Shown here in pieces: positions 1 through 64,000 of a stretch of DNA of 64,000 bases. A program made the translations under genes and the position numbers. Source of the DNA: a virus (taxonomy: Duplodnaviria; Caudoviricetes). The notes under the pieces were generated by a model. That model did no database searches and had not been told where the DNA came from. It saw nothing but the letters and a program-made list of their open reading frames with translations. The stretch is taken from positions 1 to 64,000 of IMG/VR virus record IMGVR_UViG_3300013383_000028; one strand, 5' to 3'. Numbering within the stretch: the first letter of the stretch is position 1; every line of letters begins with the position of its first letter.

Positions 1-394
1 AGATAAAGAGATTAGAGATAAGAGTATAGAGAAAGAGATAGAAGAAGTACCAAACGGTACTTCCTGCGCGGAGCCGGAAAAATCCGCCTCCACGCCGCCT
101 GTAATCTCGCTCATTCTGAACGACAAATCTTTCTTCGATATCACGGAAGAAGATGTGACTAAGTGGAGTGTACTTTACCCTGCCGTTGACGTTATGCAAG
201 AACTTCGCAAGATGGCAGGTTGGTGCGAATCAAACACGGCGAAACGAAAAACCCAGCGTGGAGTCCGCGCATTCATAACTTCGTGGCTGGCTAGGGCACA
301 GGACCGTGGTGGTAGTCAGTGTAATTTAAGAAACACAAGCCAGTCATTGCGTGAAGCATCCAGCAGCAATCCATTTTTACGGGAGGACGTATGA
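1..394 (+). CDS. Phage replication initiator / replisome organizer, 5'-truncated by the window edge
   Basis: Open frame from nt 2 (DKEIRDKSIEKEIEE... purine-rich linker) into a typical C-terminal domain (LYPAVDVMQELRKMAGW...FITSWL); followed by a helicase-loader gene. Confidence 0.75.
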   Translation, partial: DKEIRDKSIEKEIEEVPNGTSCAEPEKSASTPPVISLILNDKSFFDITEEDVTKWSVLYPAVDVMQELRKMAGWCESNTAKRKTQRGVRAFITSWLARAQDRGGSQCNLRNTSQSLREASSSNPFLREDV

Positions 395-963
395 CAAGAG
401 ACGAAACAAGAAGAATCCTTGCTGTGCTACGAACGGCCTATCCAAACTTCTACAGGAATGTGTCAGATTCGGATATCACCACCACAATCAACCTGTGGAC
501 ATCGATGTTTGAGGATGATGATCCGAGGCTCGTCGCTGCAGCTGTGAAATCTATCATAGTGGCAAGCAACCGAGAGTTCCCACCTAACATTGGCACAATC
601 AAGGAACAGATGAGAAAACTGTTGCAAGACGATGACCTTTCCGAGATGGAAGCGTGGGCGAAAATATCTGCTGCGTGCCGGAATGGCATATATGGTGCGC
701 AGGAAGAGTTCGACAAACTGAGCCCTACGCTTCAACGCATTGTCGGAAGTCCGCAACAGCTTAGTGAATGGGCATTACTGGATGCAGATTCATTGCAAAG
801 CGTTGTGGCATCAAATATTCAAAGGTCATTTAGAACGGTTCAGCAGAGAGAACGCGAACAGGCAAAATTACCGCAGGAAGTACAGGCACTTTTGCAATCG
901 ATTCGCATGGGAGCAGTCGGAGATTTGGAAGGAGAGACGGATGTTAAAAGAATATCGGGATAA
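391..963 (+). CDS. Replicative helicase loader/inhibitor (SPP1 G39P-like)
   Basis: N-terminus MTRDETRRILAVLRTAYPNFY...W...FPPNIGTIK resembles G39P-like proteins; ATGA overlap with the initiator. Confidence 0.7.
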   Translation: MTRDETRRILAVLRTAYPNFYRNVSDSDITTTINLWTSMFEDDDPRLVAAAVKSIIVASNREFPPNIGTIKEQMRKLLQDDDLSEMEAWAKISAACRNGIYGAQEEFDKLSPTLQRIVGSPQQLSEWALLDADSLQSVVASNIQRSFRTVQQREREQAKLPQEVQALLQSIRMGAVGDLEGETDVKRISG

Positions 964-1198
964 GGCTTTTAGCACGCACTGCCAACTGTGCGGCGAGGAA
1001 ATATCAGACGAAGAATCGTTCTACTTCGACGATGGAAGTTATTTCATCTCAGGATATTGTGTACATCAGGCTTGCGCAGAGGAACATACTCCAGACATGC
1101 CGGGATATACAAAACTCAGGAATGAAATGCGTGAAAACATGATGCTCGTCAATTCGTCTCAGAAAGAGAACTCGGTGAAAAGCAATGATGTACGTTGA
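941..1198 (+). CDS. Hypothetical Zn-binding protein
   Basis: ATG 941 after GGAGAG; CQLC...HQAC motif. Confidence 0.6.
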   Translation: MLKEYRDKAFSTHCQLCGEEISDEESFYFDDGSYFISGYCVHQACAEEHTPDMPGYTKLRNEMRENMMLVNSSQKENSVKSNDVR

Positions 1199-1433
1199 CG
1201 TGCAGCAAGAAGCACCTACCGCCAGCTGCGCTTGGTGCGCCGGCGAGATTTATATCGATGACACGATATGGTATGACGGCTTCTCTACGTATATCCACGA
1301 TGAGTGTCTGAAAGAAATCGAAGATTCGCCGGAAGAAGCCCCCATTGCTGCATTCATCAGGGAAGACTACCGAAAAACCACGCTGAGAGATCTTATTGAA
1401 AGCGCGCGGGAGGACGAACGGAATGAAGTTTGA
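1185..1433 (+). CDS. Hypothetical Zn-binding protein
   Basis: CAWC...HDEC motif, same pattern as the preceding gene; overlapping operon structure. Confidence 0.6.
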   Translation: MMYVDVQQEAPTASCAWCAGEIYIDDTIWYDGFSTYIHDECLKEIEDSPEEAPIAAFIREDYRKTTLRDLIESAREDERNEV

Positions 1434-1623
1434 GATTGTCCGCGCGCTGGATGGGAAAGGCATGATGATGACGGAACATGAGTCCTGCATCTACGATGAC
1501 GATACCATCCGAAGCATGATAAAGGCGGGATACAAAGCATACAAAGACGGCCGGGTCTACCGGCCGCAGGACGGAGGAAGAAAAAGTGGTACAAGTAGGA
1601 CAAACCGTAAAACGGCTCGTTAA
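1423..1623 (+). CDS. Hypothetical phage protein
   Basis: ATG after GGAGG; coupled to neighbours. Confidence 0.6.
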   Translation: MKFEIVRALDGKGMMMTEHESCIYDDDTIRSMIKAGYKAYKDGRVYRPQDGGRKSGTSRTNRKTAR

Positions 1624-1780
1624 TTTCTCGCCGGACAAGCCGAGCGGCAGACCAGCAGATAAAGAAACGCTCTACGGGAAGGTCATATATGTGCATCCGA
1701 AGGGGCGATTCTATACGGTTGAGTTCACACTTTGGGACGGCAGCACGATCCGTTCGTGCTATCTGGAAGGAGAATGCTGA
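1586..1780 (+). CDS. Hypothetical phage protein
   Basis: GTG start after GGAGG; fits the operon. Confidence 0.55.
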   Translation: MVQVGQTVKRLVNFSPDKPSGRPADKETLYGKVIYVHPKGRFYTVEFTLWDGSTIRSCYLEGEC

Positions 1781-2118
1781 TGGGAAACGGACTGACCTAT
1801 GCGCAAAAGCAGGTCATCGCAAGACAAACCGCGTTGACGATTGGCATGGATACGGGATTTCAAAAAGCTGCCGACTTCTTTGGCATCGCCCTCTACGAGG
1901 AAGGTTTCGGCGAGAAACGGCTTGAAAAAATCGCGCGGCGCGTCATGGAACTCGACCAAGAGTACGGAGACGCGTGGACAGACTGCGATGACGCAGACTA
2001 CAAGCAGGAGCAGATTGACCGGGTTCTGAAGAAAGCATACGGAAAAAACTTCGAATCTTTCTTCGAGCGTCACCCATATATCAAGAAGTTCAACTACAAT
2101 GGGAAAGGAAAGCGGTAA
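1774..2118 (+). CDS. Hypothetical phage protein
   Basis: AGGAG RBS; stop overlaps the dUTPase start. Confidence 0.65.
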   Translation: MLMGNGLTYAQKQVIARQTALTIGMDTGFQKAADFFGIALYEEGFGEKRLEKIARRVMELDQEYGDAWTDCDDADYKQEQIDRVLKKAYGKNFESFFERHPYIKKFNYNGKGKR

Positions 2119-2726
2119 TGTACGAAGAAAAAACGACTGTGGTAGATATGGCAATGAAGCGCATCGACGCGGAGGGAGACAAGAACAATACGGCCTGCGC
2201 ATACTGGCGCGGGTTTCTCCAAGGCGCTCTCATGCAGCAGCACGAAGACATGCACGGCATTCAGGAACAGCTCGCGGCAAAGATCCTGAACAGCGCAGAG
2301 TTCAAAGACAGCCGCGTGCGATATGTGAAAGAGCCGGGCGCGAAGACGCCGACCTATGCGCATCAGGACGACGCCGGTATGGATCTATATGCGTCGAAGG
2401 GGAATTACATTCCGGCCGGCGGAAGATGTACATTCCACACAGGAATCCATATCGAAATCCCGAAGGGATACTTTGGGGCAATCAGAGCCAAGAGCGGCTT
2501 GCTACGCAATCACGGCATCATCTGCTCCGGGACAATCGATGTCGGATACACTGGCGAGATCATGGTGACGCTGGTCAACACAAGCGATGAAATGTACTGC
2601 GTCTCAGAAGGAGACAAGCTTGCACAGCTGATTATCATTCCGTATGAGCGCGTCGAACTGACGGAAGTTGGTTCTCTCGATGAGACCGAACGCGGAGACA
2701 ACGGCTTCGGGAGCAGCGGAAAATGA
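2118..2726 (+). CDS. dut: Trimeric dUTPase with N-terminal extension
   Basis: Motifs DAGMDL, KSGL, GTIDVGYTGEI, AQLII and RGDNGFGSSG. Confidence 0.95.
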   Translation: MYEEKTTVVDMAMKRIDAEGDKNNTACAYWRGFLQGALMQQHEDMHGIQEQLAAKILNSAEFKDSRVRYVKEPGAKTPTYAHQDDAGMDLYASKGNYIPAGGRCTFHTGIHIEIPKGYFGAIRAKSGLLRNHGIICSGTIDVGYTGEIMVTLVNTSDEMYCVSEGDKLAQLIIIPYERVELTEVGSLDETERGDNGFGSSGK

Positions 2727-3019
2727 CGCTGGAAGAAAAACGAAAGCTCTTCAAGAAAATCTGGAACCACCTAAATGCTACCGGAATGCTTGATGAGTGG
2801 ATGCCGACGCCCCCACCGAGGACCGGGCCGGAATTAGCGGATGTCAGAACCATCGAGTTTGGAAAACCAGCAGTGTATGAGGGAAAACCGAAGATTCGCA
2901 TACCGTCTATCGACCAATCCAAGGTGACGGGCGGATATGGAAAACCGATGCAAATTATACCTGATGGCGAATGGTCATTGATCTGTGCGCTGCGAAGAAG
3001 GATGGCAAATGGACGGTAA
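2723..3019 (+). CDS. Hypothetical phage protein
   Basis: ATGA overlap with dut. Confidence 0.6.
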   Translation: MTLEEKRKLFKKIWNHLNATGMLDEWMPTPPPRTGPELADVRTIEFGKPAVYEGKPKIRIPSIDQSKVTGGYGKPMQIIPDGEWSLICALRRRMANGR

Positions 3020-3224
3020 TTACTTGCAACGCGTAACGGCCTTCTTCGAAAGCTATTTCGAGATTCCAGCGTTCTATTACCGAGGAAAGACGCGAGTGAT
3101 TCGCCCAGAAGCAATTCAAGACCTCATGCGGCAGCTCGTGGCTATGGACGTATTTCAGGACGAAGAAGAGATTCGGCGTGAAGCGGTGGAAGACTACGAT
3201 GTGGTGCTGCCAACAGCGATATAA
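3009..3224 (+). CDS. Hypothetical phage protein
   Basis: Last gene of the operon before a terminator. Confidence 0.6.
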   Translation: MDGNYLQRVTAFFESYFEIPAFYYRGKTRVIRPEAIQDLMRQLVAMDVFQDEEEIRREAVEDYDVVLPTAI

Positions 3225-3227
3225 ACG

Positions 3228-3258
3228 AATGGGGCTGCGTATCGCAGCCCCATTTTTG
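3228..3258 (+). terminator. Intrinsic terminator of the replication operon
   Basis: AATGGGGCTGCG-TAT-CGCAGCCCCATT followed by TTT. Confidence 0.8.
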
Positions 3259-3304
3259 CACCCAATTTCGTGCCGATTTTCGTGCCGATTTTTGAGCCAA
3301 ATTT
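3257..3304. repeat. Integrase arm-type sites, left arm (4 tandem 12-mers)
   Basis: TGCACCCAATTT, CGTGCCGATTTT, CGTGCCGATTTT, TGAGCCAAATTT. Confidence 0.7.
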
Positions 3305-3384
3305 GCTTTCCGGAGTGAAAAAATCAAGGCACAAATGAAAATATTTTTTCCGGCAAAAATCGCTCAAAACGGCTGATATATAAA

Positions 3385-3420
3385 GAAAATCCCGTAATCA
3401 TTGAAGATTACGGGATTTTC
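3385..3420. terminator. Perfect 15-bp inverted repeat just downstream of the tRNA 3' end (minus strand)
   Basis: GAAAATCCCGTAATC-ATTGAA-GATTACGGGATTTTC. Confidence 0.75.
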
Positions 3421-3424
3421 CAAC

Positions 3425-3450
3425 TGGCAGGGGATGAGGGATTCGAACCC
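3425..3450 (-). mobile_element. attP core = 3' end of a tRNA (T-loop to CCA; possibly tRNA-Gln)
   Basis: Minus strand GGGTTCGAATCCCTCATCCCCTGCCA; no 5' tRNA half; adjacent to the integrase 3' end. Confidence 0.85.
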
Positions 3451-3496
3451 TTGTGAAAACAAGCAAAACGGCAAATATATATGAGGATTTTTGAGG

Positions 3497-3520
3497 CGTG
3501 CAGAAATCCGTGCCGATTTT
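3497..3520. repeat. Integrase arm-type sites, right arm
   Basis: CGTGCAGAAATC plus CGTGCCGATTTT (3509-3520, identical to the left-arm copies). Confidence 0.7.
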
Positions 3521-3527
3521 GTATCTT

Positions 3528-4643
3528 TTAAGGTTGGATATTCTTGTAAAAATCTCGCATTTTCTCGGAATGCTGATCTATGTCCTTTTGAGACTCACGC
3601 AAATAGTGGTCATGCACCGTCCCCATATTAGTCCATCCACCGAAACTCATTGTACGCAATTCAGGCCAACCGAGGTGATAGCCTAGCGACGCGAATGACC
3701 TGCGCAAGCCATGGACAGAAACAAGCGGAAGATTGTTCGCCTTGCAGATTTTGTTTATCTGCTTCCCAATTGCTTGCGGTGTTAACTGCACGATATATTC
3801 ATCCGGCTTAACATCCGGAAGAATTTCAAGAAGACGTGGAATGACAACCGGAATTTGCCGTTTAGATGCGTATGTTTTGTTTGTATCTTTCTCAACCAGC
3901 TTGTTGTTGAAATCCAAAACGCGCGCACCAGACACGTTGATTGTAGCAGACCCGTCTTTTGATGTTATAATATCTTTCCGCTTTAAGTCAACTAGCTCGG
4001 AAAGCCGCAACGAATGCAGTGCCAACAGTGCCGCTAACTCACAGGTCTTCCCACGAATCAAAGGGATGAACGCTTGGATTTGTTCATAGTCCAAATATGG
4101 AAGGCCGCCCTTGTTAAATTTCGGAAGCTCAACTTTTGGTGGGGTTATTCCAACATACCGCATAGCCGCAGAAATGACGTTCCACCGATTAAAGACGGTC
4201 TTCGCGGAAACGTGTTTTGATTCCTCGTTAACAACCGATTGCCAATCGATGATGGCGGAAATATCCGTGTTCATGTATTGCTGGAAACCATGCCGAAGAA
4301 CGATATCATATCCGCGATATGTGGCCGGCGATATTATCTCGGATTTCCCATCCATCATTTTTTGTATTGCTTCTTTTACGGTTAGCTTCGGAGCAAGTTT
4401 TTTCTGCTCAATAAAGCCAGCGCGGATGGCCTTCGCCTTTGCAATGCACTTATCCCTTGTTGGCTCGGTAATGCTTTGCTTCTCCGCGTCAAGGTAAATC
4501 CTCCAGTTGCCACTTGCTAACTTTCGAGGGGACGGAACCTTAATCTCGTCTTTCTTCTTCCGCTCCTTTATCTGCTTTTCACCACACCAGTTGCAAAACA
4601 CGGAATTGGCTTCAATCTCACGGCCACAGGACTTGCACTTCAT
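3528..4643 (-). CDS. int: Tyrosine integrase with N-terminal Zn ribbon
   Basis: Catalytic-type motifs LRLSE(R), HGLRRSF, GGW...HY; N-terminal CKSC...CNWC. Confidence 0.93.
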   Translation of the reverse strand: MKCKSCGREIEANSVFCNWCGEKQIKERKKKDEIKVPSPRKLASGNWRIYLDAEKQSITEPTRDKCIAKAKAIRAGFIEQKKLAPKLTVKEAIQKMMDGKSEIISPATYRGYDIVLRHGFQQYMNTDISAIIDWQSVVNEESKHVSAKTVFNRWNVISAAMRYVGITPPKVELPKFNKGGLPYLDYEQIQAFIPLIRGKTCELAALLALHSLRLSELVDLKRKDIITSKDGSATINVSGARVLDFNNKLVEKDTNKTYASKRQIPVVIPRLLEILPDVKPDEYIVQLTPQAIGKQINKICKANNLPLVSVHGLRRSFASLGYHLGWPELRTMSFGGWTNMGTVHDHYLRESQKDIDQHSEKMRDFYKNIQP

Positions 4644-4834
4644 TGCTGTTGCACCTCCTGAAGCTTTCTGAGGGCGTCATCGCGTTCCTGCATGATACGG
4701 AGGAACTCGACCTTCAGCGCGTAGAATGTTTCAGCGCAAAGCCCAAGCTTCGGAGCCAAAAGAATATCTTCATCCAGTCCATCCAAAACGGCCTTGTCAC
4801 GTTCGTTGATTGTACTCAAAGGGATTACCTCCAT
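4640..4834 (-). CDS. Small hypothetical protein upstream of int
   Basis: Overlaps the int start; GGAGG RBS. Confidence 0.55.
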   Translation of the reverse strand: MEVIPLSTINERDKAVLDGLDEDILLAPKLGLCAETFYALKVEFLRIMQERDDALRKLQEVQQQ

Positions 4835-4874
4835 CAGAATTTTGGATATGTAATAGCCGTGGACGAAAAATGAA

Positions 4875-5501
4875 CTACTTTTTACGAATGACTTTAATGA
4901 TCGACCATGTGATTATGCCAGCAGATACAGCAATCATACCAATCACAACCCATGCAACGATACTGATGTTTCCGTGTTTAATAAGACCGACGGTTGGCGC
5001 ATTTGCGTCCCAAATGACATAGAGAAGTAACGTGAATGCCATGGCTGTGCGCAAACGCATGAGCGTATAAATTACGGGTTGACGTGAACTCAGTTGAGTT
5101 TGAACCATGTCAACCTTTTCTTTCTGGTGGGACGTCTCTGACTTTGACAATTGTAACTCGCCGGCCATCTTTGAAATCTTTACCTCATATTCGTGGCTCT
5201 GCGACTCTAATTCATGAACCTTCTCTTTTAGTGCCGGAACATCATCGGCTGAACCAGAAAGCCCAAAGAGCTTGTCAAGCGATAAATCTAAAACTTTACA
5301 AAGAGCAACGGCGTTGTATAATTTCGGGTCCGTCTGTGTTCCGTCACAGAGACGGTCTACGGCGGACTTCGATATGCCCGAAAGTTCAATCAGATCGTTG
5401 CTCGTGTATCCCTTTGCCATCTTTGCCCGCTTTATGCTGGGCTGATAGTCTGCAATGTATGGGGCTAACTCCTGAATTGCGCTCATAGATATAACCTCCA
5501 T
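4875..5501 (-). CDS. XRE-family HTH protein with coiled coil and two C-terminal TM helices
   Basis: IKRAKMAKGYTSNDLIELSGISKSAVDRL HTH; hydrophobic AMAFTLLLYVIW and IVAWVVIGMIAVSAGIITWSII segments. Confidence 0.75.
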   Translation of the reverse strand: MEVISMSAIQELAPYIADYQPSIKRAKMAKGYTSNDLIELSGISKSAVDRLCDGTQTDPKLYNAVALCKVLDLSLDKLFGLSGSADDVPALKEKVHELESQSHEYEVKISKMAGELQLSKSETSHQKEKVDMVQTQLSSRQPVIYTLMRLRTAMAFTLLLYVIWDANAPTVGLIKHGNISIVAWVVIGMIAVSAGIITWSIIKVIRKK

Positions 5502-5783
5502 CGTATTTTCTCAGGATTTGCGATATTATCTCAAATCCTGAGTGCTGAAATCGCAACTGCTGCGAGTAAAACGCAGAACTCCGTCTGGTCGAAATTCTGC
5601 CTATCTGCTACGATGTAGGCGTAGCAGATCAGTGGACAATGCAAGGTGGTCTGCTGCAATGCCCTGCCGCCTCTGGCACAGGCGGTGGGGCTGACGAAAA
5701 GCATAACGGGTGTCCGTTATACAGGACTTACCCGGAAGACGGATAGTAGAAAAATGGACACAATGTTTGTGCAAGATGAACGG

Positions 5784-5812
5784 TTGAAAAAGACGAACAA
5801 ACGTTTTAGAAT
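5784..5812 (+). promoter_or_regulatory. sigma-A promoter with a LexA (SOS) box in the spacer
   Basis: TTGAAA-17bp-TAGAAT; CGAAC-AAAC-GTTT at 5794-5806 matches GAAC-N4-GTTY. Confidence 0.75.
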
Positions 5813-5849
5813 AGACACACGAAGGAACAATACGCAGGGGAGTGACGAA

Positions 5850-5990
5850 ATGGAAAGTGTAAAAGCAAGGGAACAAAGAGACTACATGAATGCAAATGAG
5901 AAGTTTGTCAAGCTGAACGAAACAAACAGGAGAATCATCAATCAGATGATTTCTGACCTTTTAACAGTTCAGCAATCGCAGCATCAATAG
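5850..5990 (+). CDS. 46-aa putative antirepressor resembling the repressor C-terminus
   Basis: GGGGAG RBS; KFVKLNETNRRIINQMISDLL aligns with repressor DYLKLNDVNRAAIDAAIAELL. Confidence 0.7.
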   Translation: MESVKAREQRDYMNANEKFVKLNETNRRIINQMISDLLTVQQSQHQ

Positions 5991-6258
5991 CGGCACGATT
6001 CACGTCGTTCAGTTTCAAATAATCAGGGTTGAGCTTGTCCGGAAGGGCAGGCTCTTTTTTTCTGCCCATAACCTCATCGACTGAGACTTTTAGGTAGTCG
6101 GCAATCTTTCTGGCTGTTTCAGGCGAAATTGTTCCATCGGGTTTGCTCCTTAAGTTTGAAAATGCGGTCTTAGAAACGCCGGCTCCGACCATCATCTTGG
6201 AAGGGGACATTCCGTGTGCTCTTGCTAAGTCGCGCAGGTGGTTGTACATTGTGAACAT
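5938..6258 (-). CDS. CI-like XRE repressor without a peptidase domain (106 aa)
   Basis: HTH (GMSPSKMMVGAGVSKTAFSNL...KIADYLKVSVDEV); divergent from the cro-like gene; AAGGAG RBS. Confidence 0.85.
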   Translation of the reverse strand: MFTMYNHLRDLARAHGMSPSKMMVGAGVSKTAFSNLRSKPDGTISPETARKIADYLKVSVDEVMGRKKEPALPDKLNPDYLKLNDVNRAAIDAAIAELLKGQKSSD

Positions 6259-6316
6259 AAAATGTGCACTCCTTTTGTCAGAAGATACAAAAGTGCATAA
6301 TAAATGTCCTTTTTGC

Positions 6317-6345
6317 TTGACTGAACACAAACTATGTGCTAAATT
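6317..6345 (+). promoter_or_regulatory. Rightward early promoter (PR-like)
   Basis: TTGACT-17bp-TGC-TAAATT; surrounded by GTGCA(C/T)-type repeats (putative operators). Confidence 0.65.
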
Positions 6346-6449
6346 ATAGCCACAAGGACACAGAAAATGCACTATTCTGTTGGTTGGCGCTTGCATTATA
6401 GTGCATAAAGTGTGTACTTGTCAATGCATTTTTGACGGGAGATGAAAAT

Positions 6450-6695
6450 TTGAGGAAAGCAAATTTCACGAAATTTGGAATTGAAGTAAAAAAGGCGCTG
6501 GTCGAACGATGCTGGTCATACACAGACCTTGCAGAAGAAGTCCGTAAAAAGACCGGGCTGCACTGCGATTCTCCGTATATCAGCAGAATCCTAACTGGCG
6601 TCAGATCACCAGACAAAATCACAAATGCAATCTCAGAAATACTGGACTTGAAAGAGGCCAGCGAATATGCCGAGAACGCAAAAGAAGAAACCTGA
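6450..6695 (+). CDS. Cro-like HTH protein
   Basis: TTG start after GGGAGA; HTH (WSYTDLAEEV...SPYISRILTG); divergent from the repressor. Confidence 0.8.
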   Translation: MRKANFTKFGIEVKKALVERCWSYTDLAEEVRKKTGLHCDSPYISRILTGVRSPDKITNAISEILDLKEASEYAENAKEET

Positions 6696-6717
6696 TGTTG
6701 CAGGGGCGGGGTGATGA

Positions 6718-7410
6718 ATGAAAGACCAAAACTACACCGAAACAGGCGATGAACGTAAACTGGTGTATTTGACATCCAATGTCGATGAACCCTTCACAAC
6801 TTCTGAAATAATCGCTGAATGTGCCGGCGTAAAAAGACACGCAGTTCAAGTGCTGATTCAACAACGCGAAGCGGACCTTCGAGAGTTCGGAAGGGTATCA
6901 TTTGAAATGAGACCCTTGCAGACGCGAGGCGGTCAGCAAATGATCAAGGTGTATCACCTGAATGAGCAACAAGCGACGCTGTTACTTACGTTCCTCCGCA
7001 ATACACCGGTTGTTGTTAAATTCAAGAAGAATTTGGTCAGACAGTTCTTCGCCATGCGGGAAGAACTGATGAACGCACGGACAACCCGCGCGGCACGAAA
7101 ACCAATCAGACTTGAAATGACCGACGCGATCAAGGCGTTGCCGGATAGTCCGCACAAACAGCTGAAATACGGTCAGTATACGGACATGGCATACAGAATG
7201 GCGATTGGAAAGTCGGCGCGGCAAATCCGTGAAGAACGTGGCGCAGACAAAAAGGTGAATGCGAGCGACTATCTGACGGCAGAAGAACTGCAAACGGTAT
7301 CCGCAATGGAAAATCGCGTCTCGGTTCTTCTGCAAGTCGGAATGGACTACCAGCAGATCAAGCGGCTTCTTGAAAAGAAGCAATGCAGGGAGGAAATATG
7401 CCAAGGTTGA
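6718..7410 (+). CDS. rha: Rha-family phage regulatory protein
   Basis: TTSEIIAE...HAVQVLI...YHLNEQQATLLLTFLRNTPVVVKFK Rha N-terminal domain. Confidence 0.85.
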   Translation: MKDQNYTETGDERKLVYLTSNVDEPFTTSEIIAECAGVKRHAVQVLIQQREADLREFGRVSFEMRPLQTRGGQQMIKVYHLNEQQATLLLTFLRNTPVVVKFKKNLVRQFFAMREELMNARTTRAARKPIRLEMTDAIKALPDSPHKQLKYGQYTDMAYRMAIGKSARQIREERGADKKVNASDYLTAEELQTVSAMENRVSVLLQVGMDYQQIKRLLEKKQCREEICQG

Positions 7411-7619
7411 AAAAGAAAGAGCCTGACTTCATCAAGGTGGGACGGCTCATAAGAGGATATGCGACGCCTCCGAAGGTGGCAGAGATGCTGGGGTGCTCCA
7501 CACCGACGGCGAGAAAAAAGATGAATACCCCCGAACTGTTCACGTTAGGCGAACTCAACATGATCTGCCGAAGAGCGCACATCCCTGTAGAAGAAATGAG
7601 ACAGGCGGTGCAGGTATGA
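7398..7619 (+). CDS. Small HTH DNA-binding protein
   Basis: PKVAEMLGCSTPTARKKM. Confidence 0.7.
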   Translation: MPRLKKKEPDFIKVGRLIRGYATPPKVAEMLGCSTPTARKKMNTPELFTLGELNMICRRAHIPVEEMRQAVQV

Positions 7620-8263
7620 GCCTCATCAGAAAACACTTTGAAGACCGGGAAAGCTGGCTGGAAGGGCGGCAGGAACTCGGAATCGGAGGATCTGATGCAG
7701 CGGCAGTATGTGGGCTGTCACCGTGGACATCACCTGTGGAACTCTGGAAGATCAAGACGGGACAGAAAAAGCAGAAGGACATATCTGCGAACGCAGCTGT
7801 AGAACGTGGCGTTCGGATGGAACCAGCGCTTCGCAACCTATATGCAGCCATGAACCCGCAGATGCAGGTTGAGCATTACCCATATGACATTCTGGCTCAG
7901 AGCGAAAGGCCGTGGCTCACTGCAACACTTGACGGAGATTTGACCGACGAAAACGGTCGGCAAGGCATCCTTGAAATCAAAACCGGTCAGACCATGAAGA
8001 AAGCGGACTATGAGAAATGGGCGGATGGGAATGTTCCAATTTACTATCTCGCTCAAACCCAATGGCAGCTGCTGGCGACCGGATGGGATTTCGTCGATCT
8101 ATTTGCTGCGCTTCAGGATATCCGTGGTGACTGGTCAATACGAACACGCCGAGTCGAACGGGCAGAGTGCGAAGAAGACCTCGCATGGCTGCTGGGAAAA
8201 GCGGACACATTCTGGGGATACGTCCAAAAGCGGCAGATGCCGCCGATGACGCTAAGTATTTGA
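7616..8263 (+). CDS. YqaJ/lambda-exonuclease-family exonuclease
   Basis: WLEGR..GIGGSDAAAVCGLSPW, ATLDG, LEIKT, YLAQTQWQL. Confidence 0.92.
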   Translation: MSLIRKHFEDRESWLEGRQELGIGGSDAAAVCGLSPWTSPVELWKIKTGQKKQKDISANAAVERGVRMEPALRNLYAAMNPQMQVEHYPYDILAQSERPWLTATLDGDLTDENGRQGILEIKTGQTMKKADYEKWADGNVPIYYLAQTQWQLLATGWDFVDLFAALQDIRGDWSIRTRRVERAECEEDLAWLLGKADTFWGYVQKRQMPPMTLSI

Positions 8264-8277
8264 ATGGAGGGAACACA

Positions 8278-8511
8278 TTGATCGTAGAAGTAAAATTCTA
8301 CCGCGAAAAAGCACAGGCGTATGCCGGGAACGCCTATAGCTATGACACGGACATGTCTCTGAACGTGGGAGATCATGTCCTCGTACCGGCGGGAAAAGGA
8401 AAGAATCGGGCAATCGTCGTTGCCGTGAATGTGCCGCGAATTGCCGTCAACCCGGACTACTTCCCACTGAAAAAGATCACGGAATACGACACAACGGAGG
8501 TGACTGCCTGA
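8278..8511 (+). CDS. Hypothetical protein (beta-rich, KOW-like)
   Basis: TTG start after GGAGG; YSYDTDMSLNVGDHVLVP. Confidence 0.6.
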   Translation: MIVEVKFYREKAQAYAGNAYSYDTDMSLNVGDHVLVPAGKGKNRAIVVAVNVPRIAVNPDYFPLKKITEYDTTEVTA

Positions 8512-9461
8512 TGGAGACAACCGAGATCCGGATGATAACCGACCTCGATAAGGCCGTCCCTCAGAGCCTCGATTTCAACTTTGAGGAAGTGAAGTCCTGG
8601 CTGTCTGAAAACCTCGCAGCGTACAAGACGATGGTCGTCACGGAAGATGCCATCGGCGCGTCGAAGGCTGATAAGGCCAAAATCGCAAAAATCAGCAAGG
8701 CAATCTCCGAACAGCGCATCGCCATCAAGAAGCGCTATCTGGAACCGTACAACGACTTCGAATCGAAAATGAAAGAGCTTTCCGGCATGTGTGATGAAGC
8801 CGCGAAGAACATCGACGTCCAAGTCAAAGCGTTTGAGGAAAAACGGAAAGCTGAGAAGCGCGAGTGGCTGAGAGCCTATTTCAGCTCCGTAAACACGCAT
8901 CCGTGGCTTGCCTTTGAGCGGATTGAAAACCCGCGCTGGACGAATGCTACCTACGCCATCGAAACAGCCAAGACGGACATCCAGACGGCTGTGAACGTTA
9001 TCGCTGATAATGTTGCCACCATCACCGAAGCCGGCGGCGAGTTTGAGAGCGAAGTCATGCTTGAATACCAGAAAACACTCGACCTCGGTGCAGCTCTGCG
9101 GCGCGGAAACGAGCTGAGTCGGATAAAGAAAGAACGTGAAGCCCGTAAGGCGGCTGAAGAAGCTAACGAGCGTGCCAGACGCGAAGCCATCGCAGCCCGT
9201 GAAGCGGCAGAAGCCAAAGCCAGACAGGAACAGGCCGAACGGGACGCACAGCGGAAGACGGATGAAGAAACTGCTCGTCGCGCAGAGGAACTTCTTAACG
9301 ATGTAAATGCTCCATTTGACGTACATGAAGAGAAACACGCGGAGCCGGTTTCCGTGCTCGACTTCAGGGTGTACGTCACCACTGAACAAAAACTCAAGCT
9401 TCGGGACTGGCTGAATGCTAATGGCATTCGCTTCTGCCGTGTGCCGAAATTTGGAGACTGA
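8511..9461 (+). CDS. DUF1351-like coiled-coil phage protein
   Basis: FNFEEVK...AKISKAISEQRIAIKKRYLEPYNDFE; lies between the exonuclease and RecT genes. Confidence 0.75.
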   Translation: METTEIRMITDLDKAVPQSLDFNFEEVKSWLSENLAAYKTMVVTEDAIGASKADKAKIAKISKAISEQRIAIKKRYLEPYNDFESKMKELSGMCDEAAKNIDVQVKAFEEKRKAEKREWLRAYFSSVNTHPWLAFERIENPRWTNATYAIETAKTDIQTAVNVIADNVATITEAGGEFESEVMLEYQKTLDLGAALRRGNELSRIKKEREARKAAEEANERARREAIAAREAAEAKARQEQAERDAQRKTDEETARRAEELLNDVNAPFDVHEEKHAEPVSVLDFRVYVTTEQKLKLRDWLNANGIRFCRVPKFGD

Positions 9462-9477
9462 GAAAGGAATGTGAAAA

Positions 9478-10515
9478 ATGAACGCAACAAATAGACTTGC
9501 GCCCAGCGCACCGAAACAGACGTTCTCGAACGCTATCACGTCAAACGCGATGCAGGGGCTTATCCAGAAATCGCTGAAGGACGATAAAGTCGCTGCACGG
9601 TTTACCTCGACGCTGATTTCGGCTGTCAATGCATCCGAACAGCTCAAGGCGTGCGATCCGGGTACGATCGTTGCCGCAGCCCTCCGCGGCGAGGGCATGG
9701 GACTGACCCTCGGCATGGGATACTACCTTGTGCCGTATGGACAGACATGCAGCTTTATTCTTGGCTATAAGGGCATGCTTCAACTGGCTCTTTCCACGGG
9801 AGTCTACAACGACATCGACTGCATCGATATCCGAGAAGGTGAGTACAAGGGACGCGACCGCAGAACTGGGAAGCCGTCGTTTGACTTCAACGTCTACGGC
9901 ACGGACGAAGAGCGCGAAGCCGCAAAGATCACCGGCTATTACGCGTACTTCGAATTGAAGGACGGACTCTTCAGAAGTGAATACTGGTCTATGGAAAAGC
10001 TCCTGAAGCATGCGGAAAAATACGCGCAGGCGTTTAAGCGTGACAAATATGATCAGTTCATCGCCGGTGAAATGACGGCGGAAGAGGAAGAAAAGATGCG
10101 CAGATCAACGCCATGGTACGACGTCGGCGGCGGGCAGGAACGGATGTGCAAGAAGACTGTTCTGCGCAGTCTGCTGAACTCCGGCTATGCACCTCTATCC
10201 AACGAAGTCCGATATGCAATGGACAACGATTCTGAGACTGGCGTGATTCCTGACGTGCCGGTCATCAACGTGGATAAATCAAACGGTGAGGTGATCGGCG
10301 CAGCGCAAGCTGCCCCTGCACTCGATGCCACATCTGACGACGATTTCTTCGACGCAACCGCTGTGAGCACCGAGATTGAACACCGCAGTGAAGCCAAGCA
10401 GGAAGCGGCACCGGCAGCAGAACCGAAGCGGAGGAAGGCCGTGGCTGAGATTAAGCCTGAGACAATCAATCCGTCCTACGCGGACGATGGCTTTTTCGGC
10501 GGTGGTGAAGGATGA
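9478..10515 (+). CDS. recT: RecT-family single-strand annealing protein
   Basis: CDPGTIVAAAL, YYLVPYG, FILGYKGMLQLA, MCKKTVLR. Confidence 0.92.
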   Translation: MNATNRLAPSAPKQTFSNAITSNAMQGLIQKSLKDDKVAARFTSTLISAVNASEQLKACDPGTIVAAALRGEGMGLTLGMGYYLVPYGQTCSFILGYKGMLQLALSTGVYNDIDCIDIREGEYKGRDRRTGKPSFDFNVYGTDEEREAAKITGYYAYFELKDGLFRSEYWSMEKLLKHAEKYAQAFKRDKYDQFIAGEMTAEEEEKMRRSTPWYDVGGGQERMCKKTVLRSLLNSGYAPLSNEVRYAMDNDSETGVIPDVPVINVDKSNGEVIGAAQAAPALDATSDDDFFDATAVSTEIEHRSEAKQEAAPAAEPKRRKAVAEIKPETINPSYADDGFFGGGEG

Positions 10516-11084
10516 GACCGATAAACAGTGCAATCCAGACAGACCCCAAAGACCCAAAGCGACAGGCATGCGAGACCATGCTGATTTGGGGAAAAGTCAC
10601 ACGGGACGCAAAGCTGGAATACACAAAAGGCTCCAACAACAAGCCGCCCATGCCAAAGGTAACATTCGGTGTCGCCTACGAAGACAAAAAGTTCATGAAC
10701 ATCCTCTCCATCGGCGATTGCCCGCAAACCAACATCGCACAACGCGTTCGAAAGGGCGATCATGTCTTAATCGCTGGCAGATGGTCAAGCAAAGAGTACA
10801 GAAACAGCGCCGGTGAAGATAAAAATTGGGCAGAGCTGAGAATTGAGCAGATCGCCATTCAGAGTGACGGCTATCAGCTCGAAATGACAGACCGGCTTTG
10901 GACGGCACTCACAAATGCAATGAGCAATGGATATCTCCACACCAGAGGGGAATTTACAAAAGCCTTCAACACAGCATTTGTGGATTCCTTCTGGGAACTG
11001 TGCCAGTCCATGCAGGGTGAAGAACCGCAGGAAGCGGAAGACGGCGAGACTTCCGGCGGAGACGATTACGAACTGACAATCTGA
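10512..11084 (+). CDS. ssb: Single-stranded DNA-binding protein (OB fold, acidic tail)
   Basis: KGDHVLIAGRWSSKEYRNSAGEDK; acidic C-terminus; follows recT. Confidence 0.75.
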   Translation: MRPINSAIQTDPKDPKRQACETMLIWGKVTRDAKLEYTKGSNNKPPMPKVTFGVAYEDKKFMNILSIGDCPQTNIAQRVRKGDHVLIAGRWSSKEYRNSAGEDKNWAELRIEQIAIQSDGYQLEMTDRLWTALTNAMSNGYLHTRGEFTKAFNTAFVDSFWELCQSMQGEEPQEAEDGETSGGDDYELTI

Positions 11085-11093
11085 GGGTAGCCT

Positions 11094-11621
11094 ATGGCAA
11101 AAGGAATAAATCTATGCGACTTGCCGGAACCTTACAGACGTCAGGCGGAACAGCAGATCGTGAAGGAAATGCGGCGGAAAGCAGAGAAACAGGCCAAAGC
11201 AGCGGAACCAAAGGTGAAGCATAAGTCGAAAAAAACTCCGAAACTCCGAAACCAGAAGGTTACGCGCGGCGATAAGACCTTTGACAGCAAGCGGGAAGCA
11301 GACCGCTACGATGAACTTGTGCTGCTGGAAAAACAGGGGATTATCCAGAACCTAGAATGGCAGAAAGAATATCTCCTGATTCCGGCGCAATATGAAACCG
11401 TTGAACAGTACGGGAAAAGTGGCAAACGAATCAAGGATAAGCAGATTCTCATCGAACGCAAAGTGACGTATGTCGCCGATTTCGTCTATAAAAAAGACGG
11501 AGATACAATCGTGGAGGACTCGAAAGGCTACAGAAACCCAGCTTCGGCACCATACGCAAAGTTCGTGTTGAAGCGAAAACTGATGCTCTGGGTGCACGGA
11601 ATCAGAATAACGGAAGTTTGA
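11094..11621 (+). CDS. DUF1064-family endonuclease (resolvase-like)
   Basis: FDSKREADRY, YVADFVY...EDSKG. Confidence 0.85.
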   Translation: MAKGINLCDLPEPYRRQAEQQIVKEMRRKAEKQAKAAEPKVKHKSKKTPKLRNQKVTRGDKTFDSKREADRYDELVLLEKQGIIQNLEWQKEYLLIPAQYETVEQYGKSGKRIKDKQILIERKVTYVADFVYKKDGDTIVEDSKGYRNPASAPYAKFVLKRKLMLWVHGIRITEV

Positions 11622-11971
11622 ATTGGAGGCAAAAGGCGATGGTATCCACACGAAAAAATGCATTTGTTATTACGTCGGTGCAACCGTGGAACAGCATATA
11701 TCGCGACGATGGCTTGGAACGGCATACCAACGACACGCAGGAAGAAATCGACTTTTGCCTCCACCACTGCCCTTATGCGAGTACGGAATGCTGCAACTGT
11801 CTTTCTGGCGGGAAGCCGAAACAGAATCGCAGCGGACCAAAAGAGAAGGTCGATATTGAACAGCTGAAAGAGATGCTTCGGCTGAAAAAAACGACGGCAG
11901 AAATCTGTAAGGAACTCGGTATTGAGCGGAGAACGATCCAACGGAAGAAAAAACAACTGGGGGTGATTTAG
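11618..11971 (+). CDS. Cys-cluster plus C-terminal HTH protein
   Basis: CLHHCPYASTECCNC; TTAEICKELGIERRTIQR. Confidence 0.7.
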   Translation: MNWRQKAMVSTRKNAFVITSVQPWNSIYRDDGLERHTNDTQEEIDFCLHHCPYASTECCNCLSGGKPKQNRSGPKEKVDIEQLKEMLRLKKTTAEICKELGIERRTIQRKKKQLGVI

Positions 11972-12046
11972 GTGATTCATCTTGGAGACATTTGCAAGAT
12001 CAACGGTGCGGAAATCGAACCGGTAATGTCCGCCGAGAACTGCTAA
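11972..12046 (+). pseudogene. N-terminal remnant of a DNA cytosine methyltransferase
   Basis: MIHLGDICKINGAEIEPV matches the start of clostridial phage Dcm proteins, then stops after 24 codons. Confidence 0.55.
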
Positions 12047-12384
12047 AACCGGGAAATCCAGTTGAAACAGTCATATGGAATGGGAAAAGGCCGGCGAGGG
12101 TAAAAACGGAGAATGGCTATGCTGCCGCAAACAAATATTTCAAGGAAAAGTATTTTCCGGGGAAAGACGGAATGCTTGTATGGCTTGATGGAAACCCCAA
12201 AAACTGCGCAAGGGAAAACGCGGAGCTTGTTGAAAAGAGCGTATACGCTTCTCTTTGCTGGAGGGGATGGTTTTTCGCGGACCGGGAGCTGACCAGGACG
12301 GCGATATTGACGGCGAGACTGCTTCTGTTTTTCCCGGAGTACACGCACAACGAAAATCAATATCTGAAAATCGTGAGGCACTGA
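12024..12384 (+). pseudogene. HNH endonuclease-like fragment lacking its 5' end
   Basis: LVWLDGNPKNCARENAELV...GWF...ELTRTAILTARL; degenerate HNH; no own RBS. Confidence 0.5.
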
Positions 12385-12677
12385 TGGAGAAGAAAAATGT
12401 CATTGAATCGCTTAGATATTGCGCGGAAAATGAAGAAGACGGGTGCGGAGTGTGCCGATACCGGCCGTTCGTCCATTGTAAGCAGAGGCTTTTCAATGAT
12501 ACGATCGATCTGATTGAAAAGCTTTCAAGCGAGATCACCCGTCTGAAAGAGGCGCTGATGGGAACGTCGACGCCGTGCGACGATTGCGTGACGGGATGGG
12601 GAAATCCGTATACGGAAAGCTGCATGGATGAATGCGAAAGACTGAAAGATTATCTGGAGAAGCAGAAGGAGGGTTAG
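12384..12677 (+). CDS. Hypothetical Cys-rich phage protein
   Basis: CGVCRY, PCDDC motifs. Confidence 0.65.
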   Translation: MEKKNVIESLRYCAENEEDGCGVCRYRPFVHCKQRLFNDTIDLIEKLSSEITRLKEALMGTSTPCDDCVTGWGNPYTESCMDECERLKDYLEKQKEG

Positions 12678-12679
12678 CC

Positions 12680-12982
12680 ATGCTGCCTATGATGGAAGAA
12701 GGGTGCTATAACTGCCCGGTAAAAAACTGCACTGCGGCATATCGCGGTAGCGAATGCGCTGCGAACCGTGCAAAGGTCGGAATCGATACAGATCCGTTAA
12801 CCAACGGCGAGTGCATCCGGCAAGCGGATGATGAGCAGCTGGCGGGCATCTTGTATGGAGCTATTTCGGGCATAGTAGCAGAGACACTTCACCGCCTCGG
12901 AATAACTGAATGGGAATGTCCGGACATCCGGGACAAGTATGTCGAGTGGCTGCGCAGTCCCTGTGAAAAGGAGGCCAAATGA
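12680..12982 (+). CDS. Hypothetical phage protein
   Basis: GGAGG RBS; LTNGECIR...WLRSP pattern common in phage accessory genes. Confidence 0.65.
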   Translation: MLPMMEEGCYNCPVKNCTAAYRGSECAANRAKVGIDTDPLTNGECIRQADDEQLAGILYGAISGIVAETLHRLGITEWECPDIRDKYVEWLRSPCEKEAK

Positions 12983-13239
12983 AAAAACTGAACGGTGGGC
13001 AGACGATTACAATTCCATGCAAAATCGGCGACTATTGCTTGTTCGATACAGGGCTATGCGTTAAAAGGCTGCGCGTCAGAGGATTCTACTATGGATACCC
13101 AGACGGACTGCGCATAGACCTCGGAGACATTCAACCGTTCGCATTTCACCACTCCATCGTAGGCTATGTTGCCGCCGAGGACGATATCATGCAGAGCGAG
13201 GAAGCAATCAGAATGAGAAAGCAGGTAATGTACCCATGA
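12979..13239 (+). CDS. Hypothetical phage protein
   Basis: IPCKIGD motif; coupled. Confidence 0.65.
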   Translation: MKKLNGGQTITIPCKIGDYCLFDTGLCVKRLRVRGFYYGYPDGLRIDLGDIQPFAFHHSIVGYVAAEDDIMQSEEAIRMRKQVMYP

Positions 13240-13859
13240 AAACTGAAATCACGAAAATCAAGGGTGACTGGATGGAGGTCGCTTCCGATTGCCGGTCAAC
13301 GGTCGGCAAGCCGCCGCTCGGCCATGAGCCAAGCACGGAATTTAAGAAGAAAATCCTCATTGCGGAGCACAGCCCAATCCGGGACATTTCCGTGAAGTGG
13401 ACCTGGCACGACATCAAAAGCTGGGTCGCTACACACTGGAGCAGGCACAAATTCGAGAAGTACATCAAATCGCAGCGCTCAGACAGAACCAACATTCCAC
13501 GCGATAAGCTGCCGCAGGACGCGCCTGTTGACTTCACAGGCGATGCAAATGTGCAGGCACTTATCGACACCATGCGGAAACGTCTGTGCCGTCAGTCCTC
13601 AACAGAGACGCGACAGTACGCCGAGGACTTCAAAGTGGCGCTGCATGAGATCGAACCGGAGATTTCCGATGTCCTAACTCCGAACTGCGTCTATAGAGCT
13701 GGCTGCGCAGAAATGAAACCGTGCGGAGATGGAAAATGCTTTTTCGACGTGCTGATCGACCAAACAGCTGGCGCAGTCGCAACGACGAATATTCAAGACC
13801 GCTACGATGCCTACAATCAATTCTTCTATAAGAACCGAAAGCCATGTCAGTCAGAGTAA
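13236..13859 (+). CDS. Flavin-dependent thymidylate synthase (ThyX/Thy1)-like protein
   Basis: AEHSPIR, SRHKFEKYIKSQR (diverged RHR-x7-SxR), RKRLC, PNCVYRAGC. Confidence 0.75.
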   Translation: MKTEITKIKGDWMEVASDCRSTVGKPPLGHEPSTEFKKKILIAEHSPIRDISVKWTWHDIKSWVATHWSRHKFEKYIKSQRSDRTNIPRDKLPQDAPVDFTGDANVQALIDTMRKRLCRQSSTETRQYAEDFKVALHEIEPEISDVLTPNCVYRAGCAEMKPCGDGKCFFDVLIDQTAGAVATTNIQDRYDAYNQFFYKNRKPCQSE

Positions 13860-14191
13860 CGTTTGCTTGCCCAGTATGCGGGCGTGAGGTGACTGTCACA
13901 CGGAAGCGGGAACAGAAGACGTATTTCTGCGGTCTGGAATGCTACAACTTCGCGCGGAACAACGGCATGTGGAAACAGAAACTCAAGCAAAGTGAACCGG
14001 GAGATCTCGTCCATCATGACGTCAAAATCAAAATAACGCGCGAAGTGCCGCTCTTCCCTGAAATGCGGCCGACGGTAGGGAAGGTCTATGAAGCTGAGCG
14101 ATACGATGGCAGATTCCCAAGCTACGTCATTACGGTCAATGGCCGCAGAATAAACATTCGATACAACGAATGCATGGAGGTGAAAGAATGA
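13844..14191 (+). CDS. Zn-ribbon hypothetical protein
   Basis: CPVCG...YFCGLEC. Confidence 0.65.
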   Translation: MSVRVTFACPVCGREVTVTRKREQKTYFCGLECYNFARNNGMWKQKLKQSEPGDLVHHDVKIKITREVPLFPEMRPTVGKVYEAERYDGRFPSYVITVNGRRINIRYNECMEVKE

Positions 14192-14742
14192 GTCAAGCGG
14201 TGCTCATTAGCATCAAACCACGATGGTGCGGTAAGATTGCCACTGGCGAAAAAACAATCGAGGTGCGCAAAAACTATCCGAAGTTGGATGTGCCATTCAA
14301 GGGGTACATCTACTGCACGAAGGACACAAAAACACAGTTTTGGACAGGCCAGAGGTATTCCTACGCAGACGATCACAGCCACAACGCGTTTGACAGATGT
14401 GGGAACGGCAAGGTAATCGGCGAGTTCACATGCTACCGTGTGACCAACCTTTTTGCGAATAGCCGCTTTTGGCTGAACGAAGATGATGTCCTGCACACAT
14501 GCCTGACTGCCGACGAAATTCGAAAGTATGCGAATGGAGCGCGTGGGTTATATGGGTGGCGCATTTCAGCCTTGAAGATCTATGACAATCCGCTTCCGCT
14601 CAGCACCTTCAAAAAGTGGTTCCGGAATTGCGCGTATTCAGATCTCGGTCTCGCAATCCCAGAATGCGAGAAATGCACGGACGCTGGATGCTTCGTACAT
14701 AAGCCACCTCTGTCATGGTGCTTTGTGGAGGAACTGTCATGA
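14188..14742 (+). CDS. ASCH-domain protein
   Basis: VLISIKPRWCGKIATGEKTIEVRK, GKVIGEF. Confidence 0.85.
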   Translation: MSQAVLISIKPRWCGKIATGEKTIEVRKNYPKLDVPFKGYIYCTKDTKTQFWTGQRYSYADDHSHNAFDRCGNGKVIGEFTCYRVTNLFANSRFWLNEDDVLHTCLTADEIRKYANGARGLYGWRISALKIYDNPLPLSTFKKWFRNCAYSDLGLAIPECEKCTDAGCFVHKPPLSWCFVEELS

Positions 14743-14954
14743 GTGAGTTTCAAAATAGTCATCTCATACGATGCCCAAGCGGGCATATTGTTGGAGTTTG
14801 CGGCTCGGACGGGACGGTAGAGATCAAACACAAGGGGAGAACGGTTGTTTTGCATTCCCCTAACGCAAATGCAGAAATAACGTGTGAACAATGCGGGAAA
14901 ACGGTAACGGTCTATCTGGACTGCGGAAACATTAGTGTGGAGGAAAGAAAATGA
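14739..14954 (+). CDS. Small Zn-ribbon protein
   Basis: RCPSGH...CEQCG. Confidence 0.65.
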   Translation: MSEFQNSHLIRCPSGHIVGVCGSDGTVEIKHKGRTVVLHSPNANAEITCEQCGKTVTVYLDCGNISVEERK

Positions 14955-15400
14955 AGATCAAAACAGGGGACTATGTAGAAACCAAGAATGGAAAGATCGG
15001 CGTTGTCAGAACGGTTGGAAAAGCAGCGGACAAAGACACGGTTGATCAATTTGCATTCGACTGGGAAGTTACCCATCCTGCCATCAGAAATGGTGGAAAC
15101 TGCGCGTTCTTCTCAGGAACCGTAGACGAATTGTGGAAGTTCTTCAACAGAATCGGTGTGTATGTTGACCCAATGATTCCGTTCCGACTGAGAAAGTCAG
15201 ATAGGAAGAAAAATACTATTGAGCCTTTTGAACTCGTGAAGGAAGAGACTGTAACCGGATGGCGACTAACATGTGAAACGGACAATACGAAGACCATGGA
15301 ATACGGCGAACAGAACATTCTTGTTCCCAACATTCCGAACAACGTGACGCTTGCGCGCAAAATCAATGAGATTATCAACCATCTGAATACGGAGGAATGA
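14951..15400 (+). CDS. Hypothetical phage protein
   Basis: GGAAAG RBS; coupled. Confidence 0.65.
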   Translation: MKIKTGDYVETKNGKIGVVRTVGKAADKDTVDQFAFDWEVTHPAIRNGGNCAFFSGTVDELWKFFNRIGVYVDPMIPFRLRKSDRKKNTIEPFELVKEETVTGWRLTCETDNTKTMEYGEQNILVPNIPNNVTLARKINEIINHLNTEE

Positions 15401-15714
15401 TAATGGAACATATTGTACAGTTTGGCATCAATATCGATGACGAAGCAATCAAACGTACCGTGATGGAAAGCGGCGTTAAGACTATCGAAGCGCAGATCAA
15501 ACAGGCAATCATCAATGAGGTGTTTAGCTCTTACCAATACAGAGACGCGAACCCTGCAAGTGACCCACTATCGGCATGGGCGCAGAACATCGTAGCGGAA
15601 CTGCTTGAAAATAACCGGGAATCGATTATCAGACAGGCGGCGGCAATCCTCGCAGATAAGATGGGGAGAAGCACAAAAGTCCGTGAAGCGGTCATCGCAA
15701 AGGCGGCAGAATGA
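15397..15714 (+). CDS. Hypothetical phage protein
   Basis: GGAGG RBS; coupled. Confidence 0.65.
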   Translation: MIMEHIVQFGINIDDEAIKRTVMESGVKTIEAQIKQAIINEVFSSYQYRDANPASDPLSAWAQNIVAELLENNRESIIRQAAAILADKMGRSTKVREAVIAKAAE

Positions 15715-16067
15715 AGCGTGTACACATTGTAGCGTTCCCACCGTTTGAATCCGAATGGAGCGTAATGCCATACTTCTGCGAGACGGAACATAAAACCGGA
15801 GACATTGTGAAGATAACACCGAAGGAATGTGGAGAGCTGAAATATATTTTCACCGACGAATCTCATGATGTAGTATACCCGGCTGAAGGCCCCATTCCGG
15901 AAGAAACCGATAGCTTTCCGGCAGGAAAATACTACAGGGTGTATTGCTTGGATGAGATTTCATTGCTGTGCAGCAACATTCCACTCAAACTGGATGGTTT
16001 TGTTGAGAGATACACTGATGGGGCATACATTTACGAAAGTAAGAAATGGGGGCCAATGTTGTGGTAG
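15711..16067 (+). CDS. Hypothetical phage protein
   Basis: ATGA coupling. Confidence 0.6.
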   Translation: MKRVHIVAFPPFESEWSVMPYFCETEHKTGDIVKITPKECGELKYIFTDESHDVVYPAEGPIPEETDSFPAGKYYRVYCLDEISLLCSNIPLKLDGFVERYTDGAYIYESKKWGPMLW

Positions 16068-16714
16068 ATTTCATGTGTGCGCGTATCTGCGATAATCTGC
16101 AACTTGAGCTTCATAAGGACGTGTTGCGGTCGATAATCGATCAGAACGAGTTCTACCGAGTGTTGGGAAACTTCTCCGTGGAGATCATGGGTGTTGCACC
16201 TGATACCGGTGCATTCATCTTAAAATTTCACGACAAAGACAAGCAGCACGCGAAAACGGTCTATGATAGCGAAGTCGAGGAAGTAACACCGACGGATATG
16301 CTTAACCTCGATTTGCAGAACAGGTTCCGAAATGTCAGCCCATATGAGGTGGAATCCAGCAATCCGAACTGGACAAGGGAGGGAAACAAACCAGTGGTAA
16401 CAATCTATGGTTATAGCGACGATACGGTCGAAATCGAAAACAGCAACTACAATGATGGTAGTATTGACTGCTTCGACAAGGATGTACGGTTGTGGTTTAC
16501 CGACGGAACAATCGTCCGTATCGGTTACTGCAAGCCAAAACTCGGTGTCTGGTACATCGTCAGGGAACACGTCGGAACGGCAGAACAGACGCTTTTGGTC
16601 TGCGAGGACGAAGACGCAGACCCGCACAGCGATGTTTTCTGCATCAACGCGGAAATCGAACGGCATGAGCTGCTTGGAGGGAACTATGGAGAGGTTAACA
16701 TTACGGAGCAGTGA
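16061..16714 (+). CDS. Hypothetical phage protein
   Basis: Long ORF in the operon; C-terminal IYGYSDDTVEIE domain. Confidence 0.6.
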   Translation: MVDFMCARICDNLQLELHKDVLRSIIDQNEFYRVLGNFSVEIMGVAPDTGAFILKFHDKDKQHAKTVYDSEVEEVTPTDMLNLDLQNRFRNVSPYEVESSNPNWTREGNKPVVTIYGYSDDTVEIENSNYNDGSIDCFDKDVRLWFTDGTIVRIGYCKPKLGVWYIVREHVGTAEQTLLVCEDEDADPHSDVFCINAEIERHELLGGNYGEVNITEQ

Positions 16715-17255
16715 AACAAGCCACGAAAACGGCGTGTGCTGCACACACTTCAAAAGCAAGGAATGTCTTGAAGTCGGAGGGAACTGCGCGTATGGCTGCA
16801 AGTGGGAAGAGGCTGCATGGGAGAAGCTTGCGGCCTACGAAGATAGCCCCATGTCACCGGAACAATGCGCAGATGCCATGAGGCTGTCAGGACTGCTCAA
16901 CCAGTACCACGGCATTACGGTTGAACGGGTGGCTGAACTGATTGAGGCTGACAAAGCCGGTATGAGCGTTCCACTGCCCTGCAAACCGGGCGACAAACTG
17001 TTTGTCCTGACATCTGACAGTTTGACAGGCATCCAAGAAACAAAATGCAGACGAATCGAAATCCGCAACGCCACCGATGGATTGCACGCGACGGTCGTGG
17101 CACCGTGCGTCTATGATGATTGGGGTGGCGCGCATTGGGAGTTCACCAAAGAGGATTTCGGAAAAAAAGTGTTCTTGAATCAGGAAGACGCCGAAAAGGC
17201 CAGGAGGAAAAATGAACTGCAAAGTAGAGAGATGTCCTTTTATTCTGAGCGGTGA
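16686..17255 (+). CDS. Hypothetical phage protein
   Basis: MERLT...EKLAAYED...LPCKPGD...DFGKKVFL pattern typical of clostridial phages. Confidence 0.7.
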   Translation: MERLTLRSSETSHENGVCCTHFKSKECLEVGGNCAYGCKWEEAAWEKLAAYEDSPMSPEQCADAMRLSGLLNQYHGITVERVAELIEADKAGMSVPLPCKPGDKLFVLTSDSLTGIQETKCRRIEIRNATDGLHATVVAPCVYDDWGGAHWEFTKEDFGKKVFLNQEDAEKARRKNELQSREMSFYSER

Positions 17256-17319
17256 GTGCGACGTACCACCGTGCTCAACGTGCTTCCTTCCGTGCAAAGC
17301 GAGGGAAGACCATGATTGA
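17212..17319 (+). CDS. 35-aa Cys-rich peptide (not in the ORF track)
   Basis: AGGAGG RBS; MNCKVERCPFILSGECDVPPCSTCFLPCKAREDHD. Confidence 0.5.
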   Translation: MNCKVERCPFILSGECDVPPCSTCFLPCKAREDHD

Positions 17320-17479
17320 TCTTAAACCATGTCCATTCTGCGGGGGAAAAGCCTTCATGATGAGCGACCCGTACACACACAATCGCTTCCTTGTGGCCTG
17401 CAAAAATCGCGGGGATGTGTGCAAATGCGAACCATGCACAAACTGGTTCGACACGCCGGAAGAATCTGTGAAAGCATGA
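17312..17479 (+). CDS. Lar-family restriction-alleviation-like protein 1
   Basis: LKPCPFCGG...C..C. Confidence 0.75.
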   Translation: MIDLKPCPFCGGKAFMMSDPYTHNRFLVACKNRGDVCKCEPCTNWFDTPEESVKA

Positions 17480-17492
17480 AATAGGAGGGAAA

Positions 17493-17693
17493 ATGAGCGA
17501 TCTTAAATACTGCCCGTTCTGCGGTGGGGAAGTCGAGGAACGGGGTGGAACCTGCAACTATTGCAAAAAGATCATGACGATGGACGTGAAATGCCAGAAG
17601 TGCGAGACGACCTTTAAGTTTAAGCACAAATGGGAGATCAATCCATACGTTGAAACCGTGGATGCGTGGAATAGGAGGGCTAATGATGGATAG
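17493..17693 (+). CDS. Lar-family protein 2
   Basis: LKYCPFCGG...CQKC...AWNRR. Confidence 0.75.
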   Translation: MSDLKYCPFCGGEVEERGGTCNYCKKIMTMDVKCQKCETTFKFKHKWEINPYVETVDAWNRRANDG

Positions 17694-17862
17694 CCTGAAG
17701 CCATGCAAGCGGTGTGGGTTGCGATTCGGGAGGCGCATCGAGTATAAGTGCAACAGGCACACATATCGCATATGTTGCCCAAAGTGCGGCTATTGCACAA
17801 AAGAGCAGGATACATGCGAAGAAGCTGTAAATGAGTGGAACAGGAGGAACGAAAATGATTGA
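17683..17862 (+). CDS. Lar-family protein 3
   Basis: LKPCKRCG...CPKCG...EWNRR. Confidence 0.7.
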   Translation: MMDSLKPCKRCGLRFGRRIEYKCNRHTYRICCPKCGYCTKEQDTCEEAVNEWNRRNEND

Positions 17863-18079
17863 AAATCGAGTGTGTTTTACCGTCAAAGGTGAGTTTGGAG
17901 CGCAGATGAGCTTCGAGGCAAATAACACGATCCCTTATGACGATCTGTGCAAGTGTGTCAACAAGGATACGTTGGTTGAGCTGATGTGCCTCGACAGTCT
18001 CGGCTATACCGGCGACGATATTCAGTTCATCACGCCGGAAGAGTACGACGAGCGATTTGGAGACGATGAAAATGAATGA
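17855..18079 (+). CDS. Hypothetical acidic protein
   Basis: GGAGG RBS; ITPEEYDERFGDD. Confidence 0.6.
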   Translation: MIENRVCFTVKGEFGAQMSFEANNTIPYDDLCKCVNKDTLVELMCLDSLGYTGDDIQFITPEEYDERFGDDENE

Positions 18080-18512
18080 CGTCATCATCCCATGCCTGCG
18101 GTGCAGTGTCGATGCAAAGCTGCGTAGATGCGGTGATGGCTACCGCGTCGTCTGTCCCCAATGCGGCCTGAAGGGCGCACGGAAATGCGAAAACGCACGC
18201 GTAGGACGCGGTAAAGCGAAGCAGTTGGCTATCCGGAAGTGGAACCAAATGCAACGCAACATCATTGATGCTGCGATCGAGGCACGATACTGGGGGCATT
18301 TGAAGCCGCCGTTTGGAAATAACTTGTGCAGTTTCATCTACAGAGGTTTTGCCTCAACCGTCAGGTATGACGTTGACGACAATCTGTATGTTGGATGGAT
18401 TGTGGGAATTAAAGACACGGTGGCATTCCACGGCCGGACACTCAACGAATGTGCCCATTCATTCGAAAGGGCCGTGGACAAATATCTGAGGATGATACTG
18501 GAGGAACGGTAA
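18066..18512 (+). CDS. Lar-like Zn finger fused to a HicB-like domain
   Basis: PCLRC...CPQCG...KWN then YRGFASTVRYDVDDNLYVGWIVGIKDTVAFHG...FERAVDKYL. Confidence 0.65.
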   Translation: MKMNDVIIPCLRCSVDAKLRRCGDGYRVVCPQCGLKGARKCENARVGRGKAKQLAIRKWNQMQRNIIDAAIEARYWGHLKPPFGNNLCSFIYRGFASTVRYDVDDNLYVGWIVGIKDTVAFHGRTLNECAHSFERAVDKYLRMILEER

Positions 18513-18703
18513 TGGTAGACTGTTGCGGAACCTGCGCATTTCACGAATGCCAGAAAGGGTATCTTTACCCGCACCGGTGCAAAAAGCACAAAGGCGAACG
18601 ATTTTCAGAAGTCGAGTGGCGGCGCATCGTGTACAGTCTGTACAAATGCGGCGAGTTCAAAAGAGTTGATGCTACTGGTGATGCAGCGGATAAGAGGCAG
18701 TGA
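18512..18703 (+). CDS. Hypothetical Cys-rich protein
   Basis: CCGTCAFH...C. Confidence 0.6.
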   Translation: MVDCCGTCAFHECQKGYLYPHRCKKHKGERFSEVEWRRIVYSLYKCGEFKRVDATGDAADKRQ

Positions 18704-18708
18704 ATCCT

Positions 18709-18902
18709 ATGGAAACGGCCAACTGGATCGTCACGGACGAATGCAAGCCGGGTGTGCAGCGGTATTGGGAGACGTGCTCAAAATGTGGACAAAAAAATGG
18801 TTCTTCAACTATATCGACGCACGGAATCTGAAACAAAGGTATCCGCTCTGCGAGTGCGGGGCGAAAATCATTGGTGTGGAAGAAAGGTTTGAATTTGAAT
18901 GA
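18709..18902 (+). pseudogene. Zn-ribbon gene split by a frameshift at an A7 tract
   Basis: METANW...CSKCGQK in one frame continues as KWFF...CECGAKI in the -1 frame at 18791-18797. Confidence 0.5.
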
Positions 18903-19327
18903 CACTGCGCGAAGCAATTAGGCAGTATGCTGGCTTCCCACCGAAAGAAAACTTTGACTTTCCGGTGGAAAGCATTGGACCGTACATCATTGCCTTTGCG
19001 TCAAACTATAAGCGGGAAGAAAACCGGCAATCCTTCACGATAAAAATCAGATATGGTGTCAATACGTTCTCTGACTACGCTGGTCGTGTTGGATTCAGTG
19101 ATGGACTGCCGGGGCGGCTATACAAAGCAAAAATTGACGTAACTGCGCTGTTGGACGCTGACAATATCATTAAGCCAAACAAGGAAGGCTGTTTCGTTGT
19201 GGATGATCGTATTACAGACGAACTGAAAATTGAGAAAATTGAAGTCGGCCCCATTTCACTTGTTGCGGTATTCGACGGGAAGGAGATTGACAGCACATGG
19301 ATAGATACATTAACGCGACCAGATTGA
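18899..19327 (+). CDS. Hypothetical phage protein
   Basis: ATGA coupling. Confidence 0.6.
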   Translation: MTLREAIRQYAGFPPKENFDFPVESIGPYIIAFASNYKREENRQSFTIKIRYGVNTFSDYAGRVGFSDGLPGRLYKAKIDVTALLDADNIIKPNKEGCFVVDDRITDELKIEKIEVGPISLVAVFDGKEIDSTWIDTLTRPD

Positions 19328-19677
19328 TTGCGAGCATTGACGAAGACCTTGAATCAATGCGGAAAGAAGATGGCAAGCTGCCGGACACGGAGGATGTCGA
19401 TGAATTGCTTCGATTCAGGAGCAAACTGGCATCCGCACCGGAAGCCCCAATTAGGGATTATCGTCCAGAGAACGCACCGTTTGTGACGGCTAACGGCAAT
19501 CCCGTTGGACTTCTGAAAAGCATATGGCCCGATATTACTGAAATTGTAATTTCGACCAGCTACTGCGGATGCGAGTTTGTAAACGGTGAACTTGCATCGG
19601 TAGAAATTCTGAAAGAACCTTTGGATAAATGGGAGGAACGATATGGTAAAGCTATCGACGATTCAAAAGCACAATAA
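19297..19677 (+). CDS. Hypothetical phage protein
   Basis: MDRYINATRLI... N-terminus typical of phage accessory genes. Confidence 0.6.
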   Translation: MDRYINATRLIASIDEDLESMRKEDGKLPDTEDVDELLRFRSKLASAPEAPIRDYRPENAPFVTANGNPVGLLKSIWPDITEIVISTSYCGCEFVNGELASVEILKEPLDKWEERYGKAIDDSKAQ

Positions 19678-20002
19678 CCCGCACGCCATCCTTCGGAGTG
19701 ATAACGAAGGACCCGGAGGTGGCTATCACGATTACACTGTGATGGATGTGGACAGAAAAAGTGTGATTACACAGATAAAATTTCAGAAAGGCGCTCGAAA
19801 CGACCCGAATGCGCGTCACGGTGTTTTGGACGCTGACCTTCTGGAAGTTGTGCGCGACAGGCTGACGGCTTTCAACAAGGGTGAGTTTGCCACGCGGGAG
19901 AACGCCTGCGCGATCACGCATATTGAAGAAGCCCTCATGTGGATGGCGAAACGCGCCGATGACCGGGCAGAGCGCGGCGTGCTGGGGACGTATAACAAAT
20001 GA
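19643..20002 (+). CDS. tad1: Tad1-family anti-defence signal sponge
   Basis: KLSTIQK, GPGGGYHDY, IKFQKGAR, HGVLDADLLEVVRDRL, RENACAITHIEEALMWM, ERGVLGT closely match Tad1 as recalled. Confidence 0.9.
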   Translation: MVKLSTIQKHNNPHAILRSDNEGPGGGYHDYTVMDVDRKSVITQIKFQKGARNDPNARHGVLDADLLEVVRDRLTAFNKGEFATRENACAITHIEEALMWMAKRADDRAERGVLGTYNK

Positions 20003-20313
20003 GAGAAGATGAAGCTAAGACCATTTTTGTATGCAACACACTCACCGGCGGCATCTATGAGGTGAAAAAAGGGTTTGGCATCGACGAGACGAGCATCCGA
20101 CAGATTCAAAAACGTGCGAAAGCGCGCGGAGAAGAATATATGGCTGTTGTACTTCCGGGCGATGTAAAGCATGATGATATCGAGAAATTAGCCAATGCCG
20201 TTGCGGATTGGAGACGATTTCAAGATACCAGACTCTCAGAATGCGTGTATGGAACACCAGAAGCGATTGAAATCCTGACGGCTGGAATGGAGAAACCGGA
20301 TGGCGAAACATAA
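19999..20313 (+). CDS. Hypothetical phage protein
   Basis: ATGA coupling. Confidence 0.6.
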   Translation: MREDEAKTIFVCNTLTGGIYEVKKGFGIDETSIRQIQKRAKARGEEYMAVVLPGDVKHDDIEKLANAVADWRRFQDTRLSECVYGTPEAIEILTAGMEKPDGET

Positions 20314-20704
20314 CCAACAATGGCGCGATGCCAGATGGAAGCAGAAAAAACGTCAGAGGGACGCTGAAAGCAAGCGACGGGAATTGGAACTGTCAGAATT
20401 TGCACGGCAGGCGGACGAAGCGCTTGAGCATATGCGGCAATTATCCGATCGGGCGGAGCCGATGATAGAAAGACTTGATTTTTTGAAGGAAATCGGGCCG
20501 GGAGTCAACTTCGCGGAGATACTGGAAGGAACCAAGTACAGATTCGTTTCGCAGAAGTACAACGGCGATGGGACATACGATGTCACATTCGAGGTGGATG
20601 TACTGAGCAACGACAGTAAACACGAAAAAGTTGGCACGCTGACAGCGACTGCGCTCAGCGTGTCGTATATCGCCGGGATGTTGGAAATTCATGGCCGGTA
20701 TTGA
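20300..20704 (+). CDS. Protein with an N-terminal arginine-rich motif (candidate late regulator)
   Basis: AKHNQQWRDARWKQKKRQRDAESKRRELE; last gene before the late promoter. Confidence 0.65.
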   Translation: MAKHNQQWRDARWKQKKRQRDAESKRRELELSEFARQADEALEHMRQLSDRAEPMIERLDFLKEIGPGVNFAEILEGTKYRFVSQKYNGDGTYDVTFEVDVLSNDSKHEKVGTLTATALSVSYIAGMLEIHGRY

Positions 20705-20734
20705 ACAATCGAAAATAAACTTATGCAACTTCTC

Positions 20735-20763
20735 TTGCATTTTCGCTGACTATATGGTATAAT
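20735..20763 (+). promoter_or_regulatory. Late-operon sigma-A promoter
   Basis: TTGCAT-17bp-TATAAT with extended -10 TG. Confidence 0.8.
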
Positions 20764-20789
20764 TAAACAAAATAAACAGAGGTGCTTAC

Positions 20790-20843
20790 GCACTGTTCCG
20801 GTGCTTTCTCCTACGGGAGAGGTATCGGAACAGCGCTTTTTTT
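20790..20843 (+). terminator. Leader terminator between the late promoter and terS
   Basis: About 21-bp stem with a C(UACG)G tetraloop followed by T7. Confidence 0.8.
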
Positions 20844-20859
20844 CGTTTTTGGAGGGAAA

Positions 20860-21807
20860 ATGGGCGAAAACGTCAGCGAACTGGAACAACAAGAATATTA
20901 TGCGCAGCTTGCAAAAAAGACGTCAGAAAGCCTTGCGTATTTCTACTGCTGCGTCAAATATGACGTTCCGTTTGCGCGTGACTGCGTGCCGCGAGATAAC
21001 GGCCGCGACAAGTGGCTCTCGTACCTCGACAACCTCCATATCAAAAAGCTGGACGTCAGCAAGAGCGGAGAACGATACGGTTTTCTTGACGGCCTGACCG
21101 ATATCACAAAAATCTTCGGCGAGGGGCTGAAAGACGGTGAGTTCACAAAGGCTGTATACGCCGAAAAGAACGCACAGACGGCAAAGGCCGGAACGGTGAG
21201 ACAGCGGAAGGACTGGGGAACCGGAAACGAAGATCATCCGTATACGAATGAAGACTATGCGGAGTTCGACAGGATTTACACAATCCTCGCGTCAGACCTT
21301 GGAGGAGAAGACGCACTGAGTGCAAAGCAGCAGCTCATTCTCCGCAACGTGTCCAAATGGACGAAACAAATGAACGATGCTTCTGATGCTGGAAAATTCG
21401 ATGCAGCAAGAAAGCTGTCGGCCATCATTCAGGAAAACTTGGCGAGTGATAACCTCAGAAAGCGCGATGCCAAACCGGTAGAGGAAATCCGGATTGACGG
21501 AATTACTGAACGGCTCGAAAAGGCTGGCTTGATGAAGAACGGTAAACCGGTAGACCCCGATACTGCATTTGAGCTGCTTTTCCACCGAAGACCTAAATAC
21601 TCTTACACGAAAGACGCGGCAGAGCAGATGCTTCTCGCAATTATCAACACGTCGCGTATGAACGATTCGCTTCCAGAGTTCTCGACGCTGCCAGATAGCG
21701 CGAGAATCAAAGATGATCTCCACGAGTTTGCGGAAGAACCAAATGAAATGGAGAAAATCGCATATGAAGGGTTCGGCTATGTGAAAATGCCGCCCGCGAA
21801 GGGGTGA
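20860..21807 (+). CDS. Probable terminase small subunit
   Basis: First late gene, directly before TerL; GGAGGG RBS; positional call. Confidence 0.55.
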   Translation: MGENVSELEQQEYYAQLAKKTSESLAYFYCCVKYDVPFARDCVPRDNGRDKWLSYLDNLHIKKLDVSKSGERYGFLDGLTDITKIFGEGLKDGEFTKAVYAEKNAQTAKAGTVRQRKDWGTGNEDHPYTNEDYAEFDRIYTILASDLGGEDALSAKQQLILRNVSKWTKQMNDASDAGKFDAARKLSAIIQENLASDNLRKRDAKPVEEIRIDGITERLEKAGLMKNGKPVDPDTAFELLFHRRPKYSYTKDAAEQMLLAIINTSRMNDSLPEFSTLPDSARIKDDLHEFAEEPNEMEKIAYEGFGYVKMPPAKG

Positions 21808-21816
21808 TGCTAGGTT

Positions 21817-23688
21817 ATGGCGAGACGTTACGGTAAGGCGTGGGCGCCGGGCCTACAATCATAAGGCGTTGGATGGATAAGTAAACGCGAAGTTGAACAA
21901 CGCGATTACAGCAACTTTGAAAATGATTTTTGGTGTCTTCTGATTTGGGTCGGAAGATTCTTCCCAGATATCCTTGCGGATGTGCTCCGCGCCGATGACG
22001 CGGACTACAAGACACTTGAAATTGTGCAGCGCGTCATGCTGCGTGCAAATGCGCGGTATCAGGACGTGGCAATCACGGGAACCCGTGGACTGAGCAAGAC
22101 CTATTCGGAAATGCTTGGCGAGGAAATCAATGGTGTCGTTTGGCCGGGTACGAGAGTCCTGTATACTGGTCCGGCACTAAAGCAACTGTCGGATATTGGA
22201 AGCAAAACACACGCAGACTTGGCAAAAAGCTATCCGTGCATTACAAAACACTGGCGCATTGCGGCAGAAAGTAAAGACGATTTCAAAATCACGACGGATT
22301 ATGGGTCATCCTTCTACATAGGGGCAAAACGTGGCGACAACCTTCACGCTGTTATCGCAGAAGAGTTTGCGCAGGAAGAACAACCGGCCTTTGACTTCAA
22401 TGAATATACGACGGTCGCGCTTCCTGCCGTTCGATTGGCGCATAACGTAAACGGTGAGAAGGACGAAAACTTCGTAGCGTATAAAAACCACTCGATCACC
22501 AGCGCAGGGAGAAAGCAGAATCACGCATTCTTGGTTCGCTGTGAAGTGAGAAAAGGGATGCGGAACGGAGACAGCAGCTTCCAAATGGATGTCCCGTATC
22601 AATGCGTAATCCTTCAACAGATGCGTCCCTACTCATGGGCACAGAAGCTGAAATCGAAGCTTACCCCTGAACGCTGGATGCGTGAGATGGAAAGCCGGTA
22701 CACCGGCGCAGATGAGTATCCGATCATTTCAGATGAGAGCCTTTCCGAGAGTTGCTGCTTGCAGAGCATGGAACGGCAGCACTGCTGCAAGTATCCCGGC
22801 TGCAGGACAGACCCGAAGGACGTCATATACATTGTCTGCTACGACGTTTCCTATGAGGATGCCAAGAAGAATGCAAAATGCGCTGTTGGCGTTTGGAAAC
22901 TCACTAAACAGGAAGACTTCCTCAAGCGAGACAGATACCTGAAACAGCTCGTGTGGCTGGACGATTGGCCACCACCTGATAATGCCATGAAGCAAGCACG
23001 CCGGTTGAAAGACGTATGGTATCGATTCTGCTTTGAAGGCGGAAATACTACGTATATCGCAATCGACGGCTGGCAATACGGCAAGGCCGTCATCGAAGAC
23101 CTGATGAAAGACCTCGGCGATGGATTGCCGCCACTGTGCATCTTAGACCACACAGAGTACACAGCGCTGGAACTTGACGGTGCACTTCCAATCATTTATC
23201 CGATCAAGGCCGGCGGCAGTGGTGTCACCGACCCGGATGCAGAGATGATCAGGTACGCGCAGACGCAGTTCGATAACCACAATGTGCAGCTTCTCACAAT
23301 GAACACCCGTGAGGGCGTAGAAGCGTACAAGCGGCTTCATAAGATCAAGGACGATGATCTGGATTATCAGATTGCACGGCCATATCAAAAGACCAGAGAA
23401 CTGTCTGGACAGATACAAAACCTGAAGGCCGTGCCGTCAGGCGCTGGTATCAGCGAGAAACGAATTTCCCGCGCAATACAGAGAGACAGCTGGTCGGCAA
23501 TCAAGTACGGACTGCGGCTCTCACAGAAGCTGGAACGTGAGCTTGCGTTGAGCGAGGTCAAGAAAAAAAGCGACTGGGACGCAGCTCTTTCAAAATATAA
23601 AGGCATGGACACCGTTCGCAACGTCGGTGGAAGACAGAATGCGGGCGGACGAATGGTGACGCAGAGACGCGGAGGAAGGATATTCTGA
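21817..23688 (+). CDS. terL: Terminase large subunit, interrupted by an in-frame TAA at 21862-21864
   Basis: Walker A GTRGLSKT, Walker B VIAEE, ITSAG, nuclease YDVS and IAIDG, RDSWSA; the frame extends from 21982 upstream to ATG 21817 with one TAA. Confidence 0.88.
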
Positions 23689-24068
23689 TGGCTGAAGAGA
23701 AGGTTTATCGGTTGTATGCTCTGCGGGTTACGCAGGAATCCGTTGAAACGGCCATGATGGCGCGGTTCAGCAGAATCGCACCGGGATACATCCTGATTTA
23801 TACGGCCGGTGAACAGCCGAAGAATAGCCTTGAAGTAAAGGGCGATGACGTAAACCGTCTTTCCAAAGCCGATGAGGATTGGATCATGTCATGTGCGGCG
23901 GCGCTCCTGCGGGAACGGCTGAAAAAAGAAAAACCGCAGACGATGGAAAATCTGAGCCGAATGGTAGACCAATTTGCGGCAGCGCTGGAAGCCGAACGAG
24001 AGAAACTTGGCGGCACAAATGAGAAGGGAGCAAAAGACCATGGCGATAGAGACGAGCGAACTCAGTAA
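23688..24068 (+). CDS. Hypothetical protein between terL and portal
   Basis: Coupled ORF. Confidence 0.65.
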   Translation: MAEEKVYRLYALRVTQESVETAMMARFSRIAPGYILIYTAGEQPKNSLEVKGDDVNRLSKADEDWIMSCAAALLRERLKKEKPQTMENLSRMVDQFAAALEAEREKLGGTNEKGAKDHGDRDERTQ

Positions 24069-25791
24069 GCTTCAATATGAGTCTTTTCCCGAGATCTTTA
24101 GCCGATTTCGCAGACTCGCGGCAGAAAATCAGGGCGTGCCGATGGCATCCATCACGTCTGCATTTTCTGGGATAAACTCTGGCCGGTACGGAATGGCGAA
24201 TCCGTACATTCAGAACCGGCGTGTCAAGCAGATATCCTCCTTGCCAGTCAATTTCACCAAGGATAAAGTCGGTGAAATGTTGACAAAGCCTTATGAGAGT
24301 GAACAGCCGCTCCGGCAGGTGGCGCATATCCTTGAGTATACGGCATACCCGCTTTTCCATATTCGCAAAGTCTATCAGGAAATGTTGACGTATCACAGCT
24401 ATGTGATACCGAAACTGGTTGACTCGGCCGATACCAAAAAGGACGAGTTCATGCGGGAATGGAAGCTGCTCGAGAAACTTCGCGAAGCGTTCAATCCAAA
24501 GGAAACCGCGCACCAGATCGTCGGGCAGGTCGGCGTAGAAGGAAAGGTTTTCTACTATCCGAGATACGGTGTCGACAAGAGCCACAACAAGGTCAACTAC
24601 GCATTCATGCAGCAACTGCCGAGTGACTGGACGAAGATTACTGGCTACAACAGCGTATCAAAGTACACGGTTGCATTCAACATGATGTACTTCCTGCAGC
24701 CCGGATGCGTACCGGAACAGTTTGGAGATCTGTTTACTCCGTATCTGTATGATTTCAGCAGCGTTGTGCAGAAGCCGAAAGGCGTCGGATCGACAATGGT
24801 CTTCGCGCAGAAGACGCGCGTTGATATGCAGAAATTCCAGCGCATCCAAGCACAGGGCGATATGCCGGGAAAGCCGGATGTCTATTACCAGAATGGGCGC
24901 TGGTACTACTGGGTGTACCTGCCGGCAGATGAAGTCTTCACCTTTGAAGCTGATGATGTGAGCCGCACGGCGATTTCGCCGTTTGCAGGACTGTTCCTGA
25001 ACATGATCCAGCTCGCGCAGATGGAACAGATCCAGTTGGAGTTGATTCAGAACCCGTTGGTGAGCATCTTGCACGGCGAGATTCCATACCGAGACGAGAA
25101 AACCGCTACTAGTGATGACCAATACAGACTGAGTAACGCCGGAAGATTGTTCTTTGAAGCTGTCTGGTACGACATGCTTCAAGCGGCCAACACATCTGGC
25201 ATAGGCCTTTTCATGGCACCGCTTCAGTCGATGAAACTTGAATCCTTATCCGAAGCACCTTCCGCAATGGACATCGTGAAGCAGGGCTACAGCGATACCA
25301 TGAGCCAAGCCGGTATGGGCGCAATCATCCCGCTTGGAGACGATCCGAAAGCAGGCACCGCGCAGATCTCGCTTCAGATCGAGAGCAAGTTCATGCAGAC
25401 GGTCTATCGGGGATATGAGCGGATGATGAATGCGATCATCAAAAAGCTCAATCTCAAGTATGATTGGAAGTTCGTCATATTTGGCGATATCTCGGAAGAC
25501 GAAAAGATGCTCGAACGCTGCATGAAGGGCATGGAGCACGGCATTCTACCGGATACCATCATATACAATGCCCTGCTTGACCGGTCGATTCTCGATGATA
25601 TCTGTCTGTCCGACGCGGTATACAACAGCAATATCCTCGACAAGCGTATGCCTCTGATTACCTCGTATAGCGCGTCTCAGGACAAATCCAATTTGCCGCC
25701 GCAGAGTCCCGGACGGCCGAAAGGTGACGGAAGCGCCACAACTGACGGCAGTGAGACCATGATCGATCAATACGGAGGGACAAATGACTGA
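24040..25791 (+). CDS. Portal protein (SPbeta YonE-like position)
   Basis: About 580 aa after TerL; C-terminal PGRP motif. Confidence 0.75.
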   Translation: MAIETSELSKLQYESFPEIFSRFRRLAAENQGVPMASITSAFSGINSGRYGMANPYIQNRRVKQISSLPVNFTKDKVGEMLTKPYESEQPLRQVAHILEYTAYPLFHIRKVYQEMLTYHSYVIPKLVDSADTKKDEFMREWKLLEKLREAFNPKETAHQIVGQVGVEGKVFYYPRYGVDKSHNKVNYAFMQQLPSDWTKITGYNSVSKYTVAFNMMYFLQPGCVPEQFGDLFTPYLYDFSSVVQKPKGVGSTMVFAQKTRVDMQKFQRIQAQGDMPGKPDVYYQNGRWYYWVYLPADEVFTFEADDVSRTAISPFAGLFLNMIQLAQMEQIQLELIQNPLVSILHGEIPYRDEKTATSDDQYRLSNAGRLFFEAVWYDMLQAANTSGIGLFMAPLQSMKLESLSEAPSAMDIVKQGYSDTMSQAGMGAIIPLGDDPKAGTAQISLQIESKFMQTVYRGYERMMNAIIKKLNLKYDWKFVIFGDISEDEKMLERCMKGMEHGILPDTIIYNALLDRSILDDICLSDAVYNSNILDKRMPLITSYSASQDKSNLPPQSPGRPKGDGSATTDGSETMIDQYGGTND

Positions 25792-25963
25792 ATTTGTTAA
25801 ACAAGAAGACCTCCACATTATCAACAGGGCGCTTAATAATAACAGAGATATAAGGATACAACGCACGAAGGACGGTTATCGTATTGTAGAAGACGCGGTA
25901 AAAGTCCTTGTGAAGCGTGATATTGCAAAAAACTCTCCCATCCAAGTCGAAGGCCTGCGCTGA
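25784..25963 (+). CDS. 59-aa protein (not in the ORF track)
   Basis: GGAGG RBS; MTEFVKQEDLHIINRAL... Confidence 0.55.
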   Translation: MTEFVKQEDLHIINRALNNNRDIRIQRTKDGYRIVEDAVKVLVKRDIAKNSPIQVEGLR

Positions 25964-26012
25964 TGCGTGGGGTATTGATTTAGGCGAAGCTGGGAGCATA
26001 TAGAGACACCCA

Positions 26013-26080
26013 CACCGGAGTAGCGGCGTGGAAGAGCTAGTGGAGCTAACGACACAGAAATGTGCCGTTAGCTCTTTTTC
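26013..26080 (+). ncRNA. Conserved dual-hairpin attenuator, copy 1
   Basis: CACCG-GAGTAG-CGGCGTG, GAAGAGCT-AGTGG-AGCT, terminator GAGCTAAC...GTTAGCTC-TTTTT. Confidence 0.7.
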
Positions 26081-26105
26081 ATTTTCACGGAAAGGAGACA
26101 ACGAA

Positions 26106-26639
26106 ATGGCTCGACTGAAAGAACGGTTTGATTTTGAAAACGGTGCGCTTGCGGCTGTGAGAGATGCCGCAAAGGACGTGACCGGCACGTATCAGGATGC
26201 CGCTCGTGGGCTGGATACGCTGAAAGAATGGGTTCTGATTGAACTCGGAATGCCGAATACTGCTGACAAAATTCACAAACTGGCTCATCTTCAAGCTCAT
26301 CGCTTCGATGCCGTCGGAGACCTACTGCACCAGCGTCATATTCTGCAAATCTACCCTGCAACCGCTGAGTACGACGGCCGGCCTGATGATCTGGACGGCG
26401 TATTTGAGTCCATCATCGACATGCTGCAAAAGATCGAAGACACGCTCCGCAAATGCGTGGAAGTCTGCGATGAAAACGGACTTTATCCGCTTGGCCGTGG
26501 CTTTGAGAACCTGCAAATGGAGAACAGCGCCAGCTATGAGAAGTTCCTGTATGCGTGGCAGATGTACTCCGAGCATGAAATGAGCGCGACCAGTTTTGAT
26601 GGATGGATTGAAGAACTCTTCGAGGGAGAGGGTGACTGA
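26106..26639 (+). CDS. Ferritin-like four-helix-bundle protein
   Basis: Helical, His/Glu-rich (KIHKLAHLQAHRFDAVGDLLHQR; ENLQME); GGAGA RBS. Confidence 0.55.
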   Translation: MARLKERFDFENGALAAVRDAAKDVTGTYQDAARGLDTLKEWVLIELGMPNTADKIHKLAHLQAHRFDAVGDLLHQRHILQIYPATAEYDGRPDDLDGVFESIIDMLQKIEDTLRKCVEVCDENGLYPLGRGFENLQMENSASYEKFLYAWQMYSEHEMSATSFDGWIEELFEGEGD

Positions 26640-26641
26640 CG

Positions 26642-28054
26642 ATGCCGCTGACCAAAAACCAGAAGTCGATGGCGACCGGCCAACTCAAGGTGCTGCAAAG
26701 GCTGAATCCTTATGAGTTCGGCGTTGAACTGTGGCTGCTTAGAGACGGCGAGAACCGAAACAAGTGGTCGTACCAAAACCTCGATAAATACTACAAAACG
26801 TTCGTTGGGCAGCCAATTTTGATCGCCTATGTCATGGGAAAGATCGGAGATGGCCACAACAGCCAGCTCAAGACCGACCCCAGAACAGGCGAACAGTATT
26901 ACTCCTACACGGACGGAACGGCGGAACGCATTGTCGGAACGCTGTCAGATGATGAACGTGATTTTTCCCTCCAACAGAGGGATGGTCGAACTTGGATTGT
27001 TGCGAAAGGCAGGCTCTTCGCTTTCTACGCGAAGGAAGCCGTAGACGAAATCGTGCGAACAGGGCGCATGGATGTGTCTGTGGAAACGCTTACCTACGAA
27101 TCCCACATGGAAGGTGACGTTGAAGTAATCACGAACTTCCGTGGGATGGGCGTAACCATCCTTGGGGCGGGCGTTGCTCCGGCTGTTCCGGGGGCCAACA
27201 TCGCTCGACTTGCCGCAATGGACGAAGAATTTAAGACTTTGAAGCTCAAGGCGGCATCTTTGCAGAAGGCCCCGGATACAAACAACGCCCCGGATAACGG
27301 GAGCTTATCACACAAAGGAGTGAAAGACTTGAAAACTTATAACAAGAGACAGCTTGCGGAGCTTTCTGCTCGTTTCGAGGGTTATAAGGTTCTGGCCGCA
27401 GGCGAGAAGGACGGCAAGGTCTACGTCTGCACGCTGTCGAAGGACGGTGCTTACCAGTACTACGTCGTCGAGAATGCGGCCGAAACGATCGTCCCCGAAC
27501 GTTTCCAGAATCTCACGGTCAACGCTGTCATGCAGATGGGCGAAGAGTCCGTTTCTATGGACTGCATTGAGTTCATGGAACTCATCGGCAAAGAAAACAG
27601 CACGCGGCTGAGTGCTGCAGAAGCCAAGGTGAACTCTCTGGAACAGGAACTTGCTGATACGGATGCAAAGCTCAAGGCCATGAAGGAGTTCGAAGACAAG
27701 CGCCGTCTGAACGCAGCCAAGGACAAGGCCATGGCTACCCTCGCGAAGTTCAATGCGAACCGCGAACAGAAGGTTGCAGACACCGAGATCTCTGCCATTC
27801 TGAGCGACATCGAAGCAGGACTGTACACCAACAGCTATGACAAGGATCAGAACTGGACTGGTGAAGTGGAAGTCGCAAAGGCCGTCTACGCCGTCTGCGG
27901 TGAAGCCGTGGAGAAGATGGACGCTGCCGCTGCGAGCCGCAACAAGCAGGTCTACGCATGGGACAAGTTCAACCAGAACAGCGCGGGCGAGGACGATGGC
28001 AGCATCTCTGGCCTGTTTGCGAAGTGGGGCGTCGAAGCCGCCACTGAAAAGTGA
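26642..28054 (+). CDS. Prohead protease/scaffold
   Basis: DVSVETL, FRGMGVTILG..VAPAVPGA; C-terminal coiled coil; precedes the capsid genes. Confidence 0.7.
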   Translation: MPLTKNQKSMATGQLKVLQRLNPYEFGVELWLLRDGENRNKWSYQNLDKYYKTFVGQPILIAYVMGKIGDGHNSQLKTDPRTGEQYYSYTDGTAERIVGTLSDDERDFSLQQRDGRTWIVAKGRLFAFYAKEAVDEIVRTGRMDVSVETLTYESHMEGDVEVITNFRGMGVTILGAGVAPAVPGANIARLAAMDEEFKTLKLKAASLQKAPDTNNAPDNGSLSHKGVKDLKTYNKRQLAELSARFEGYKVLAAGEKDGKVYVCTLSKDGAYQYYVVENAAETIVPERFQNLTVNAVMQMGEESVSMDCIEFMELIGKENSTRLSAAEAKVNSLEQELADTDAKLKAMKEFEDKRRLNAAKDKAMATLAKFNANREQKVADTEISAILSDIEAGLYTNSYDKDQNWTGEVEVAKAVYAVCGEAVEKMDAAAASRNKQVYAWDKFNQNSAGEDDGSISGLFAKWGVEAATEK

Positions 28055-28071
28055 GAGAGGAGTGAAACGAA

Positions 28072-28653
28072 ATGTTTACTGAAAAAACTGCATTTGAGGC
28101 GCGCGTAACCAACAACTTCCGCGATGACCTCATCAACATCACCGGCAGATATCAGGCTTCCAGCGCTGATGCAGACTGCGATGCCGGCCGTCTGGTCGTT
28201 CGCAACGGTCAGCTTCCGTGCGAAGGCTTCACCGGCGTCAAGAACGAAAACGCGTGGTATATGAACGACGCTACCTCTGCCACCACCGCTGGCGATGTCG
28301 TCTACGCTGCGAACACCTACGAAGTTCAGCTGCTTCAGGGCAAGAACGGCAACATGTATGCCGTCGGCACCGAGACCCTTGGACTTGGCATTCCGGCCGG
28401 CCGCGACGGCACCTTCACCAAGATCGTTTTCGACGGTGATCACGCATACCGATTCGGTATCGGCAACGTCAACGCCGCAATCAGCACCAACACGTTCTTT
28501 ACCATCGACGCAGGCCAGCTGAAGCCCGCCGCTACTGCCCCGACTTCGAACGGCGCTCTGTACTTCAAACTGCTCGGCACCGGCAAGTTCACCGAAGGCA
28601 CCAACGCAAGCTTCGAGTACGTCGATGTACAGGCTTACAAGGTCTACGCATAA
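28072..28653 (+). CDS. Capsid decoration / minor head protein
   Basis: Position between protease and major capsid; highly biased codons. Confidence 0.6.
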   Translation: MFTEKTAFEARVTNNFRDDLINITGRYQASSADADCDAGRLVVRNGQLPCEGFTGVKNENAWYMNDATSATTAGDVVYAANTYEVQLLQGKNGNMYAVGTETLGLGIPAGRDGTFTKIVFDGDHAYRFGIGNVNAAISTNTFFTIDAGQLKPAATAPTSNGALYFKLLGTGKFTEGTNASFEYVDVQAYKVYA

Positions 28654-28670
28654 GGAAGGAGTGAATCAAC

Positions 28671-29894
28671 ATGCCGAAAATTAATCTGAACAGCGTTCCT
28701 ACGTCTGTTTTCATGGTCAACGCGTCCAACGATGAGCGCGCTGATATCGTCTCCAAGGGCAGAGTGCTCTTCTATGAGCATGCTGCGACCGGCAAGTCTG
28801 CCATTATGGCGGCAAACGGTCTGAACGCAAACAGCGTGCAGCATATGCTGACCCCGAAGGGCTATAAGGAACTGAACGAAAAGTTCCAGTGCGAGCACCT
28901 GATGTACGCTGCAAAGGTCTGCTGCGCACAGACCGGCGAGGCCGCACCCGCGAACTTCGATGAGTTCAAGCGGAACGGCCAGCGGTTCTACGGCAACCCG
29001 GCGTTCTACCGTGTCCTTCAGGGCATCTATCAGGAGATCGTCACCCCGATCATCGCTTCCGTCTACTCTGAAGCTGTCGATCGCTTTGCCGATGTCGTTG
29101 AGGTCGGCTTTGGCGAGACCTACGCCATCTCCGTTGGCTCCAACGATATCCCGGTCTTCCAGGATTCCTCTTGGGGCGCGTCCAGAAGCGTTCCCAGCAA
29201 CCGCTTCTACTCCAAGGACTATACGCTCAACCCGCAGCCCAAGACCGCACAGATCGTCGCAAAGTGGTTCCAGCTGGTCGGCAACAATCAGGACTTCGGC
29301 GTCTTCTTTGCCAACATCGTCGCTGGCATGTACGCGAAGACCATGGGCATGTGGAATGCCGCTCTGACCGCGGCTGCCGCAGACACGACCATGATTCCGG
29401 CAAACCTGAACTACACGTTCAGCAACCAGAACTGGCTCTCCGCTGCGAACAAGATTGCTGCCCTCAACAACACGGTTACGACCAATCTGTTTGCGACCGG
29501 CTCTGCTGTCGCTCTCGGCAAGGTTCTCCCCACGCAGGCGACTGGCACCACCAACGTCAACATGGATGCTGCGCTGGCAATGCTGCTCGGCGAACGCTAC
29601 AACAGCACTGGCATGCTGGGTGAGTTCCTTGGTGTGCGTCTGATGCCGCTGCGTGATGCTGTCAGCCCGATCGGCCTGAACACCGCCCCGACTACCATCC
29701 TGTCTGCAAACGACATTTGGATGATGGCCGCGAACAGCAGAAAGCCGATGACCATCGCTTACAACTCCGCGACGCCCATCACCCTTGAGATCGATCCCAC
29801 GCGGGCATCTGACTTCTCTGTGGGAATCAATCTCACCATCGCGCTTGATTCTGTCTCTGTGTTTTCTAGCCGTATTGCCCATTTTACGATTTAA
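28671..29894 (+). CDS. Major capsid protein
   Basis: 407 aa, strong codon bias, canonical position, followed by a hairpin. Confidence 0.8.
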   Translation: MPKINLNSVPTSVFMVNASNDERADIVSKGRVLFYEHAATGKSAIMAANGLNANSVQHMLTPKGYKELNEKFQCEHLMYAAKVCCAQTGEAAPANFDEFKRNGQRFYGNPAFYRVLQGIYQEIVTPIIASVYSEAVDRFADVVEVGFGETYAISVGSNDIPVFQDSSWGASRSVPSNRFYSKDYTLNPQPKTAQIVAKWFQLVGNNQDFGVFFANIVAGMYAKTMGMWNAALTAAAADTTMIPANLNYTFSNQNWLSAANKIAALNNTVTTNLFATGSAVALGKVLPTQATGTTNVNMDAALAMLLGERYNSTGMLGEFLGVRLMPLRDAVSPIGLNTAPTTILSANDIWMMAANSRKPMTIAYNSATPITLEIDPTRASDFSVGINLTIALDSVSVFSSRIAHFTI

Positions 29895-29907
29895 GCGTTC
29901 CTCCTTT

Positions 29908-29941
29908 TGCGGGGCGGGTATCACCTCCGCCCGTCCCGCAG
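29908..29941 (+). terminator. GC-rich hairpin without a U-tract after the capsid gene
   Basis: TGCGGGGCGGG...CCCGTCCCGCA. Confidence 0.5.
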
Positions 29942-29945
29942 CATA

Positions 29946-29996
29946 TGGTTCTACATGGCGCAGTAAGAAACGGTTCGAGTCCGTTCGGAGCCAACA
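29946..29996 (+). ncRNA. tRNA-like element (acceptor-like stem plus T-arm, no anticodon arm)
   Basis: TGGTTCT/GGAGCCA stem; AACGG-TTCGAGT-CCGTT T-arm. Confidence 0.55.
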
Positions 29997-30038
29997 TCAG
30001 TGGAGGAAAAGCCATAAAATCTGAAAGGAGTGTGCGAT

Positions 30039-30953
30039 ATGGCTGAAAGCAAGAATACTGGTAAGAAACCCGGAAGACCGAAGAAGACCCCTGTGGTTGA
30101 GGAAGCCAAGGAAGAAGTGGTTTTCTTCGATGTCCCAGAAGAACAGACTGTAAATACCGCGGAGAAAGCAGAACTGGCCGAAGAGAATGTTCTGACTGTC
30201 AATGCGGATGATGTGACGGGAATCAGCTATGACGGCAGTGAGACCCCGCTGACCGAACTGGCTCCCGAACTGAAGGGTGAGGAAGTCGAAGTTCCCACGG
30301 AAGCAATCGTTCACGAAGAAGCCAAAACACCGCAGGCAGAGCCGACGTTTACGATGGCTGACGTGCAGAAGATGGTAGCAGAGGCTGTTGCAAAGGCAAC
30401 TGCGGAGATTCAGGCAAAGACCACTACCGTCCCGCAGATTGTGCAGGTCGCGAATGATACCGAAATGGTGCAGTTCCTGTGGCAGGCGGAAGTTTCCGTC
30501 GACAATACCATCGCATTCGGCGAGGGCGGAATCTACGGTCAGATCACCGGCAAGACCGGAAGCTTCTATGTCCCAAAAAGAGACCTGTCCAGAGTGCTTT
30601 CGGAACTCAATCGCTACTTCCTGAAGAAGCGTTGGCTGATCGTAGTCTCTGGCCTGAACGAAGAGGAGCGGGAAGCGCTCGGCGTCAACTATAAAGAAGG
30701 GGAGATTCTGGACAAGAAGGCCTTCGCGAAAATGGTTGAACTCGGCGATCAGATGCTGGAAATCTATCCGAACCTCTGCGAAGGTCATAAGAAAATGGTC
30801 GCGCAGCGGTATGCGGATGCGTACCATGATGGCAGCCCCTACGTGACGAGAGACATCGTGGTCAAGCTCAATGAAATGAGCAAGACAGCCAAGAACCAGA
30901 AGGGCGATTTCGTCGCCATTATCGAGGAAATGAACGCGCGAGACGCGCAATAA
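30039..30953 (+). CDS. Acidic head-associated protein (YonA-like position)
   Basis: Glu-rich N-terminal half; follows the capsid gene. Confidence 0.6.
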   Translation: MAESKNTGKKPGRPKKTPVVEEAKEEVVFFDVPEEQTVNTAEKAELAEENVLTVNADDVTGISYDGSETPLTELAPELKGEEVEVPTEAIVHEEAKTPQAEPTFTMADVQKMVAEAVAKATAEIQAKTTTVPQIVQVANDTEMVQFLWQAEVSVDNTIAFGEGGIYGQITGKTGSFYVPKRDLSRVLSELNRYFLKKRWLIVVSGLNEEEREALGVNYKEGEILDKKAFAKMVELGDQMLEIYPNLCEGHKKMVAQRYADAYHDGSPYVTRDIVVKLNEMSKTAKNQKGDFVAIIEEMNARDAQ

Positions 30954-30994
30954 GCATTGCGCCGCATGTGGGCGCAGGAAAGAGGTATTGAAAC

Positions 30995-31990
30995 ATGAGT
31001 AGTCCTATCTATAGTGAGTTTTCCTTTGTGCCTGCGTCCGCATACGCGGCTGGTAAGAACGTTTTGCCGGATATCCGCACGGCAGTCCAGAATAACTTCT
31101 CTGGCCTTGAGTGGAGCGGTTCGGAAGCGGATATTCTCGGCGTTGAAATGCAATCTGCGGCGGCTTTTACTGTGAAGCTCAACCGAGAGACGCAGCTGGC
31201 GGCGGTGCAGGAAGGTTCGGTCTATACCGTTAAATACAATGGCCCGATTGAATATGTCGTATTCAGCGCGGCCACCACGCTCACCTATTTCCACGTTCGG
31301 TGGGCAATGCAGAACAAGACGCATGGTGTCGTAACACTCACGACCGTATCTGGCGCTGCAATCTCGCGCGGCGGATACGAAGTGCCCACCGTTGATACCG
31401 GCAAATATGAACTGGCTATTGGCGGCTATGTCCTTACCGCAGACGGCGTAAGAACGACGTTCTTCTATAACCTTGAAAGCACTCTGACTGTGAGATTCAG
31501 CATTGAAAGTGCTGATGTGACGGTCGGACCTGCGCTGACCTATACGGGCGGTGAACAGGAAAAAACTGTGACAAGCGTGAAAGTGGGCACAAAGACCCTT
31601 ACCGTCAACACCGACTACACTGTGTCTGGCAATACAGGCACAAACGCCGGCGCATACTCTCTGAGAATCGACGGTATTGGCAGCTACAAGGGCACAATCA
31701 TCGCCCCGTGGACAATCGCAAAGGCAGCGGCTGGACTGAGCGTTACGCCGGAAGCCCTTGATATGTCTGCCGGCGCAAGCGATACCTTCAAGATCGCGAC
31801 CAGTTCCAACGGAACGATGCACATTGAGAACAGCAATCCGGATGTCGCATCGTTTGGAGAAGTGGACGAAAGCTCGAACGTCACAGTGGAAGCGCTGGCT
31901 GCGGGTGAGACGGTTATCACTGTCGCGCAGGATGAAAACGAAAACTATCTGGCAGGACAGGCACAATGCACTGTCACTGTCGCGGCTTAA
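30995..31990 (+). CDS. Ig-like domain virion protein
   Basis: TDYTVSGNTGTNAGAY; C-terminal Big_2-like VTVEALAAGETVITV. Confidence 0.7.
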   Translation: MSSPIYSEFSFVPASAYAAGKNVLPDIRTAVQNNFSGLEWSGSEADILGVEMQSAAAFTVKLNRETQLAAVQEGSVYTVKYNGPIEYVVFSAATTLTYFHVRWAMQNKTHGVVTLTTVSGAAISRGGYEVPTVDTGKYELAIGGYVLTADGVRTTFFYNLESTLTVRFSIESADVTVGPALTYTGGEQEKTVTSVKVGTKTLTVNTDYTVSGNTGTNAGAYSLRIDGIGSYKGTIIAPWTIAKAAAGLSVTPEALDMSAGASDTFKIATSSNGTMHIENSNPDVASFGEVDESSNVTVEALAAGETVITVAQDENENYLAGQAQCTVTVAA

Positions 31991-32013
31991 TATAGAAAGG
32001 CGGCGGTCACATC

Positions 32014-32163
32014 ATGGACAGCAAGGAACGAATTGAAGCTCTGTGCGGCATCATTGAATCTCTTTTGCTTCTCATTGAAGATGAGACTGCCGCCGACTGT
32101 ATCCGGGAGGAATACCGAAACACGATGGACAATTCTTCCTATGAGAAGGAGGAATGGGACTGA
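32014..32163 (+). CDS. 49-aa acidic protein (not in the ORF track)
   Basis: MDSKERIEALCGIIESLLLLIEDE...; coupled to the next gene. Confidence 0.5.
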   Translation: MDSKERIEALCGIIESLLLLIEDETAADCIREEYRNTMDNSSYEKEEWD

Positions 32164-32876
32164 TGGGGACCTCTTGGAGCGATATCATTACAAATCATGC
32201 CATGGTCATCATCGGCGATGAGCGAATGACGGATGACCTCAGAACTGATGCGGCGCTTTTCTTTCGCCGTATGAGCGCTTGGGTCGGTATGGCAATCCCA
32301 ATGCTGAAAAGCCCGCCTGAACTGCAAGCGTACCTGACGGACGGGCTTGTAGAGCCACAATACGCCGATTTCGACTGGGTAAGCGACCAGACCAGCACAA
32401 CGCAGGAAACGGTCCTGCAAACCGGCAAGATCGGCTATGAGCTGTGCAGCTGTGTGACAGTGCAGTATGCGCGGAATGGAGACGCAACGTTCTTCCCGTG
32501 CTTGGACTTCACGTATGACGCAGAAACCGGAACTGTGACATTCCCTCAGCAGGATAACGCGGGAACCGAGTACCGGCTGGACTTCTATACGGACGGCCAG
32601 TTCCCACATGATCTGACGCTCCGGCAGAAGCGGCTTCTTGGACTGGCAATCGCGGTGACGTGGGATAACCGGTTCAACAGAGAATGGCTGAACATTCAGC
32701 CGAAGGTCAAGGACAAGAGCTTCAACACACCGAACGAGAACACGACGATGAAGGAATCGACCGCGCGGTATAAGGAAAACTTGCAGGTTTTCTATTCGGA
32801 ACTGCGCGGGTACGAACAGGAATGCGCCTACATGAACAGGGTGAATCCCATGCGGCGCGTGTTTTCCATGCTGTGA
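32163..32876 (+). CDS. Head-tail adaptor (putative)
   Basis: Position; KDKSFNTP-type motif seen in SPbeta-like adaptors. Confidence 0.55.
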   Translation: MGTSWSDIITNHAMVIIGDERMTDDLRTDAALFFRRMSAWVGMAIPMLKSPPELQAYLTDGLVEPQYADFDWVSDQTSTTQETVLQTGKIGYELCSCVTVQYARNGDATFFPCLDFTYDAETGTVTFPQQDNAGTEYRLDFYTDGQFPHDLTLRQKRLLGLAIAVTWDNRFNREWLNIQPKVKDKSFNTPNENTTMKESTARYKENLQVFYSELRGYEQECAYMNRVNPMRRVFSML

Positions 32877-32904
32877 TGACGAAACGAAAGGACGGTTTGA
32901 CATC

Positions 32905-34224
32905 ATGCCGATCTCAGACAATATCAAGAACGGCCTGATCGCATCCGGCCGACTGAAAACAGCAATCAGAAACGCACCGGCGCAATATGGCGACCGTCAG
33001 CGGCAGTACCTTGGAGACCCAAGCACAGAGTTTGTGCATCAGTACGCAAAATACGCGACGGATTTCTTCGCGGCGCGTGTACAGGGATTGAACCCGGATG
33101 CACCATATGAGTGGGAGACCACTTATATCCGCATGGCCGATATCGCGCCGGAGACTGCTTCAACGCTCCGTAAGCAGGATGACTACAAGAACATCATGTT
33201 TGCGGATGAAAGCATCGAATACGTGCCGGAAGGTACGAAAATCGAAGCCATGGGCAGCATCTGGCTGGTCACAAACCCGCAGAACATCTCCAATGCGATT
33301 GGCGGCGGCGTCATCCAGCGCTGCCGGTCCACATGGAACCATCTGGACTGGTACGGAAACCTGCTGCAGGAACCGCTCTGCGTAGAAAAGGCTATCCTGA
33401 CCGCGAATGACAGCGATATGCAGGAGTATGCCCTTATCACCAAAGGCTACGTCAATATCACCTGCCAGAGAAATGAGCACACGAAGAATCTGAACACCAA
33501 CAGCCGCATGATTCTCGGCTCTTCGGCGTTCCGGATCACGGGCTTCGGCGATTACGCGCAGGAGTTCACCGGCAATTACGATTCCGTCAGGCTCCTTGAG
33601 TTCACGGCCAGATATGAGCCACCAAATGAAGAAATAGATGACATGGAACGCCACGTGGCTGGCGGCAAGACGTTTTCTTGGGAAATCCGAGTGAACGGAC
33701 AACCCAAAATAAAAGCCGGTCAGAAAGCTGTGCTGACCGCCACAAGCGTTCGCTGCGGCGAGTATGCGGCAAGCACGGAACAGAACCCCGTAAACTACAT
33801 TTGGACTTCGAATGATGAATTGATAGCATCCGTAAGACCAGATGGGCTTGTTACGGCGATTTCTGGCGGAAAATGTGCGATCCGCTGCACACTCGCGCAG
33901 AATCAGGATATTTTTATGGACTATGAATTGATGGTGGAACCTGTTTCTGAAGAACCAGAAATCGCGTTCCTTGGAACTATCCCACAAAGACTAAAGATGT
34001 ATGAAAGCGCAACAATCACAGCCGCGTATTTCGAAAACGGTGAGCAGACAGATAGCGTGGTTCACTATGAGTTTGAAGGTGCTGACGCTATGGCATACAG
34101 CGCAGAAGTAAGTGGAAATGCTGTGACGGTTACGTGCTGGCGCGGTAATACGCTTCCCCTGACTGTTACAGCCGCGTATGGAGATCTTCGCGTAAGTGCC
34201 GATATTGAGCTGGAGGGTATTTGA
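32905..34224 (+). CDS. Head-closure protein with Ig-like extensions
   Basis: IWLVT...GVIQRC.STWNHLD; Big_2-like WTSNDELIASVRPDGLVTA. Confidence 0.6.
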   Translation: MPISDNIKNGLIASGRLKTAIRNAPAQYGDRQRQYLGDPSTEFVHQYAKYATDFFAARVQGLNPDAPYEWETTYIRMADIAPETASTLRKQDDYKNIMFADESIEYVPEGTKIEAMGSIWLVTNPQNISNAIGGGVIQRCRSTWNHLDWYGNLLQEPLCVEKAILTANDSDMQEYALITKGYVNITCQRNEHTKNLNTNSRMILGSSAFRITGFGDYAQEFTGNYDSVRLLEFTARYEPPNEEIDDMERHVAGGKTFSWEIRVNGQPKIKAGQKAVLTATSVRCGEYAASTEQNPVNYIWTSNDELIASVRPDGLVTAISGGKCAIRCTLAQNQDIFMDYELMVEPVSEEPEIAFLGTIPQRLKMYESATITAAYFENGEQTDSVVHYEFEGADAMAYSAEVSGNAVTVTCWRGNTLPLTVTAAYGDLRVSADIELEGI

Positions 34225-35867
34225 TGGCGACTTCTATAATGCAAGGTGACAAGTACGCAATCCCGTTTGTGCTGCAAGCACTGGATGGCACGCTTATCAC
34301 GCCCGATGTGGTGAATACTGTAATTCTGAACCTTGGCAGCTTTTCACGGCAATATCCCGGAGACGTTACATATGAAAACGGGAAGTGGCTCATGCCGCTT
34401 GCGCAGAAACAGACCTTTGCGATGCGTGGGTTCGTAGAGCCACAGGCAAGAGTTGAGTTTTCGGACGGAAGCATCTTCGGTGGAGCCGGTGATGCCATTG
34501 ATGTTACAAAAGCTCTGAGCCTCGGCATTGTCGGAACTGACGGAAAAAAAGGCAGCACAATAAGCAAGAACTCCACCAAAAATTCAGGCGCAACCGGAAT
34601 GATCTTCATTCGCATCAATGCGGCCGGGGTTGAAGTTACACTCAACGGCGCAGTGCGATACGATACGCCGCAGGAACTTACAGAGGAACAGAAAGAACAA
34701 GCACGGAAGAACATCGGGGCGGATAAAGCTGGAACGGGCGCAGTTCTGTACGATCAGGCACAGGATTTGACCGCTGAACAGAAATTACAGGCGAGAGAAA
34801 ACATCGGAGCTGGAACGTCTGACTTCGACGGCTCGTACAACAGTTTGACCGACAAACCGGAACCGTATGAACTTCCAACCGCTAGTGAAGAAGCCCTTGG
34901 CGGCGTAAAAGCGATTCCGAAGGCCGACGAGATGACTGAACAGGTCGGTATCGACGAGAACGGTACGCTCTGGTACAAACCGGGAAGCGGAGGCGCTACT
35001 GCTACACCAACTGCGGACGAAGTCCTTTTTACGAAAGACCTTATACTTACGGAACAGTTCGGACGCTATACGCCGGTGAACGGCAAAGTAACTGTGCCGG
35101 CAGAAGAAAAGAGCGTACAGGCGGTTATCTTAAACGCATTCTCACAGGACAAAAATCCAACGATCACACAGCCAACGATAGGCATTACCTTCACTCCCGG
35201 AAAAGCCTACGAGGTTGGAACTCCTGTTACGGTCACATACGCCGGTACATTTAACCCCGGAAATTACTCATACGGGCCTGATACTGGCATCACAGTAAGC
35301 GCGTGGAAGTCCACAAACAACGTTACGGATGAGACACTAGATACTCAAAGCGGAACATTTGCGAACTATGTGGTTGCGGATGGAGCCAATTACCGGGTAA
35401 CAGTGAAGGGCACATACACGGACGGCGCAATTCCGCTGACTGCGCTTGGCGCAGAATATGCCGAAGGTCAAATCAAAGGCGGCAGCAAGACGGCGACCAG
35501 CTCGGCGATTACCGGATATAGAAATTCATTCTACGGCACAACGACCGACAAGGAAGCAACAACGGACAGCGCCATTATTCGCGGACTTGCGCAGAAGTCC
35601 AACCGGGCATATACAAATGGCTCCACATTCACCGTAAATGTACCTGTAGGTGCACTGCGCGTCATTATCGCTTACCCCGCGACGCTGCGCGATTTAACGA
35701 GTGTCAAGGACGTGAACGGAATGAACGCCGATATCACGTCAGCGTTCGTACAGTCAACGGTCGATGTTGAAGGCGCATCCTCGTATCTTGCAATTCCGTA
35801 CAAGGTTTATACGCAAGACTTCGCAAACCCAAACGATGTGAATGACACGTACACAGTCACAATCTGA
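34224..35867 (+). CDS. Fibre/appendage protein with LTxEQKxQARxNIGA repeats
   Basis: Two LTEEQKEQARKNIGA / LTAEQKLQARENIGA repeats; beta-rich C-terminus. Confidence 0.6.
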   Translation: MATSIMQGDKYAIPFVLQALDGTLITPDVVNTVILNLGSFSRQYPGDVTYENGKWLMPLAQKQTFAMRGFVEPQARVEFSDGSIFGGAGDAIDVTKALSLGIVGTDGKKGSTISKNSTKNSGATGMIFIRINAAGVEVTLNGAVRYDTPQELTEEQKEQARKNIGADKAGTGAVLYDQAQDLTAEQKLQARENIGAGTSDFDGSYNSLTDKPEPYELPTASEEALGGVKAIPKADEMTEQVGIDENGTLWYKPGSGGATATPTADEVLFTKDLILTEQFGRYTPVNGKVTVPAEEKSVQAVILNAFSQDKNPTITQPTIGITFTPGKAYEVGTPVTVTYAGTFNPGNYSYGPDTGITVSAWKSTNNVTDETLDTQSGTFANYVVADGANYRVTVKGTYTDGAIPLTALGAEYAEGQIKGGSKTATSSAITGYRNSFYGTTTDKEATTDSAIIRGLAQKSNRAYTNGSTFTVNVPVGALRVIIAYPATLRDLTSVKDVNGMNADITSAFVQSTVDVEGASSYLAIPYKVYTQDFANPNDVNDTYTVTI

Positions 35868-35885
35868 GCGGAAGGAGGAGTGTAG

Positions 35886-36344
35886 ATGGCGATTACCAGT
35901 ATACCGAAAACAAACATGAGCGTATCGTTTGCGATGACGTCAGCGATACCAGCAGAGTACAATGCCTACTTCAACTCCCTCGAAGAAGCAGAGGCAGCTG
36001 CCGCCATGGCTGGGCCTCCGGGTTCCACAAACACTGTATACTACTACTGTCAAGTGCTTCACGTTCTGACAGATACAACGGCAGACCTCTACGTAATCCA
36101 GCCAAATAAGACTTTGAAGTACATTGGCTCGGATGCATCAGGCGGTTCAGATAAAAGTTTTGTGTTTACGCAAAGCGTAGCGGCTGCAAAATGGGAAATT
36201 CAACACAATTTGGACAAATACCCGTCCGTATCTATCGTGGACAGCGCAGGAACAGAAGTAGTAGGAGACGTGCAGTATACAGATCAAAACAACATTGTGA
36301 TACTGTTTACCGCGCCGTTTTCCGGAAAAGCATATCTCAACTAA
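35886..36344 (+). CDS. Fibre-associated structural protein
   Basis: WEIQHNLDKYPSVSIVD motif; FSGKAYLN end. Confidence 0.6.
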   Translation: MAITSIPKTNMSVSFAMTSAIPAEYNAYFNSLEEAEAAAAMAGPPGSTNTVYYYCQVLHVLTDTTADLYVIQPNKTLKYIGSDASGGSDKSFVFTQSVAAAKWEIQHNLDKYPSVSIVDSAGTEVVGDVQYTDQNNIVILFTAPFSGKAYLN

Positions 36345-36368
36345 ATTTATGAGAAGGAGAAATTACTC

Positions 36369-37901
36369 ATGAGCAGAAACGTACTTACGAACCTCGACCT
36401 CAACAAAAACGAACTCCAAAATGCAGTAATCCAGCCGCTGGCTACTGCGCCCGCGAACCCTAAACTTGGTCAGATCTATACGAACTCCCAAGACAAGGTC
36501 ATCTACAGATATGATGGCACGAAGTGGGGACCCGTAGGTGTTGTCTACGAGCAGGAAGGCGGCACTGGCGCGGTTATCGTTGGCCTCGATGCGGAAGGCA
36601 ATGTTACCACCAAAAAGGTCGTTGAACTGACCCTGACGGACTATACGCCGATTGAGGACGGCTATGTTGCAGCTGGCGATACCATCCAGAAAGCAATTGC
36701 AGCCCTCGACACCGCCGTTAAAAATGCGGTCGCCGGTGGCGGTGAAGTCAACCAGAACGCATTTTCTAACATCACTATCCCCGTTCAGAGCACGAATGAC
36801 ACGACCGAAGTTGCGGGACAGACTGATAGCGCCACGGTTTCCGCTACCAGCAAGACCGACACGTTTACGGTCGCGTCCGGTGACAAGTGGGTTCACGTCA
36901 ATGCCGATGACACGACCAAGATTATCACGCTCGGCCATGCGTTCTCTGGCGCTACCGCCGGTAATTACGGTGATGCGACCCACACGGTTTCTATCACGGT
37001 TGACAAGGCTGGCCACATCACGGCGGCAGAAGTTGTAGAAATTGTCGGCGCACAGTACATTGCCGGTTTGACCTCCGACGTGCAGGAACAGCTCGATTCC
37101 AAGATTCCTGCATCCGAAAAGGGCAAGGCAAATGGCGTTGCGACGCTTGGCGAAGACGGCCTCGTTCCCGCCGCACAGCTGCCCAGCTACGTCGATGACG
37201 TTGTGGAAGCGTATATTGTCGGCGAAACTCCTCTTGCGGCTGATTGGCTGTCCACGACCGCCGATGGTGCGGCACTGACTCCGGAAACTGGAAAGATCTA
37301 CGTCATCATGACGGAAGGGGCATACCAGAACAAGCAGTACCGTTGGGGCGGCACGACCTATGTTCTCTGCAACCCGTCTGACGTGAACTCTGTCAACGGT
37401 AAGACCGGCGTTGTTGTTCTGACACAGGATGATATCGGCGAGGGCACGACCTACACGCAGTTCAGCAAGACCGACAAGTCCAAGCTCGACGATATCGCAG
37501 AGGGCGCGACGAACAACACCATTACGCTCAACGGCACGGAGACTGCGAACCCGTCGTTCTTTGCACCGATCGATGCCGGTACTGCCGGTCAAGTGCTGAT
37601 TTCCAACGGCGAGGGTCAAGCTCCCACTTGGCAGGAAGCTCCTGAAAAGCTGCACAAGTACACCATCACCAACCCGGCCATCACGGCAAGCGGCGGCGCA
37701 TTCACGTGGGCAATTGCCGCACAGTCGAATGGCCCAGCGACTCCGATGCTGGTTCAGGTCTATGAAGTTGCTACGAACGCTATGGTTCTGGCCGATGTTC
37801 AGGTCAACTCTGATAGCAGCATTTCCATCATCATTAACCAGACCGATACGGCGGTCACTTCGCTTACTGCGGGCACGTATCGTGCGGTAGCTATCGGCTG
37901 A
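36369..37901 (+). CDS. Fibre protein
   Basis: KGKANGVATLGEDGLVPAAQLPSYVDDV, VNSVNGKTGVVVL motifs of phage fibres. Confidence 0.7.
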   Translation: MSRNVLTNLDLNKNELQNAVIQPLATAPANPKLGQIYTNSQDKVIYRYDGTKWGPVGVVYEQEGGTGAVIVGLDAEGNVTTKKVVELTLTDYTPIEDGYVAAGDTIQKAIAALDTAVKNAVAGGGEVNQNAFSNITIPVQSTNDTTEVAGQTDSATVSATSKTDTFTVASGDKWVHVNADDTTKIITLGHAFSGATAGNYGDATHTVSITVDKAGHITAAEVVEIVGAQYIAGLTSDVQEQLDSKIPASEKGKANGVATLGEDGLVPAAQLPSYVDDVVEAYIVGETPLAADWLSTTADGAALTPETGKIYVIMTEGAYQNKQYRWGGTTYVLCNPSDVNSVNGKTGVVVLTQDDIGEGTTYTQFSKTDKSKLDDIAEGATNNTITLNGTETANPSFFAPIDAGTAGQVLISNGEGQAPTWQEAPEKLHKYTITNPAITASGGAFTWAIAAQSNGPATPMLVQVYEVATNAMVLADVQVNSDSSISIIINQTDTAVTSLTAGTYRAVAIG

Positions 37902-37953
37902 TGAAGCAATGCCTCCCGCGTGAAATACCGTGGGAGGCTAACTTGGAGGAACT

Positions 37954-39084
37954 ATGAAGAATTTAAGTCGATACGATGAAAATTTATCCGTCCCGCGCAA
38001 GCAGGACGTGGATGACAAGCAGGCAAAAATCGATGTAGCCGGAATCCTCAAGGGGACTGGCGATGGTGGCGTAGAAGCAGCAGTGCCGGGCACGGATTAT
38101 CTGGCCGAATCTGACATTTATATCTGCACAGTGACCGCATCCGGCACAATCTACACTGCGGACAAAACACCGACAGAATTACTTGCGGCTTCGAATGCTG
38201 GAAAAATCGTAGTTGCAACACTTAACAACGCCGTATATTTTTTAGCGGGTGGCAACGTTCAGATTGTAAGGTTTGCACGGATATTAGGTACAAATGTTTA
38301 TACTATGCAAGTTACGGCCACAGGCACTGCATCTTTACTAACTGTCAAGATACAGGAATCCGCCCTAATCACTAACCTTGAGACGAATAAAACCAGCGAT
38401 ATAACTTATCCATCATCAAAGGCGGTATGGGATGCAATCAATCATCCTGATGCCAAGACAGATGAGCAAACGCAAACAGTTGGTGTCGATGCGGACGGTA
38501 AGCTCTGGACTGCACCAAGTACTGAGCCAGATGTTTTTACTGGTGCGGATGCAACAACCACAGGTTCGGCTGGCATCGTTCCCGCACCGACAGCAGGAGC
38601 ACAAGCAAGATTTCTAAAGGGCGACGGCACATGGGCTGATTTGCCAAGCGCCAGCACAGGAGCAAGAGGCGTCACGTATCTTGTAGATTCCTACACGAGG
38701 ACGGATACGGACAAGGCTGTTACTCCCAAGGCGCTGAACAATGTATACAAGCTCATCCCGGTAAAAGTAAGTCAGCTCGAAAATGACAGTGGCTATATTA
38801 CAATTGCAGCTGTTCCTACCAAAACTAGTGAGCTTGAGAACGATAGCGGGTTCATTACATTTGCCCCAGTCACCAGCGTTAATGGCGAAACTGGTAATGT
38901 AGTTTTGGAGGCGAGTGATGTAGGTGCGGCAACTACAGGCAATATTCAGGCATATATTAACCGCACTAGCGCGGTCGATGAACCAAACACTAGTTATACA
39001 TCATATATGGCTAGAGGAGAGGCATTGTACGGTTATGAGGCTACTCCATCTGCGAACGGCTGCATTGCCTGGCAATACGAGTGA
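37954..39084 (+). CDS. Fibre/adhesin protein
   Basis: GILKGTG..VEAAVPGTDY, AQARFLKGDGTW, VTSVNGETGNV. Confidence 0.7.
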   Translation: MKNLSRYDENLSVPRKQDVDDKQAKIDVAGILKGTGDGGVEAAVPGTDYLAESDIYICTVTASGTIYTADKTPTELLAASNAGKIVVATLNNAVYFLAGGNVQIVRFARILGTNVYTMQVTATGTASLLTVKIQESALITNLETNKTSDITYPSSKAVWDAINHPDAKTDEQTQTVGVDADGKLWTAPSTEPDVFTGADATTTGSAGIVPAPTAGAQARFLKGDGTWADLPSASTGARGVTYLVDSYTRTDTDKAVTPKALNNVYKLIPVKVSQLENDSGYITIAAVPTKTSELENDSGFITFAPVTSVNGETGNVVLEASDVGAATTGNIQAYINRTSAVDEPNTSYTSYMARGEALYGYEATPSANGCIAWQYE

Positions 39085-39100
39085 TGAGTGAGGTGATAGC

Positions 39101-39859
39101 ATGGCTGAAACATGGATATTAAATAAAAGTCTTAATCTTACTGGTAATGCCAAATATATAGCTAAGTTTACTTGCAATGGAAATGCTTATGCCGGCATTT
39201 CAACCACTACGGAGGTTGTAAAATATCTTTATTATGCTAGTACTGACGGTGGGCAAAGAGCATACACTAAGTATGGTTGGGATAATGAGGTATATCGAAC
39301 AATTGTATTTGACGAATCACCGTCCGGAACACTTCTGAGCTGGCTGCAACGTAATGGTGTAAAGCAAAGTACCCCAGATCCAGTAATTGATGTTAATCAT
39401 AAAACTTTAATAGACGGTACTGGTTATTCCATCAAGCGAGGGAAGGCGCTTATTGGCAGCACAGGGTACGACATCATCAGTGGGCGAGTGCTTGTCAGCG
39501 GCACTGGCTATGATATTGTATTTACGCCGAAAGCGTATGTTGTCACGGTGACACTGAGCAACTATACCTATGTCATATACAATGACACGCTCTATAGCAA
39601 CGATACGGTTCTTTACGTTACACCCGGCGATTCTGTGCGATGTGTAGTTAACGCTCCACTGCGCGATGGTAGGACTGAAGTTGCCGTTAGAGTAAACGGA
39701 ACGGAGGTCGAGACCTCGAGCTTTCAAGGGCCACCGCCGTATAGTCTCGGCCAATATAGTTATTACTATGATTTTACGCCTGAATCTGACGCAACTGTTG
39801 TCGGAATAGTGGGAGGAGCAAATAGGCAGCAACATGGAGAAATTGACGTTACAACATAA
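39101..39859 (+). CDS. Fibre tip / receptor-binding candidate
   Basis: Beta-rich, visibly AT-richer DNA; IDGTGYSIKRGKALIG repeats. Confidence 0.55.
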   Translation: MAETWILNKSLNLTGNAKYIAKFTCNGNAYAGISTTTEVVKYLYYASTDGGQRAYTKYGWDNEVYRTIVFDESPSGTLLSWLQRNGVKQSTPDPVIDVNHKTLIDGTGYSIKRGKALIGSTGYDIISGRVLVSGTGYDIVFTPKAYVVTVTLSNYTYVIYNDTLYSNDTVLYVTPGDSVRCVVNAPLRDGRTEVAVRVNGTEVETSSFQGPPPYSLGQYSYYYDFTPESDATVVGIVGGANRQQHGEIDVTT

Positions 39860-39871
39860 GGAGGCAAAAAA

Positions 39872-40264
39872 ATGATCTATTTCAAAGTAAATAACACTGA
39901 ATACTCGGCAAGTATCGCCGGTAAAATAACCGACCGCGAATGGGATAACCGCGAATCCAAGGCGGTCACGCTCGAAATTACATATGCAGAGGCCGCGCAA
40001 CTCTTTGTCGACGGCCTGAGTTGGTCGATTGTGCAGCGCGATACTGTGCCAGTTTACGACGAGAGTGGAAACCCAACAGGCGAAACCACTGAGCAGGTGC
40101 AGGAATTTGATAACTCTGATTTCTGCGTTGCAGGTTCGATCACGGACAACCGCAACCGCACATGTACCTGCAAGATGGGTAAAAAGACCGAGGTCGAGAT
40201 CCTGCGCGAAACCTCCGCAGACGCGGAGCAGGCGGCAAAGATTCTTCTTGGGGAGGCGGAATGA
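39872..40264 (+). CDS. Fibre assembly/chaperone-like protein
   Basis: Typical small gene following fibre genes. Confidence 0.5.
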   Translation: MIYFKVNNTEYSASIAGKITDREWDNRESKAVTLEITYAEAAQLFVDGLSWSIVQRDTVPVYDESGNPTGETTEQVQEFDNSDFCVAGSITDNRNRTCTCKMGKKTEVEILRETSADAEQAAKILLGEAE

Positions 40265-40725
40265 TGGCTACTTACACGGAAAGAGCGAGGGCGCTGCGCC
40301 CGTTTATCGTCAAAGCATCTGCCAGTCTGAGCGACGAAGATGCGCTGAAGGCGAAGGAACTGTACGCCCGTTGGGCACCAGATATGGTAGTCGAACCCGG
40401 TGACCGACTTGTTTTTGCCGTCGATGGCGTGGACAAGCTTTATCGCGTAAATGAGGGACAGGGGCACACTACGCAGCTCGGCTGGGAGCCGGACAAGACG
40501 CCTGCACTGTTCACCGTCATTGACGAAACCCACGCAGGCACGAAGGAAGATCCGATACCGGCATCTCGTGGCATGGAATATACATACGGTCTGTACTACA
40601 CAGACCCGGAAGACAGCAAACTGTACCTCTGCGAGCGTACTGGCGCAACTGCTGGCAGCAAGATTACACTGCAGTATTTGCCGCACGAACTGATCGGACA
40701 GTATTTTACGGAGGCGGCGGTTTGA
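40261..40725 (+). CDS. Carbohydrate-binding (CBM-like) phage protein
   Basis: HTTQLGWEPDKTPALF, DPIPASRGMEY. Confidence 0.65.
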   Translation: MMATYTERARALRPFIVKASASLSDEDALKAKELYARWAPDMVVEPGDRLVFAVDGVDKLYRVNEGQGHTTQLGWEPDKTPALFTVIDETHAGTKEDPIPASRGMEYTYGLYYTDPEDSKLYLCERTGATAGSKITLQYLPHELIGQYFTEAAV

Positions 40726-40895
40726 AAGCTTATTGCGAATATGCATACCGGAAAAACGGAGACGCGAGCCTGCATTGCCGACGCTTGAAAGAAAACGGTG
40801 AAAGGCATGACTGGTGTGCGCATCAGTATTTGTGCAGCAGGACAAAAAAGTGGGAAGCTTCAGACGGGGCTTCACACTGCAATATCAAAACCTAG
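40722..40895 (+). CDS. 57-aa Cys/His-rich protein (not in the ORF track)
   Basis: TTG overlapping the upstream TGA; MKAYCEYAY...HC...WCAHQYLC...HC. Confidence 0.5.
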   Translation: MKAYCEYAYRKNGDASLHCRRLKENGERHDWCAHQYLCSRTKKWEASDGASHCNIKT

Positions 40896-40939
40896 CATAC
40901 AATCAATAAAGCCATACAGCCGAAAGGAGTTGTGAAAGT

Positions 40940-41518
40940 ATGGAGAAGATCGTTGTCACGAAAGAAAAACTCATGCAGATGCCGGACTATGTGACGCTGC
41001 GTGAGAAAATGGAGTTCGTCAAGGAAGCGGCAGACCTCTGCTTTGACCGTGTGGAGCTGAAAATCGACGGGGGGCTGGACAGCATGCCGATGCCGCCGCT
41101 CTACAAGGAAAACACTGCGATCAAGAGCTGCGTCCTCATGTCGGCATATGCGAAGCTCTATCTCAGCGAGCCATATGAGACCGAGAAAAACCAGTGGCTT
41201 ATGACAGAATCGGACTATGACCGATTCGCCGCAAGCCACATCATGAACCAGATCGAGCGGCTGAAACGCTATGACGGCGAGGTACGTGATAAGGCGTTTG
41301 ACGTGATCGCAGACATGCGAGACCTCGAAAAACGGCTGAACACCGAAGTTTACGGTTTGACGCAGGTCATGAATGAACCGGTCACGCGCATCATCATGGC
41401 ACTGCAGCAGCAGACCACGCCGGAGGCTGTCAGCGGCGCTCTGAACGAACTGAAGGACGCGCAGAAGGCATTCGCCGACTACATGGATTCTCGGCAGAAG
41501 CAGGCGGAGGAAGGCTGA
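40940..41518 (+). CDS. Tail/neck region protein
   Basis: AAGGAG RBS; position. Confidence 0.6.
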   Translation: MEKIVVTKEKLMQMPDYVTLREKMEFVKEAADLCFDRVELKIDGGLDSMPMPPLYKENTAIKSCVLMSAYAKLYLSEPYETEKNQWLMTESDYDRFAASHIMNQIERLKRYDGEVRDKAFDVIADMRDLEKRLNTEVYGLTQVMNEPVTRIIMALQQQTTPEAVSGALNELKDAQKAFADYMDSRQKQAEEG

Positions 41519-41519
41519 A

Positions 41520-42206
41520 ATGGCGGTATCGGTCAACTCGGACACTTATCCGTATGACAGAATCCAGTCTGGATTTACGCGGCTGCGCGGCACAGAGGAA
41601 ATCCCTATCAAGATCTTAAAGTACCTGATGGATTTGCCCCTGCCGGGATACACGCCGATAGACGATAACGACCGCGCCCGTGTGCGCCTGATGAAGTATC
41701 TGTGGTATGACGGTGCAAGGCCACTGGCAAATCCACTGCCCACGCCGACTGAGAAGCTGTCCATGCTGTTTGATGGTGATAACCCCGTCCTCAACACGCA
41801 AGAGGAAAAGGCACGGCATCCAAAAGGCTACAGAATCTACCCACAGCGCGTCTGGGGGCAGAGCGATACGGAAGCTGATACGACGCTGAAACTTTATCTC
41901 GGCCGAACCATCGCGAAGGACAACTTCCATACAGTGCTTGGACTTCAGTTCGAGATCCTTGTGAACGTCAACATGGAGAACACAACGCGGACGGACGCAT
42001 ATTCCAGAGCCTATAACATCGAGCAGTGCATCATTGAAGCGCTGCATGGCGTAAACATCACGGGCATCGGTGTCATCGACTTTGACCGGTATGCGCATGC
42101 AGACAACGGGAGCAAGAGTGGTTTTGACTATGGCAACCATGTCCTTCGGCTTCCCCACATGAGCGTAGAGTGGTGCGATTCCGAAATGGACATGCCCAGT
42201 GACTGA
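41520..42206 (+). CDS. Tail terminator-like protein (putative)
   Basis: Position before the tail tube; RAYNIEQCIIEAL. Confidence 0.5.
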   Translation: MAVSVNSDTYPYDRIQSGFTRLRGTEEIPIKILKYLMDLPLPGYTPIDDNDRARVRLMKYLWYDGARPLANPLPTPTEKLSMLFDGDNPVLNTQEEKARHPKGYRIYPQRVWGQSDTEADTTLKLYLGRTIAKDNFHTVLGLQFEILVNVNMENTTRTDAYSRAYNIEQCIIEALHGVNITGIGVIDFDRYAHADNGSKSGFDYGNHVLRLPHMSVEWCDSEMDMPSD

Positions 42207-42228
42207 CAAACCTAATATTGTCTAACCT

Positions 42229-42300
42229 GTGCCGAAATGGCGGCACAGAAGAGCTAATGGAGCTGTGAACGCAGGAGAACTGCGTTTGCGGCTCCTTTTG
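42229..42300 (+). ncRNA. Conserved dual-hairpin attenuator, copy 2
   Basis: GTGCCG-AAATGG-CGGCAC, GAAGAGCT-AATGG-AGCT, fully paired 16-bp terminator stem plus TTTT. Confidence 0.7.
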
Positions 42301-42337
42301 TGTTCAATACAGCAAACAGAAAGGCGAGGAAATAAAA

Positions 42338-43171
42338 ATGCAAGACCTTTCTCCTGAAGTGGCAAGAGCCATTCGGCGATTCGAACCGATTGAAACCGAA
42401 GGCCTGACACTATATCCAATCCGCGTCAAGGACATCATTGAGTTCACCATCGCGCGACCGGCAATCGAGTTTATGCAGCAGAGTCTCCCTGTGGCGATGC
42501 TGTCTAAGCCGCTTTTGCAGGCGTACTACCAGATGGAGCTTGACGCGGCGGCAAGCGGACAGCCCGGAAGTGGAAGCTTCTATAAGAGCATCCTGTTCCT
42601 GCTGCTTGCGCTCCGCGCAGGCGATGGCCTTTCAGCCGAGAAACGGATGGAGCTTGTAGACATCGAACCGGATGAGAACAATCCGATGCGGCTGAAAAGT
42701 GTGCTCATTTTCGTGGGTGGGGAAGTCAAAAAAATCACCCCCATGCGGTTCCAGCGTCTGCGACCGATTTTGGCGGCTCAGAACGGCATTGAGCTGCTAT
42801 CTGAGAATGCCAACCCTGAGTTGGTGCAGGCGGAACGCGACCTTGCGGAAATGAACGCGCCGAATCTGCAATATGACGTCTTGGCACTGAAAGCCACGAT
42901 TGCAACGGTTTCCGGTGCAGACGAATCGGAGATGGAAGAATGGCCGATTCTGAAGCTTCTGCGCAGGCGTGACGCAGTTCAGCGGCTCGTCGGGTTCGTC
43001 ACATGCAGTTTCGCGGAGTCGCAGGGCGGCAAGTGGAAGCATGGAAACCCGTACCCCAGCCCTCTGTATGACCGCGAGATCGACTACTGCGGCGGGCTGA
43101 TCGATATGTCTACGTTCGCTGGCGGAGCCGGTATGCGGGCTGTCCAGAATGCAGGAAACAAAACAACCTAA
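42338..43171 (+). CDS. Tail assembly chaperone-like protein
   Basis: Position next to the tail tube; WPILKL motif. Confidence 0.45.
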   Translation: MQDLSPEVARAIRRFEPIETEGLTLYPIRVKDIIEFTIARPAIEFMQQSLPVAMLSKPLLQAYYQMELDAAASGQPGSGSFYKSILFLLLALRAGDGLSAEKRMELVDIEPDENNPMRLKSVLIFVGGEVKKITPMRFQRLRPILAAQNGIELLSENANPELVQAERDLAEMNAPNLQYDVLALKATIATVSGADESEMEEWPILKLLRRRDAVQRLVGFVTCSFAESQGGKWKHGNPYPSPLYDREIDYCGGLIDMSTFAGGAGMRAVQNAGNKTT

Positions 43172-43214
43172 CACACAAACATCTTTCTGAAACACGCAAA
43201 GGAGTGACAAAAGA

Positions 43215-44345
43215 ATGATTCGTTTTACTGATTCCCGTCTTTATGCAAAAGGCATCGGCGAAGCAATCTGCACCGATAAGACTACCGGCCAGATTCTGTA
43301 CTTCTCCAACAAGTTCCAGACCGGTAACGTGACGCCGAGCGTCACCATCGGTGAAATCCGCGCCGGTCTTGGCAACGCTATCGCGACTACGCTTCCTTCC
43401 GACGCTTCCGTCAACGTAGAGTTCACGGCGGCTGACTTCAACCTGTGGGCAAAGGCCGCGCAGATGGGCGCAATGCTCCGCCACAACGCGCCAGTTATGG
43501 TTTGCCAGACCGTTACCGCTGATGGCACATTGCTTTCCATCGACATCACCGAGGGTACGCCTGTCGCGCAGAAGGGCTTCTCCAAGATCTTCTGCTATGT
43601 ACAAGAAGTCGGTGCTGCTTCTCCGATTGCGACCGGCGGCGTATCTTACGACCTGAACCCGACTACCGGTGCAGTCACTGGATTTACCGCGACGTCCGGC
43701 AAGACCTACAAGGTCTTCTACTTCGTCAACAAGGCCACTGCACAGATCGCAACCATCACCACGGCAATGGACCCGAAGGTCGTTCACTTCATCGCAACGG
43801 TTGCGGTCTTCTCCACTGCTTCCGGCTCCGCACAGAACGAGGGCACTCGCGTTGGTACGCTGTACATCATCATCCCGTCTCTGAAGTTCGGCGCGAACGG
43901 CGGCGTCACTGGCGACCAGACCAGCAACGATACTACGTCCCTGTCTGGTCAGGCAATCGCGTATGACCCGGATGTCATCACTGACGGCTGCGATGAATGC
44001 ACCGGCGCAGGCAGCGACCTTGCGTACTACATCTACCAGCCGTGCGGCTCTGGTGTTGAGGAAATCGAGGGTGTCGTTGCCAGCATCGGCGGCATTTCTC
44101 TCAAGGCGTCCTCCACCTATCAGATGCAGCCGCGTATCGCCATGAAGAATGGCGAGCTGGTCAAGGGTGACGCGAATACCTTCACCTACACTGCGACTGG
44201 CGCTCCCGAGGGCACGACCGTTGGTGCAAACACTGGCCTTATCACGGCCGGCGCTACTGCCGGTGACTTCACGGTTGAGGTCAGCTATACCGCAGGCGAG
44301 TCCACGTTCAAGGACACCTGCGAGGTCGAGGTCACTTCGGCCTAA
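43215..44345 (+). CDS. Major tail tube protein with C-terminal Ig-like domain
   Basis: 376 aa, biased codons, EIRAGLGN motif, C-terminal TCEVEV. Confidence 0.75.
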   Translation: MIRFTDSRLYAKGIGEAICTDKTTGQILYFSNKFQTGNVTPSVTIGEIRAGLGNAIATTLPSDASVNVEFTAADFNLWAKAAQMGAMLRHNAPVMVCQTVTADGTLLSIDITEGTPVAQKGFSKIFCYVQEVGAASPIATGGVSYDLNPTTGAVTGFTATSGKTYKVFYFVNKATAQIATITTAMDPKVVHFIATVAVFSTASGSAQNEGTRVGTLYIIIPSLKFGANGGVTGDQTSNDTTSLSGQAIAYDPDVITDGCDECTGAGSDLAYYIYQPCGSGVEEIEGVVASIGGISLKASSTYQMQPRIAMKNGELVKGDANTFTYTATGAPEGTTVGANTGLITAGATAGDFTVEVSYTAGESTFKDTCEVEVTSA

Positions 44346-44356
44346 ATAACCTGCTA

Positions 44357-44445
44357 CCCGGAGGGGAGAAATCCTCTCCGGGAAATGCGCAAACCGATCA
44401 ATATTCAGTGCAAGCGAGATGTTGGTAGGCTTGCGCATTTTTCGC
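44357..44445 (+). terminator. Two hairpins after the tail tube gene, the second with a U-tract
   Basis: CCCGGAGGGG-AGAAAT-CCTCTCCGGG; AATGCGCAA...TTGCGCATT-TTT. Confidence 0.55.
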
Positions 44446-44460
44446 ATTCAGGAGGCAGAT

Positions 44461-44925
44461 ATGTCGATTGAAGATTTCGTGATTAAATTCAACGCCGCGC
44501 TTGACCAGTCCATTCACAGAGCAATGGAAGGTCCTGTGACCGACAGCGTAAAAGCGGCTATTACAGAAGCCGTTCAGACAGAAGTCTACGACGCCTACGA
44601 GCGCGGGGATTATCTTCCGTACATACGCCGCGACGAGGTAGGCAAGACCGGTGGCCTTCAGGACTGGAACGTTATGGAGTCGAAGTATGACCCGTCGACC
44701 ATGACGCTGGAAGTCCAGAATATGAGCCGTGACGATGATACTGGACGTTTGATTGCGCCGGTTGTAGAAAGCGGCAAGGGATATCAGTGGAAAAAGTCGA
44801 CGATTTACAAAACAAAGCAGCCGCGCCCATTCCACAAAGAGGCTCAGAGCATGGTAATGCGTGAGGGTATGTTCTCGGATGCCCTTCGGTACCAGCTCAA
44901 AAGAGACGGATTCGACCCTAAGTGA
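44461..44925 (+). CDS. Neck/tail completion protein (putative)
   Basis: EVYDAYE...YIRR..GGL, PRPFHKEA. Confidence 0.55.
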   Translation: MSIEDFVIKFNAALDQSIHRAMEGPVTDSVKAAITEAVQTEVYDAYERGDYLPYIRRDEVGKTGGLQDWNVMESKYDPSTMTLEVQNMSRDDDTGRLIAPVVESGKGYQWKKSTIYKTKQPRPFHKEAQSMVMREGMFSDALRYQLKRDGFDPK

Positions 44926-44940
44926 TAGGAGGAAGATTGA

Positions 44941-47900
44941 ATGGCAGATTTTGAAAAGGTTCAACTTCAGGTAGAGGTTATCCGCACGCAGCTTGATTCG
45001 CTGGTGAAGGATGTAAACGGCCTGAAGGATCAGAAACTGAAACTCACTGTTGATTCCTCCGGGCTGGAAGCAATCAATCGGTTCAACACCTCTGTGCAGG
45101 CTATTACGCAGAATGTAGATGGTCTGAGCGGAAAGTTTACAAAGGTTTGGGCTGGCGCAGCAGATGGCGCACCGACCAGAACGATTGAAACCGTCAACGA
45201 AGGCCTTGGCCGCACAACTGAAATTATTCGGACTCTTGATAAGGAAACTCAGGAGTACACGACGGCTCAGACAAAAACAACTACCAACTACGATGCGATG
45301 GCAAAAGCGGCACAAAAGGCCGCTGAACAAAATCAAAAAGCAGCAGATCAGGCGAGAGCATACCTACTCACAGAAGAACAGGCAGCACAGAAAGCTGCAT
45401 CTGTCTATAACCCCACGCCGATGCAGCAGCAAATCGAGGCACTGACCGGTGTAAGCAACGCCACTAAGAGCGCAGCAGATAGTGCAAGGGTTTTTGAACA
45501 GGCGTGGGCAGACGCTTCCGGAAAGTCCACCGCTTCCGCGCAGCAGCAGGCGCAAGCGGCACAGAATGCGGCATCCAAGGTCGATACGCTTCGCAAAGGC
45601 TTCGCCGATCTCGGATTACAGATGACTTCCGCAGCGGATAAATACCCTGCGGGCACTTTTGATACTATTCAGTCGGATGCGCGACAGGCAAGTGCCGCGC
45701 TGGAAGAACTGTATAACAGTTGGAAAAGTGGAACCATCAGCGATCAGGAATTTATCGCTGGCGTAAAGGATGCTTCTGGTTCGTTGAAAAACCTTCGGGC
45801 GAACTACGCAGAGACACGCAACGAGACGGATAAGCTCACGAACTCCACCAACGTCCTTGGTGATACGTTCAGCCATATCGTCGGAAAAATCACCGTCTGG
45901 CAGGTCGTGAATGCGGCTGTTGCAAAGGTAAAGCGGTCGTTTACTGAAGCTATCGACACGATGAAGCAGGTCGACACTGAAATGACGGCCATCCAAAAGG
46001 TCACTGGCAACACCGCTGCCGAAATGGAGAAACTGGGCGATTCGGCGTATGAAGCTGCTTCCAAGTATGGCGTCGCAGTCACGGACTATCTGGAATCTGT
46101 CGGTACGTTCGCAAAGGCCGGTTATAAGGATATGTCGGAAGACATGGCAGAGCTTGCAACGAAGACACAGCTCGTCGGCGATGTGACTTCCGATATTGCG
46201 AACCAGTTTATCCTTTCCGCTGATGCGGCGTTCCAGATGAAGGGCAACGTCGATGAACTCAATACCGTCCTCGACAAGGCAAACGAGATCGAAAACAATT
46301 ACGCCACATCTATTCAGAAGATGGCCGAAGGCTTCCCGATTGTTGCAAATGTCGCATCGATGGCGAACATGTCCGTTGATGAACTGATGGCGGCACTTGG
46401 CACAATCACGGCTGTCACGCAGGAATCCGGTACAAAGGCAGCAACCGCTCTCCGCGCCCTGATCCTGAACATTATCGGAGATACAGAAACAGAAATTGAA
46501 GACGGCGTTTCTTGGACGAAGGAAGAAATCAACAGCCTTAACGACGCTCTCTGGATTTACGCCGAGGATGCAATGAGGGCTGCGCAGGAATCAGGAAAGC
46601 TCGTAGATCCAATGAAAGCGATTGCGAGCCTTTCCCAAGCCTATAAGGACGGTCTTCTGAACCAAGCGGAACTGGCTGACCTAGAATCCAAACTTGGCGG
46701 CAAGCTCCGAACCAATCAGCTTGATGCGCTTATCAAGAACTACGATATGTACGCCGAGATGCTGAATAAGGTAGCAAACTCTGCTGGCAGCGCCGACAAA
46801 GAAGTTGACATCATGCTGACGAGCTGGGATGCCAAGGCAAAAATTCTCAACAATACATGGACGAAGTTTATTGCAGACACGGTTGACACCGACTGGGCGA
46901 AAGGACTACTTGATACACTTACATGGCTGATTGAAGGATTCGGAAGTCTTGGAACAGCTGTCACTATTTTCGGCGGCGTTCTTGTCGCATTCAAATGGAA
47001 CAATATCGTAAGCAGCTTCAAAACTCTTGGAAGCGTTATTGGGGCGCTTCCTATGCTGTTCAGCAGTGCGAAGGGCGGAGCAGCTGGATTCGATGCCGGC
47101 ATGAAAGCGCTCAACATCTCGCTCACAAGTACACAGCTTCTTGTAGGCGCAGTTGTTGTGGCAATATCTGGGCTTGTAATTGCGTATAACAAAATTAAAG
47201 CGTCTATCGAAGAATCAAGGCAAGCGGCCATCGACGCAGGAGAAGCTTCTACCACGGAAGCGAAAGAAATCGTATCTCTATATCAGAACTACGAAGATCT
47301 TAGAAAAGCAGTCGAGGACGGAACAGGGTCTAAAACCGAGTTCATTGATGCGTCCGATAAACTGATTGACAAGCTCGGAATCGAGAAGAGCAGCGTATAC
47401 GACCTCAAGAAAGAACTCGGCGGGTTAACCGGAGCCTATAAGGAAGCCACGGCAGCAAAAATCGAAAGTGCGTTGTATGACGCAAAATCCGCAACTGCTG
47501 CAGCCAGAAAAAACCTCTTAGAGGGGAGCGGATACAGTGCAGCGCTGTATGGAGGGCCGGAAAAAGCTGCTGCTGAAGCTCAAAAAGAATATGACAGGCT
47601 TGTCTCAAAGCGCAATGAGATGCTTGACAACGGCGTTAGTTCTGGAAAAGCATACGAGAACATTACGTCTCGAATGTCCAAATTAAAGCCCCTTCTTGAT
47701 GAGTACAACGCTGCAATCGAAGATCAAACATACCTTGAAGGTGCTCACAAAGCAGCTCTGGACGGAACACTTGATAGCTACCTGAAATCCGAGGGAACTG
47801 TCAACGACTACACAGATGCGCTGAACAATGCGGCAGACACTGAAAAGACAACAGTCGAAACACTCCAAGAGTACGCGAAAACGCTGAAGCAGCAGGAAAG

Positions 47901-50139
47901 CGACCTGACAACTGCGTCGCAGGCGCTTGCTGAGTACCAGCAGAACGGCCGCGTCTCTGCATCTACAATGAAGTCACTTATCTCCATGAGTGACCAGTAT
48001 GTAAATGCGCTGACGGATGAAAACGGCAAACTTGATGTTTCGGAGAAAAAGCTGCGTGACCTCGTAGACACAATTTTGGACGATGTTGACGCGACGAACG
48101 ACCTAATCGGCGTCACGAAGAAGTCCAGTGGAGCTATGGATAGCTTCGTCACTGGCCTTAAAAATGCAGCAAAGCAGTCCGGCGTAACGGATGATGCAAT
48201 CGGAGATGTTGTTGCGAGCCTGATTATATTTAATAATACAGGTCTTTCTGTTAATGACAAAATCGCGGCGCTGCAGGCTCTCATTTTACAATTTGGCGTT
48301 TTGCAGTCTGTCGTTGACGGCATTAGCTTGAACAACATCGGCCGGGATGCAGGCATGACCGTAGAAGAAGCTCAGAAGAAATACGGCATGTCGCTTTCCG
48401 AAGCGCAGAGATATATCAACGACCAAACTGCGAAAGCCAAAAACAACGATCAGGCACTGATTGACTACTGGAACTCCCTTGCTTCGAACATTCCAGAGAC
48501 AAACACGTCTTCCGACGGCAGCTCCTCCGACGCAAACCTTGACGCACACAAACAGAAGGTCGAGCTTCTGAAATCCGAGCTGACCCTGATGGAAAAACAG
48601 GGAGCCAGCGAGGACGCACAGAAGGCCAAGATGAAGCAGATCCAGCAGGCGCTTCATGCGCAGGCACAGTATCTGCGCTCCATCGGCGGCAGTCAGGCAG
48701 ATATCAACGCGCTCTCCGCAGAATGGTGGGAGTGGCAGGAGAAGATCAACGGCACGCTCAAGAGCACAGACGACCTTCTGAGTGAGCTTCAGAGCGTTAT
48801 GTCAGATAAGCTTTCTGACCTTTCTGACCAGCGGCAGAATGAACTCGACGCCATCGATGAGCAGATCGACGCGCTGAAACAGCAGAAGGAAACCCGCGAC
48901 GAGCAGCTTGAGCTTGAGGAAAAAATCCTCGCAGTACAGGAAGCGCAGGCCAAGCTTGCCAACGCACAGAACGAGCGCACAATCCGGCAGTATAATGCCC
49001 GCACCGGCCAATGGGAGTGGGTGGCCGACCAGAAAGAGGTCGACAGTGCACAGGAAGCCTTGGATGATGCGCAGAAAGACCTTGAGGACTTCAAGGCGGA
49101 CATGGCCTATGAAGCGGCACTGGCTGAACTGCAGGCAAAGAAAGACGCAATCAACGATCAGTACGACGCGCTTGAAAAGAACTACAACAACTTCCTGAAG
49201 TCCCTCAAGGAAAAAACACGCGGCATTGGCGAAATCCTTCAGGATATCTGGAAAAACGCCACACCGGAACTCAAGCAGATCATCCTTGAGAACGCAGAGC
49301 TTTTCCGCCAGTTCGGTTTCGATGTCGCGGAACTGTCCGACGCGGTGAAGGATACGGCAAAGAAATTGTATGGTGTATCCGCGAACGGTGACAGGTATGA
49401 AATTGGAAGTGATAAGGGACTGGACTTTATCGACAATAAGCCTGCTGGCTCCACCATGACCGGCGGCGATGGCTCCACATGGACAAAAAATGCTGACGGA
49501 ACAGTCACAATCGTTGATAAGGACGGCATTTCTTACACTGTATATCCGGACGGAAACTCTGGAAATTCCAACAGCGGCTCATCTGGCGGACAAAAGTACA
49601 GCGGGACTGTTCGGGCGATCAGAAACGATGGTAACGGTGATGACTACACGATATCCAGCGCAGCAGGTCTGAACTTCCTGAACAATGAACCTGCCGGCGC
49701 AACGATGCGTGGCGGTGACGGTTCGTACTGGGTCAAGAATGCGGACGGAACAACGTCCATTACTGACAAGTACGGTATCGGCTATACGGTCTACGACAGG
49801 GGCGGCATCCTTCACGGGATGGGTGGCATCAAGGCCACTATGCAGGATGAAGGAATCACGCCACCGGACGTAACGGCGCTGCTCAAGAAGCGGCTGCTGT
49901 CACCGGTTGGAGACGCGAATTTCGACCGAAATATGGATGCGTTGAGATGGATGCTGTCTGAGCGCGGGATCGGCGCTGAATCGGTCTCCAACGCTTCCTA
50001 CGACAACCACAGTATCGGCACGCAACACAATGGCAACCTGTATCAGTTCGGCAATGTAACGATCGGCGAGCGGCAAGCATGCGACACAAGCGTCAAGAGG
50101 TTCGCAGATCTCGCATTTGGACTTGGAAACTTCAGTTAA
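44941..50139 (+). CDS. Tape measure protein
   Basis: 1732 aa, Ala-rich helical; QVDTEMTAIQKVT, TQESGTKAATALRAL. Confidence 0.92.
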   Translation: MADFEKVQLQVEVIRTQLDSLVKDVNGLKDQKLKLTVDSSGLEAINRFNTSVQAITQNVDGLSGKFTKVWAGAADGAPTRTIETVNEGLGRTTEIIRTLDKETQEYTTAQTKTTTNYDAMAKAAQKAAEQNQKAADQARAYLLTEEQAAQKAASVYNPTPMQQQIEALTGVSNATKSAADSARVFEQAWADASGKSTASAQQQAQAAQNAASKVDTLRKGFADLGLQMTSAADKYPAGTFDTIQSDARQASAALEELYNSWKSGTISDQEFIAGVKDASGSLKNLRANYAETRNETDKLTNSTNVLGDTFSHIVGKITVWQVVNAAVAKVKRSFTEAIDTMKQVDTEMTAIQKVTGNTAAEMEKLGDSAYEAASKYGVAVTDYLESVGTFAKAGYKDMSEDMAELATKTQLVGDVTSDIANQFILSADAAFQMKGNVDELNTVLDKANEIENNYATSIQKMAEGFPIVANVASMANMSVDELMAALGTITAVTQESGTKAATALRALILNIIGDTETEIEDGVSWTKEEINSLNDALWIYAEDAMRAAQESGKLVDPMKAIASLSQAYKDGLLNQAELADLESKLGGKLRTNQLDALIKNYDMYAEMLNKVANSAGSADKEVDIMLTSWDAKAKILNNTWTKFIADTVDTDWAKGLLDTLTWLIEGFGSLGTAVTIFGGVLVAFKWNNIVSSFKTLGSVIGALPMLFSSAKGGAAGFDAGMKALNISLTSTQLLVGAVVVAISGLVIAYNKIKASIEESRQAAIDAGEASTTEAKEIVSLYQNYEDLRKAVEDGTGSKTEFIDASDKLIDKLGIEKSSVYDLKKELGGLTGAYKEATAAKIESALYDAKSATAAARKNLLEGSGYSAALYGGPEKAAAEAQKEYDRLVSKRNEMLDNGVSSGKAYENITSRMSKLKPLLDEYNAAIEDQTYLEGAHKAALDGTLDSYLKSEGTVNDYTDALNNAADTEKTTVETLQEYAKTLKQQESDLTTASQALAEYQQNGRVSASTMKSLISMSDQYVNALTDENGKLDVSEKKLRDLVDTILDDVDATNDLIGVTKKSSGAMDSFVTGLKNAAKQSGVTDDAIGDVVASLIIFNNTGLSVNDKIAALQALILQFGVLQSVVDGISLNNIGRDAGMTVEEAQKKYGMSLSEAQRYINDQTAKAKNNDQALIDYWNSLASNIPETNTSSDGSSSDANLDAHKQKVELLKSELTLMEKQGASEDAQKAKMKQIQQALHAQAQYLRSIGGSQADINALSAEWWEWQEKINGTLKSTDDLLSELQSVMSDKLSDLSDQRQNELDAIDEQIDALKQQKETRDEQLELEEKILAVQEAQAKLANAQNERTIRQYNARTGQWEWVADQKEVDSAQEALDDAQKDLEDFKADMAYEAALAELQAKKDAINDQYDALEKNYNNFLKSLKEKTRGIGEILQDIWKNATPELKQIILENAELFRQFGFDVAELSDAVKDTAKKLYGVSANGDRYEIGSDKGLDFIDNKPAGSTMTGGDGSTWTKNADGTVTIVDKDGISYTVYPDGNSGNSNSGSSGGQKYSGTVRAIRNDGNGDDYTISSAAGLNFLNNEPAGATMRGGDGSYWVKNADGTTSITDKYGIGYTVYDRGGILHGMGGIKATMQDEGITPPDVTALLKKRLLSPVGDANFDRNMDALRWMLSERGIGAESVSNASYDNHSIGTQHNGNLYQFGNVTIGERQACDTSVKRFADLAFGLGNFS

Positions 50140-50159
50140 AACGGAACGGAGGAAAGATT

Positions 50160-53100
50160 ATGCTTTATCAGCCGACAAACGTATACCCTAGTCTGACCGG
50201 CGCACTCGGGAACGGCGTTGTGGATGCCAACAACAATCTGACTGTGAGCTGGCAAGTAAACGGTAACTCCGCACTTCAAATGTTCTCCATTACCATTTAT
50301 AAGAACGACACCGATTCTACGCAGGTATACTCGACCGGAATACAATCCAAGGGATGCCCGTTCTACGGAACGGACTATGCTGGAAATGTCCATTTCTTCA
50401 GCTATACGATTTCTGCGGCTGCTCTTGCAACAGCTGGCATCGTGAACGGTGAGAACTATAAGATTAAAATCAAGCAGTGGTGGGGCATCGGAGAGTTTGT
50501 CGACCAAACATCTCCGAGTGCGTTCATCACGCGCGCCACGCCGTCCATTGCGGTCGATGTTGTTCCAACCCCACTGAAACAGAGAAGCTATACGTTTTAC
50601 GCGACCTATACGCAAGCGCAAAGCGATGCATTGAACTGGGTCCGATGGGAACTGGAAAACGAAAACGAAGGAGACACCGTTGATGATACCGGGAAAATTT
50701 ACGGCACATCACAGCTACAGTATGCGTATGATGGATTCGCGGATGGGCACGTGTACTATATTCGGTGCACCATTCAAACAGAAAATGGAGTTGAAGCGGC
50801 AAGCAACTGGGTCGGATTTCTTGTCTCCTATGAAACATCCGAACTTCCTGGAGAATTTCTTGCATGCCAAAGCATCAGAGGTAACGGCGTAAAGCTTGCT
50901 CTCCCAACGGCCAAGGACATACCGGCTGAAATTGAGGGGAACTACGATATTGCAAACAGCATTGCCAGACTGCAAAACGGCACTATTGCGAAGTGGGCAG
51001 CTGTAAATGGCGTAAAGATGTCACTCGAAGCACCATTCAACTTTGTGTGGAAGGGAAAAATGAATGCGATTGGGCCGTTTGCAGAAGTGATTGGAGACGG
51101 TCAGAGCTATTCTGAAATAACTGTCAAGTCAGAATCGAACGACATTGCATTCACCTCGGCAAATAACCTTCCATTTTCCAACGTCGAATCCCCGTCTGTT
51201 TGCTATGGAGTTGGCAAATATGTCATGGCATGCTCTGCGGGGCTGGCGTATTCCGCAGATGGTATTACATGGACGGCCATTTCTGATGACGAGATTGCCC
51301 CTAATACAGGCTGGAGTGTGTGCTTCAAAGGCCCAACGCTATACTCCGAAGCAATTTTCTACGCCGTTGCAGCGGATGGAACGCTGATTTACTCCCACGA
51401 CGGTGTAAACTGGACATACGCGAAATCGTTTACAAAACAGTGCAGGCGTATATCGTTTGCAAACGATTCATTCTTCGTGACGTACCTGAATAGTGGGATT
51501 GCAAGGTATAAAGATGGAACCGACGAGTGGGAAGACATCAATATGCCGAACGTTGGATATTACTCCGTCGCATACGGCAATGGCGTATACATCGCAACAA
51601 ATGCAGATGAGATTGCATATTCGTATGATGGCACCAATTGGAGTGCAATGAGCGTGCCGAGGGCAACCGTTAAAAGTGCATGCTATGGGAACGGCGTATT
51701 CATCGCAATCAACGACAATGAGGAAAGCAGCACAGGACTGTACTCCTATAACGGGAGAACATGGCATGTGCTTACGCTTCCCACAACCGCTGTTTGGAAC
51801 GCTATCACGTATGGCAACGGAATATTCATGCTCGTCGGTGACAATGACGTCCGGACATCGGAAGATGGATTCTCATGGAGTGCGAATCTTAATTCAAGCG
51901 CTGCATTTGCCGCAGCTTGCTTTGGAAACGGGAAGTTCTCTATAATCCCGTCGTCCGCATCTGGCGCACTTATTACGAATGAGATCACAAAAACAATCTC
52001 CCTACAGTTCGATGACACGACAATATTGTCAACACAGATTCCAGAAAGCGAAGAAATGGCAATCCTTGTGGACGATACAACCGCCTACGTATCGGTAGAC
52101 AAAGGAAATCTAACATGGGATAACGGAAGTGTGCCTGCTGCTGTAAACGGAAGCACCGGCGTACAGGTCTGTTACGGGAATGGACGGTACGTCGAAGTTT
52201 CATCCTACGGTAGCGCACTGTATAGCGATGATGGAGAGACGTGGCTGCAATCGAACTCGTATGGAGATTACCCGGGAAGTTATTCCAACTCGAACCTCTT
52301 GTATGCGAACGGAAAGTTCTACGCGTTCCAGTACTCGAATCCGGGTTATGCAATGCGTTCCACTGACGGTGTGACGTGGGAACAATTTACCACGAACGTT
52401 ACAGAAACCGGATTTGAAAGTGTCATTCATGACGGGGCAAAGTTCTGCGCAGTCGGGAATAATAACTACATTTATACAAGTACGGATGGCCAGACTTGGA
52501 CGCATAAAGGGACAATAGATGCAGAGAACTGCCTTTGTGTCCGGATGATTTTTGCGAACGGAACATATGTGGTGCTGCTTGACGATACAACAGGATACGC
52601 TTCAAGAATTGCGCGCTCGAAGGATCTCATAAATTGGACGTTTAAGTTCGCAAGCGATTTCTCATGGGAAAACCCGTTGATGCGAAACTGGGGGCTACAG
52701 ATACATGACGGAACTTATGGAAATGGGCGCTTCGTCGTTTCTGGTGGTTCCCTCTATCAAGATGCTTATTACCACGCAGTTACCATACAAAGCGAAGACG
52801 GCGAGAACTGGACAGCATCTGAACGCACGAACATCGGTACTGATACACGTATCACGTTTTACCGGAGTAAGTTCCTCATGTACTCCTCTGGCGCACTTAA
52901 TGAAGCTATTATAAGTAATGATGGCGTTAACTGGGAATACGTCTATTTTCCGTATCGAGGAACATTCACCGTATGCGCAGGAGATAAACTCATCGCATTT
53001 GAGGGTGACAGCAGCGCTGCGGCCTATTCGGACGGAATCATTGATATCAAGTCAGCGAGCATAGGCGTGAACTTTGACAAGATAACCCGCATCGTACTGA

Positions 53101-53930
53101 ATGGATTCCAAGAATGCGACTATGTGTTTGTGTCTGACGGGAACCTTTCTGCGACGCAGAAGGAAACCATCCTATACAACTATTCGTACCATCCAAGAGA
53201 TATCCAAGCGCTATTCTATGCGGATTTCGATTCTGGCACGAACGCAGGCGGATTCGGGAACACCGGCGTGACCGATTTCGCAATCTATCGAACTTCACCC
53301 GGAAACGATGACAAGCTGATGCATGTCTATGATATTTCCGTCGGAGATGGTGATGTCGTGATCGACGCAAGCGCTGCGACAGGTATCCCGTATGTGTACT
53401 ATGCATACGAAATCGGCTCTGGCGCTACCGGCGTGCTGGAAAGCAATCAGATTGCTACATGCATATGGGACTGGTCGATCCTCTCCTGCACGCAGGATAC
53501 AGATGGAGCCTATCACCCGCAGCAGATATTTACGTTCGGGAAAAACCTGACGACCGGTGACATCAGCAACAATAATACTCCGCAGATCATACAGAACTTC
53601 ACGCAGTACCCGACCATTCAGATGGCACCGTTCAACTATAAGAGCGGAACCCTGACAAGCCTGATCGGCGCAATTGTTGACGGGAAATACTCCGATACGG
53701 CAAAGCTTAGAAATGAAATATTGGTGCTTTCTACGACCAGCAATACACTGTTCCTGAAGAGCCGAAAAGGCGACATCATGAAGATCAGAATCAGCGGTCC
53801 GATTGAGTATTCGATGCTTGACAATTCTTTCACGCAGGCACAAACGGTCAAGGTTCCTTGGGTAGAAGTCGGCGATGCGGATGATAACAGGATCATCATA
53901 ACGAAGTATGATACCACATGGCCTTACTGA
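50160..53930 (+). CDS. Tail-tip protein with FN3-like N-terminus and about 11 Asp-box (SxDGxxW) repeats
   Basis: YSADGITW, YSHDGVNW, YSYDGTNW, TSEDGFSW, YSDDGETW, RSTDGVTW etc. Confidence 0.75.
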   Translation: MLYQPTNVYPSLTGALGNGVVDANNNLTVSWQVNGNSALQMFSITIYKNDTDSTQVYSTGIQSKGCPFYGTDYAGNVHFFSYTISAAALATAGIVNGENYKIKIKQWWGIGEFVDQTSPSAFITRATPSIAVDVVPTPLKQRSYTFYATYTQAQSDALNWVRWELENENEGDTVDDTGKIYGTSQLQYAYDGFADGHVYYIRCTIQTENGVEAASNWVGFLVSYETSELPGEFLACQSIRGNGVKLALPTAKDIPAEIEGNYDIANSIARLQNGTIAKWAAVNGVKMSLEAPFNFVWKGKMNAIGPFAEVIGDGQSYSEITVKSESNDIAFTSANNLPFSNVESPSVCYGVGKYVMACSAGLAYSADGITWTAISDDEIAPNTGWSVCFKGPTLYSEAIFYAVAADGTLIYSHDGVNWTYAKSFTKQCRRISFANDSFFVTYLNSGIARYKDGTDEWEDINMPNVGYYSVAYGNGVYIATNADEIAYSYDGTNWSAMSVPRATVKSACYGNGVFIAINDNEESSTGLYSYNGRTWHVLTLPTTAVWNAITYGNGIFMLVGDNDVRTSEDGFSWSANLNSSAAFAAACFGNGKFSIIPSSASGALITNEITKTISLQFDDTTILSTQIPESEEMAILVDDTTAYVSVDKGNLTWDNGSVPAAVNGSTGVQVCYGNGRYVEVSSYGSALYSDDGETWLQSNSYGDYPGSYSNSNLLYANGKFYAFQYSNPGYAMRSTDGVTWEQFTTNVTETGFESVIHDGAKFCAVGNNNYIYTSTDGQTWTHKGTIDAENCLCVRMIFANGTYVVLLDDTTGYASRIARSKDLINWTFKFASDFSWENPLMRNWGLQIHDGTYGNGRFVVSGGSLYQDAYYHAVTIQSEDGENWTASERTNIGTDTRITFYRSKFLMYSSGALNEAIISNDGVNWEYVYFPYRGTFTVCAGDKLIAFEGDSSAAAYSDGIIDIKSASIGVNFDKITRIVLNGFQECDYVFVSDGNLSATQKETILYNYSYHPRDIQALFYADFDSGTNAGGFGNTGVTDFAIYRTSPGNDDKLMHVYDISVGDGDVVIDASAATGIPYVYYAYEIGSGATGVLESNQIATCIWDWSILSCTQDTDGAYHPQQIFTFGKNLTTGDISNNNTPQIIQNFTQYPTIQMAPFNYKSGTLTSLIGAIVDGKYSDTAKLRNEILVLSTTSNTLFLKSRKGDIMKIRISGPIEYSMLDNSFTQAQTVKVPWVEVGDADDNRIIITKYDTTWPY

Positions 53931-53950
53931 ACGAAACGGGGGTGCTTTGA

Positions 53951-56224
53951 ATGTCATTTTCGATAAGCTTTATGGCGCGGACGCAAAGAAACATCAGGGT
54001 AACGGCGGCTGACGTAAGCTGGGCTGAAAACAGTTCGTACAGAATGCATTGGCTGCTCACCGCAAACGGAAGCGATATCAGTGAAGGATGGGTTGGATAT
54101 TCGGAGTCGAGCGTATACTTGTTCGACTTCGGAAAATCCTACTACGAACCAGGACAATATCAGGTTACGGCACGCCTCTATGAGGGCACGACATTTATTG
54201 AGCTGCAAAGAGAATCCTTTGAATTTCCGTGCAATGTAAGCATATACGCAAATGACGGAAGTGGGGATTCGCAGGAAGAAAGCGTCAGCTACGGTACAAC
54301 TTATACCATCCCAGAATGCCCGTTCTCAGCTCCATCCGGAAAAACATTCGCAGGATATGCCGGTACTGCCACTGCAACGACCGCGCAGTGGCAGCCCGGA
54401 CAGACAACCACAGTGAACGTAGACCGCGACTTTTACTGCGTTTGGGCTGATATACCCGTAGAGACGTACACAATCACCTATGACGCGAACGGCGGATATG
54501 GTGCGCCTCCGCAGCAGACGGTCGACGGCATTTATATTATAATAAGTGATACCGTCCCAACAAGGAGTGGATACACATTTGCCGGATGGATGGGCGTCGG
54601 AGCTACTTCAGGCCAAGAAGTATGGCGGCAGCCCGGTCAGGCTCTGGGAAACATCACAGAGGACTATACGTTCACTGCCGAATGGTATGTCTACGCAATT
54701 ACGGCGATTGCAGGAGATTACGTATCAAGCGTTTCCCGTGAGTGGCATGGCCTCCCATATATCGACTATCTGGGGAATACGTACACCTCTTCTCGGCTGA
54801 CGTGCCAGCTCGCATCTCCGACTGGGTATACCGTCTCCTTTGATGGCTGGTATGATTCCAACGATTCAAAGGTTTCAAGCAACCAGACATACACCGTCTC
54901 AAATCTGACAAGCGACATCACCCTTACGGCAAAAGCAACTGCAGTAGCATTGCCAACGTACACCGTAACGTACCGCCCCGGAACAGATGGGACAGGATCT
55001 GTGCAGACGGATACAAAAATCGAAAATGTGACTTTGACGTTGAAAGGCGCTGTGTTTACCCGGAGCGGTTACGAGCAGAATGGTTGGGCAACTTCCGATG
55101 GCGGAACTAAAGCATACGAACTCGGAGCGCAGTACACAGCAAACGCGGCTATCACACTGTATCCGACGTGGAAAAGCACTGCAGTAGAGATCGGCAGTCT
55201 TGATACGGGAAGCATCGTAAAACTCAATGTGAATGGGTCCCCAGTCGAGTTTATAGTCGTGAATCAGGGAATCCCGGAAAACAGTTCACTGTATGACGCC
55301 AGCTGCAACGGAACGTGGCTGCTGATGAAGGACATTTACGAGAACCGCGCTTGGAATGGAACGGATGTAAACAACTACGCAGCCAGCGATCTGAATACGT
55401 ACTTGAACAATACGTTCTTTGCTTCGCTTGGTTCCAAGGAAAAAAATGCAGCGATGCAGGTCAAACTTCCATATGGTGACGGGACATCTGTGATTTCTGG
55501 TGCAAATGGCGTTGCGGCAAAGACGTTCCTCATATCTGCAATTGAGCTAGGACAAAGTGCTGCAGCTACAGAGTACAAAGCAAATTTCGCAGATAACACT
55601 TGGGCGGAAATCATCGAAGCATGCCAGACCAACAGCGTCCCGGATACATGGGTTGTTGGAGATCAGAAGACGATGAGCATCGGTGAATCGTACAAGATCA
55701 ATATCATAGGCAAGAATCACGACACCTATTCTGACGGCTCCGGCACTGCACCGCTGACTTTGCAGATGCATGAGGTTTATAATCTCTCAACCAAGATGAG
55801 CAACGACGCTTCCAACGCTGGTGGCTGGAAAGATTCTATTGTTCGTACTACCACAATGAATACACTTTTGAACGGGATGCCGGATGAAGTCAAGGCAGCC
55901 GTGCGCGAGGTATCCAAGCTGACCAGCGCCGGACAGGGGAGCGAGACGATCGTAACGACGGCAGACAAGCTGTTCATTCCTTCAGAGGTGGAGATCACCG
56001 GCTCGGCGGAACACAGTGCACCGGGCGAGGGCACGCAGTACCCGTATTATGAGACGCCTGCGAATCGGATGAAATATACTCGCAATGATGTAAACACCGA
56101 GTGGTGGACACGCTCGCCGGTGTACCAACAAGGCTGGAATTACGTAGGGTTCTATCAGAGCGGAAACGCATACGGCGCGCAGGCAAATAAGGCCCTGCGC
56201 GTGGCGGCGGCATTCTGTTTCTGA
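53951..56224 (+). CDS. Adhesin: InlB-B-like repeats plus half a DUF6273 domain plus a complete DUF6273 domain
   Basis: TYDANGG..., FTRSGY..GW repeats; GTWLLMKDIYENR; WWTRSP...VAAAFCF. Confidence 0.75.
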   Translation: MSFSISFMARTQRNIRVTAADVSWAENSSYRMHWLLTANGSDISEGWVGYSESSVYLFDFGKSYYEPGQYQVTARLYEGTTFIELQRESFEFPCNVSIYANDGSGDSQEESVSYGTTYTIPECPFSAPSGKTFAGYAGTATATTAQWQPGQTTTVNVDRDFYCVWADIPVETYTITYDANGGYGAPPQQTVDGIYIIISDTVPTRSGYTFAGWMGVGATSGQEVWRQPGQALGNITEDYTFTAEWYVYAITAIAGDYVSSVSREWHGLPYIDYLGNTYTSSRLTCQLASPTGYTVSFDGWYDSNDSKVSSNQTYTVSNLTSDITLTAKATAVALPTYTVTYRPGTDGTGSVQTDTKIENVTLTLKGAVFTRSGYEQNGWATSDGGTKAYELGAQYTANAAITLYPTWKSTAVEIGSLDTGSIVKLNVNGSPVEFIVVNQGIPENSSLYDASCNGTWLLMKDIYENRAWNGTDVNNYAASDLNTYLNNTFFASLGSKEKNAAMQVKLPYGDGTSVISGANGVAAKTFLISAIELGQSAAATEYKANFADNTWAEIIEACQTNSVPDTWVVGDQKTMSIGESYKINIIGKNHDTYSDGSGTAPLTLQMHEVYNLSTKMSNDASNAGGWKDSIVRTTTMNTLLNGMPDEVKAAVREVSKLTSAGQGSETIVTTADKLFIPSEVEITGSAEHSAPGEGTQYPYYETPANRMKYTRNDVNTEWWTRSPVYQQGWNYVGFYQSGNAYGAQANKALRVAAAFCF

Positions 56225-56243
56225 TGGGAAAGGAGATTGAGCA

Positions 56244-58274
56244 ATGGAAGAAAAAGCACTAGACGGTGCGAAACTTGCGTATTTTCCAACGGCTGAATCA
56301 GGGAGGAATAACGCATACATCGCCTATCTCAACGGAACCGCATCAAAGTGGTGGACGCGAACGCCGACTGCATCTGGGACAGAAACCGTATGGCTTCAGA
56401 ATGAAACTGGTGACGGGGCATTTGCCTCGCCGACCACCGAAAATGGTATTCGGCCGGCTCTCGTCTTGGAATCGTCAACGCTTGTAATTGAGCAGGATGA
56501 CGGCAGCTATTCGATTGCCGGATCTTATACCATCACGTATGTGCCGGGCGCAAACGGGACCGGAAGCGTACAGACTGATTCGAAGGTTGAGGGATCATCC
56601 ATCACACTGAAGAGCGCGATATTCACGCGCAGCGGATATGAGCAAACAGGTTGGGCTACATCTGACGGCGGAAGCAAATCATATGATCTTGGCGCGCAGT
56701 ATACAGCAAATGCAGATGTCACGCTTTACCCGTTCTGGACAGCTACTGTTTCGTACTATACTGTTACCTATAGGCCGGGAGCCAATGGAACCGGAGCCGT
56801 GCAAACAGACCAAAAGACGTCCGGTGTACCGCTCGCACTGAAAGGCGCGATCTTTACACGAAATGGGTACACGCAGGCCGGATGGTCGACTACTGACGGC
56901 GGAGCCATCGAGTATCCGCTGAACGGGCAGTATACCGAAAATGCTGATATAACTCTGTACCCATACTGGAAGAGCAATGCACCTGACTTGGAGCCGCCTC
57001 CGGAACAGGCTGCCGCTGTGGAGCATGCGAAGAGGACGGCAGATTATCTAAAACAGCTTCGAACGCCGTTTGTAAAGCTGTGCCGTTTGCGGTTCCTGCA
57101 GCCGGACGGCAGCACGGCATTTGCAATCGACAACAACCCACTCAATCGACGCAGCGGAACCTTTATCCAAGAGGGAAGCATCTCTGGAAATCTGCAAAAC
57201 GGCCAGCGCAGAACGGCAAGCATCACTCTCTCGAATGTTGATGCAGAGTACGATTATAACGTGAACAACGTCTGGTTTGGGCAGCAGATTGCACTTGATG
57301 AAGGCCTGATTCTTTCGGATGGATCGGAATACTATATCCCACAGGGCATTTTCTACATTCAAGATCCGCAGGAAACGCTCAATCCGAATCTCCGAACAAT
57401 GACATACCCTCTTGTTGACAAATGGGCATACCTCGATGGTACGCTTTTCGGCCGACTTGAAGCCACATACGAAGTTCCGGTCGGGACGAATATTTTTGAG
57501 CCGATAGCATCGCTGCTGTCTCTCGACAAGGGCAATGGGTATAAGGTCGATAGTGTCCCTCCTATTTTTACGGAGTATTATAACGAGAAAACACAGGTGC
57601 TTCCGAGTGGGGAAACAGTGTCTCTGGCGGTTTCTCCGTATACCATGCGCGTCGATAGCGATGACGGAACGTATGCAGACGTCGTACTTGGCATGTCGGA
57701 AATGGTGAACGCGTGGGTTGGCTACGATAACACAGGCACACTGCGCGTAGAACCTTCCCAAGACGATATCGTTGACACGAACAAACCTGTTTTGTGGAGA
57801 TTTTCTTTGGCCGAAGCACAGCTCATAGGCGCAACTTACACAGTCAAAAACACAGAGGTCTTCAATGACTACATCGTTTTGGGCGAACAGACCGATGACA
57901 GTCCGCAGGCATCCGGACGCGCACAGAATTTAGACCCAAGCAGCGACACGAACGTGAATATCATCGGCCGGAAAACCTATCGCGAGACGGCTTCTGGATA
58001 CTACACGGAAACACAGTGCCGCGACTTGGCAGAGTGGAAACTAAAACGTGCGACAGTTCTACAGAAGGCAGTATCAATTTCTTGCATACAGATGATGCAT
58101 ATATTTGAGAACAGCCTTGTGGAGATCGTCAGGACGGACAAACCCGGTTCTCCGGTAGAGCGGCATTTGATTCAAGGCTATACGCGCCCACTGACGAGCA
58201 ACGGAACCATGACAATCAACGCTGTATCGGTCGCAGATTTCCCAATCGCGACGATTACAAGCTGGCCGGAATGA
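56244..58274 (+). CDS. Tail hub (Tal/DUF5048-like) with N-terminal DUF6273 C-half and two B-repeats
   Basis: DGAKLAYF...WWTRTP...GIRPALVL; then QNGQRRTASITLSN, DKWAYLDGTLFG. Confidence 0.7.
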   Translation: MEEKALDGAKLAYFPTAESGRNNAYIAYLNGTASKWWTRTPTASGTETVWLQNETGDGAFASPTTENGIRPALVLESSTLVIEQDDGSYSIAGSYTITYVPGANGTGSVQTDSKVEGSSITLKSAIFTRSGYEQTGWATSDGGSKSYDLGAQYTANADVTLYPFWTATVSYYTVTYRPGANGTGAVQTDQKTSGVPLALKGAIFTRNGYTQAGWSTTDGGAIEYPLNGQYTENADITLYPYWKSNAPDLEPPPEQAAAVEHAKRTADYLKQLRTPFVKLCRLRFLQPDGSTAFAIDNNPLNRRSGTFIQEGSISGNLQNGQRRTASITLSNVDAEYDYNVNNVWFGQQIALDEGLILSDGSEYYIPQGIFYIQDPQETLNPNLRTMTYPLVDKWAYLDGTLFGRLEATYEVPVGTNIFEPIASLLSLDKGNGYKVDSVPPIFTEYYNEKTQVLPSGETVSLAVSPYTMRVDSDDGTYADVVLGMSEMVNAWVGYDNTGTLRVEPSQDDIVDTNKPVLWRFSLAEAQLIGATYTVKNTEVFNDYIVLGEQTDDSPQASGRAQNLDPSSDTNVNIIGRKTYRETASGYYTETQCRDLAEWKLKRATVLQKAVSISCIQMMHIFENSLVEIVRTDKPGSPVERHLIQGYTRPLTSNGTMTINAVSVADFPIATITSWPE

Positions 58275-58287
58275 GGAAGGGGGTGCA

Positions 58288-58467
58288 ATGATGGCTGAAA
58301 AGAAGGCTGCGCAATACATCCTCAAACTCAAAACGGGAGAAATCTTCGATGTGAAGAAGGAAACGAACCTGTACTGGATCTGCGAAGGTACGCAGTTCAA
58401 AAAGACAAGCAGGCAGATCGAACGTGTGACACGGCGAAAAGCCAGAAAGGGCGTAAACGATGAGTGA
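58288..58467 (+). CDS. 59-aa basic protein (not in the ORF track)
   Basis: GGGGGTG RBS; MMAEKKAAQYILKLKTGE... Confidence 0.55.
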   Translation: MMAEKKAAQYILKLKTGEIFDVKKETNLYWICEGTQFKKTSRQIERVTRRKARKGVNDE

Positions 58468-58609
58468 GATTGGTCCCGTCCTCAACAACCATGGAGCAAA
58501 ACCGTGCAGCTCATTCACCGACACAGCATACGGAATCAGCGCCTGTATTCATTTCTTCTGTGGTAAGTGGATTCCACCTCCCCATGCAGACTGCGCAACA
58601 ATTGAATAA
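58460..58609 (+). CDS. 49-aa Cys-containing peptide (not in the ORF track)
   Basis: Overlaps the previous stop; MSEIGPVLNNHGAKPCSSF... Confidence 0.4.
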   Translation: MSEIGPVLNNHGAKPCSSFTDTAYGISACIHFFCGKWIPPPHADCATIE

Positions 58610-58615
58610 TCCCCG

Positions 58616-58690
58616 CACCGAAGTGGCGATGTGGAAGAGCTAGTGGAGCTACAAGCGCGAAGTGAAGCCGCGTTTGCGGTTCCACTTTTG
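58616..58690 (+). ncRNA. Conserved dual-hairpin attenuator, copy 3
   Basis: CACCG-AAGTGG-CGATGTG, GAAGAGCT-AGTGG-AGCT, 17-bp terminator stem plus TTTT; 21 nt identical to copy 1. Confidence 0.7.
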
Positions 58691-58720
58691 CACAAAAGAA
58701 AATGATAGGAGAAAAACCAA

Positions 58721-59026
58721 ATGGAATACTTTGAGAACATCGTTACAATTTGCGGCGGAATCACGACGATCAGTGTCATGCTTTTGGCGGCCGTTAAACC
58801 GCTTCGGGAATGGGCATTTGGCACAAACGTAATCAGAGAAGGAATCAAGTGCCAACTTCGTTCCGATATGCTGCATACCTACTACAAGAACAAGGCTGAC
58901 CACACAATACGGCAGTACGAAGCTGAGAACTTCGAATATTCGTACAAGGCTTACAAAGCGCTCAAAGGCAATTCATTCATCGACAAAATCAAGAAGGAAG
59001 TAGACGAATGGGAAGTGGTGTCTTAA
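58721..59026 (+). CDS. Holin-associated single-TM protein
   Basis: N-terminal TM, then CQLRSDML..YY...LKGNSFI. Confidence 0.65.
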   Translation: MEYFENIVTICGGITTISVMLLAAVKPLREWAFGTNVIREGIKCQLRSDMLHTYYKNKADHTIRQYEAENFEYSYKAYKALKGNSFIDKIKKEVDEWEVVS

Positions 59027-59031
59027 AGCAT

Positions 59032-59298
59032 ATGGAATGGAGTAAACGAATCCTCATCTTCTCGTATTTTATGCTGGTAGTTTTCATCGTTATTTTCCTT
59101 GCATCTGACGATAAAGCCGCCGCTGCGACTGTGCTTTGCGGATGGATCGTAGAGTGTGGAGCAGCTACCGGATTCTATTTCTGGAAGGCAAAGAACGAAA
59201 ATAGAAGCAAGTATGCCCTCAAATTTGTGCGGGAATTGGCGGAAAAACATGGGCTGGACGCGACCGCACGAATCATTGAAGCAGTCTTGAAGGACTGA
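59032..59298 (+). CDS. Holin-like two-TM protein
   Basis: EWSKRILI, GFYFWKAKNEN. Confidence 0.65.
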   Translation: MEWSKRILIFSYFMLVVFIVIFLASDDKAAAATVLCGWIVECGAATGFYFWKAKNENRSKYALKFVRELAEKHGLDATARIIEAVLKD

Positions 59299-59314
59299 GA
59301 AAGGATTGGTTAAC

Positions 59315-59536
59315 ATGAAGAACAGCTGGTGGCAGGTCATCGTCGAGAACCTTTTTAAGGTCAAGTCGCTCGTAACGATCATACTCACAGGCGCATTTGT
59401 CGCAATGGCACTTCGCGACAAGGTAGAACCAAAGGACTTCTATTCCATCATCGTGATGGTGCTGACGTTCTACTTTGGCTATCAGAGTGCCAAGAGCGAA
59501 GACAAGAACAGCACACAGAACGACAGTCAGGAATAA
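59315..59536 (+). CDS. Holin
   Basis: Two TMs, VKSLVT...VLTFYFGYQ; precedes the endolysin. Confidence 0.7.
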   Translation: MKNSWWQVIVENLFKVKSLVTIILTGAFVAMALRDKVEPKDFYSIIVMVLTFYFGYQSAKSEDKNSTQNDSQE

Positions 59537-59567
59537 GGCTTCAGCCTCGCAAAAGGAGGAATATCAA

Positions 59568-61085
59568 ATGACAACCCAAGAAGCAAAGAAAAAACTGCTC
59601 GACATTGCGTTAGCTGAAGAAGGCTATCTGGAAAAGGCGACAAACTCAAACCTGGATAGCAAGACAAGTAACGCCGGCAGAAACAACTACACGAAGTATG
59701 CCCGCGACCATGCGCAGTGGGGGACATATCATGCCCCTAAACAGGGTCTTCCATGGTGTGATATGTTTGTAGACTGGTGCTTTATCAAGGCGTTTGGACT
59801 TGCACTCGGCATGAAGACAACATGTCAGCCAAAGGGCGGCTATGGGGCTGGTTGTACAGAATCGTATAACTACTATAAAGCCGCAGGGAAGGCCGTTCCT
59901 GTCGCAGAAGTGCAGGAAGGCGACCAGATCTTCTTTGGCAAGCCCGGAAGCATGACGCACACTGGCATCGTGTATAAGGTCGATAATGCGCGGATCTATA
60001 CCATTGAGGGGAACACCAGTTCCGGAAGCAACACTGTGATTGCGAATGGCGGCGGCGTTTTCAAAAAGTGGTACTACAGAAATTCTTCCTCCATCGGTGG
60101 AATTGGCCGTCCCAAGTGGGACGTGCTTGGCAGCGAAGATTCTAAGCCCACTACGTCAACTTCTTCAACCCCAACGACAGTGAAGTATTCTGAGTTCCAA
60201 GGTGGCATCTTCGCCGAGATCCCGTTTTCCCGTATTGACCGAATTGAGCATATCAAAATGGCAGACGCGAGAGGGGAAACAACCGGCAGTGTTGCAATTC
60301 GCGCTACATGGAATGACAGATTCCCCGATATCGTCATCAATGCAGAACTATTCAACTATGGCAAGTACACACCTGCATCCGGCGTGAAGCACAAGGGCAC
60401 AATGGAGTATCAGGGATGGCAGCCGTTCATCGGCTTCAAGGACTATAAGACACCCATCCAGGAGGCCCGTGGAGCCGTCACGTCGCCCGATGCGGTCGGC
60501 GGCTACCCCGCTATGATACAGAACGGCGTGAAGGAATTTACGGTCCCCAAGGGCCTTGAGGGCAATAAGTACCGGACGGCCATGGGCTTAAAGGGCAAGA
60601 CGCTTGGTATCATCGTCACGGAGAAACAGGTTCCGATGGATGTCGTAGCAAACAAGTTCGTCGCTGAGAAGTACGAATTTGCAATCAACCTTGACGGCGG
60701 AGCTTCCAGCAGCTACGTCACACCGACAGCCGCTTGGGCACGCCCCAATAAGCTTCGCGGATTCGTGGCGATCTGGCTAAAAAGCGGTACAGGTAACTAC
60801 CTCAGTAAGCGTCAGTATGGCAATCATGCCGTTCAGCCGAAGCCAGTGAAGTCGGAAAGCTGGATTGAAACGGATAAATCTGCAGCTAACGGCGTAAAGA
60901 TGAAGGTCACGGCCAGCGAACTGAACCTTCGCGCTGCCGCCTCCACCAGCAGCGAAGTCCGGTTTGTCCTGAAATACGGTGAAACGGTCACATGGTACGG
61001 ATATCAGACGAAGAGTTGGTACTATGTCAGAACCGTGTCCGGCAAGGAAGGCTATGTCTACAAAGCCTATGTGAAGAAGGTATAA
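59568..61085 (+). CDS. Endolysin: CHAP + phosphodiester-glycosidase-like + SH3b
   Basis: PWCDMFVDWC, HTGIV, IEGN (CHAP); INAELF, RTAMG, NLDGGASS (NAGPA-like); LNLRAAAS...WYYV (SH3). Confidence 0.85.
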   Translation: MTTQEAKKKLLDIALAEEGYLEKATNSNLDSKTSNAGRNNYTKYARDHAQWGTYHAPKQGLPWCDMFVDWCFIKAFGLALGMKTTCQPKGGYGAGCTESYNYYKAAGKAVPVAEVQEGDQIFFGKPGSMTHTGIVYKVDNARIYTIEGNTSSGSNTVIANGGGVFKKWYYRNSSSIGGIGRPKWDVLGSEDSKPTTSTSSTPTTVKYSEFQGGIFAEIPFSRIDRIEHIKMADARGETTGSVAIRATWNDRFPDIVINAELFNYGKYTPASGVKHKGTMEYQGWQPFIGFKDYKTPIQEARGAVTSPDAVGGYPAMIQNGVKEFTVPKGLEGNKYRTAMGLKGKTLGIIVTEKQVPMDVVANKFVAEKYEFAINLDGGASSSYVTPTAAWARPNKLRGFVAIWLKSGTGNYLSKRQYGNHAVQPKPVKSESWIETDKSAANGVKMKVTASELNLRAAASTSSEVRFVLKYGETVTWYGYQTKSWYYVRTVSGKEGYVYKAYVKKV

Positions 61086-61120
61086 AAAGGGCCGGGGGAT
61101 TCAAAATCCTCCGGCTTTTT
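61085..61120 (+). terminator. Terminator of the lysis operon
   Basis: GCCGGGGGATT-CAA-AATCCTCCGGC-TTTTT. Confidence 0.75.
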
Positions 61121-61127
61121 GCATATG

Positions 61128-61156
61128 TTGACACGGAATTGCAGGGGTGCTAGAAT
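61128..61156 (+). promoter_or_regulatory. Type I toxin promoter
   Basis: TTGACA-17bp-TAGAAT with extended -10. Confidence 0.75.
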
Positions 61157-61235
61157 AAAAACGCCCTCAAGTTGGGCGGGGCGCTGCCACGGAGGCGGCA
61201 GGCGGTCAGCACTTCCTGTAAGGGAGGTGATGCGG

Positions 61236-61322
61236 ATGGTTACATGGAATGAGGTTTTCACCTATTCACTCGTACTCATCGGCTTTGCTGGTCTGATAGT
61301 TCAGATTTGCAAAAAGAAATGA
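61236..61322 (+). CDS. Type I toxin (28-aa single-TM peptide)
   Basis: GGAGGTG RBS; MVTWNEVFTYSLVLIGFAGLIVQICKKK. Confidence 0.75.
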   Translation: MVTWNEVFTYSLVLIGFAGLIVQICKKK

Positions 61323-61433
61323 CCGCTCCCAAGTTAGCCGCTCGGACGGTCATTTCTTTTGACCATATTCTAGGCTGACTGCTTGCGGCAGCGCCCTTAT
61401 TTATTATATTACCATGACGTGTGGAAATGTCAA
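61313..61433 (-). ncRNA. Antisense antitoxin RNA with its promoter
   Basis: Minus-strand TTGACA-16bp-TAATAT (61433-61406); 13-bp inverted repeat 61313-61359 as terminator. Confidence 0.6.
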
Positions 61434-61541
61434 GCGAAATAGAACAGGGAAATGAGAAATGCAAAAATCCTGTTTACTTATCATGCCTGTGTGCTATACT
61501 GTTATTAGAATGAGATCTTCGGCGGGAGGTGTGATTTTTGT

Positions 61542-61973
61542 ATGGATAGTATTTTTGATGCAGCAAAGTACATATTGGAGCAGCGTGGAACACTATCAAC
61601 CATGAAACTGCAAAAACTCTGCTATTATGCGCAGGCGTGGTCACTCGTTTGGGATGATAAGCCTCTTTTTGAAGAGGATTTTGAAGCATGGGCGAACGGC
61701 CCTGTGTGCCCGCAGCTTTTTCATTTCAGCCAAGGGCAGTTCTCCGTTTTGCCAGAGCAGATGAAAGGAAATTCCGCAAGATTGACGGAGAATCAGAAGG
61801 ACACGGTGAACCGGGTGCTGGAGCATTACGGAGATAAAAATGCACAGTGGTTGAGCCAGCTAACCCATATGGAAGATCCGTGGAAACTGGCACGCGCGGA
61901 AACACCGGACAGATATCCGAGCAGCAACATTATTACAAAAGAGAGCATGGCAATGTATTATGGCGGCTTGTAA
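61542..61973 (+). CDS. Panacea (DUF4065/SocA-like) antitoxin
   Basis: KLQKLCYYAQAW, FEAWANGPV, LSQLTHMEDPW, ITKESM..YY. Confidence 0.9.
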   Translation: MDSIFDAAKYILEQRGTLSTMKLQKLCYYAQAWSLVWDDKPLFEEDFEAWANGPVCPQLFHFSQGQFSVLPEQMKGNSARLTENQKDTVNRVLEHYGDKNAQWLSQLTHMEDPWKLARAETPDRYPSSNIITKESMAMYYGGL

Positions 61974-62466
61974 CAAGCAGAAGTCCGTGAAGCAAGCGCA
62001 AAAGCCGCAGCAGAAGGTCATCCGCGAGGGCGGCGTTGCGGCAAGCGGCATACTGTTTGGCTCTGACCCGAACAGCATCATGCGAGAACATCCTGTATGG
62101 CGACTGGCGTCATGCGATGTTGATGAATCGGTTTCATGGTCTTTTTATCAACAACGTCTGTCCGATGATTTTTGGAATGTGATCTTTCCCCATCTCAGAG
62201 ATTTTGAAAAGCGGACATGGAGCGATATTTTTATAAATGCGAAGAAGCATAACCACGCCATAGACGTGCGAACGCTGAATAAATGTGCTAGAGATAGGCT
62301 GTCCAATCTGCGTGTAGAAGCGGAAGCAATCTATTCTCTGAAAATAAGCGGGAAGGTAAGAATCTATGGCTACCTGACCGGCTCTGTGTATAACATACTC
62401 TGGTACGACGATGACCACGGGGATAACGAAACCTGTGTGTGCCGCTCAACGAAAAAGCACACATGA
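61960..62466 (+). CDS. Putative RelE/ParE-like toxin
   Basis: IYSLKISGKVRIYG...YNILWYDDDH...KKHT; overlaps the antitoxin gene. Confidence 0.65.
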   Translation: MAACNKQKSVKQAQKPQQKVIREGGVAASGILFGSDPNSIMREHPVWRLASCDVDESVSWSFYQQRLSDDFWNVIFPHLRDFEKRTWSDIFINAKKHNHAIDVRTLNKCARDRLSNLRVEAEAIYSLKISGKVRIYGYLTGSVYNILWYDDDHGDNETCVCRSTKKHT

Positions 62467-62475
62467 CTTATAAAA

Positions 62476-62506
62476 GGACTGGCGCTTTTTGCGCCGGTCT
62501 ATTTCT
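62476..62506 (+). terminator. Terminator after the TA operon
   Basis: GACTGGCGC-TTTTT-GCGCCGGTC-TATTT. Confidence 0.6.
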
Positions 62507-62558
62507 ATGCGCAAATTCGAGTTTGTCCCGCTGATTTGAAAAATTTCCTGAAATGGGG

Positions 62559-62599
62559 TTGACAAGTGACTAGTAACACATTATAATGTGATTAGTCAC
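62559..62599 (+). promoter_or_regulatory. Consensus promoter flanked by two palindromic operators
   Basis: TTGACA-17bp-TATAAT; GTGACTAGTAAC (62566-62577) and GTGATTAGTCAC (62588-62599). Confidence 0.85.
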
Positions 62600-62617
62600 A
62601 CGAAGGAGGTGAACAGT

Positions 62618-62794
62618 GTGGCGGAAAAAGATAGATCTGAATATTTCCGTGCTCGTCGGCAATCAATGAAACAGTATGCTTTTCTAATTGACAAGGAACG
62701 TGCTGAGAAGTTTGAACAGAAACTTAAAGAACGCAACATTGGAAAGACAGAATGGTTCAGGCAAAAGATTGACGAGGAAATCGGAAATAAGTAA
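62618..62794 (+). CDS. Ribbon-helix-helix (Arc/CopG-like) regulator
   Basis: GGAGGTG RBS; QYAFLIDKERAEKFEQKLKERNIGKTEWFRQKIDEE. Confidence 0.65.
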   Translation: MAEKDRSEYFRARRQSMKQYAFLIDKERAEKFEQKLKERNIGKTEWFRQKIDEEIGNK

Positions 62795-62905
62795 AGAAAA
62801 GCCCCCTCTTTGTGCTTTAGTTTGAAGACCGAACACAAAGAAGGAGCCGACCAGAGGAAGCCCTCAAGGTAAATTGATTATACCCTGTTGTGTTTCTTCT
62901 GTCAA
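62795..62905 (-). ncRNA. About 75-nt antisense RNA with its promoter and terminator
   Basis: Minus-strand TTGACA-17bp-TATAAT (62905-62877); hairpin GCTCCTTCTTTGTG...CACAAAGAGGGGGC-TTTT. Confidence 0.7.
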
Positions 62906-62941
62906 ACTGATTTTGTGGGCAATGCCCAGAAAGGAAACACA

Positions 62942-63712
62942 ATGAAGGATTTAATCACCATCAACAATAACGGCCAACCCGTTGCAAGCAGCCGGGATAT
63001 CGCCGAACACTTCGAAAAAGAGCATCGGAATGTTCTTCGTGACATTGATGACCTCAGAAAAGATGTGCTCAATTTTGAGCAGATGTTTTTCTCGGTCGAA
63101 ATTCCAGATAGCTACGGCAGGCCACAGCGCGCGTACCTCATGAATCGAGACGGATTCTCGCTGCTGGTCATGGGCTTCACCGGGAAGTCCGCGCTCGAAT
63201 GGAAACTCAAGTATATCGACGCATTCAACCGCATGGAAGCACAAATTAAAAGTCCACAGCCTATGACCACTGCCCAGATGTTTGCCATGCAAGCACAAGT
63301 CAATCTGGAACAGGAACAGCGGTTGGCGGCTCTGGAAAGTCGTGCGGAACGCAATGAACAGACCATGCAGAAAACGCTGGACATTTTCTCTGCACCTGCG
63401 GTCAGCCCCGACGATTGGACGGCGGCGATGAACCATCAGATCAATACTCTGGTGGAACGCTATGAGGCGAATCACCAGAAATACCGCTCTGACCTCTACA
63501 AGGAGCTGGAATCTACTGCCGGTGTTGACCTCACGCTGCGGCAAACGCGGTTACGCAACCGCATGAAGAATGCTGGCGCGACAGTTTCGGAATGCAAGAA
63601 CGTATCGAAGCTGCAGGTCGTTGCTCGTGACCGCAAGCTGCGTCCGATTTTTGAGAGCATCGTCCGCCGCCGCGCCGCGCTGTTATTATCAGCCAGCGAA
63701 CAAACCATGTGA
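62942..63712 (+). CDS. rha: Second Rha-family protein / antirepressor
   Basis: VASSRDIAEHFEKEHRNVLRDI, YLMNRDGFSLLVMGFTGKSALEWKLKYIDAFNRME. Confidence 0.9.
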   Translation: MKDLITINNNGQPVASSRDIAEHFEKEHRNVLRDIDDLRKDVLNFEQMFFSVEIPDSYGRPQRAYLMNRDGFSLLVMGFTGKSALEWKLKYIDAFNRMEAQIKSPQPMTTAQMFAMQAQVNLEQEQRLAALESRAERNEQTMQKTLDIFSAPAVSPDDWTAAMNHQINTLVERYEANHQKYRSDLYKELESTAGVDLTLRQTRLRNRMKNAGATVSECKNVSKLQVVARDRKLRPIFESIVRRRAALLLSASEQTM

Positions 63713-63726
63713 GGGAGGAATGAGCC

Positions 63727-63933
63727 ATGACAATCAGAGAGATCTATGAGCGCACACAGAATGTTGACGGCTGGATGATTGGCATCGACGGGTACGCATC
63801 GAAAGTTGACCTCGGCAATCCGGCCATTCTCGCCGGAATTGGAAAATTCCATGTGAAGACGATCTATCCGGACGTCCACGACGGAAAGGTCGTTGTCGAA
63901 CTGGACGTTGCTACGACTATCAATTCAGATTGA
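63727..63933 (+). CDS. Hypothetical protein
   Basis: GGAGG RBS. Confidence 0.6.
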   Translation: MTIREIYERTQNVDGWMIGIDGYASKVDLGNPAILAGIGKFHVKTIYPDVHDGKVVVELDVATTINSD

Positions 63934-63946
63934 GTTCTGCAGACTT

Positions 63947-63980
63947 CCGGGAGGTTAATTCCTCCCGGTTTTTTCTTTTC
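63947..63980 (+). terminator. Intrinsic terminator
   Basis: CCGGGAGG-TTAATT-CCTCCCGG-TTTTTT. Confidence 0.85.
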
Positions 63981-64000
63981 TATCTCAGAGATTGCTCAAA

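Follow-up and report, generated by a model that had tools for sequence, protein, structure and literature searches.

How can DNA damage reach a prophage whose repressor is unable to cleave itself? To our knowledge, most gut Clostridia prophages carry short repressors without an obvious SOS induction route, and the locus described here raises the question in a very compact form. It lies in a window of 64,000 nucleotides (the whole stretch of DNA that we analysed), which is a portion of an 82.9-kb IMG/VR virus record. The reading that we favour, with a probability of about 0.7, is that a 46-aa protein encoded opposite the 3' end of the repressor gene would act as an SOS-triggered induction switch for this prophage. 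The region around the small open reading frame (ORF) is a prophage immunity region. On one side of the ORF, both on the minus strand, lie the integrase gene (3528-4643) and the gene of a 208-aa helix-turn-helix (HTH)-plus-membrane protein that adjoins the module (4875-5501); these are the neighbours, and no plausible gene was found on the plus strand 5' of 5850. On the other side lies the repressor gene (P0002, 106 aa, 5938-6258, minus strand) and, divergent from it on the plus strand, a cro-like HTH gene (87 aa, 6432-6695; phrog_1468, E 3e-11), 3' of which come a Rha-family regulator (6718-7410; Phage_pRha, E 6.5e-16) and, beyond it, a YqaJ recombinase gene. According to Pfam, PHROGs and AlphaFold2, the repressor is made of an HTH domain, a flexible linker and a C-terminal helix. 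It matches HTH families only (HTH_26/HTH_3), and no S24 peptidase domain was found in the Pfam and PHROGs comparison, as had been claimed in an earlier reading of this DNA from its letters alone (the sequence-only reading).

Between the repressor and the cro-like genes there are four 18-bp operator-like sites with the pattern AGTGCAT-N6-TGTNC (6253-6270, 6292-6309, 6356-6373 and 6400-6417). The pattern is found six times in the window against 1.3 expected, a number reached in 0 of 100 shuffles, with the four sites just mentioned clustered at 6253-6417, and the same region contains the inverted repeats I1 and I2. A consensus promoter, TTGACA-18-TATAAT (6395-6424, minus strand, 12/12 matches in the scan), points towards the repressor gene and is overlapped by the operator at 6400-6417, an arrangement that suggests strong but autoregulated transcription of the repressor. 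The leader of this transcript is ~130 nt long. The candidate early lytic promoter TTGACT-17-TAAATT (6317-6345, plus strand) is flanked by two operators. We also noted a 13-bp dyad, CACAA-N3-TTGTG, at 5759-5771, just 5' of the promoter of the small gene, and a one-mismatch copy of it at 6326-6338, in the spacer of the candidate cro promoter; as its frequency in the window is not above chance, it has been left out of the model.

The small gene (P0001, 46 aa, 5850-5990, plus strand), a candidate antirepressor gene that we refer to as the microprotein gene, is convergent with the repressor gene and overlaps its 3' end, on the opposite strand, by 53 nt. The promoter scan located a promoter TTGAAA, 17-nt spacer, TAGAAT at 5784-5812 (plus strand, 10/12 matches), and inside the spacer between the -35 and the -10 is the sequence GAACAAACGTTT (GAAC-AAAC-GTTT) at 5795-5806; here too, ORF, overlap, promoter and spacer element are as the sequence-only reading had described them. 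Taken as a 14-mer, CGAACAAACGTTTT (5794-5807), the element is a predicted LexA box of the Cheo type that touches the -10 hexamer. A ribosome binding site (RBS), AGGGGAG, can be read at 5836-5842 (plus strand), 7 nt 5' of the ATG, and the scan found an intrinsic terminator, with a 10-bp stem followed by T7, at 6031-6061 (plus strand), inside the region that codes for the repressor linker. Judged by these sequence features, the 46-aa ORF is a complete gene with its own promoter, LexA-type box, RBS and terminator. The public gene calls contain a 78-aa version (P0003, 5754-5990), identical on 34 contigs, which starts at an ATG located 5' of the promoter. The lengths of the relatives (42-46 aa) show that the true start is the ATG at 5850, and many annotations probably mis-call the family or lack it altogether. 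The AlphaFold2 model of the microprotein is a two-helix hairpin (helices 4-20 and 24-45, pLDDT 94).

Word-based and exhaustive HMM searches of public metagenome assemblies retrieved a microprotein family of ~40-58 aa, forming 18 clusters at 90% identity. At the 50% identity level, small proteins were 13 of the 15 significant representatives (at least 13 clusters, out of 1.84 billion representatives searched). The microprotein matched no Pfam or PHROG family at E values up to 0.1, and no relative of the module was found among cultured phages by blastn or tblastn. Searches for related loci with the repressor alone or with a tail-only alignment gave nothing among viral contigs, and the repressor alignment gave nothing among genome contigs. 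A DNA pattern taken from the overlap region did recover related loci, in IMG/VR and in one metagenome-assembled genome (MAG). There are seven further distinct loci, L003 (=L009), L011, L007 (=L014), L008, L005, L015 and L016, a count that includes two found before the pattern search. Four of the ten viral pattern matches (L006, L010, L012 and L013) were chance occurrences of AIDAAIA in unrelated proteins and were discarded. The seven loci share the layout of the window, with at least four repressor DNA-binding types among them, and the whole transcription unit is conserved in 8 loci (the window plus these seven). The -35, 17-nt spacer and -10 arrangement is present in 7/7 related loci, 36-37 nt ahead of the microprotein start codon; the sequence at the RBS position is AAAGGAA, the start is ATG (GTG once), the ORF has 42-45 codons and a hairpin plus T-run follows ~40 nt further.

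A more distant locus, L024, was found in genome G198 (G198:C36, ~1250-1602). There, a 32-aa convergent overlapping ORF with YQLLTDENKQKV faces a repressor of 114 aa with the C-terminal end YDLLNEENQKFIDDLIDKLL, and the terminator is again in the linker region. No LexA box was found at the microprotein gene of this locus, so that SOS control is not universal and L024 may represent a form of the switch with another trigger. Since it has the convergent paired genes, the paired architecture is older than the tail variant found in the window. A second small ORF (~49 aa, MDILEELNK...) is located directly 5' of the L024 microprotein, in the same operon. In all 9 loci the microprotein gene overlaps a repressor gene that carries a paralogous tail. 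The hairpin plus T-run occurs at the equivalent place in every locus including L024, with at least four different sequences; what is kept is the structure of the terminator and not its sequence, because the hairpin variants encode different repressor linkers on the other strand.

The resemblance between the 46-aa product and the repressor C-terminus, the core of the sequence-only reading, holds up in several comparisons. By BLASTP, microprotein residues 16-44 align with repressor residues 77-105 with 12/29 identities (pairwise E 3e-7), and hhalign aligned the microprotein profile with the repressor-tail profile over 32 columns with 96% probability (E 4e-9). When run on six-frame translated genomes, the microprotein HMM matched the convergent repressor tail as well, with 29.4 bits in G001 and 19.2 bits in G198. 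In a column-shuffle test the score was 45.0 against 11.7±2.4, a value reached by 0 of 2000 shuffles. Because the overlapping frames couple some of the matching columns, we repeated the test on the uncoupled, overlap-free part (microprotein residues 1-29 vs. repressor residues 71-90), where the score was 21.7 against 9.4±2.1, reached by 1 of 2000, with the same offset as in the full test. Within the microprotein, helix 2 is the counterpart of the repressor C-terminal helix in the alignment. At the DNA level the two 3' ends are no more than 47-56% identical, which speaks against a recent inverted duplication; the paralogy is old and not a fresh repeat, and so would be any duplication behind it. 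The stretch 5947-5979 is a quasi-palindrome in which each tail (..LL..Q.S..) is antisense to the helix core of its partner, so that the constraint between the two frames is mutual and symmetrical.

On the repressor side, AlphaFold2 predicts a five-helix HTH domain at residues 4-63, disorder at 64-84 and one helix at 85-102, the confidence for the tail being moderate (pLDDT 60-65). The C-terminal module, residues 76-106 (5941-6033, minus strand), follows the pattern LNPDY(L/M)KLN..NRAAIDAAIA.LL and is the predicted target of the microprotein. Among repressor homologues, the N-domains of different types are 14-42% identical and the last 30 residues 70-100% identical, a near-invariance that is partly one of ascertainment, as word-based and pattern-based searches need shared words. 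In L003 and L007 the tails are identical (30/30), as are the microproteins, over N-domains that are only 24% identical. The hydrophobic residues of the tail, Y80, L83, I91, I95, L98 and L99, are found at a spacing of 3-4, and N87 is invariant in the repressor tails and present in almost all microproteins. This sequence pattern would fit a short coiled-coil-like pairing helix.

The principle of such a control is already known from two systems. Most Bacillus arbitrium phages carry an AimX-AimC-AimL module (Kabel et al., Nov 2025, bioRxiv 10.1101/2025.11.23.689978), in which AimC is an HTH repressor of 80-140 aa that lacks an autocleavage domain, AimL is cro-like and AimX is a protein of 29-80 aa whose gene is convergent to aimC and sometimes overlaps it. 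In phi106, a LexA site immediately precedes the AimX ORF of 29 aa, which shares 30 bp with aimC. It was found experimentally that AimX binds the AimC surface used for C-terminal oligomerisation, with loss of oligomers and of DNA binding, and recoded and start-to-stop aimX alleles indicated that it is the protein that acts and not an antisense RNA; the authors compare the mechanism to SinI-SinR (10.1101/2025.11.23.689978). The window has the same ingredients, i.e., a 106-aa HTH repressor without autocleavage, a divergent cro-like gene and a convergent 46-aa ORF with a 53-nt overlap and, as in phi106, a LexA-type site just upstream. The combination of LexA control and domain mimicry put forward in the sequence-only reading is therefore preceded by phi106 AimX and is not unprecedented, while the combination itself is supported in silico. 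However, the two modules differ in several respects. The aimR-aimP genes are absent upstream of the small ORF, the hosts are Clostridia and not Bacillus, and the module appears to be under LexA control alone. Furthermore, the putative antirepressor of the window is homologous to the repressor tail, for which the paper reports no equivalent in AimX, the overlap is shortened by a terminator embedded in the repressor gene, and several heteroimmune DNA-binding domains are combined with the same type of tail and microprotein. The microprotein had no tblastn match in 50,697 cultured-phage records, where the repressor matched only HTH domains from phages of Streptococcus, Enterococcus and Campylobacter, none from Bacillus, the comparison being made through these records and not with the AimX and AimC sequences themselves. 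The best annotated HTH match, cI of Streptococcus phage MM1, has a different layout, and the lysogeny control of phiCDKH01 of C. difficile is not similar either.

SinI-SinR of B. subtilis (PDB 1B0N) is the other precedent. Also here a small helical antagonist shares sequence with the C-terminal oligomerisation region of an HTH repressor, and a SinI-SinR heteromer replaces the homo-oligomer, as we propose for the pair of the window. In contrast, SinI-SinR is a chromosomal biofilm switch that is not controlled by LexA and whose genes do not overlap convergently, and the SinR tail has two helices where one is predicted for the repressor of the window. SinR aligned with the repressor without significance, at E 0.25 and in the HTH part only, SinI was not found by sequence or fold, and PDB sequence and Foldseek searches returned nothing informative. 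LexA-controlled antirepressors that act on non-cleavable repressors have been described, such as Tum of phage 186, GfoA/GfhA of Gifsy, AntC of N15 and Ant of SPC32H (PMC3121763). They resemble the proposed switch in that SOS acts indirectly, through a LexA-repressed antirepressor gene, and in that action in trans on several prophages is possible. Yet these proteins, which come from Gram-negative phages, are larger and unrelated. Their genes lie apart from that of the repressor, and none is a paralogue of the repressor's oligomerisation helix; for the microprotein, no Pfam or PHROG match places it in a described antirepressor family. The module of the window is an unrelated, arbitrium-free family found in Clostridia phages.

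With these precedents in mind, we infer LexA binding, a heterodimer, loss of DNA binding and induction, in the following course. In the lysogen, host LexA bound to GAAC-N4-GTTT between the -35 and the -10 would keep the microprotein gene shut. Once DNA damage had removed LexA, the 46-aa protein would be made, and its helix 2, backed by helix 1, would pair with the C-terminal helix of the repressor and displace the second subunit. The HTH domains, now monomeric, would vacate the four dyad operators at 6253-6417 and the operon of the cro-like and Rha genes would be turned on. The alternative that survives best, unlikely as we consider it, is that the microprotein does bind a helix of this kind without being the antirepressor of its own phage, and acts instead as a stabiliser or tuner, on the repressors of co-resident prophages or on a host protein. 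Its function is deduced solely from its homology and its context, Rha is encoded by the phage too, so that another route of induction may exist, and a tail common to heteroimmune phages would permit action in trans. However, the linkage is strict, with overlap with a repressor of paralogous tail in 9/9 loci, control of SOS type suits an inducer better than a stabiliser, and both precedents, AimX and SinI, abolish DNA binding.

For the proposed switch to answer to SOS, the box in the promoter spacer would have to be a LexA operator. GAAC-N4-GTTY is found at 5 sites in the window against 4.4 expected, i.e., not above chance, and we give weight to the box because of where it lies, because relatives conserve it and because it matches SOS boxes of hosts. 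The 14-mers are CGAACAAACGTTTT in the window, AGAACAAAAGTTCT in L003, AGAACGAAAGTTCT in L007, CGAACATTCGTTCT in L008, AAAACATTAGTTCT in L005 and AAAACATTTGTTCT in L015. A comparison of these promoters, six different variants, shows constant AAC and GTT around a variable central N4, and the position of the box within the promoter is kept in 8 loci, two of them with AAAC as the left half-site. One of the related loci, L016, is contained in the MAG Clostridiales bacterium UBA4696 (G001), which gives us the host genome of a related prophage. In G001, AAACAAACGTTT is found ahead of both lexA and recA, with 3 occurrences in 2.2 Mb, and the extended form AAAACAAACGTTTG precedes each of the two genes; RAACAAACGTTY has three sites in the 2.2 Mb, 2/3 of them at lexA and recA. 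In the host family, 9/16 lexA loci have RAAC-N4-GTTTG 70-140 nt upstream, most often as GAACAAATGTTTG, and the lexA boxes read GAAC-AAAT-GTTTG. The boxes of lexA, recA and ruvC in C. difficile are GAAC....GTTT, and the LexA consensus of B. subtilis is GAACN4GTTC (PMC4234289). The box of the window matches the SOS operator of this lineage, as represented by G001, which hosts a related prophage, and by the family of G001, though the window phage may have another host, and it is placed where bound LexA would block RNA polymerase. The SOS-box interpretation of the sequence-only reading thus gains in silico, with a core conserved in relatives and resembling the lexA and recA boxes of the related prophage's host. 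The third RAACAAACGTTY site of G001, L022 (G001:C196:10340-10351), has a clpC-like gene on one side and, on the other, mraZ, where a division and cell-wall cluster begins, and may represent an SOS link to cell division in that lineage.

It could be argued that the spacer dyad is bound by a phage or other regulator and not by LexA, which would leave the gene outside SOS control. The chance frequency of GAAC-N4-GTTY in the window, the AAAC left half-site of two loci and the L024 locus without a box all go in this direction. However, AAAC-N4-GTTT is the exact form found ahead of lexA and recA in G001, and GAAC-N4-GTTT is found ahead of lexA in the family of G001 and in C. difficile. The box cannot be the operator of the repressors because their DNA-binding domains differ while the box stays, and the operators of the window are a different 18-mer. 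We consider this explanation improbable, more so than a different target of the microprotein, and LexA remains our candidate for the protein that would bind the box.

The two genes may also be coupled at the level of transcription. A terminator-like hairpin was found by the scan at 5701-5722 (minus strand), at a position that is conserved in the relatives, since in all loci there is a hairpin ~60-80 nt 5' of the microprotein promoter (with equivalents in L003, L007 and L005), and it is followed by a conserved (A/G)TAGAA(A/T) element. It is probably the terminator and insulator for the repressor transcript, which probably crosses the entire microprotein gene in antisense before it ends there. 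In the opposite direction, the derepressed promoter would send transcription across the final ~125 nt of the repressor gene, as far as the embedded terminator, and this could contribute a minor effect in cis. Which of the two, transcript or peptide, matters most can be approached through the codons that do not overlap the repressor gene. Between L003 and L005 these have 15 differing sites, distributed 4/1/10 by codon position, with pN 0.09 vs. pS 0.80, and on this codon pattern the small ORF is a translated gene under purifying selection. Conservation in related phages, on which the sequence-only reading had made its proposal depend, is found together with this selection. We take the protein as the main effector because the peptide is under selection and the overlap is short and terminated. 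That the effect comes solely from the RNA or from transcription itself, with an antisense transcript meeting the 3' end of the repressor mRNA and an incidental ORF, is very improbable: the transcripts do converge, the small one covering ~125 nt of the repressor gene and the repressor mRNA probably spanning the whole small gene to 5701-5722, and antisense control was also the first hypothesis for aimX, but purifying selection acts on codons outside the overlap, the start codon (ATG or GTG) and the RBS are conserved, AlphaFold2 gives a confident helical hairpin for a peptide that is homologous to the repressor tail, the terminator shortens the antisense overlap and the recoded and start-to-stop aimX alleles of Bacillus phages point to the protein as effector.

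If the protein is an SOS-made antirepressor, the module would be a route that couples LexA to the repressor through a protein of 42-46 aa, which gene finders often miss or mis-call, and would take the AimX and SinI principle, a dominant-negative microprotein copy of an oligomerisation helix, outside Bacillus and outside peptide signalling. A shared tail and microprotein across immunity specificities also predicts damage-induced cross-induction between prophages. A wider proposal, which we put at somewhat less than even odds, is that tail, microprotein, LexA box and terminator form a portable cassette that moves by recombination to unrelated DNA-binding domains, cross-induces co-resident prophages and arose by inverted duplication of the repressor 3' end, with the quasi-palindrome as its trace. 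If that were true, one SOS-made microprotein could unlock every co-resident prophage with the tail, even among heteroimmune gut phages. The design is compact, 280 bp being enough for promoter, operator, ORF and a linker-embedded terminator, and may suit use as a synthetic switch.

Finally, the 208-aa protein that adjoins the module (4875-5501) combines an HTH at its N-terminus with a coiled-coil stretch and, at the C-terminus, membrane helices; it could serve as a regulator tethered to the membrane or in exclusion. A 198-aa counterpart is found beside the related module in L003 (4520-5116).

Follow-up and report, generated by a model that had tools for sequence, protein, structure and literature searches.

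Very few systems are known in which ribosomes naturally bypass part of a coding sequence: gene 60 of phage T4 and its homologues, the byps of yeast mitochondria and, as a candidate, the large terminase gene of phage phiHau3. The phiHau3 terminase and T4 gene 60 with its MobA endonuclease are the cases closest to the locus described here. Bypassing in gene 60 proceeds with an efficiency of about 40–50% (10.1101/2022.08.31.505936, Manning and Atkins; PMC5009743), and gene-60 cassettes follow a rule according to which the take-off codon is succeeded by a stop or a hungry codon (10.1101/2022.08.31.505936). Candidate bypassing of 7–10-nt inserts is reported for the large terminase of the Streptomyces phage phiHau3 and for the StrepC.1 and S. 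catenulae prophages (PMC10732093; PMC5009743). The phiHau3 work, for which PMC10732093 cites Smith et al. 2013, is reported to have shown the g6/7 junction peptide by mass spectrometry with an E. coli reporter (PMC10732093; PMC5009743).

The mitochondrial byps of Magnusiomyces capitatus are presented, in the part of PMC5009743 devoted to them, as inserts of 27–55 nt with hairpins and with no link to nuclease genes. In E. coli, synthetic 'stop-hops' and hops at hungry codons are engineered or stress-induced and of low efficiency, according to the same review (PMC5009743, its refs 54 and 597–601). No natural in-frame stop-hop was known at the time of this review in 2016 (PMC5009743). The 'ribosome bypass' of tmp in Cluster O mycobacteriophages (PMC4351075), where an HNH gene lies upstream and the start is left unresolved, was judged a different phenomenon.

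Structure of the terL 5' end in the window

The window is a stretch of 64,000 nucleotides from a human-gut phage (positions 1 to 64,000 of the IMG/VR record IMGVR_UViG_3300013383_000028; the full record is 82.9 kb). Its gene for the large terminase subunit (terL) carries a gap of 12 nt after codon 12. The features of this region are as follows:

20782..21807, + strand: gene ahead of terL, in the terS position; 341 aa with GTG 20782 as the start, 315 aa when begun at 20860
21801..21808, + strand: Shine-Dalgarno-like GGGGTGAT, 8 nt upstream of the terL ATG
21817..21852, + strand: terL segment 1, starting with ATG 21817–21819; 12 codons, MARRYGKAWAPG, in agreement with the N-terminus of uninterrupted homologues
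21850–21852, + strand: proposed take-off codon GGC (codon 12, the last of segment 1)
21853..21864, + strand: coding gap CTACAATCATAA, 12 nt (CTA CAA TCA TAA), between two GGC Gly codons
21853–21855, + strand: CTA, first codon of the gap and would-be A-site codon at take-off
21862–21864, + strand: TAA, which closes frame 0
21865..21867, + strand: proposed landing codon GGC, followed by GTT GGA TGG
21868..23688, + strand: terL segment 2 from the GTT resume codon to the stop, VGWISKREV...RRGGRIF, with Walker A TGTRGLSKT and the nuclease domain
21955..21969, + strand: counterpart of gap site 2, AGA TTC TTC CCA GAT (RFFPD), uninterrupted in the window
21982..21984, + strand: GTG, the ORF-finder start, most likely an internal Val codon
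24088..25791, + strand: portal gene (PHROG 2739 portal protein, E 8.6e-33), packaging-module context

The TGA of the upstream gene (21805–21807) falls within the ribosome-binding site of terL, and a GGTGAT-type motif precedes the start codon in all gap-bearing variants. The upstream gene matches PHROG 3314 (function not known) and is syntenic with its counterparts in the relatives. The ATG with its ribosome-binding site, the in-frame TAA between GGC codons and the common frame with TerL are arranged exactly as a preliminary description of this DNA had stated. Past the gap the frame reads VGWISK... and stays open for 607 codons; segment 1 and the gap share the frame of the 568-aa ORF listed from GTG 21982. 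No in-frame ATG, GTG or TTG occurs between the TAA and this GTG, and its preceding 18 nt (CCAGATATCCTTGCGGAT) contain no GGAGG-like Shine-Dalgarno sequence, as that description had also noted. The 39 codons ahead of GTG 21982 are conserved at the protein level; TerL residues 13–55 include EVEQR... and DYSNFENDFWCLLIWVGR. Neither a concatemer nor a long repeat was found within the window.

When 15 nt (the gap and one flanking codon) are removed, the window reads APGVGW, the exact sequence of the 95%-identical gapless locus L008 (MARRYGKAWAPGVGWISK); the preliminary description had already noted this seamless junction. The sequence also agrees with the N-terminus that full-length homologues conserve.

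The protein is a bona fide large terminase with an N-terminal ATPase carrying Walker A, a C-terminal RNase-H-like nuclease and a portal gene downstream. It has 765 homologues, belongs to an SPbeta YonF-like terminase lineage and is 23–25% identical to annotated large terminase subunits of Bacillus phages. A Pfam search with TerL matched no family, and a profile search against PDB sequences was likewise negative; the best Foldseek matches of the AlphaFold model (mediocre, pLDDT 63.8, with low confidence for the first 30 residues) are all large terminases, namely T4 gp17, HK97, Sf6 and G20c. No second terL was found elsewhere in the 82.9-kb record. The host probably belongs to the human-gut Firmicutes/Clostridia. 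A search of genome contigs for the host returned two MAG contigs only, which are probably the phage itself.

Recurrence of the gap among relatives

The comparison covered 178 terL relatives from independent gut assemblies. A gap is present at one of two fixed sites in 114 of them (63 at site 1, 51 at site 2, none in the other 64), and both sites are never occupied in the same gene (0/178). Site 1 corresponds to codon 12 and has gaps of 2, 11 or 12 nt in 12 sequence variants, most of them with TAG next to the first Gly, such as GGT-TAGCTGAAATAG-GGC, GGC-TAGTCTATAAAA-GGC, GGC-TAGTTGAATAG-GGY (11 nt) and GGT-TA-GGC (2 nt). Site 2, RW/Y/PD at about codon 44, has 10 variants. The preliminary description had pointed to an alignment of TerL N-termini as informative; in this comparison gaps stand at the same codon in the 63 site-1 genes, and the insert is not unique to the window.

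The insert of the window type (CTACAATCATAA or CTAAAATCATAA) is found in 14 loci, the window and 13 others. Five or more assemblies made independently contain it (IMG 3300045988, IMG 3300029717, ERZ791905, ERZ1034925 and OOAA01), and it is therefore no assembly error; the artefact considered earlier is refuted by this recurrence. In 10 of these 14 loci the landing codon is GGT rather than GGC. Removal of the gap with one flanking codon always regains the sequence of uninterrupted relatives, and the hop would, in 63/63 site-1 and 51/51 site-2 loci, yield a product that is in frame and free of stops. All 178 terL genes are open for at least 480 codons beyond Walker A. In three loci that are otherwise 95–96% identical (L008, L167 and L195), the gap is absent.

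Codons, frames and RNA structure at the gap

At site 1, each of the 63 loci has GGY both for take-off and for landing, codons that a single tRNA reads; gapless relatives use GGA, GGG, GGC or GGT. At site 2 the pairs run from TAT to TAC, TGC or CAC, and from TGG to TGA, TGY or AGG, and each landing triplet pairs in at least two of three positions with the take-off tRNA (cognate or near-cognate). The matched flanking codons could partly stem from the origin of the insert, by duplication of a target triplet, and not from decoding.

Directly 3' of the take-off codon stands TAG in 15 of the 22 variants and CTA, ATA or CCA in the remainder. In the window these are the 3rd (2.9 per 1000), 10th and 15th rarest sense codons, respectively, and CTA would probably be slow to decode in the host of the window phage. 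A stop or rare codon in the A site in all 22 variants agrees with the stop-or-hungry-codon rule of the gene-60 cassettes.

Variants differ in their landing frame (0, +1 or +2), and the 11-nt gaps TAGTTGAATAG and TAGCTGAATAG contain stops in all three frames, so neither a single frameshift nor readthrough explains the gaps. Programmed +1/−1 frameshifting was rejected on account of this inconsistent frame change, the three-frame stops of the two 11-nt variants and the absence of any slippery X XXY YYZ or prfB-like site at the gaps. The 2-nt variant has, five codons upstream, a TTG that shares the landing frame and could serve as an alternative start (gene call P0004).

No stimulatory fold was detected in five gap variants, the window included, and a gapless control (z from −0.96 to +1.29 versus shuffles). 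The GCCT/AGGC hairpin earlier proposed to close over the stop has 4 bp only, is absent from the MFE structure of the window and did not stand up (z = 0.24 versus shuffles); with gaps of 2–12 nt, no hairpin can fit inside. The nascent chain at take-off comprises 12 residues, and its GKxWxxG context is conserved, equally so in gapless relatives.

These properties can be set against the described systems. In phiHau3, as in the window family, short frame-disrupting or stop-containing inserts lie in the large terminase gene between flanks that are adjacent in uninterrupted homologues, the Gly take-off codon stands in a Trp/Gly-rich context (KGWG in phiHau3, GKxWxxG here), and a slow codon comes first in the gap. 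The phiHau3 gene has two sites, and the window family two alternative ones. However, the terminase lineages and the hosts are unrelated, and the trigger in phiHau3 is a bldA-dependent UUA, whereas in the window family it is mostly TAG, otherwise CTA, ATA or CCA. The gaps here are 2–12 nt long, some of them in frame, at codon 12 or about 44, and those of phiHau3 are mid-gene; the window family also lacks a predicted 5' stem-loop, unlike phiHau3, and is far more widespread (114/178 loci versus 3/100 for the phiHau3 type).

In T4 gene 60, too, the Gly codons for take-off and landing match, and the next codon after take-off is a stop or a hungry one; in the window variant this codon is CTA, and the stop follows three codons on. 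Its gap is 50 nt long; gaps of 2–12 nt leave no room for a take-off hairpin, and none is predicted. A long nascent-peptide signal is impossible in the window family, because its chain has only 12 residues. As in the synthetic hops, a peptidyl-tRNA would re-pair a few nt downstream when a stop or starved codon is in the A site, with no elaborate signals, and the geometry is similar (TAT TAG CAC or TGC, +6; GGT TA GGC, +5; GGC...GGC, +15); in contrast to them, the hops of the window family would serve an essential gene and be maintained by selection. The byps share the character of numerous short mobile inserts in coding sequence, corrected translationally between matched take-off and landing codons, but belong to a mitochondrial genome and another translation system.

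Association with GIY-YIG homing endonuclease genes

In 39 of 176 loci a GIY-YIG gene separates the terS-position gene from terL, lying 4–9 nt before the latter. Such a gene directly precedes terL in 36/112 gap-bearing versus 3/64 gapless loci (raw Fisher p 9e-6, kinship ignored); with phylogenetically independent pairs the association loses significance (median p 0.5) in an underpowered comparison whose direction is consistent (2.5 vs 0.1 pairs). The GIY-YIG domains score 25–28 bits against a profile cut-off of 22.6 bits. The architecture is GIY-YIG+NUMOD1, NUMOD-type matches exceeding their own cut-offs in two proteins only and being weaker in the others; a fourth gene type was also found. 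The distribution of the endonuclease is patchy among close relatives.

A locus with both endonuclease and gap (L003) and one with neither (L195) are about 98–100% identical outside the endonuclease insertion and a 280-nt tract, which holds the gap and differs mostly by synonymous changes. Between terL genes that are otherwise 50–58% identical, a 60-nt patch that includes segment 1 and the gap is 93% identical. The L003/L195 pair and the mosaic identity profiles indicate, as far as sequence comparison goes, that gap and endonuclease are inherited together with a co-conversion tract. The whole 82.9-kb record contains no GIY-YIG gene; having the gap without it, the window phage appears as a gap-only descendant.

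The same features occur in T4 gene 60/MobA: an AT-rich gap, an insert a few tens of nt from a free-standing homing-endonuclease gene with which it moves, frequent loss of the endonuclease with retention of the gap, and a proposed role in protecting the carrier from its own nuclease. The T4 endonuclease is, however, of the HNH type and has a topoisomerase target, whereas that of the window family is GIY-YIG with terL, and there is no sequence homology. For phiHau3 no such linkage is reported in the accounts cited above.

Proposed mechanism of bypassing

Tiny gaps at two fixed spots in 114/178 relatives, often beside a selfish nuclease gene, mean that ribosomes most probably hop. The best reading of the locus, to which a probability of about 0.7 can be assigned, is short-range translational bypassing across an insert that is linked to an endonuclease. 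The gene-60-like hop between matched Gly codons that was suggested at the outset thus gives the best fit to the comparative data (other gap lengths, GGY flanks, selection). The anatomy and recurrence of the gap, selection, codon matching and endonuclease linkage are observed, and from them we infer the hop itself and its efficiency.

Translation would start at ATG 21817, and after 12 codons the peptidyl-tRNA-Gly (anticodon GCC) would stand on GGC 21850–21852. The A site would then hold CTA, a rare Leu codon, and TAA would lie three codons beyond. A fraction of the ribosomes would hop: the tRNA would release the mRNA, the mRNA would slide by 15 nt, and the tRNA would pair anew at GGC 21865–21867. 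Decoding would restart at GTT and give full-length TerL (...APG-VGW...) of the same length as in uninterrupted relatives, with AWAPGVGWISK as the predicted tryptic junction peptide. Ribosomes failing to hop would release a 15-residue peptide. As a sense codon, CTA in the A site of the window variant may be decoded in the usual way, which could make the hop inefficient there. The stop of this variant is not adjacent to the take-off codon, which speaks against a hop in it.

The 12-nt gap of the window would be one of a family of 2–12-nt micro-inserts at two fixed sites of the terL 5' end, which may travel with GIY-YIG genes between the terS-position gene and terL and often outlast them. By analogy with T4 MobA/gene 60, the insert most likely destroys the target site of the endonuclease and could shield the carrier DNA from cleavage, while bypassing would keep the essential terL working.

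A wider reading, offered tentatively and at clearly less than even odds, is that structure-free minimal bypass elements supply TerL, act as armour against GIY-YIG endonucleases and gate packaging. According to it, a pause at a stop or rare codon that follows Gly, Tyr or Trp in the P site would suffice when a cognate or near-cognate triplet lies 5–15 nt downstream, and the ribosomes of gut Firmicutes would hop often enough for an essential enzyme as early as codon 12. Micro-gaps might be used or tolerated as cheap, fast-replaced armour against the homing endonucleases. As a side effect, the yield of TerL would be tied to the supply of RF1 or a rare tRNA, which could be a physiological gate on packaging.

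If the minimal-bypass reading is true, the family would include the first natural in-frame stop-hops. It comprises 22 natural variants at two sites of one essential gene of abundant human-gut phages, with hop lengths of 5 to 15 nt; some landing codons are cognate and others near-cognate, the A site holds a stop in some variants and a sense codon in others, and near-isogenic gapless controls exist. Together these amount to a natural mutational series from which the least that hopping requires could be worked out. The idea of an 'endonuclease plus bypass' cassette would concern not only HNH/topoisomerase in T4-like phages but also GIY-YIG/terminase in a lineage unrelated to these.

Selection on the flanks and alternative explanations

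In gap-bearing genes of site 1, synonymous divergence is near saturation (pS 0.58–0.73), and pN/pS is 0.20 for codons 2–12, 0.22 from codon 13 to Walker A and 0.12 for the remainder; the corresponding values in site-2 gap genes are 0.22, 0.09 and 0.23. Segment 1 of the window differs from that of gapless L008 by 7 synonymous and 0 non-synonymous substitutions. These substitution patterns indicate that both flanks of the gap are translated and under purifying selection in gap-bearing lineages.

Internal initiation would avoid the gap altogether: a 15-residue leader would be made from ATG 21817 and a shorter TerL from a downstream start, here GTG 21982. This is the first canonical start past the TAA, and its product, without about 55 N-terminal residues, keeps Walker A, with 31 residues before the motif; the N-terminal 30 residues, of low confidence in the model, are possibly dispensable, and gene callers yield such models. 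Yet the Shine-Dalgarno sequence is lacking before this GTG, the strong ribosome-binding site being at the upstream ATG, and purifying selection at saturating pS on the 12 codons before the gap and the 39 after it is unexpected for an untranslated or throw-away leader. Gene callers choose differing internal starts in the relatives (MGRFFPD, MIWVIRW, MQRMMMRA, MMRAYAR or MLRAYAR); the first usable start varies, and thus there is no conserved internal start. Internal initiation is therefore unlikely.

Readthrough of the TAA, which would give TerL with five additional residues (LQSxG) in an N-terminal turn, is compatible with the in-frame window variant, whose gap is a multiple of three with a single frame-0 stop to pass, and the model places the gap site in a turn between two short strands that might tolerate an insertion. 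The out-of-frame variants are beyond the reach of this part of the earlier suggestion: sister variants at codon 12 are out of frame, carry two frame-0 stops or are closed in every frame, which rules out readthrough as the mechanism of the family. Across variants the gap is not coding-like, and its length shifts by 1 and 10 nt. Among the stop codons of bacteria, termination is most efficient at TAA, and no suppressor is found among the four tRNAs of the record, Met, Gln(TTG), Pro and Gly(TCC). Readthrough is hence judged quite unlikely even for the window. Stop-codon reassignment was rejected, as neighbouring genes are intact under table 11 and stop usage is normal.

Removal or absence of the gap at the template level, through a gapless subpopulation, RNA editing or micro-splicing, could be suggested by the near-isogenic gapless genomes (L008, L167, L195) in the same kind of samples. 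These relatives differ, however, at many further positions of the 5' tract and are thus distinct alleles, not excision products; the gap-bearing contigs assemble cleanly, with assembler coverage of 144x to 765x, and dependence on a helper would not sustain purifying selection on the gapped gene. To our knowledge, no bacterial mechanism splices 2–12 nt, and the micro-splicing considered in the preliminary description is without support. An explanation of this kind is very unlikely.

Inactivation of terL by the insert in a decaying prophage, also raised at first and seemingly favoured by an in-frame stop in an essential gene and by a record called linear and 87% complete, is barely credible and is refuted by recurrence and long-term selection, 114/178 genes having the gap and none another lesion across about 600 codons, with pN/pS of about 0.1–0.2 at pS of about 0.6–0.7 and high contig coverage.

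For annotation, the practical effect of the gaps is that gene callers shorten or mis-start most terL genes of these relatives, resulting in models of 521–595 aa.

Structure of the interrupted terL gene

The terL gene of the window opens behind a strong ribosome-binding site and is interrupted directly after its twelfth codon.

20782-21807: gene at the terS position, directly upstream of terL; its TGA stop falls inside the terL ribosome-binding site
21801-21808: strong ribosome-binding site, GGGGTGAT
21817: ATG start of terL, opening MARRYGKAWAPG
21850-21852: codon 12, GGC
21853-21864: gap CTA CAA TCA TAA
21865-21867: GGC after the gap, followed by GTT GGA TGG...

Past the gap the reading frame continues for 607 codons, to 23688. 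The earliest canonical start downstream of the TAA is GTG 21982, which has no Shine-Dalgarno sequence upstream. Full-length homologues (611-627 aa) share the N-terminus M-[AS]-R-R-x-G-K-[VA]-[WYF]-x-x-G-x-G-W. In a 95%-identical relative (L008; L-numbers denote terL loci of relatives) this region is the uninterrupted MARRYGKAWAPGVGWISK, and the window corresponds to the L008 sequence plus 15 nt. Re-reading of the window sequence confirmed coordinates and frame; the stop-bearing insert between GGC codons thus matches the preliminary description base for base.

The window protein carries the Walker A motif TGTRGLSKT. Against annotated terminase large subunits of SPbeta- and Tsamsa-like Bacillus phages its identity is 23-25%, and the gene is followed by one for a portal protein (PHROG 2739). 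The top Foldseek PDB matches of a model of an uninterrupted relative are large terminases only (T4 gp17, HK97, Sf6, G20c). No second terL was found in the 82.9-kb virus record.

Recurrence of gaps among relatives

terL loci were drawn from IMG/VR, human-gut metagenome assemblies, two MAG contigs, and Logan and ENA contigs; 178 were classified after removal of duplicate contigs. Gaps occur in 114 of them (64% of sampled relatives).

Classification of terL loci
Site 1, directly after Gly12: 63 loci (12 nt in 35, 11 nt in 11, 2 nt in 17)
Site 2, conserved R-W-Y-P-D, about codon 44: 51 loci (hops of 6, 7 or 10 nt)
Gapless: 64 loci
Both gaps: 0 loci

Site-1 variants
GGC[CTACAATCATAA]GGY, the window type: 12 loci
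CTAAAATCATAA, a variant of the window type: 2 loci
GGT[TAGCTGAAATAG]GGC, and a form with TAA at its end
GGC[TAGTCTATAAAA]GGC
GGC[TAGTCATAAAAT]GGT
GGC[TAGTTGAATAG]GGY
GGT[TAGCTGAATAG]GGC
GGT[TAGACGAATAG]GGC
GGT[TA]GGC

Site-2 variants number 10 in total. TAT[TAG]CAC is found at 26 loci; the others include TAT[TAG]TGC, TAT[TAGT]TAC, TAT[TAGT]TGC, TGG[TAGC]AGG-TAC, TGG[ATA]TGA-TAC, TGG[CCATTTA/C]TGY-TAY and TGG[CTATTTC]TGT-TAC. Examples are L055 (2590-2610), L052 (2590-2612), L083, L084, L212 and L244 (2914-2928). The equivalent position in the window (21955-21969) is intact.

Selection on both sides of the gap

Divergence among gap-bearing genes has reached pS of about 0.6-0.7. In site-1 genes pN/pS is 0.20 for codons 2-12, 0.22 between codon 13 and Walker A, and 0.12 over the remainder; the corresponding segments of site-2 genes behave similarly (0.22, 0.09 and 0.23). 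Among the site-1 genes, L015 and L002 differ by 3 synonymous and 0 non-synonymous changes upstream of the gap and by 26 and 1, respectively, downstream of it. The 12 leader codons of the window type differ from those of gapless L008 by 7 synonymous and 0 non-synonymous changes. No further lesions were found in terL among the 178 genes. Such low pN/pS at this divergence, with no other lesions, indicates that protein is made, and has long been made with the gap in place, from the short upstream segment and from the stretch between the gap and any possible internal start.

Probable crossing of the gap

If the codon ahead of the gap is joined to the one that follows the last gap triplet, all 114 gap-bearing loci yield an open, in-frame product whose spacing equals that of gapless relatives. 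The last triplet of the insert matches the one just before the gap. At site 1, take-off and landing codons are always GGY, drifting between GGC and GGT and never GGA or GGG, both of which gapless relatives do use at this Gly; at site 2 two or three bases of the landing triplet can pair with the take-off tRNA. How the insert arose might account for part of this matching. Most variants have TAG as the first gap codon, the others CTA, ATA or CCA; CTA is the third rarest sense codon in the window genome. In gene-60 cassettes a stop or 'hungry' codon is conserved directly after take-off (10.1101/2022.08.31.505936).

The simplest mechanism accommodating all variants would be short translational bypassing (probability roughly 0.7), in which the P-site peptidyl-tRNA would leave the take-off codon and re-pair 5-15 nt downstream. 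Ribosome hopping had been among the initial proposals, and matched codons, variable frames and selection lend it comparative support. In the window variant alone, where the gap is in frame and the stop lies three codons past take-off, CTA may instead be decoded normally, with rare TAA readthrough adding five residues. The post-gap frame is 0, +1 or +2 depending on the variant, and TAGTTGAATAG and TAGCTGAATAG hold stops in all three frames; therefore no single frameshift or readthrough could be the common mechanism. An assembly artefact, one of the fallbacks of the preliminary description, or a private mutation is excluded by the window-type gap in at least five independent assemblies, and alignment of the relatives' TerL N-termini shows the gap recurring (14 window-type loci, 63 loci at the same codon).

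Folding against shuffles detected no stimulatory RNA structure around the gaps, and the nascent chain at site-1 take-off is only 12 residues long, so the efficiency of bypassing may be low. The sole recurrent predicted stem downstream of the gap, a CGCG...CGCG inverted repeat (21892-21910, CGCGAAGTTGAACAACGCG) about 25 nt past the landing codon, is no better than shuffles; it is encoded by the conserved KREVEQRD and lost in the 2-nt-gap variant. Assembler coverage of gap-bearing contigs (144x to 765x) is as expected of replicating phages.

A strong GGGGTGAT/GGTGAT ribosome-binding site precedes terL in gap-bearing alleles, several of which start with TTG or GTG. In the near-isogenic gapless L008, L167 and L195, only AAAGG stands ahead of the ATG (window 21800-21816 compared with the 20 nt or so preceding terL in L008 and L195). 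The stronger site could compensate for a low bypass yield.

Linkage to GIY-YIG endonucleases

Some relatives have a gene for a GIY-YIG homing endonuclease, with NUMOD-type DNA-binding motifs, inserted between the terS-position gene and terL; its end is 4-9 nt ahead of the start of terL (L003 1610-2443; L055 1810-2463; L202 797-1456; L244 2133-2786; L060, in the spacer upstream of terL). Four diverged types (217-277 aa, 38-51% mutual identity) share the same insertion junction. Carriers make up 36/112 gap-bearing and 3/64 gapless loci (Fisher p 9e-6 on loci, uncorrected for kinship), and the 217-aa type occurs with site-2 gaps in 17/17 cases and nowhere else. The TerL tree holds 21 endonuclease and 8 gap state changes; this leaves a phylogenetically independent test with too little power (median p 0.5), its direction being consistent (2.5 vs 0.1 pairs).

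Mosaics are more telling than these counts. L003 has the endonuclease and the window-type gap, L195 has neither. Their identity is about 98-100% across the terS-position gene and reaches 100% past about +280 nt of terL; what separates them is the endonuclease insertion together with a tract of some 13 changes, mostly synonymous, that holds the 15-nt insert. On alignment, this contrast is the picture of a putative homing event with co-conversion. L001 and L193 share a 60-nt patch (segment 1 plus gap) at 93% identity, with flanks at 48-58%, and L223 and L224, 96-100% identical, yet carry different site-2 inserts. No endonuclease gene was found in the window's whole record; the window is thus a descendant with the gap alone, as are its close relatives L006, L009, L010, L013 and L022.

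Comparison with known systems

The closest known case is the phiHau3 terminase, which has two 10-nt inserts, a rare UUA first and a Gly take-off in KGWG context, its junction peptide being demonstrated in an E. coli reporter (PMC10732093, PMC5009743). In genetic logic T4 gene 60/MobA is nearest: there the bypass insert belongs with MobA to a single mobile element and prevents self-cleavage, and in cassettes of this type the gap often persists after loss of the nuclease (10.1101/2022.08.31.505936). By analogy, the terL insert could provide immunity against endonuclease cleavage. Synthetic E. coli stop-hops are nearest in geometry; no natural in-frame stop-hop was known, according to PMC5009743. 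Five features set the terL gaps apart from the known systems: their length of 2-12 nt, their location at codon 12 or 44, the absence of detectable RNA structure, the link to GIY-YIG genes and their presence in 64% of sampled relatives. A literature search found no published description of them.

Additional observations

Four minus-strand tRNA genes, about 350-570 nt apart, lie at L246 4845-6447 (record 68845-70447, outside the window): Met(CAT), Gln(TTG), Pro(TGG) and Gly(TCC), with no suppressor or GGY-reading tRNA among the four. In public databases, the gene models of this terminase family are for the most part truncated (521-595 aa) or begin in the wrong frame; affected database entries include P0003, P0006-P0012, P0032, P0039 and P0062. 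Mis-started models are exemplified by P0032 (MHGGPLLSGRRVGSRYPDK) and P0004 (MVTRLGVGW, from TTG in the landing frame). The micro-gap is the point where gene callers stop.

Follow-up and report, generated by a model that had tools for sequence, protein, structure and literature searches.

The described systems closest in plan to the elements reported here are the targets of the ANTAR proteins (EutV, AmiR, NasR), which consist of tandem hexaloop hairpins, the second of them mutually exclusive with an intrinsic terminator. The loops are read by a dimeric protein, and several such sites may follow one another along one long operon, as do the four in eut (PMC3369931, PMC8934654). ANTAR target hexaloops have A as their first and G as their fourth nucleotide, the linker between the two hairpins measures ~5-12 nt, and a linker of 3 nt abolished EutV-dependent induction (PMC3369931). 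The systems of BglG/SacY/LicT with RAT, HutP, PyrR and TRAP resemble the present elements in that a protein stabilizes or prevents a terminator-overlapping RNA structure locally at each site; they differ in their targets, which are a single RAT hairpin or UAG/GAG repeats, in their unrelated protein folds, and in being controlled by metabolites or the PTS (PMC12591593). The same review of Firmicutes RNA-binding (anti)terminators mentions no phage system (PMC12591593). Phage-encoded devices that pass terminators for the ordered expression of later genes are represented by lambda N/nut and Q/qut and by HK022 put, in which the polymerase is made processive and terminator-resistant at one loading site. 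The putL and putR hairpins of HK022 bind RNA polymerase in cis and confer terminator resistance without a protein factor. To our knowledge, regulators of the lambda N/Q type and of the RinA/ArpU type largely fail to explain how late genes are switched on in temperate phages of gut Clostridia, which are abundant.

The RNA motif gut-2 is an orphan of the screen of Weinberg et al. 2017, whose main text does not mention it (PMC5737381). Its Rfam entry (RF02990) is a 48-nt model typed as 'Gene; sRNA', carries no function and stops before the terminator described below. A literature search found no paper giving gut-2 a function (the string 'RF02990' occurred only in unrelated use), and a search on phage antitermination with tandem hairpins returned nothing relevant. 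Here we describe three copies of gut-2 in a phage genome, together with a linked microprotein gene. The DNA analysed (the window; 64,000 nt) corresponds to positions 1-64,000 of an IMG/VR virus record of 82.9 kb (IMGVR_UViG_3300013383_000028). On the comparative sequence evidence, we put at about 60% the probability that these elements are microprotein-dependent, ANTAR-like antiterminators acting site by site at three sites, by which the expression of the head, tail and lysis genes would be self-timed.

The three elements lie on the + strand at 26010-26079, 42227-42299 and 58613-58689, where the first-pass annotation had seen them. That annotation had taken them for an RNA family not yet described and had named an Rfam match among the findings that would refute its reading; copy 2 (42224-42270) proved to be gut-2, with 47.5 bits against the RF02990 covariance model, above the gathering score of 39.8. 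In local searches with the same model, copy 1 scored 25.8 bits (E=8e-4, model positions 1-48) and copy 3 scored 30.5 bits (E=5e-5, full model), both below the gathering score. The structural features of gut-2 (8-bp P1, 4-bp P2, AAUUGG-like hexaloops and the AAG join) are present in the model alignments, by which all three elements are copies of this family. They share with RF02990 the two hairpins, the AAG linker and loops of the AAUUGG type, and differ from it in that the Rfam model, typed as an sRNA, has no terminator; the terminator and the partner are additions of the present analysis. New with respect to Rfam are thus the overlapping terminator, the setting in phage late operons, the microprotein partner and a variant class with AAGCGU loops. 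A strict DNA pattern made from the Rfam consensus (GAAGGNCCAATNGGGGNCC) gave four matches in viral contigs, all of them in coding DNA without P1 and therefore false.

All copies follow a common plan of hairpin P1, an AAG linker, the 4-bp hairpin P2 and an overlapping intrinsic terminator; the sensor parts (P1 to P2) were delimited by alignment to RF02990 and, for copy 1, also by folding. The sensor part of copy 1 (26010..26047, + strand) comprises P1 (26010-26017/26024-26031, loop GAGUAG), the linker (26032-26034) and P2 (26035-26038/26044-26047, loop AGUGG); it is followed by terminator 1 (26042..26079, + strand), the stem of which (26042-26075) overlaps the loop end and 3' arm of P2, with a U-tract to 26079. 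In copy 2 (sensor part 42227..42264, + strand) P1 is formed by 42227-42234/42241-42248 (loop AAAUGG) and P2 by 42252-42255/42261-42264 (loop AAUGG); terminator 2 (42259..42299, + strand) has its stem at 42259-42295, followed by the U-tract, and was assigned 16 pairs, nine of them G-C, by a terminator scan. Copy 3 (sensor part 58613..58650, + strand) has P1 at 58613-58620/58627-58634 (loop AAGUGG), P2 at 58638-58641/58647-58650 (loop AGUGG) and terminator 3 at 58643..58689 (+ strand; stem 58643-58685, U-tract 58686-58689). P1 is 8 bp long and in copies 1 and 3 contains a mismatch; the P2 loops in the window have 5 nt, one deletion relative to the Rfam model. The loop consensus first given, RARTRG/ARTGG, reflected loops that are indeed shared, but these are better described as R-A-N-Y-G-K hexaloops. 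With up to three mismatches allowed, the window contains exactly three occurrences of a 17-nt core, GAAGAGCTARTGGAGCT; 0.22 would be expected by chance, and none of 100 shuffles gave as many as three. The 21-nt string GTGGAAGAGCTAGTGGAGCTA, said to be common to copies 1 and 3, was read from both sequences.

Folded in full context, each copy forms P1 and a long hairpin ending at the U-tract, the 5' arm of which is built, as previously suggested, on GGAGCU, which combines the 3' arm of P2 with the end of its loop; RNA cut before the terminator 3' arm folds as P1 and P2. The predicted energies of the terminator stems are -20.1, -29.3 and -23.6 kcal/mol for copies 1, 2 and 3, compared with -1.9 kcal/mol for P2. 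All three sequences have the make-up of intrinsic terminators, a predicted stable, G+C-rich hairpin directly followed by UUUUU, UUUU and UUUU, respectively. The distance from the end of the U-tract to the ATG is 27 nt for copy 1 (ATG at 26106), 39 nt for copy 2 (42338) and 32 nt for copy 3 (58721), which bears out the earlier remark that the elements stand close before start codons.

The loops were tabulated from a structure-only scan without any loop requirement, which yielded 50 unique elements. Position 1 is A in 92% of the P1 loops and A or G in the P2 loops (G 58%); position 2 is A in 96% of both; position 3 is G in 84% (P1) and 76% (P2); position 5 is G in 94% (P1) and 96% (P2); and position 6 is G or U in both hairpins. 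At position 4, P1 has U or C in 49/50 elements and G in 1/50, and P2 has mostly U or C (A in 3/50, G in 1/50). The conserved loop positions are thus A2 and G5. The linker has 3 nt throughout and reads AAG in 80% of the 50 elements.

Compared with ANTAR targets, the elements agree in architecture, with dual small hairpins of which the second overlaps the 5' base of an intrinsic terminator. The loops of the 50 elements do not follow the A1/G4 rule, since position 4 is Y rather than G (R-A-N-Y-G-K versus A-x-x-G-x-x), which confirms that they lie outside the ANTAR register, as had been noted from the three copies; the linker is also outside the ANTAR range (3 nt versus 5-12 nt). No match to the ANTAR domain (PF03861) was found at E<=10 in six-frame translations of the window's record and of four other gut-2 phage records. 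These data bear on the possibility of a real switch worked by a factor of the host, for example an ANTAR regulator or some other conserved RNA-binding protein of Clostridia; the late genes would then be tied to host physiology, and the microprotein would have some other task. Dual hexaloop hairpins with the second overlapping a terminator are indeed the architecture of ANTAR substrates (PMC3369931), the loops are conserved over phages that have almost no other proteins in common, as for a conserved host partner, and all identified hosts are Oscillospirales. A host ANTAR regulator is opposed by the pyrimidine at loop position 4 (G in only 1/50) and by a linker of a length that abolishes EutV-dependent induction, and any host factor leaves unexplained the gene-RNA adjacency, the strand bias and the correlation between loop and protein residue described below; we consider this explanation unlikely.

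IMG/VR pattern scans detected orthologues of the elements in about 15 related contigs and in unrelated phages with a GC content of 30-55%. An overlapping terminator, i.e. a hairpin starting in the P2 loop or 3' arm and ending at a U-run, is present in 78 of the 80 unique elements, the two exceptions being false pattern matches in coding DNA; the terminator was never used as a criterion when the 80 elements were collected. The median predicted energy over the family is -29.7 kcal/mol for the terminator versus -3.6 kcal/mol for P2 alone. To assess covariation, 25 diverse members were aligned with MAFFT without fitting to any structure, and from this alignment RNAalifold predicted P1 and the terminator base. 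Pairing in it amounts to 98% for P1, 100% for P2 and 93% for the terminator base, and double changes are seen in 7/7, 3/4 and 5/8 pairs, respectively; all pairing and double-change measures are far above shuffled and slid controls, with the reservation that part of the RNA set was gathered with pairing or loop filters, which inflates some of the pair counts. The same columns of the P2 3' arm covary with both of their alternative partners, the P2 5' arm and the terminator, as is expected of a two-state switch with mutually exclusive structures.

This overlap also bears on a put-like mode of action, in which binding of P1 and P2 to RNA polymerase in cis would render the enzyme terminator-resistant independently of any factor. 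Two adjacent stem-loops just before terminators in a phage operon would suit such a mechanism, as would the failure to find a partner from a known RNA-binding family. Yet a put-type RNA needs no overlap between P2 and the terminator, while both the overlap and its covariation are conserved; the terminators would moreover be pointless unless otherwise regulated, and the linked microprotein would have no explanation. We therefore rate this alternative as very improbable. Each gut-2 terminator has its own overlapping sensor, which sets the elements apart from the lambda and HK022 devices and implies local, non-processive action. In several other phages gut-2 and its terminator stand directly 5' of a tRNA gene instead of a protein gene (L106:596-720; L134:3191-3320; L147:529-650; L272:1612-1866; L158, at 15685-15732 of record G005, minus strand); the gate can thus also stand before phage tRNAs.

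The early region of the record contains an integrase-size gene and Rha/YqaJ/RecT/SSB genes, and a function search of the window's early genes (PHROG, Pfam) returned nothing. The late region is a long + strand stretch with portal, virion structural proteins and a CHAP/NAGPA/SH3 endolysin; most of the structural genes have no Pfam match. The three elements divide it into packaging/portal genes, head-region genes, tail-region genes, and small genes with the endolysin. The portal gene (23974-25791, + strand, phrog_2739) lies upstream of copy 1. Behind terminator 1 are a 177-aa gene at 26106 and then head-region genes of 470, 193 and 407 aa; behind terminator 2 are tail-region genes of 277 and 376 aa and a 1732-aa gene of tape-measure size, the stretch 43215-44345 matching virion structural phrog_2729; behind terminator 3 are two small genes (101 and 96 aa) and the endolysin (59475-61085, assigned by its domains). 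Since terminase and portal are located upstream of the first gate, control of the 'late genes' would be only partial. At the terminase position, a 568-aa ORF with a GTG start (21982-23688) has no Pfam match and only a partial match to a PHROG without assigned function. The 340-nt 'gap' before copy 3 contains two ORFs, 58288-58467 (59 aa, preceded by the SD-like GGAAGGGGG) and 58460-58609 (49 aa), both unrelated to the microprotein family.

This arrangement has to be weighed against a simpler explanation, namely that the elements are constitutive terminators, 3'-end modules or an sRNA, with P1 and P2 serving mRNA stability, processing or autoregulation of the microprotein. The Rfam typing of gut-2 as 'Gene; sRNA' fits this view. 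Downstream of the terminators, however, are essential head, tail and lysis genes, with no recognisable promoter in the gaps of 27-39 nt, so that some read-through is required; nor does a plain terminator need a selected P2 that is mutually exclusive with it. The evidence on autoregulation is given with the linkage data below, and taken as a whole this explanation appears improbable.

Copy 1 is correctly placed, but the preceding stretch, which had been called intergenic, holds an overlooked gene (P0001; 25784..25963, + strand) that lies between the portal gene and copy 1 and whose translation is a 59-aa microprotein. The ORF has a GGAGG ribosome-binding site 7 nt before its ATG and ends 44 nt before copy 1. 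An HMM of the microprotein family, built from 148 representatives, has this ORF as its single match in the 82.9-kb record (E=3.5e-12). Proteins of the family have 40-60 aa and fall into 991 clusters when grouped at 90% identity and 592 at 50%, none of which bears a name or a Pfam domain; ORFs of 43-59 aa share a motif made up of a helix (..I..AI..IL..G) followed by ..VEI....DG..VV.E.K. In the AlphaFold2 model (pLDDT 83) the window's protein forms a helix (residues 7-18) and a beta-hairpin of two strands (22-28 and 31-37). No match was found in Pfam, NCBIfam, PHROGs with a function or PDB sequences; Foldseek of the model against the PDB gave nothing significant (best E=1.3), a wide VIA-align search gave no usable match (best Z=3.2 among designed proteins; MinE domain Z=2.4), and the ESM Atlas returned unnamed clusters only (score 0.8). 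Neither the sequence nor the fold searches revealed a recognisable RNA-binding fold or family. The window's own microprotein found no relative in bacterial genome contigs. The named hosts of family relatives are all Oscillospirales (Lawsonibacter, Oscillibacter, Acutalibacter, Butyricicoccus, Neopoerus), and relatives are present in the isolates Acutalibacter sp. 1XD8-36 and Neopoerus faecalis CMD_1836.

The association of RNA and protein was determined in both directions. Starting from the RNA, five whole records of diverse gut-2 phages were compared with the window phage, and one ORF matching the family HMM was found in each genome (6/6), 0-600 nt upstream of an element; in one of the six the match is the C-terminal domain of a 218-aa protein. 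The five other phages have essentially no proteins in common with the window phage (blastp, phmmer), and all-against-all comparison by blastp and phmmer gave no protein common to all six; the clusters dropped in this comparison were generic similarities (XRE HTH, generic and Lar-like zinc ribbons, integrases). The 218-aa fusion (L169:5390-6046, record G004) combines a zinc-ribbon-like N-terminal CxxC region with the microprotein domain, which might hint at an added sensing or oligomerisation module. Starting from the protein, 93 loci were retrieved by the protein alone (80 viral and 13 from bacterial genomes), of which 89 have a same-strand downstream element in the strict scan and the remaining four have visible variants; none of the 93 has an element on the opposite strand. 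Four further look-ups, all in distant subfamilies, showed this layout again, with P1 overlapping the microprotein stop codon in three of the four. In distant subfamilies the recurrent gene order is portal, Mu-F-like protein, microprotein, element with terminator, scaffold and capsid. The microprotein is thus the only conserved linked candidate for the effector of the elements.

If the elements were DNA operators, P1 would be an inverted repeat bound by the microprotein as a small dimeric, Cro-like repressor or activator. P1 can be read in this way, and Cro proteins are among the weak top rows of the fold search, at non-significant E values of about 1.6-1.8. The stems, however, vary by compensatory changes that include one-strand G-U pairs and the loops are conserved, the opposite of what an operator would show and an argument for recognition as RNA rather than DNA; the orientation is also strictly co-directional with transcription (89 to 0). 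Of the explanations weighed here, this is the least probable, and we give it very little credence.

Tight linkage would also fit an RNA that regulates the microprotein's own mRNA through 3'-end formation, stability or translation. In many loci only 0-16 nt separate the end of the microprotein gene from P1, or the two overlap; the terminated product would then be the microprotein mRNA with gut-2 in 3'-terminal position, an arrangement typical of autoregulation. Against this as the whole explanation, copies 2 and 3 stand 16 and 32 kb from the microprotein gene. A role of the tiny ORF as leader peptide of a translation-coupled attenuator was set aside because its motif is conserved over hundreds of clusters and because P1 may overlap the stop codon or lie as far as 1.6 kb from it. 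Some translational coupling is possible where P1 overlaps the stop codon. In the window, a 7-bp hairpin (CCTGCGC-TGAT-GCGTGGG, 25954-25971) overlaps the stop codon, as P1 does in other subfamilies, so that RNA folding and microprotein translation may be coupled. The segment 25950-25998 has a sub-threshold Rfam match to DUF3800-VIII (24 bits, E=0.022).

Protein and loop sequences also appear to be matched. The residue after the 'IP' motif of the microprotein is T where the loops end in GG and V where they end in GU (the AAGCGU/GAGCGU class). This match resembles co-evolving recognition, but it is a lead rather than a test, since the sequences are related and not phylogenetically independent. 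The loci with AAGCGU/GAGCGU loops (L184 at 2628-2720, L208, L211, L215 and about 30 others) form a sister class in which the 5' arm of the terminator starts with GCGUGGGU; they score 17-37 bits in the model built in this analysis and may fall outside the Rfam gut-2 model.

The reading we prefer is that each element acts as a conditional intrinsic terminator within a long late transcription unit. By default, transcription would stop as the nascent RNA folds into P1 and the terminator of 20-30 kcal/mol, whose stem takes up the 3' half of the loop and the 3' arm of P2; termination is the expected default state because a P2 of 4 bp is unable to outcompete such a terminator unaided. Since its gene lies upstream of the first terminator, the microprotein would be made with terminase and portal before any gate opens. 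We infer that the microprotein then binds, probably as a dimer, to the R-A-N-Y-G-K loops, nearly identical in P1 and P2; the bound protein would keep the weak P2 closed and prevent the terminator from forming, and RNA polymerase could continue. With each of the three sites responding separately, one accumulating small protein would release the head genes at copy 1, the tail genes at copy 2 and the lysis genes at copy 3, and differences in consensus match and terminator strength could stagger the three gates. The predicted alpha-beta-beta microprotein of 40-60 aa differs from the ANTAR proteins in having no receiver or sensor domain, so that it would respond to its own accumulation and not to a metabolite. 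The protein-switched, site-by-site antitermination put forward in the first-pass annotation has in this way been strengthened by the exclusive, covarying P2 and terminator, by a linked candidate protein, and by the lack of an ANTAR domain match in the five phage records searched and of ANTAR-type loops; what has been given up is the undescribed RNA family.

For the wider family we lean, a little less firmly than for the three sites in the window, towards the view that gut-2 and the 40-60-aa alpha-beta-beta microprotein together form a class of RNA-binding antiterminator that has not been described before and is widespread among the phages of gut Clostridia (Oscillospirales), in which loop and protein specificity (G/U at position 6, T/V after 'IP') co-evolve. 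If this is true, the microprotein would be the smallest known sequence-specific antiterminator and, with its targets, a self-contained genetic timer for virion assembly and lysis. A multi-site cascade of local antitermination run by one protein of 5-7 kDa would be a new solution to the control of phage late genes. An orphan RNA motif from human gut metagenomes would gain a function, and a role would be given to unannotated phage microproteins in about 600 clusters at 50% identity. The natural classes of loop and protein specificity would be attractive as orthogonal transcription gates.

Two further loci in the window were recorded. Three small zinc-ribbon ORFs with the motif 'WNRR/WNQM' are arranged in tandem at 17493-17693, 17684-17862 and 18057-18512; they are Lar-like (weak match to PF14354, E=4.8e-4), and one of them has a relative in another gut-2 phage (G002, 35444-35647). 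A 119-aa ORF at 19643-20002 strongly matches phrog_2428 and falls just short of the cut-off for the Acb2/Tad1 hairpin domain (PF24729, 25.8 versus 27 bits); it may encode a nucleotide sponge directed against CBASS or Thoeris.
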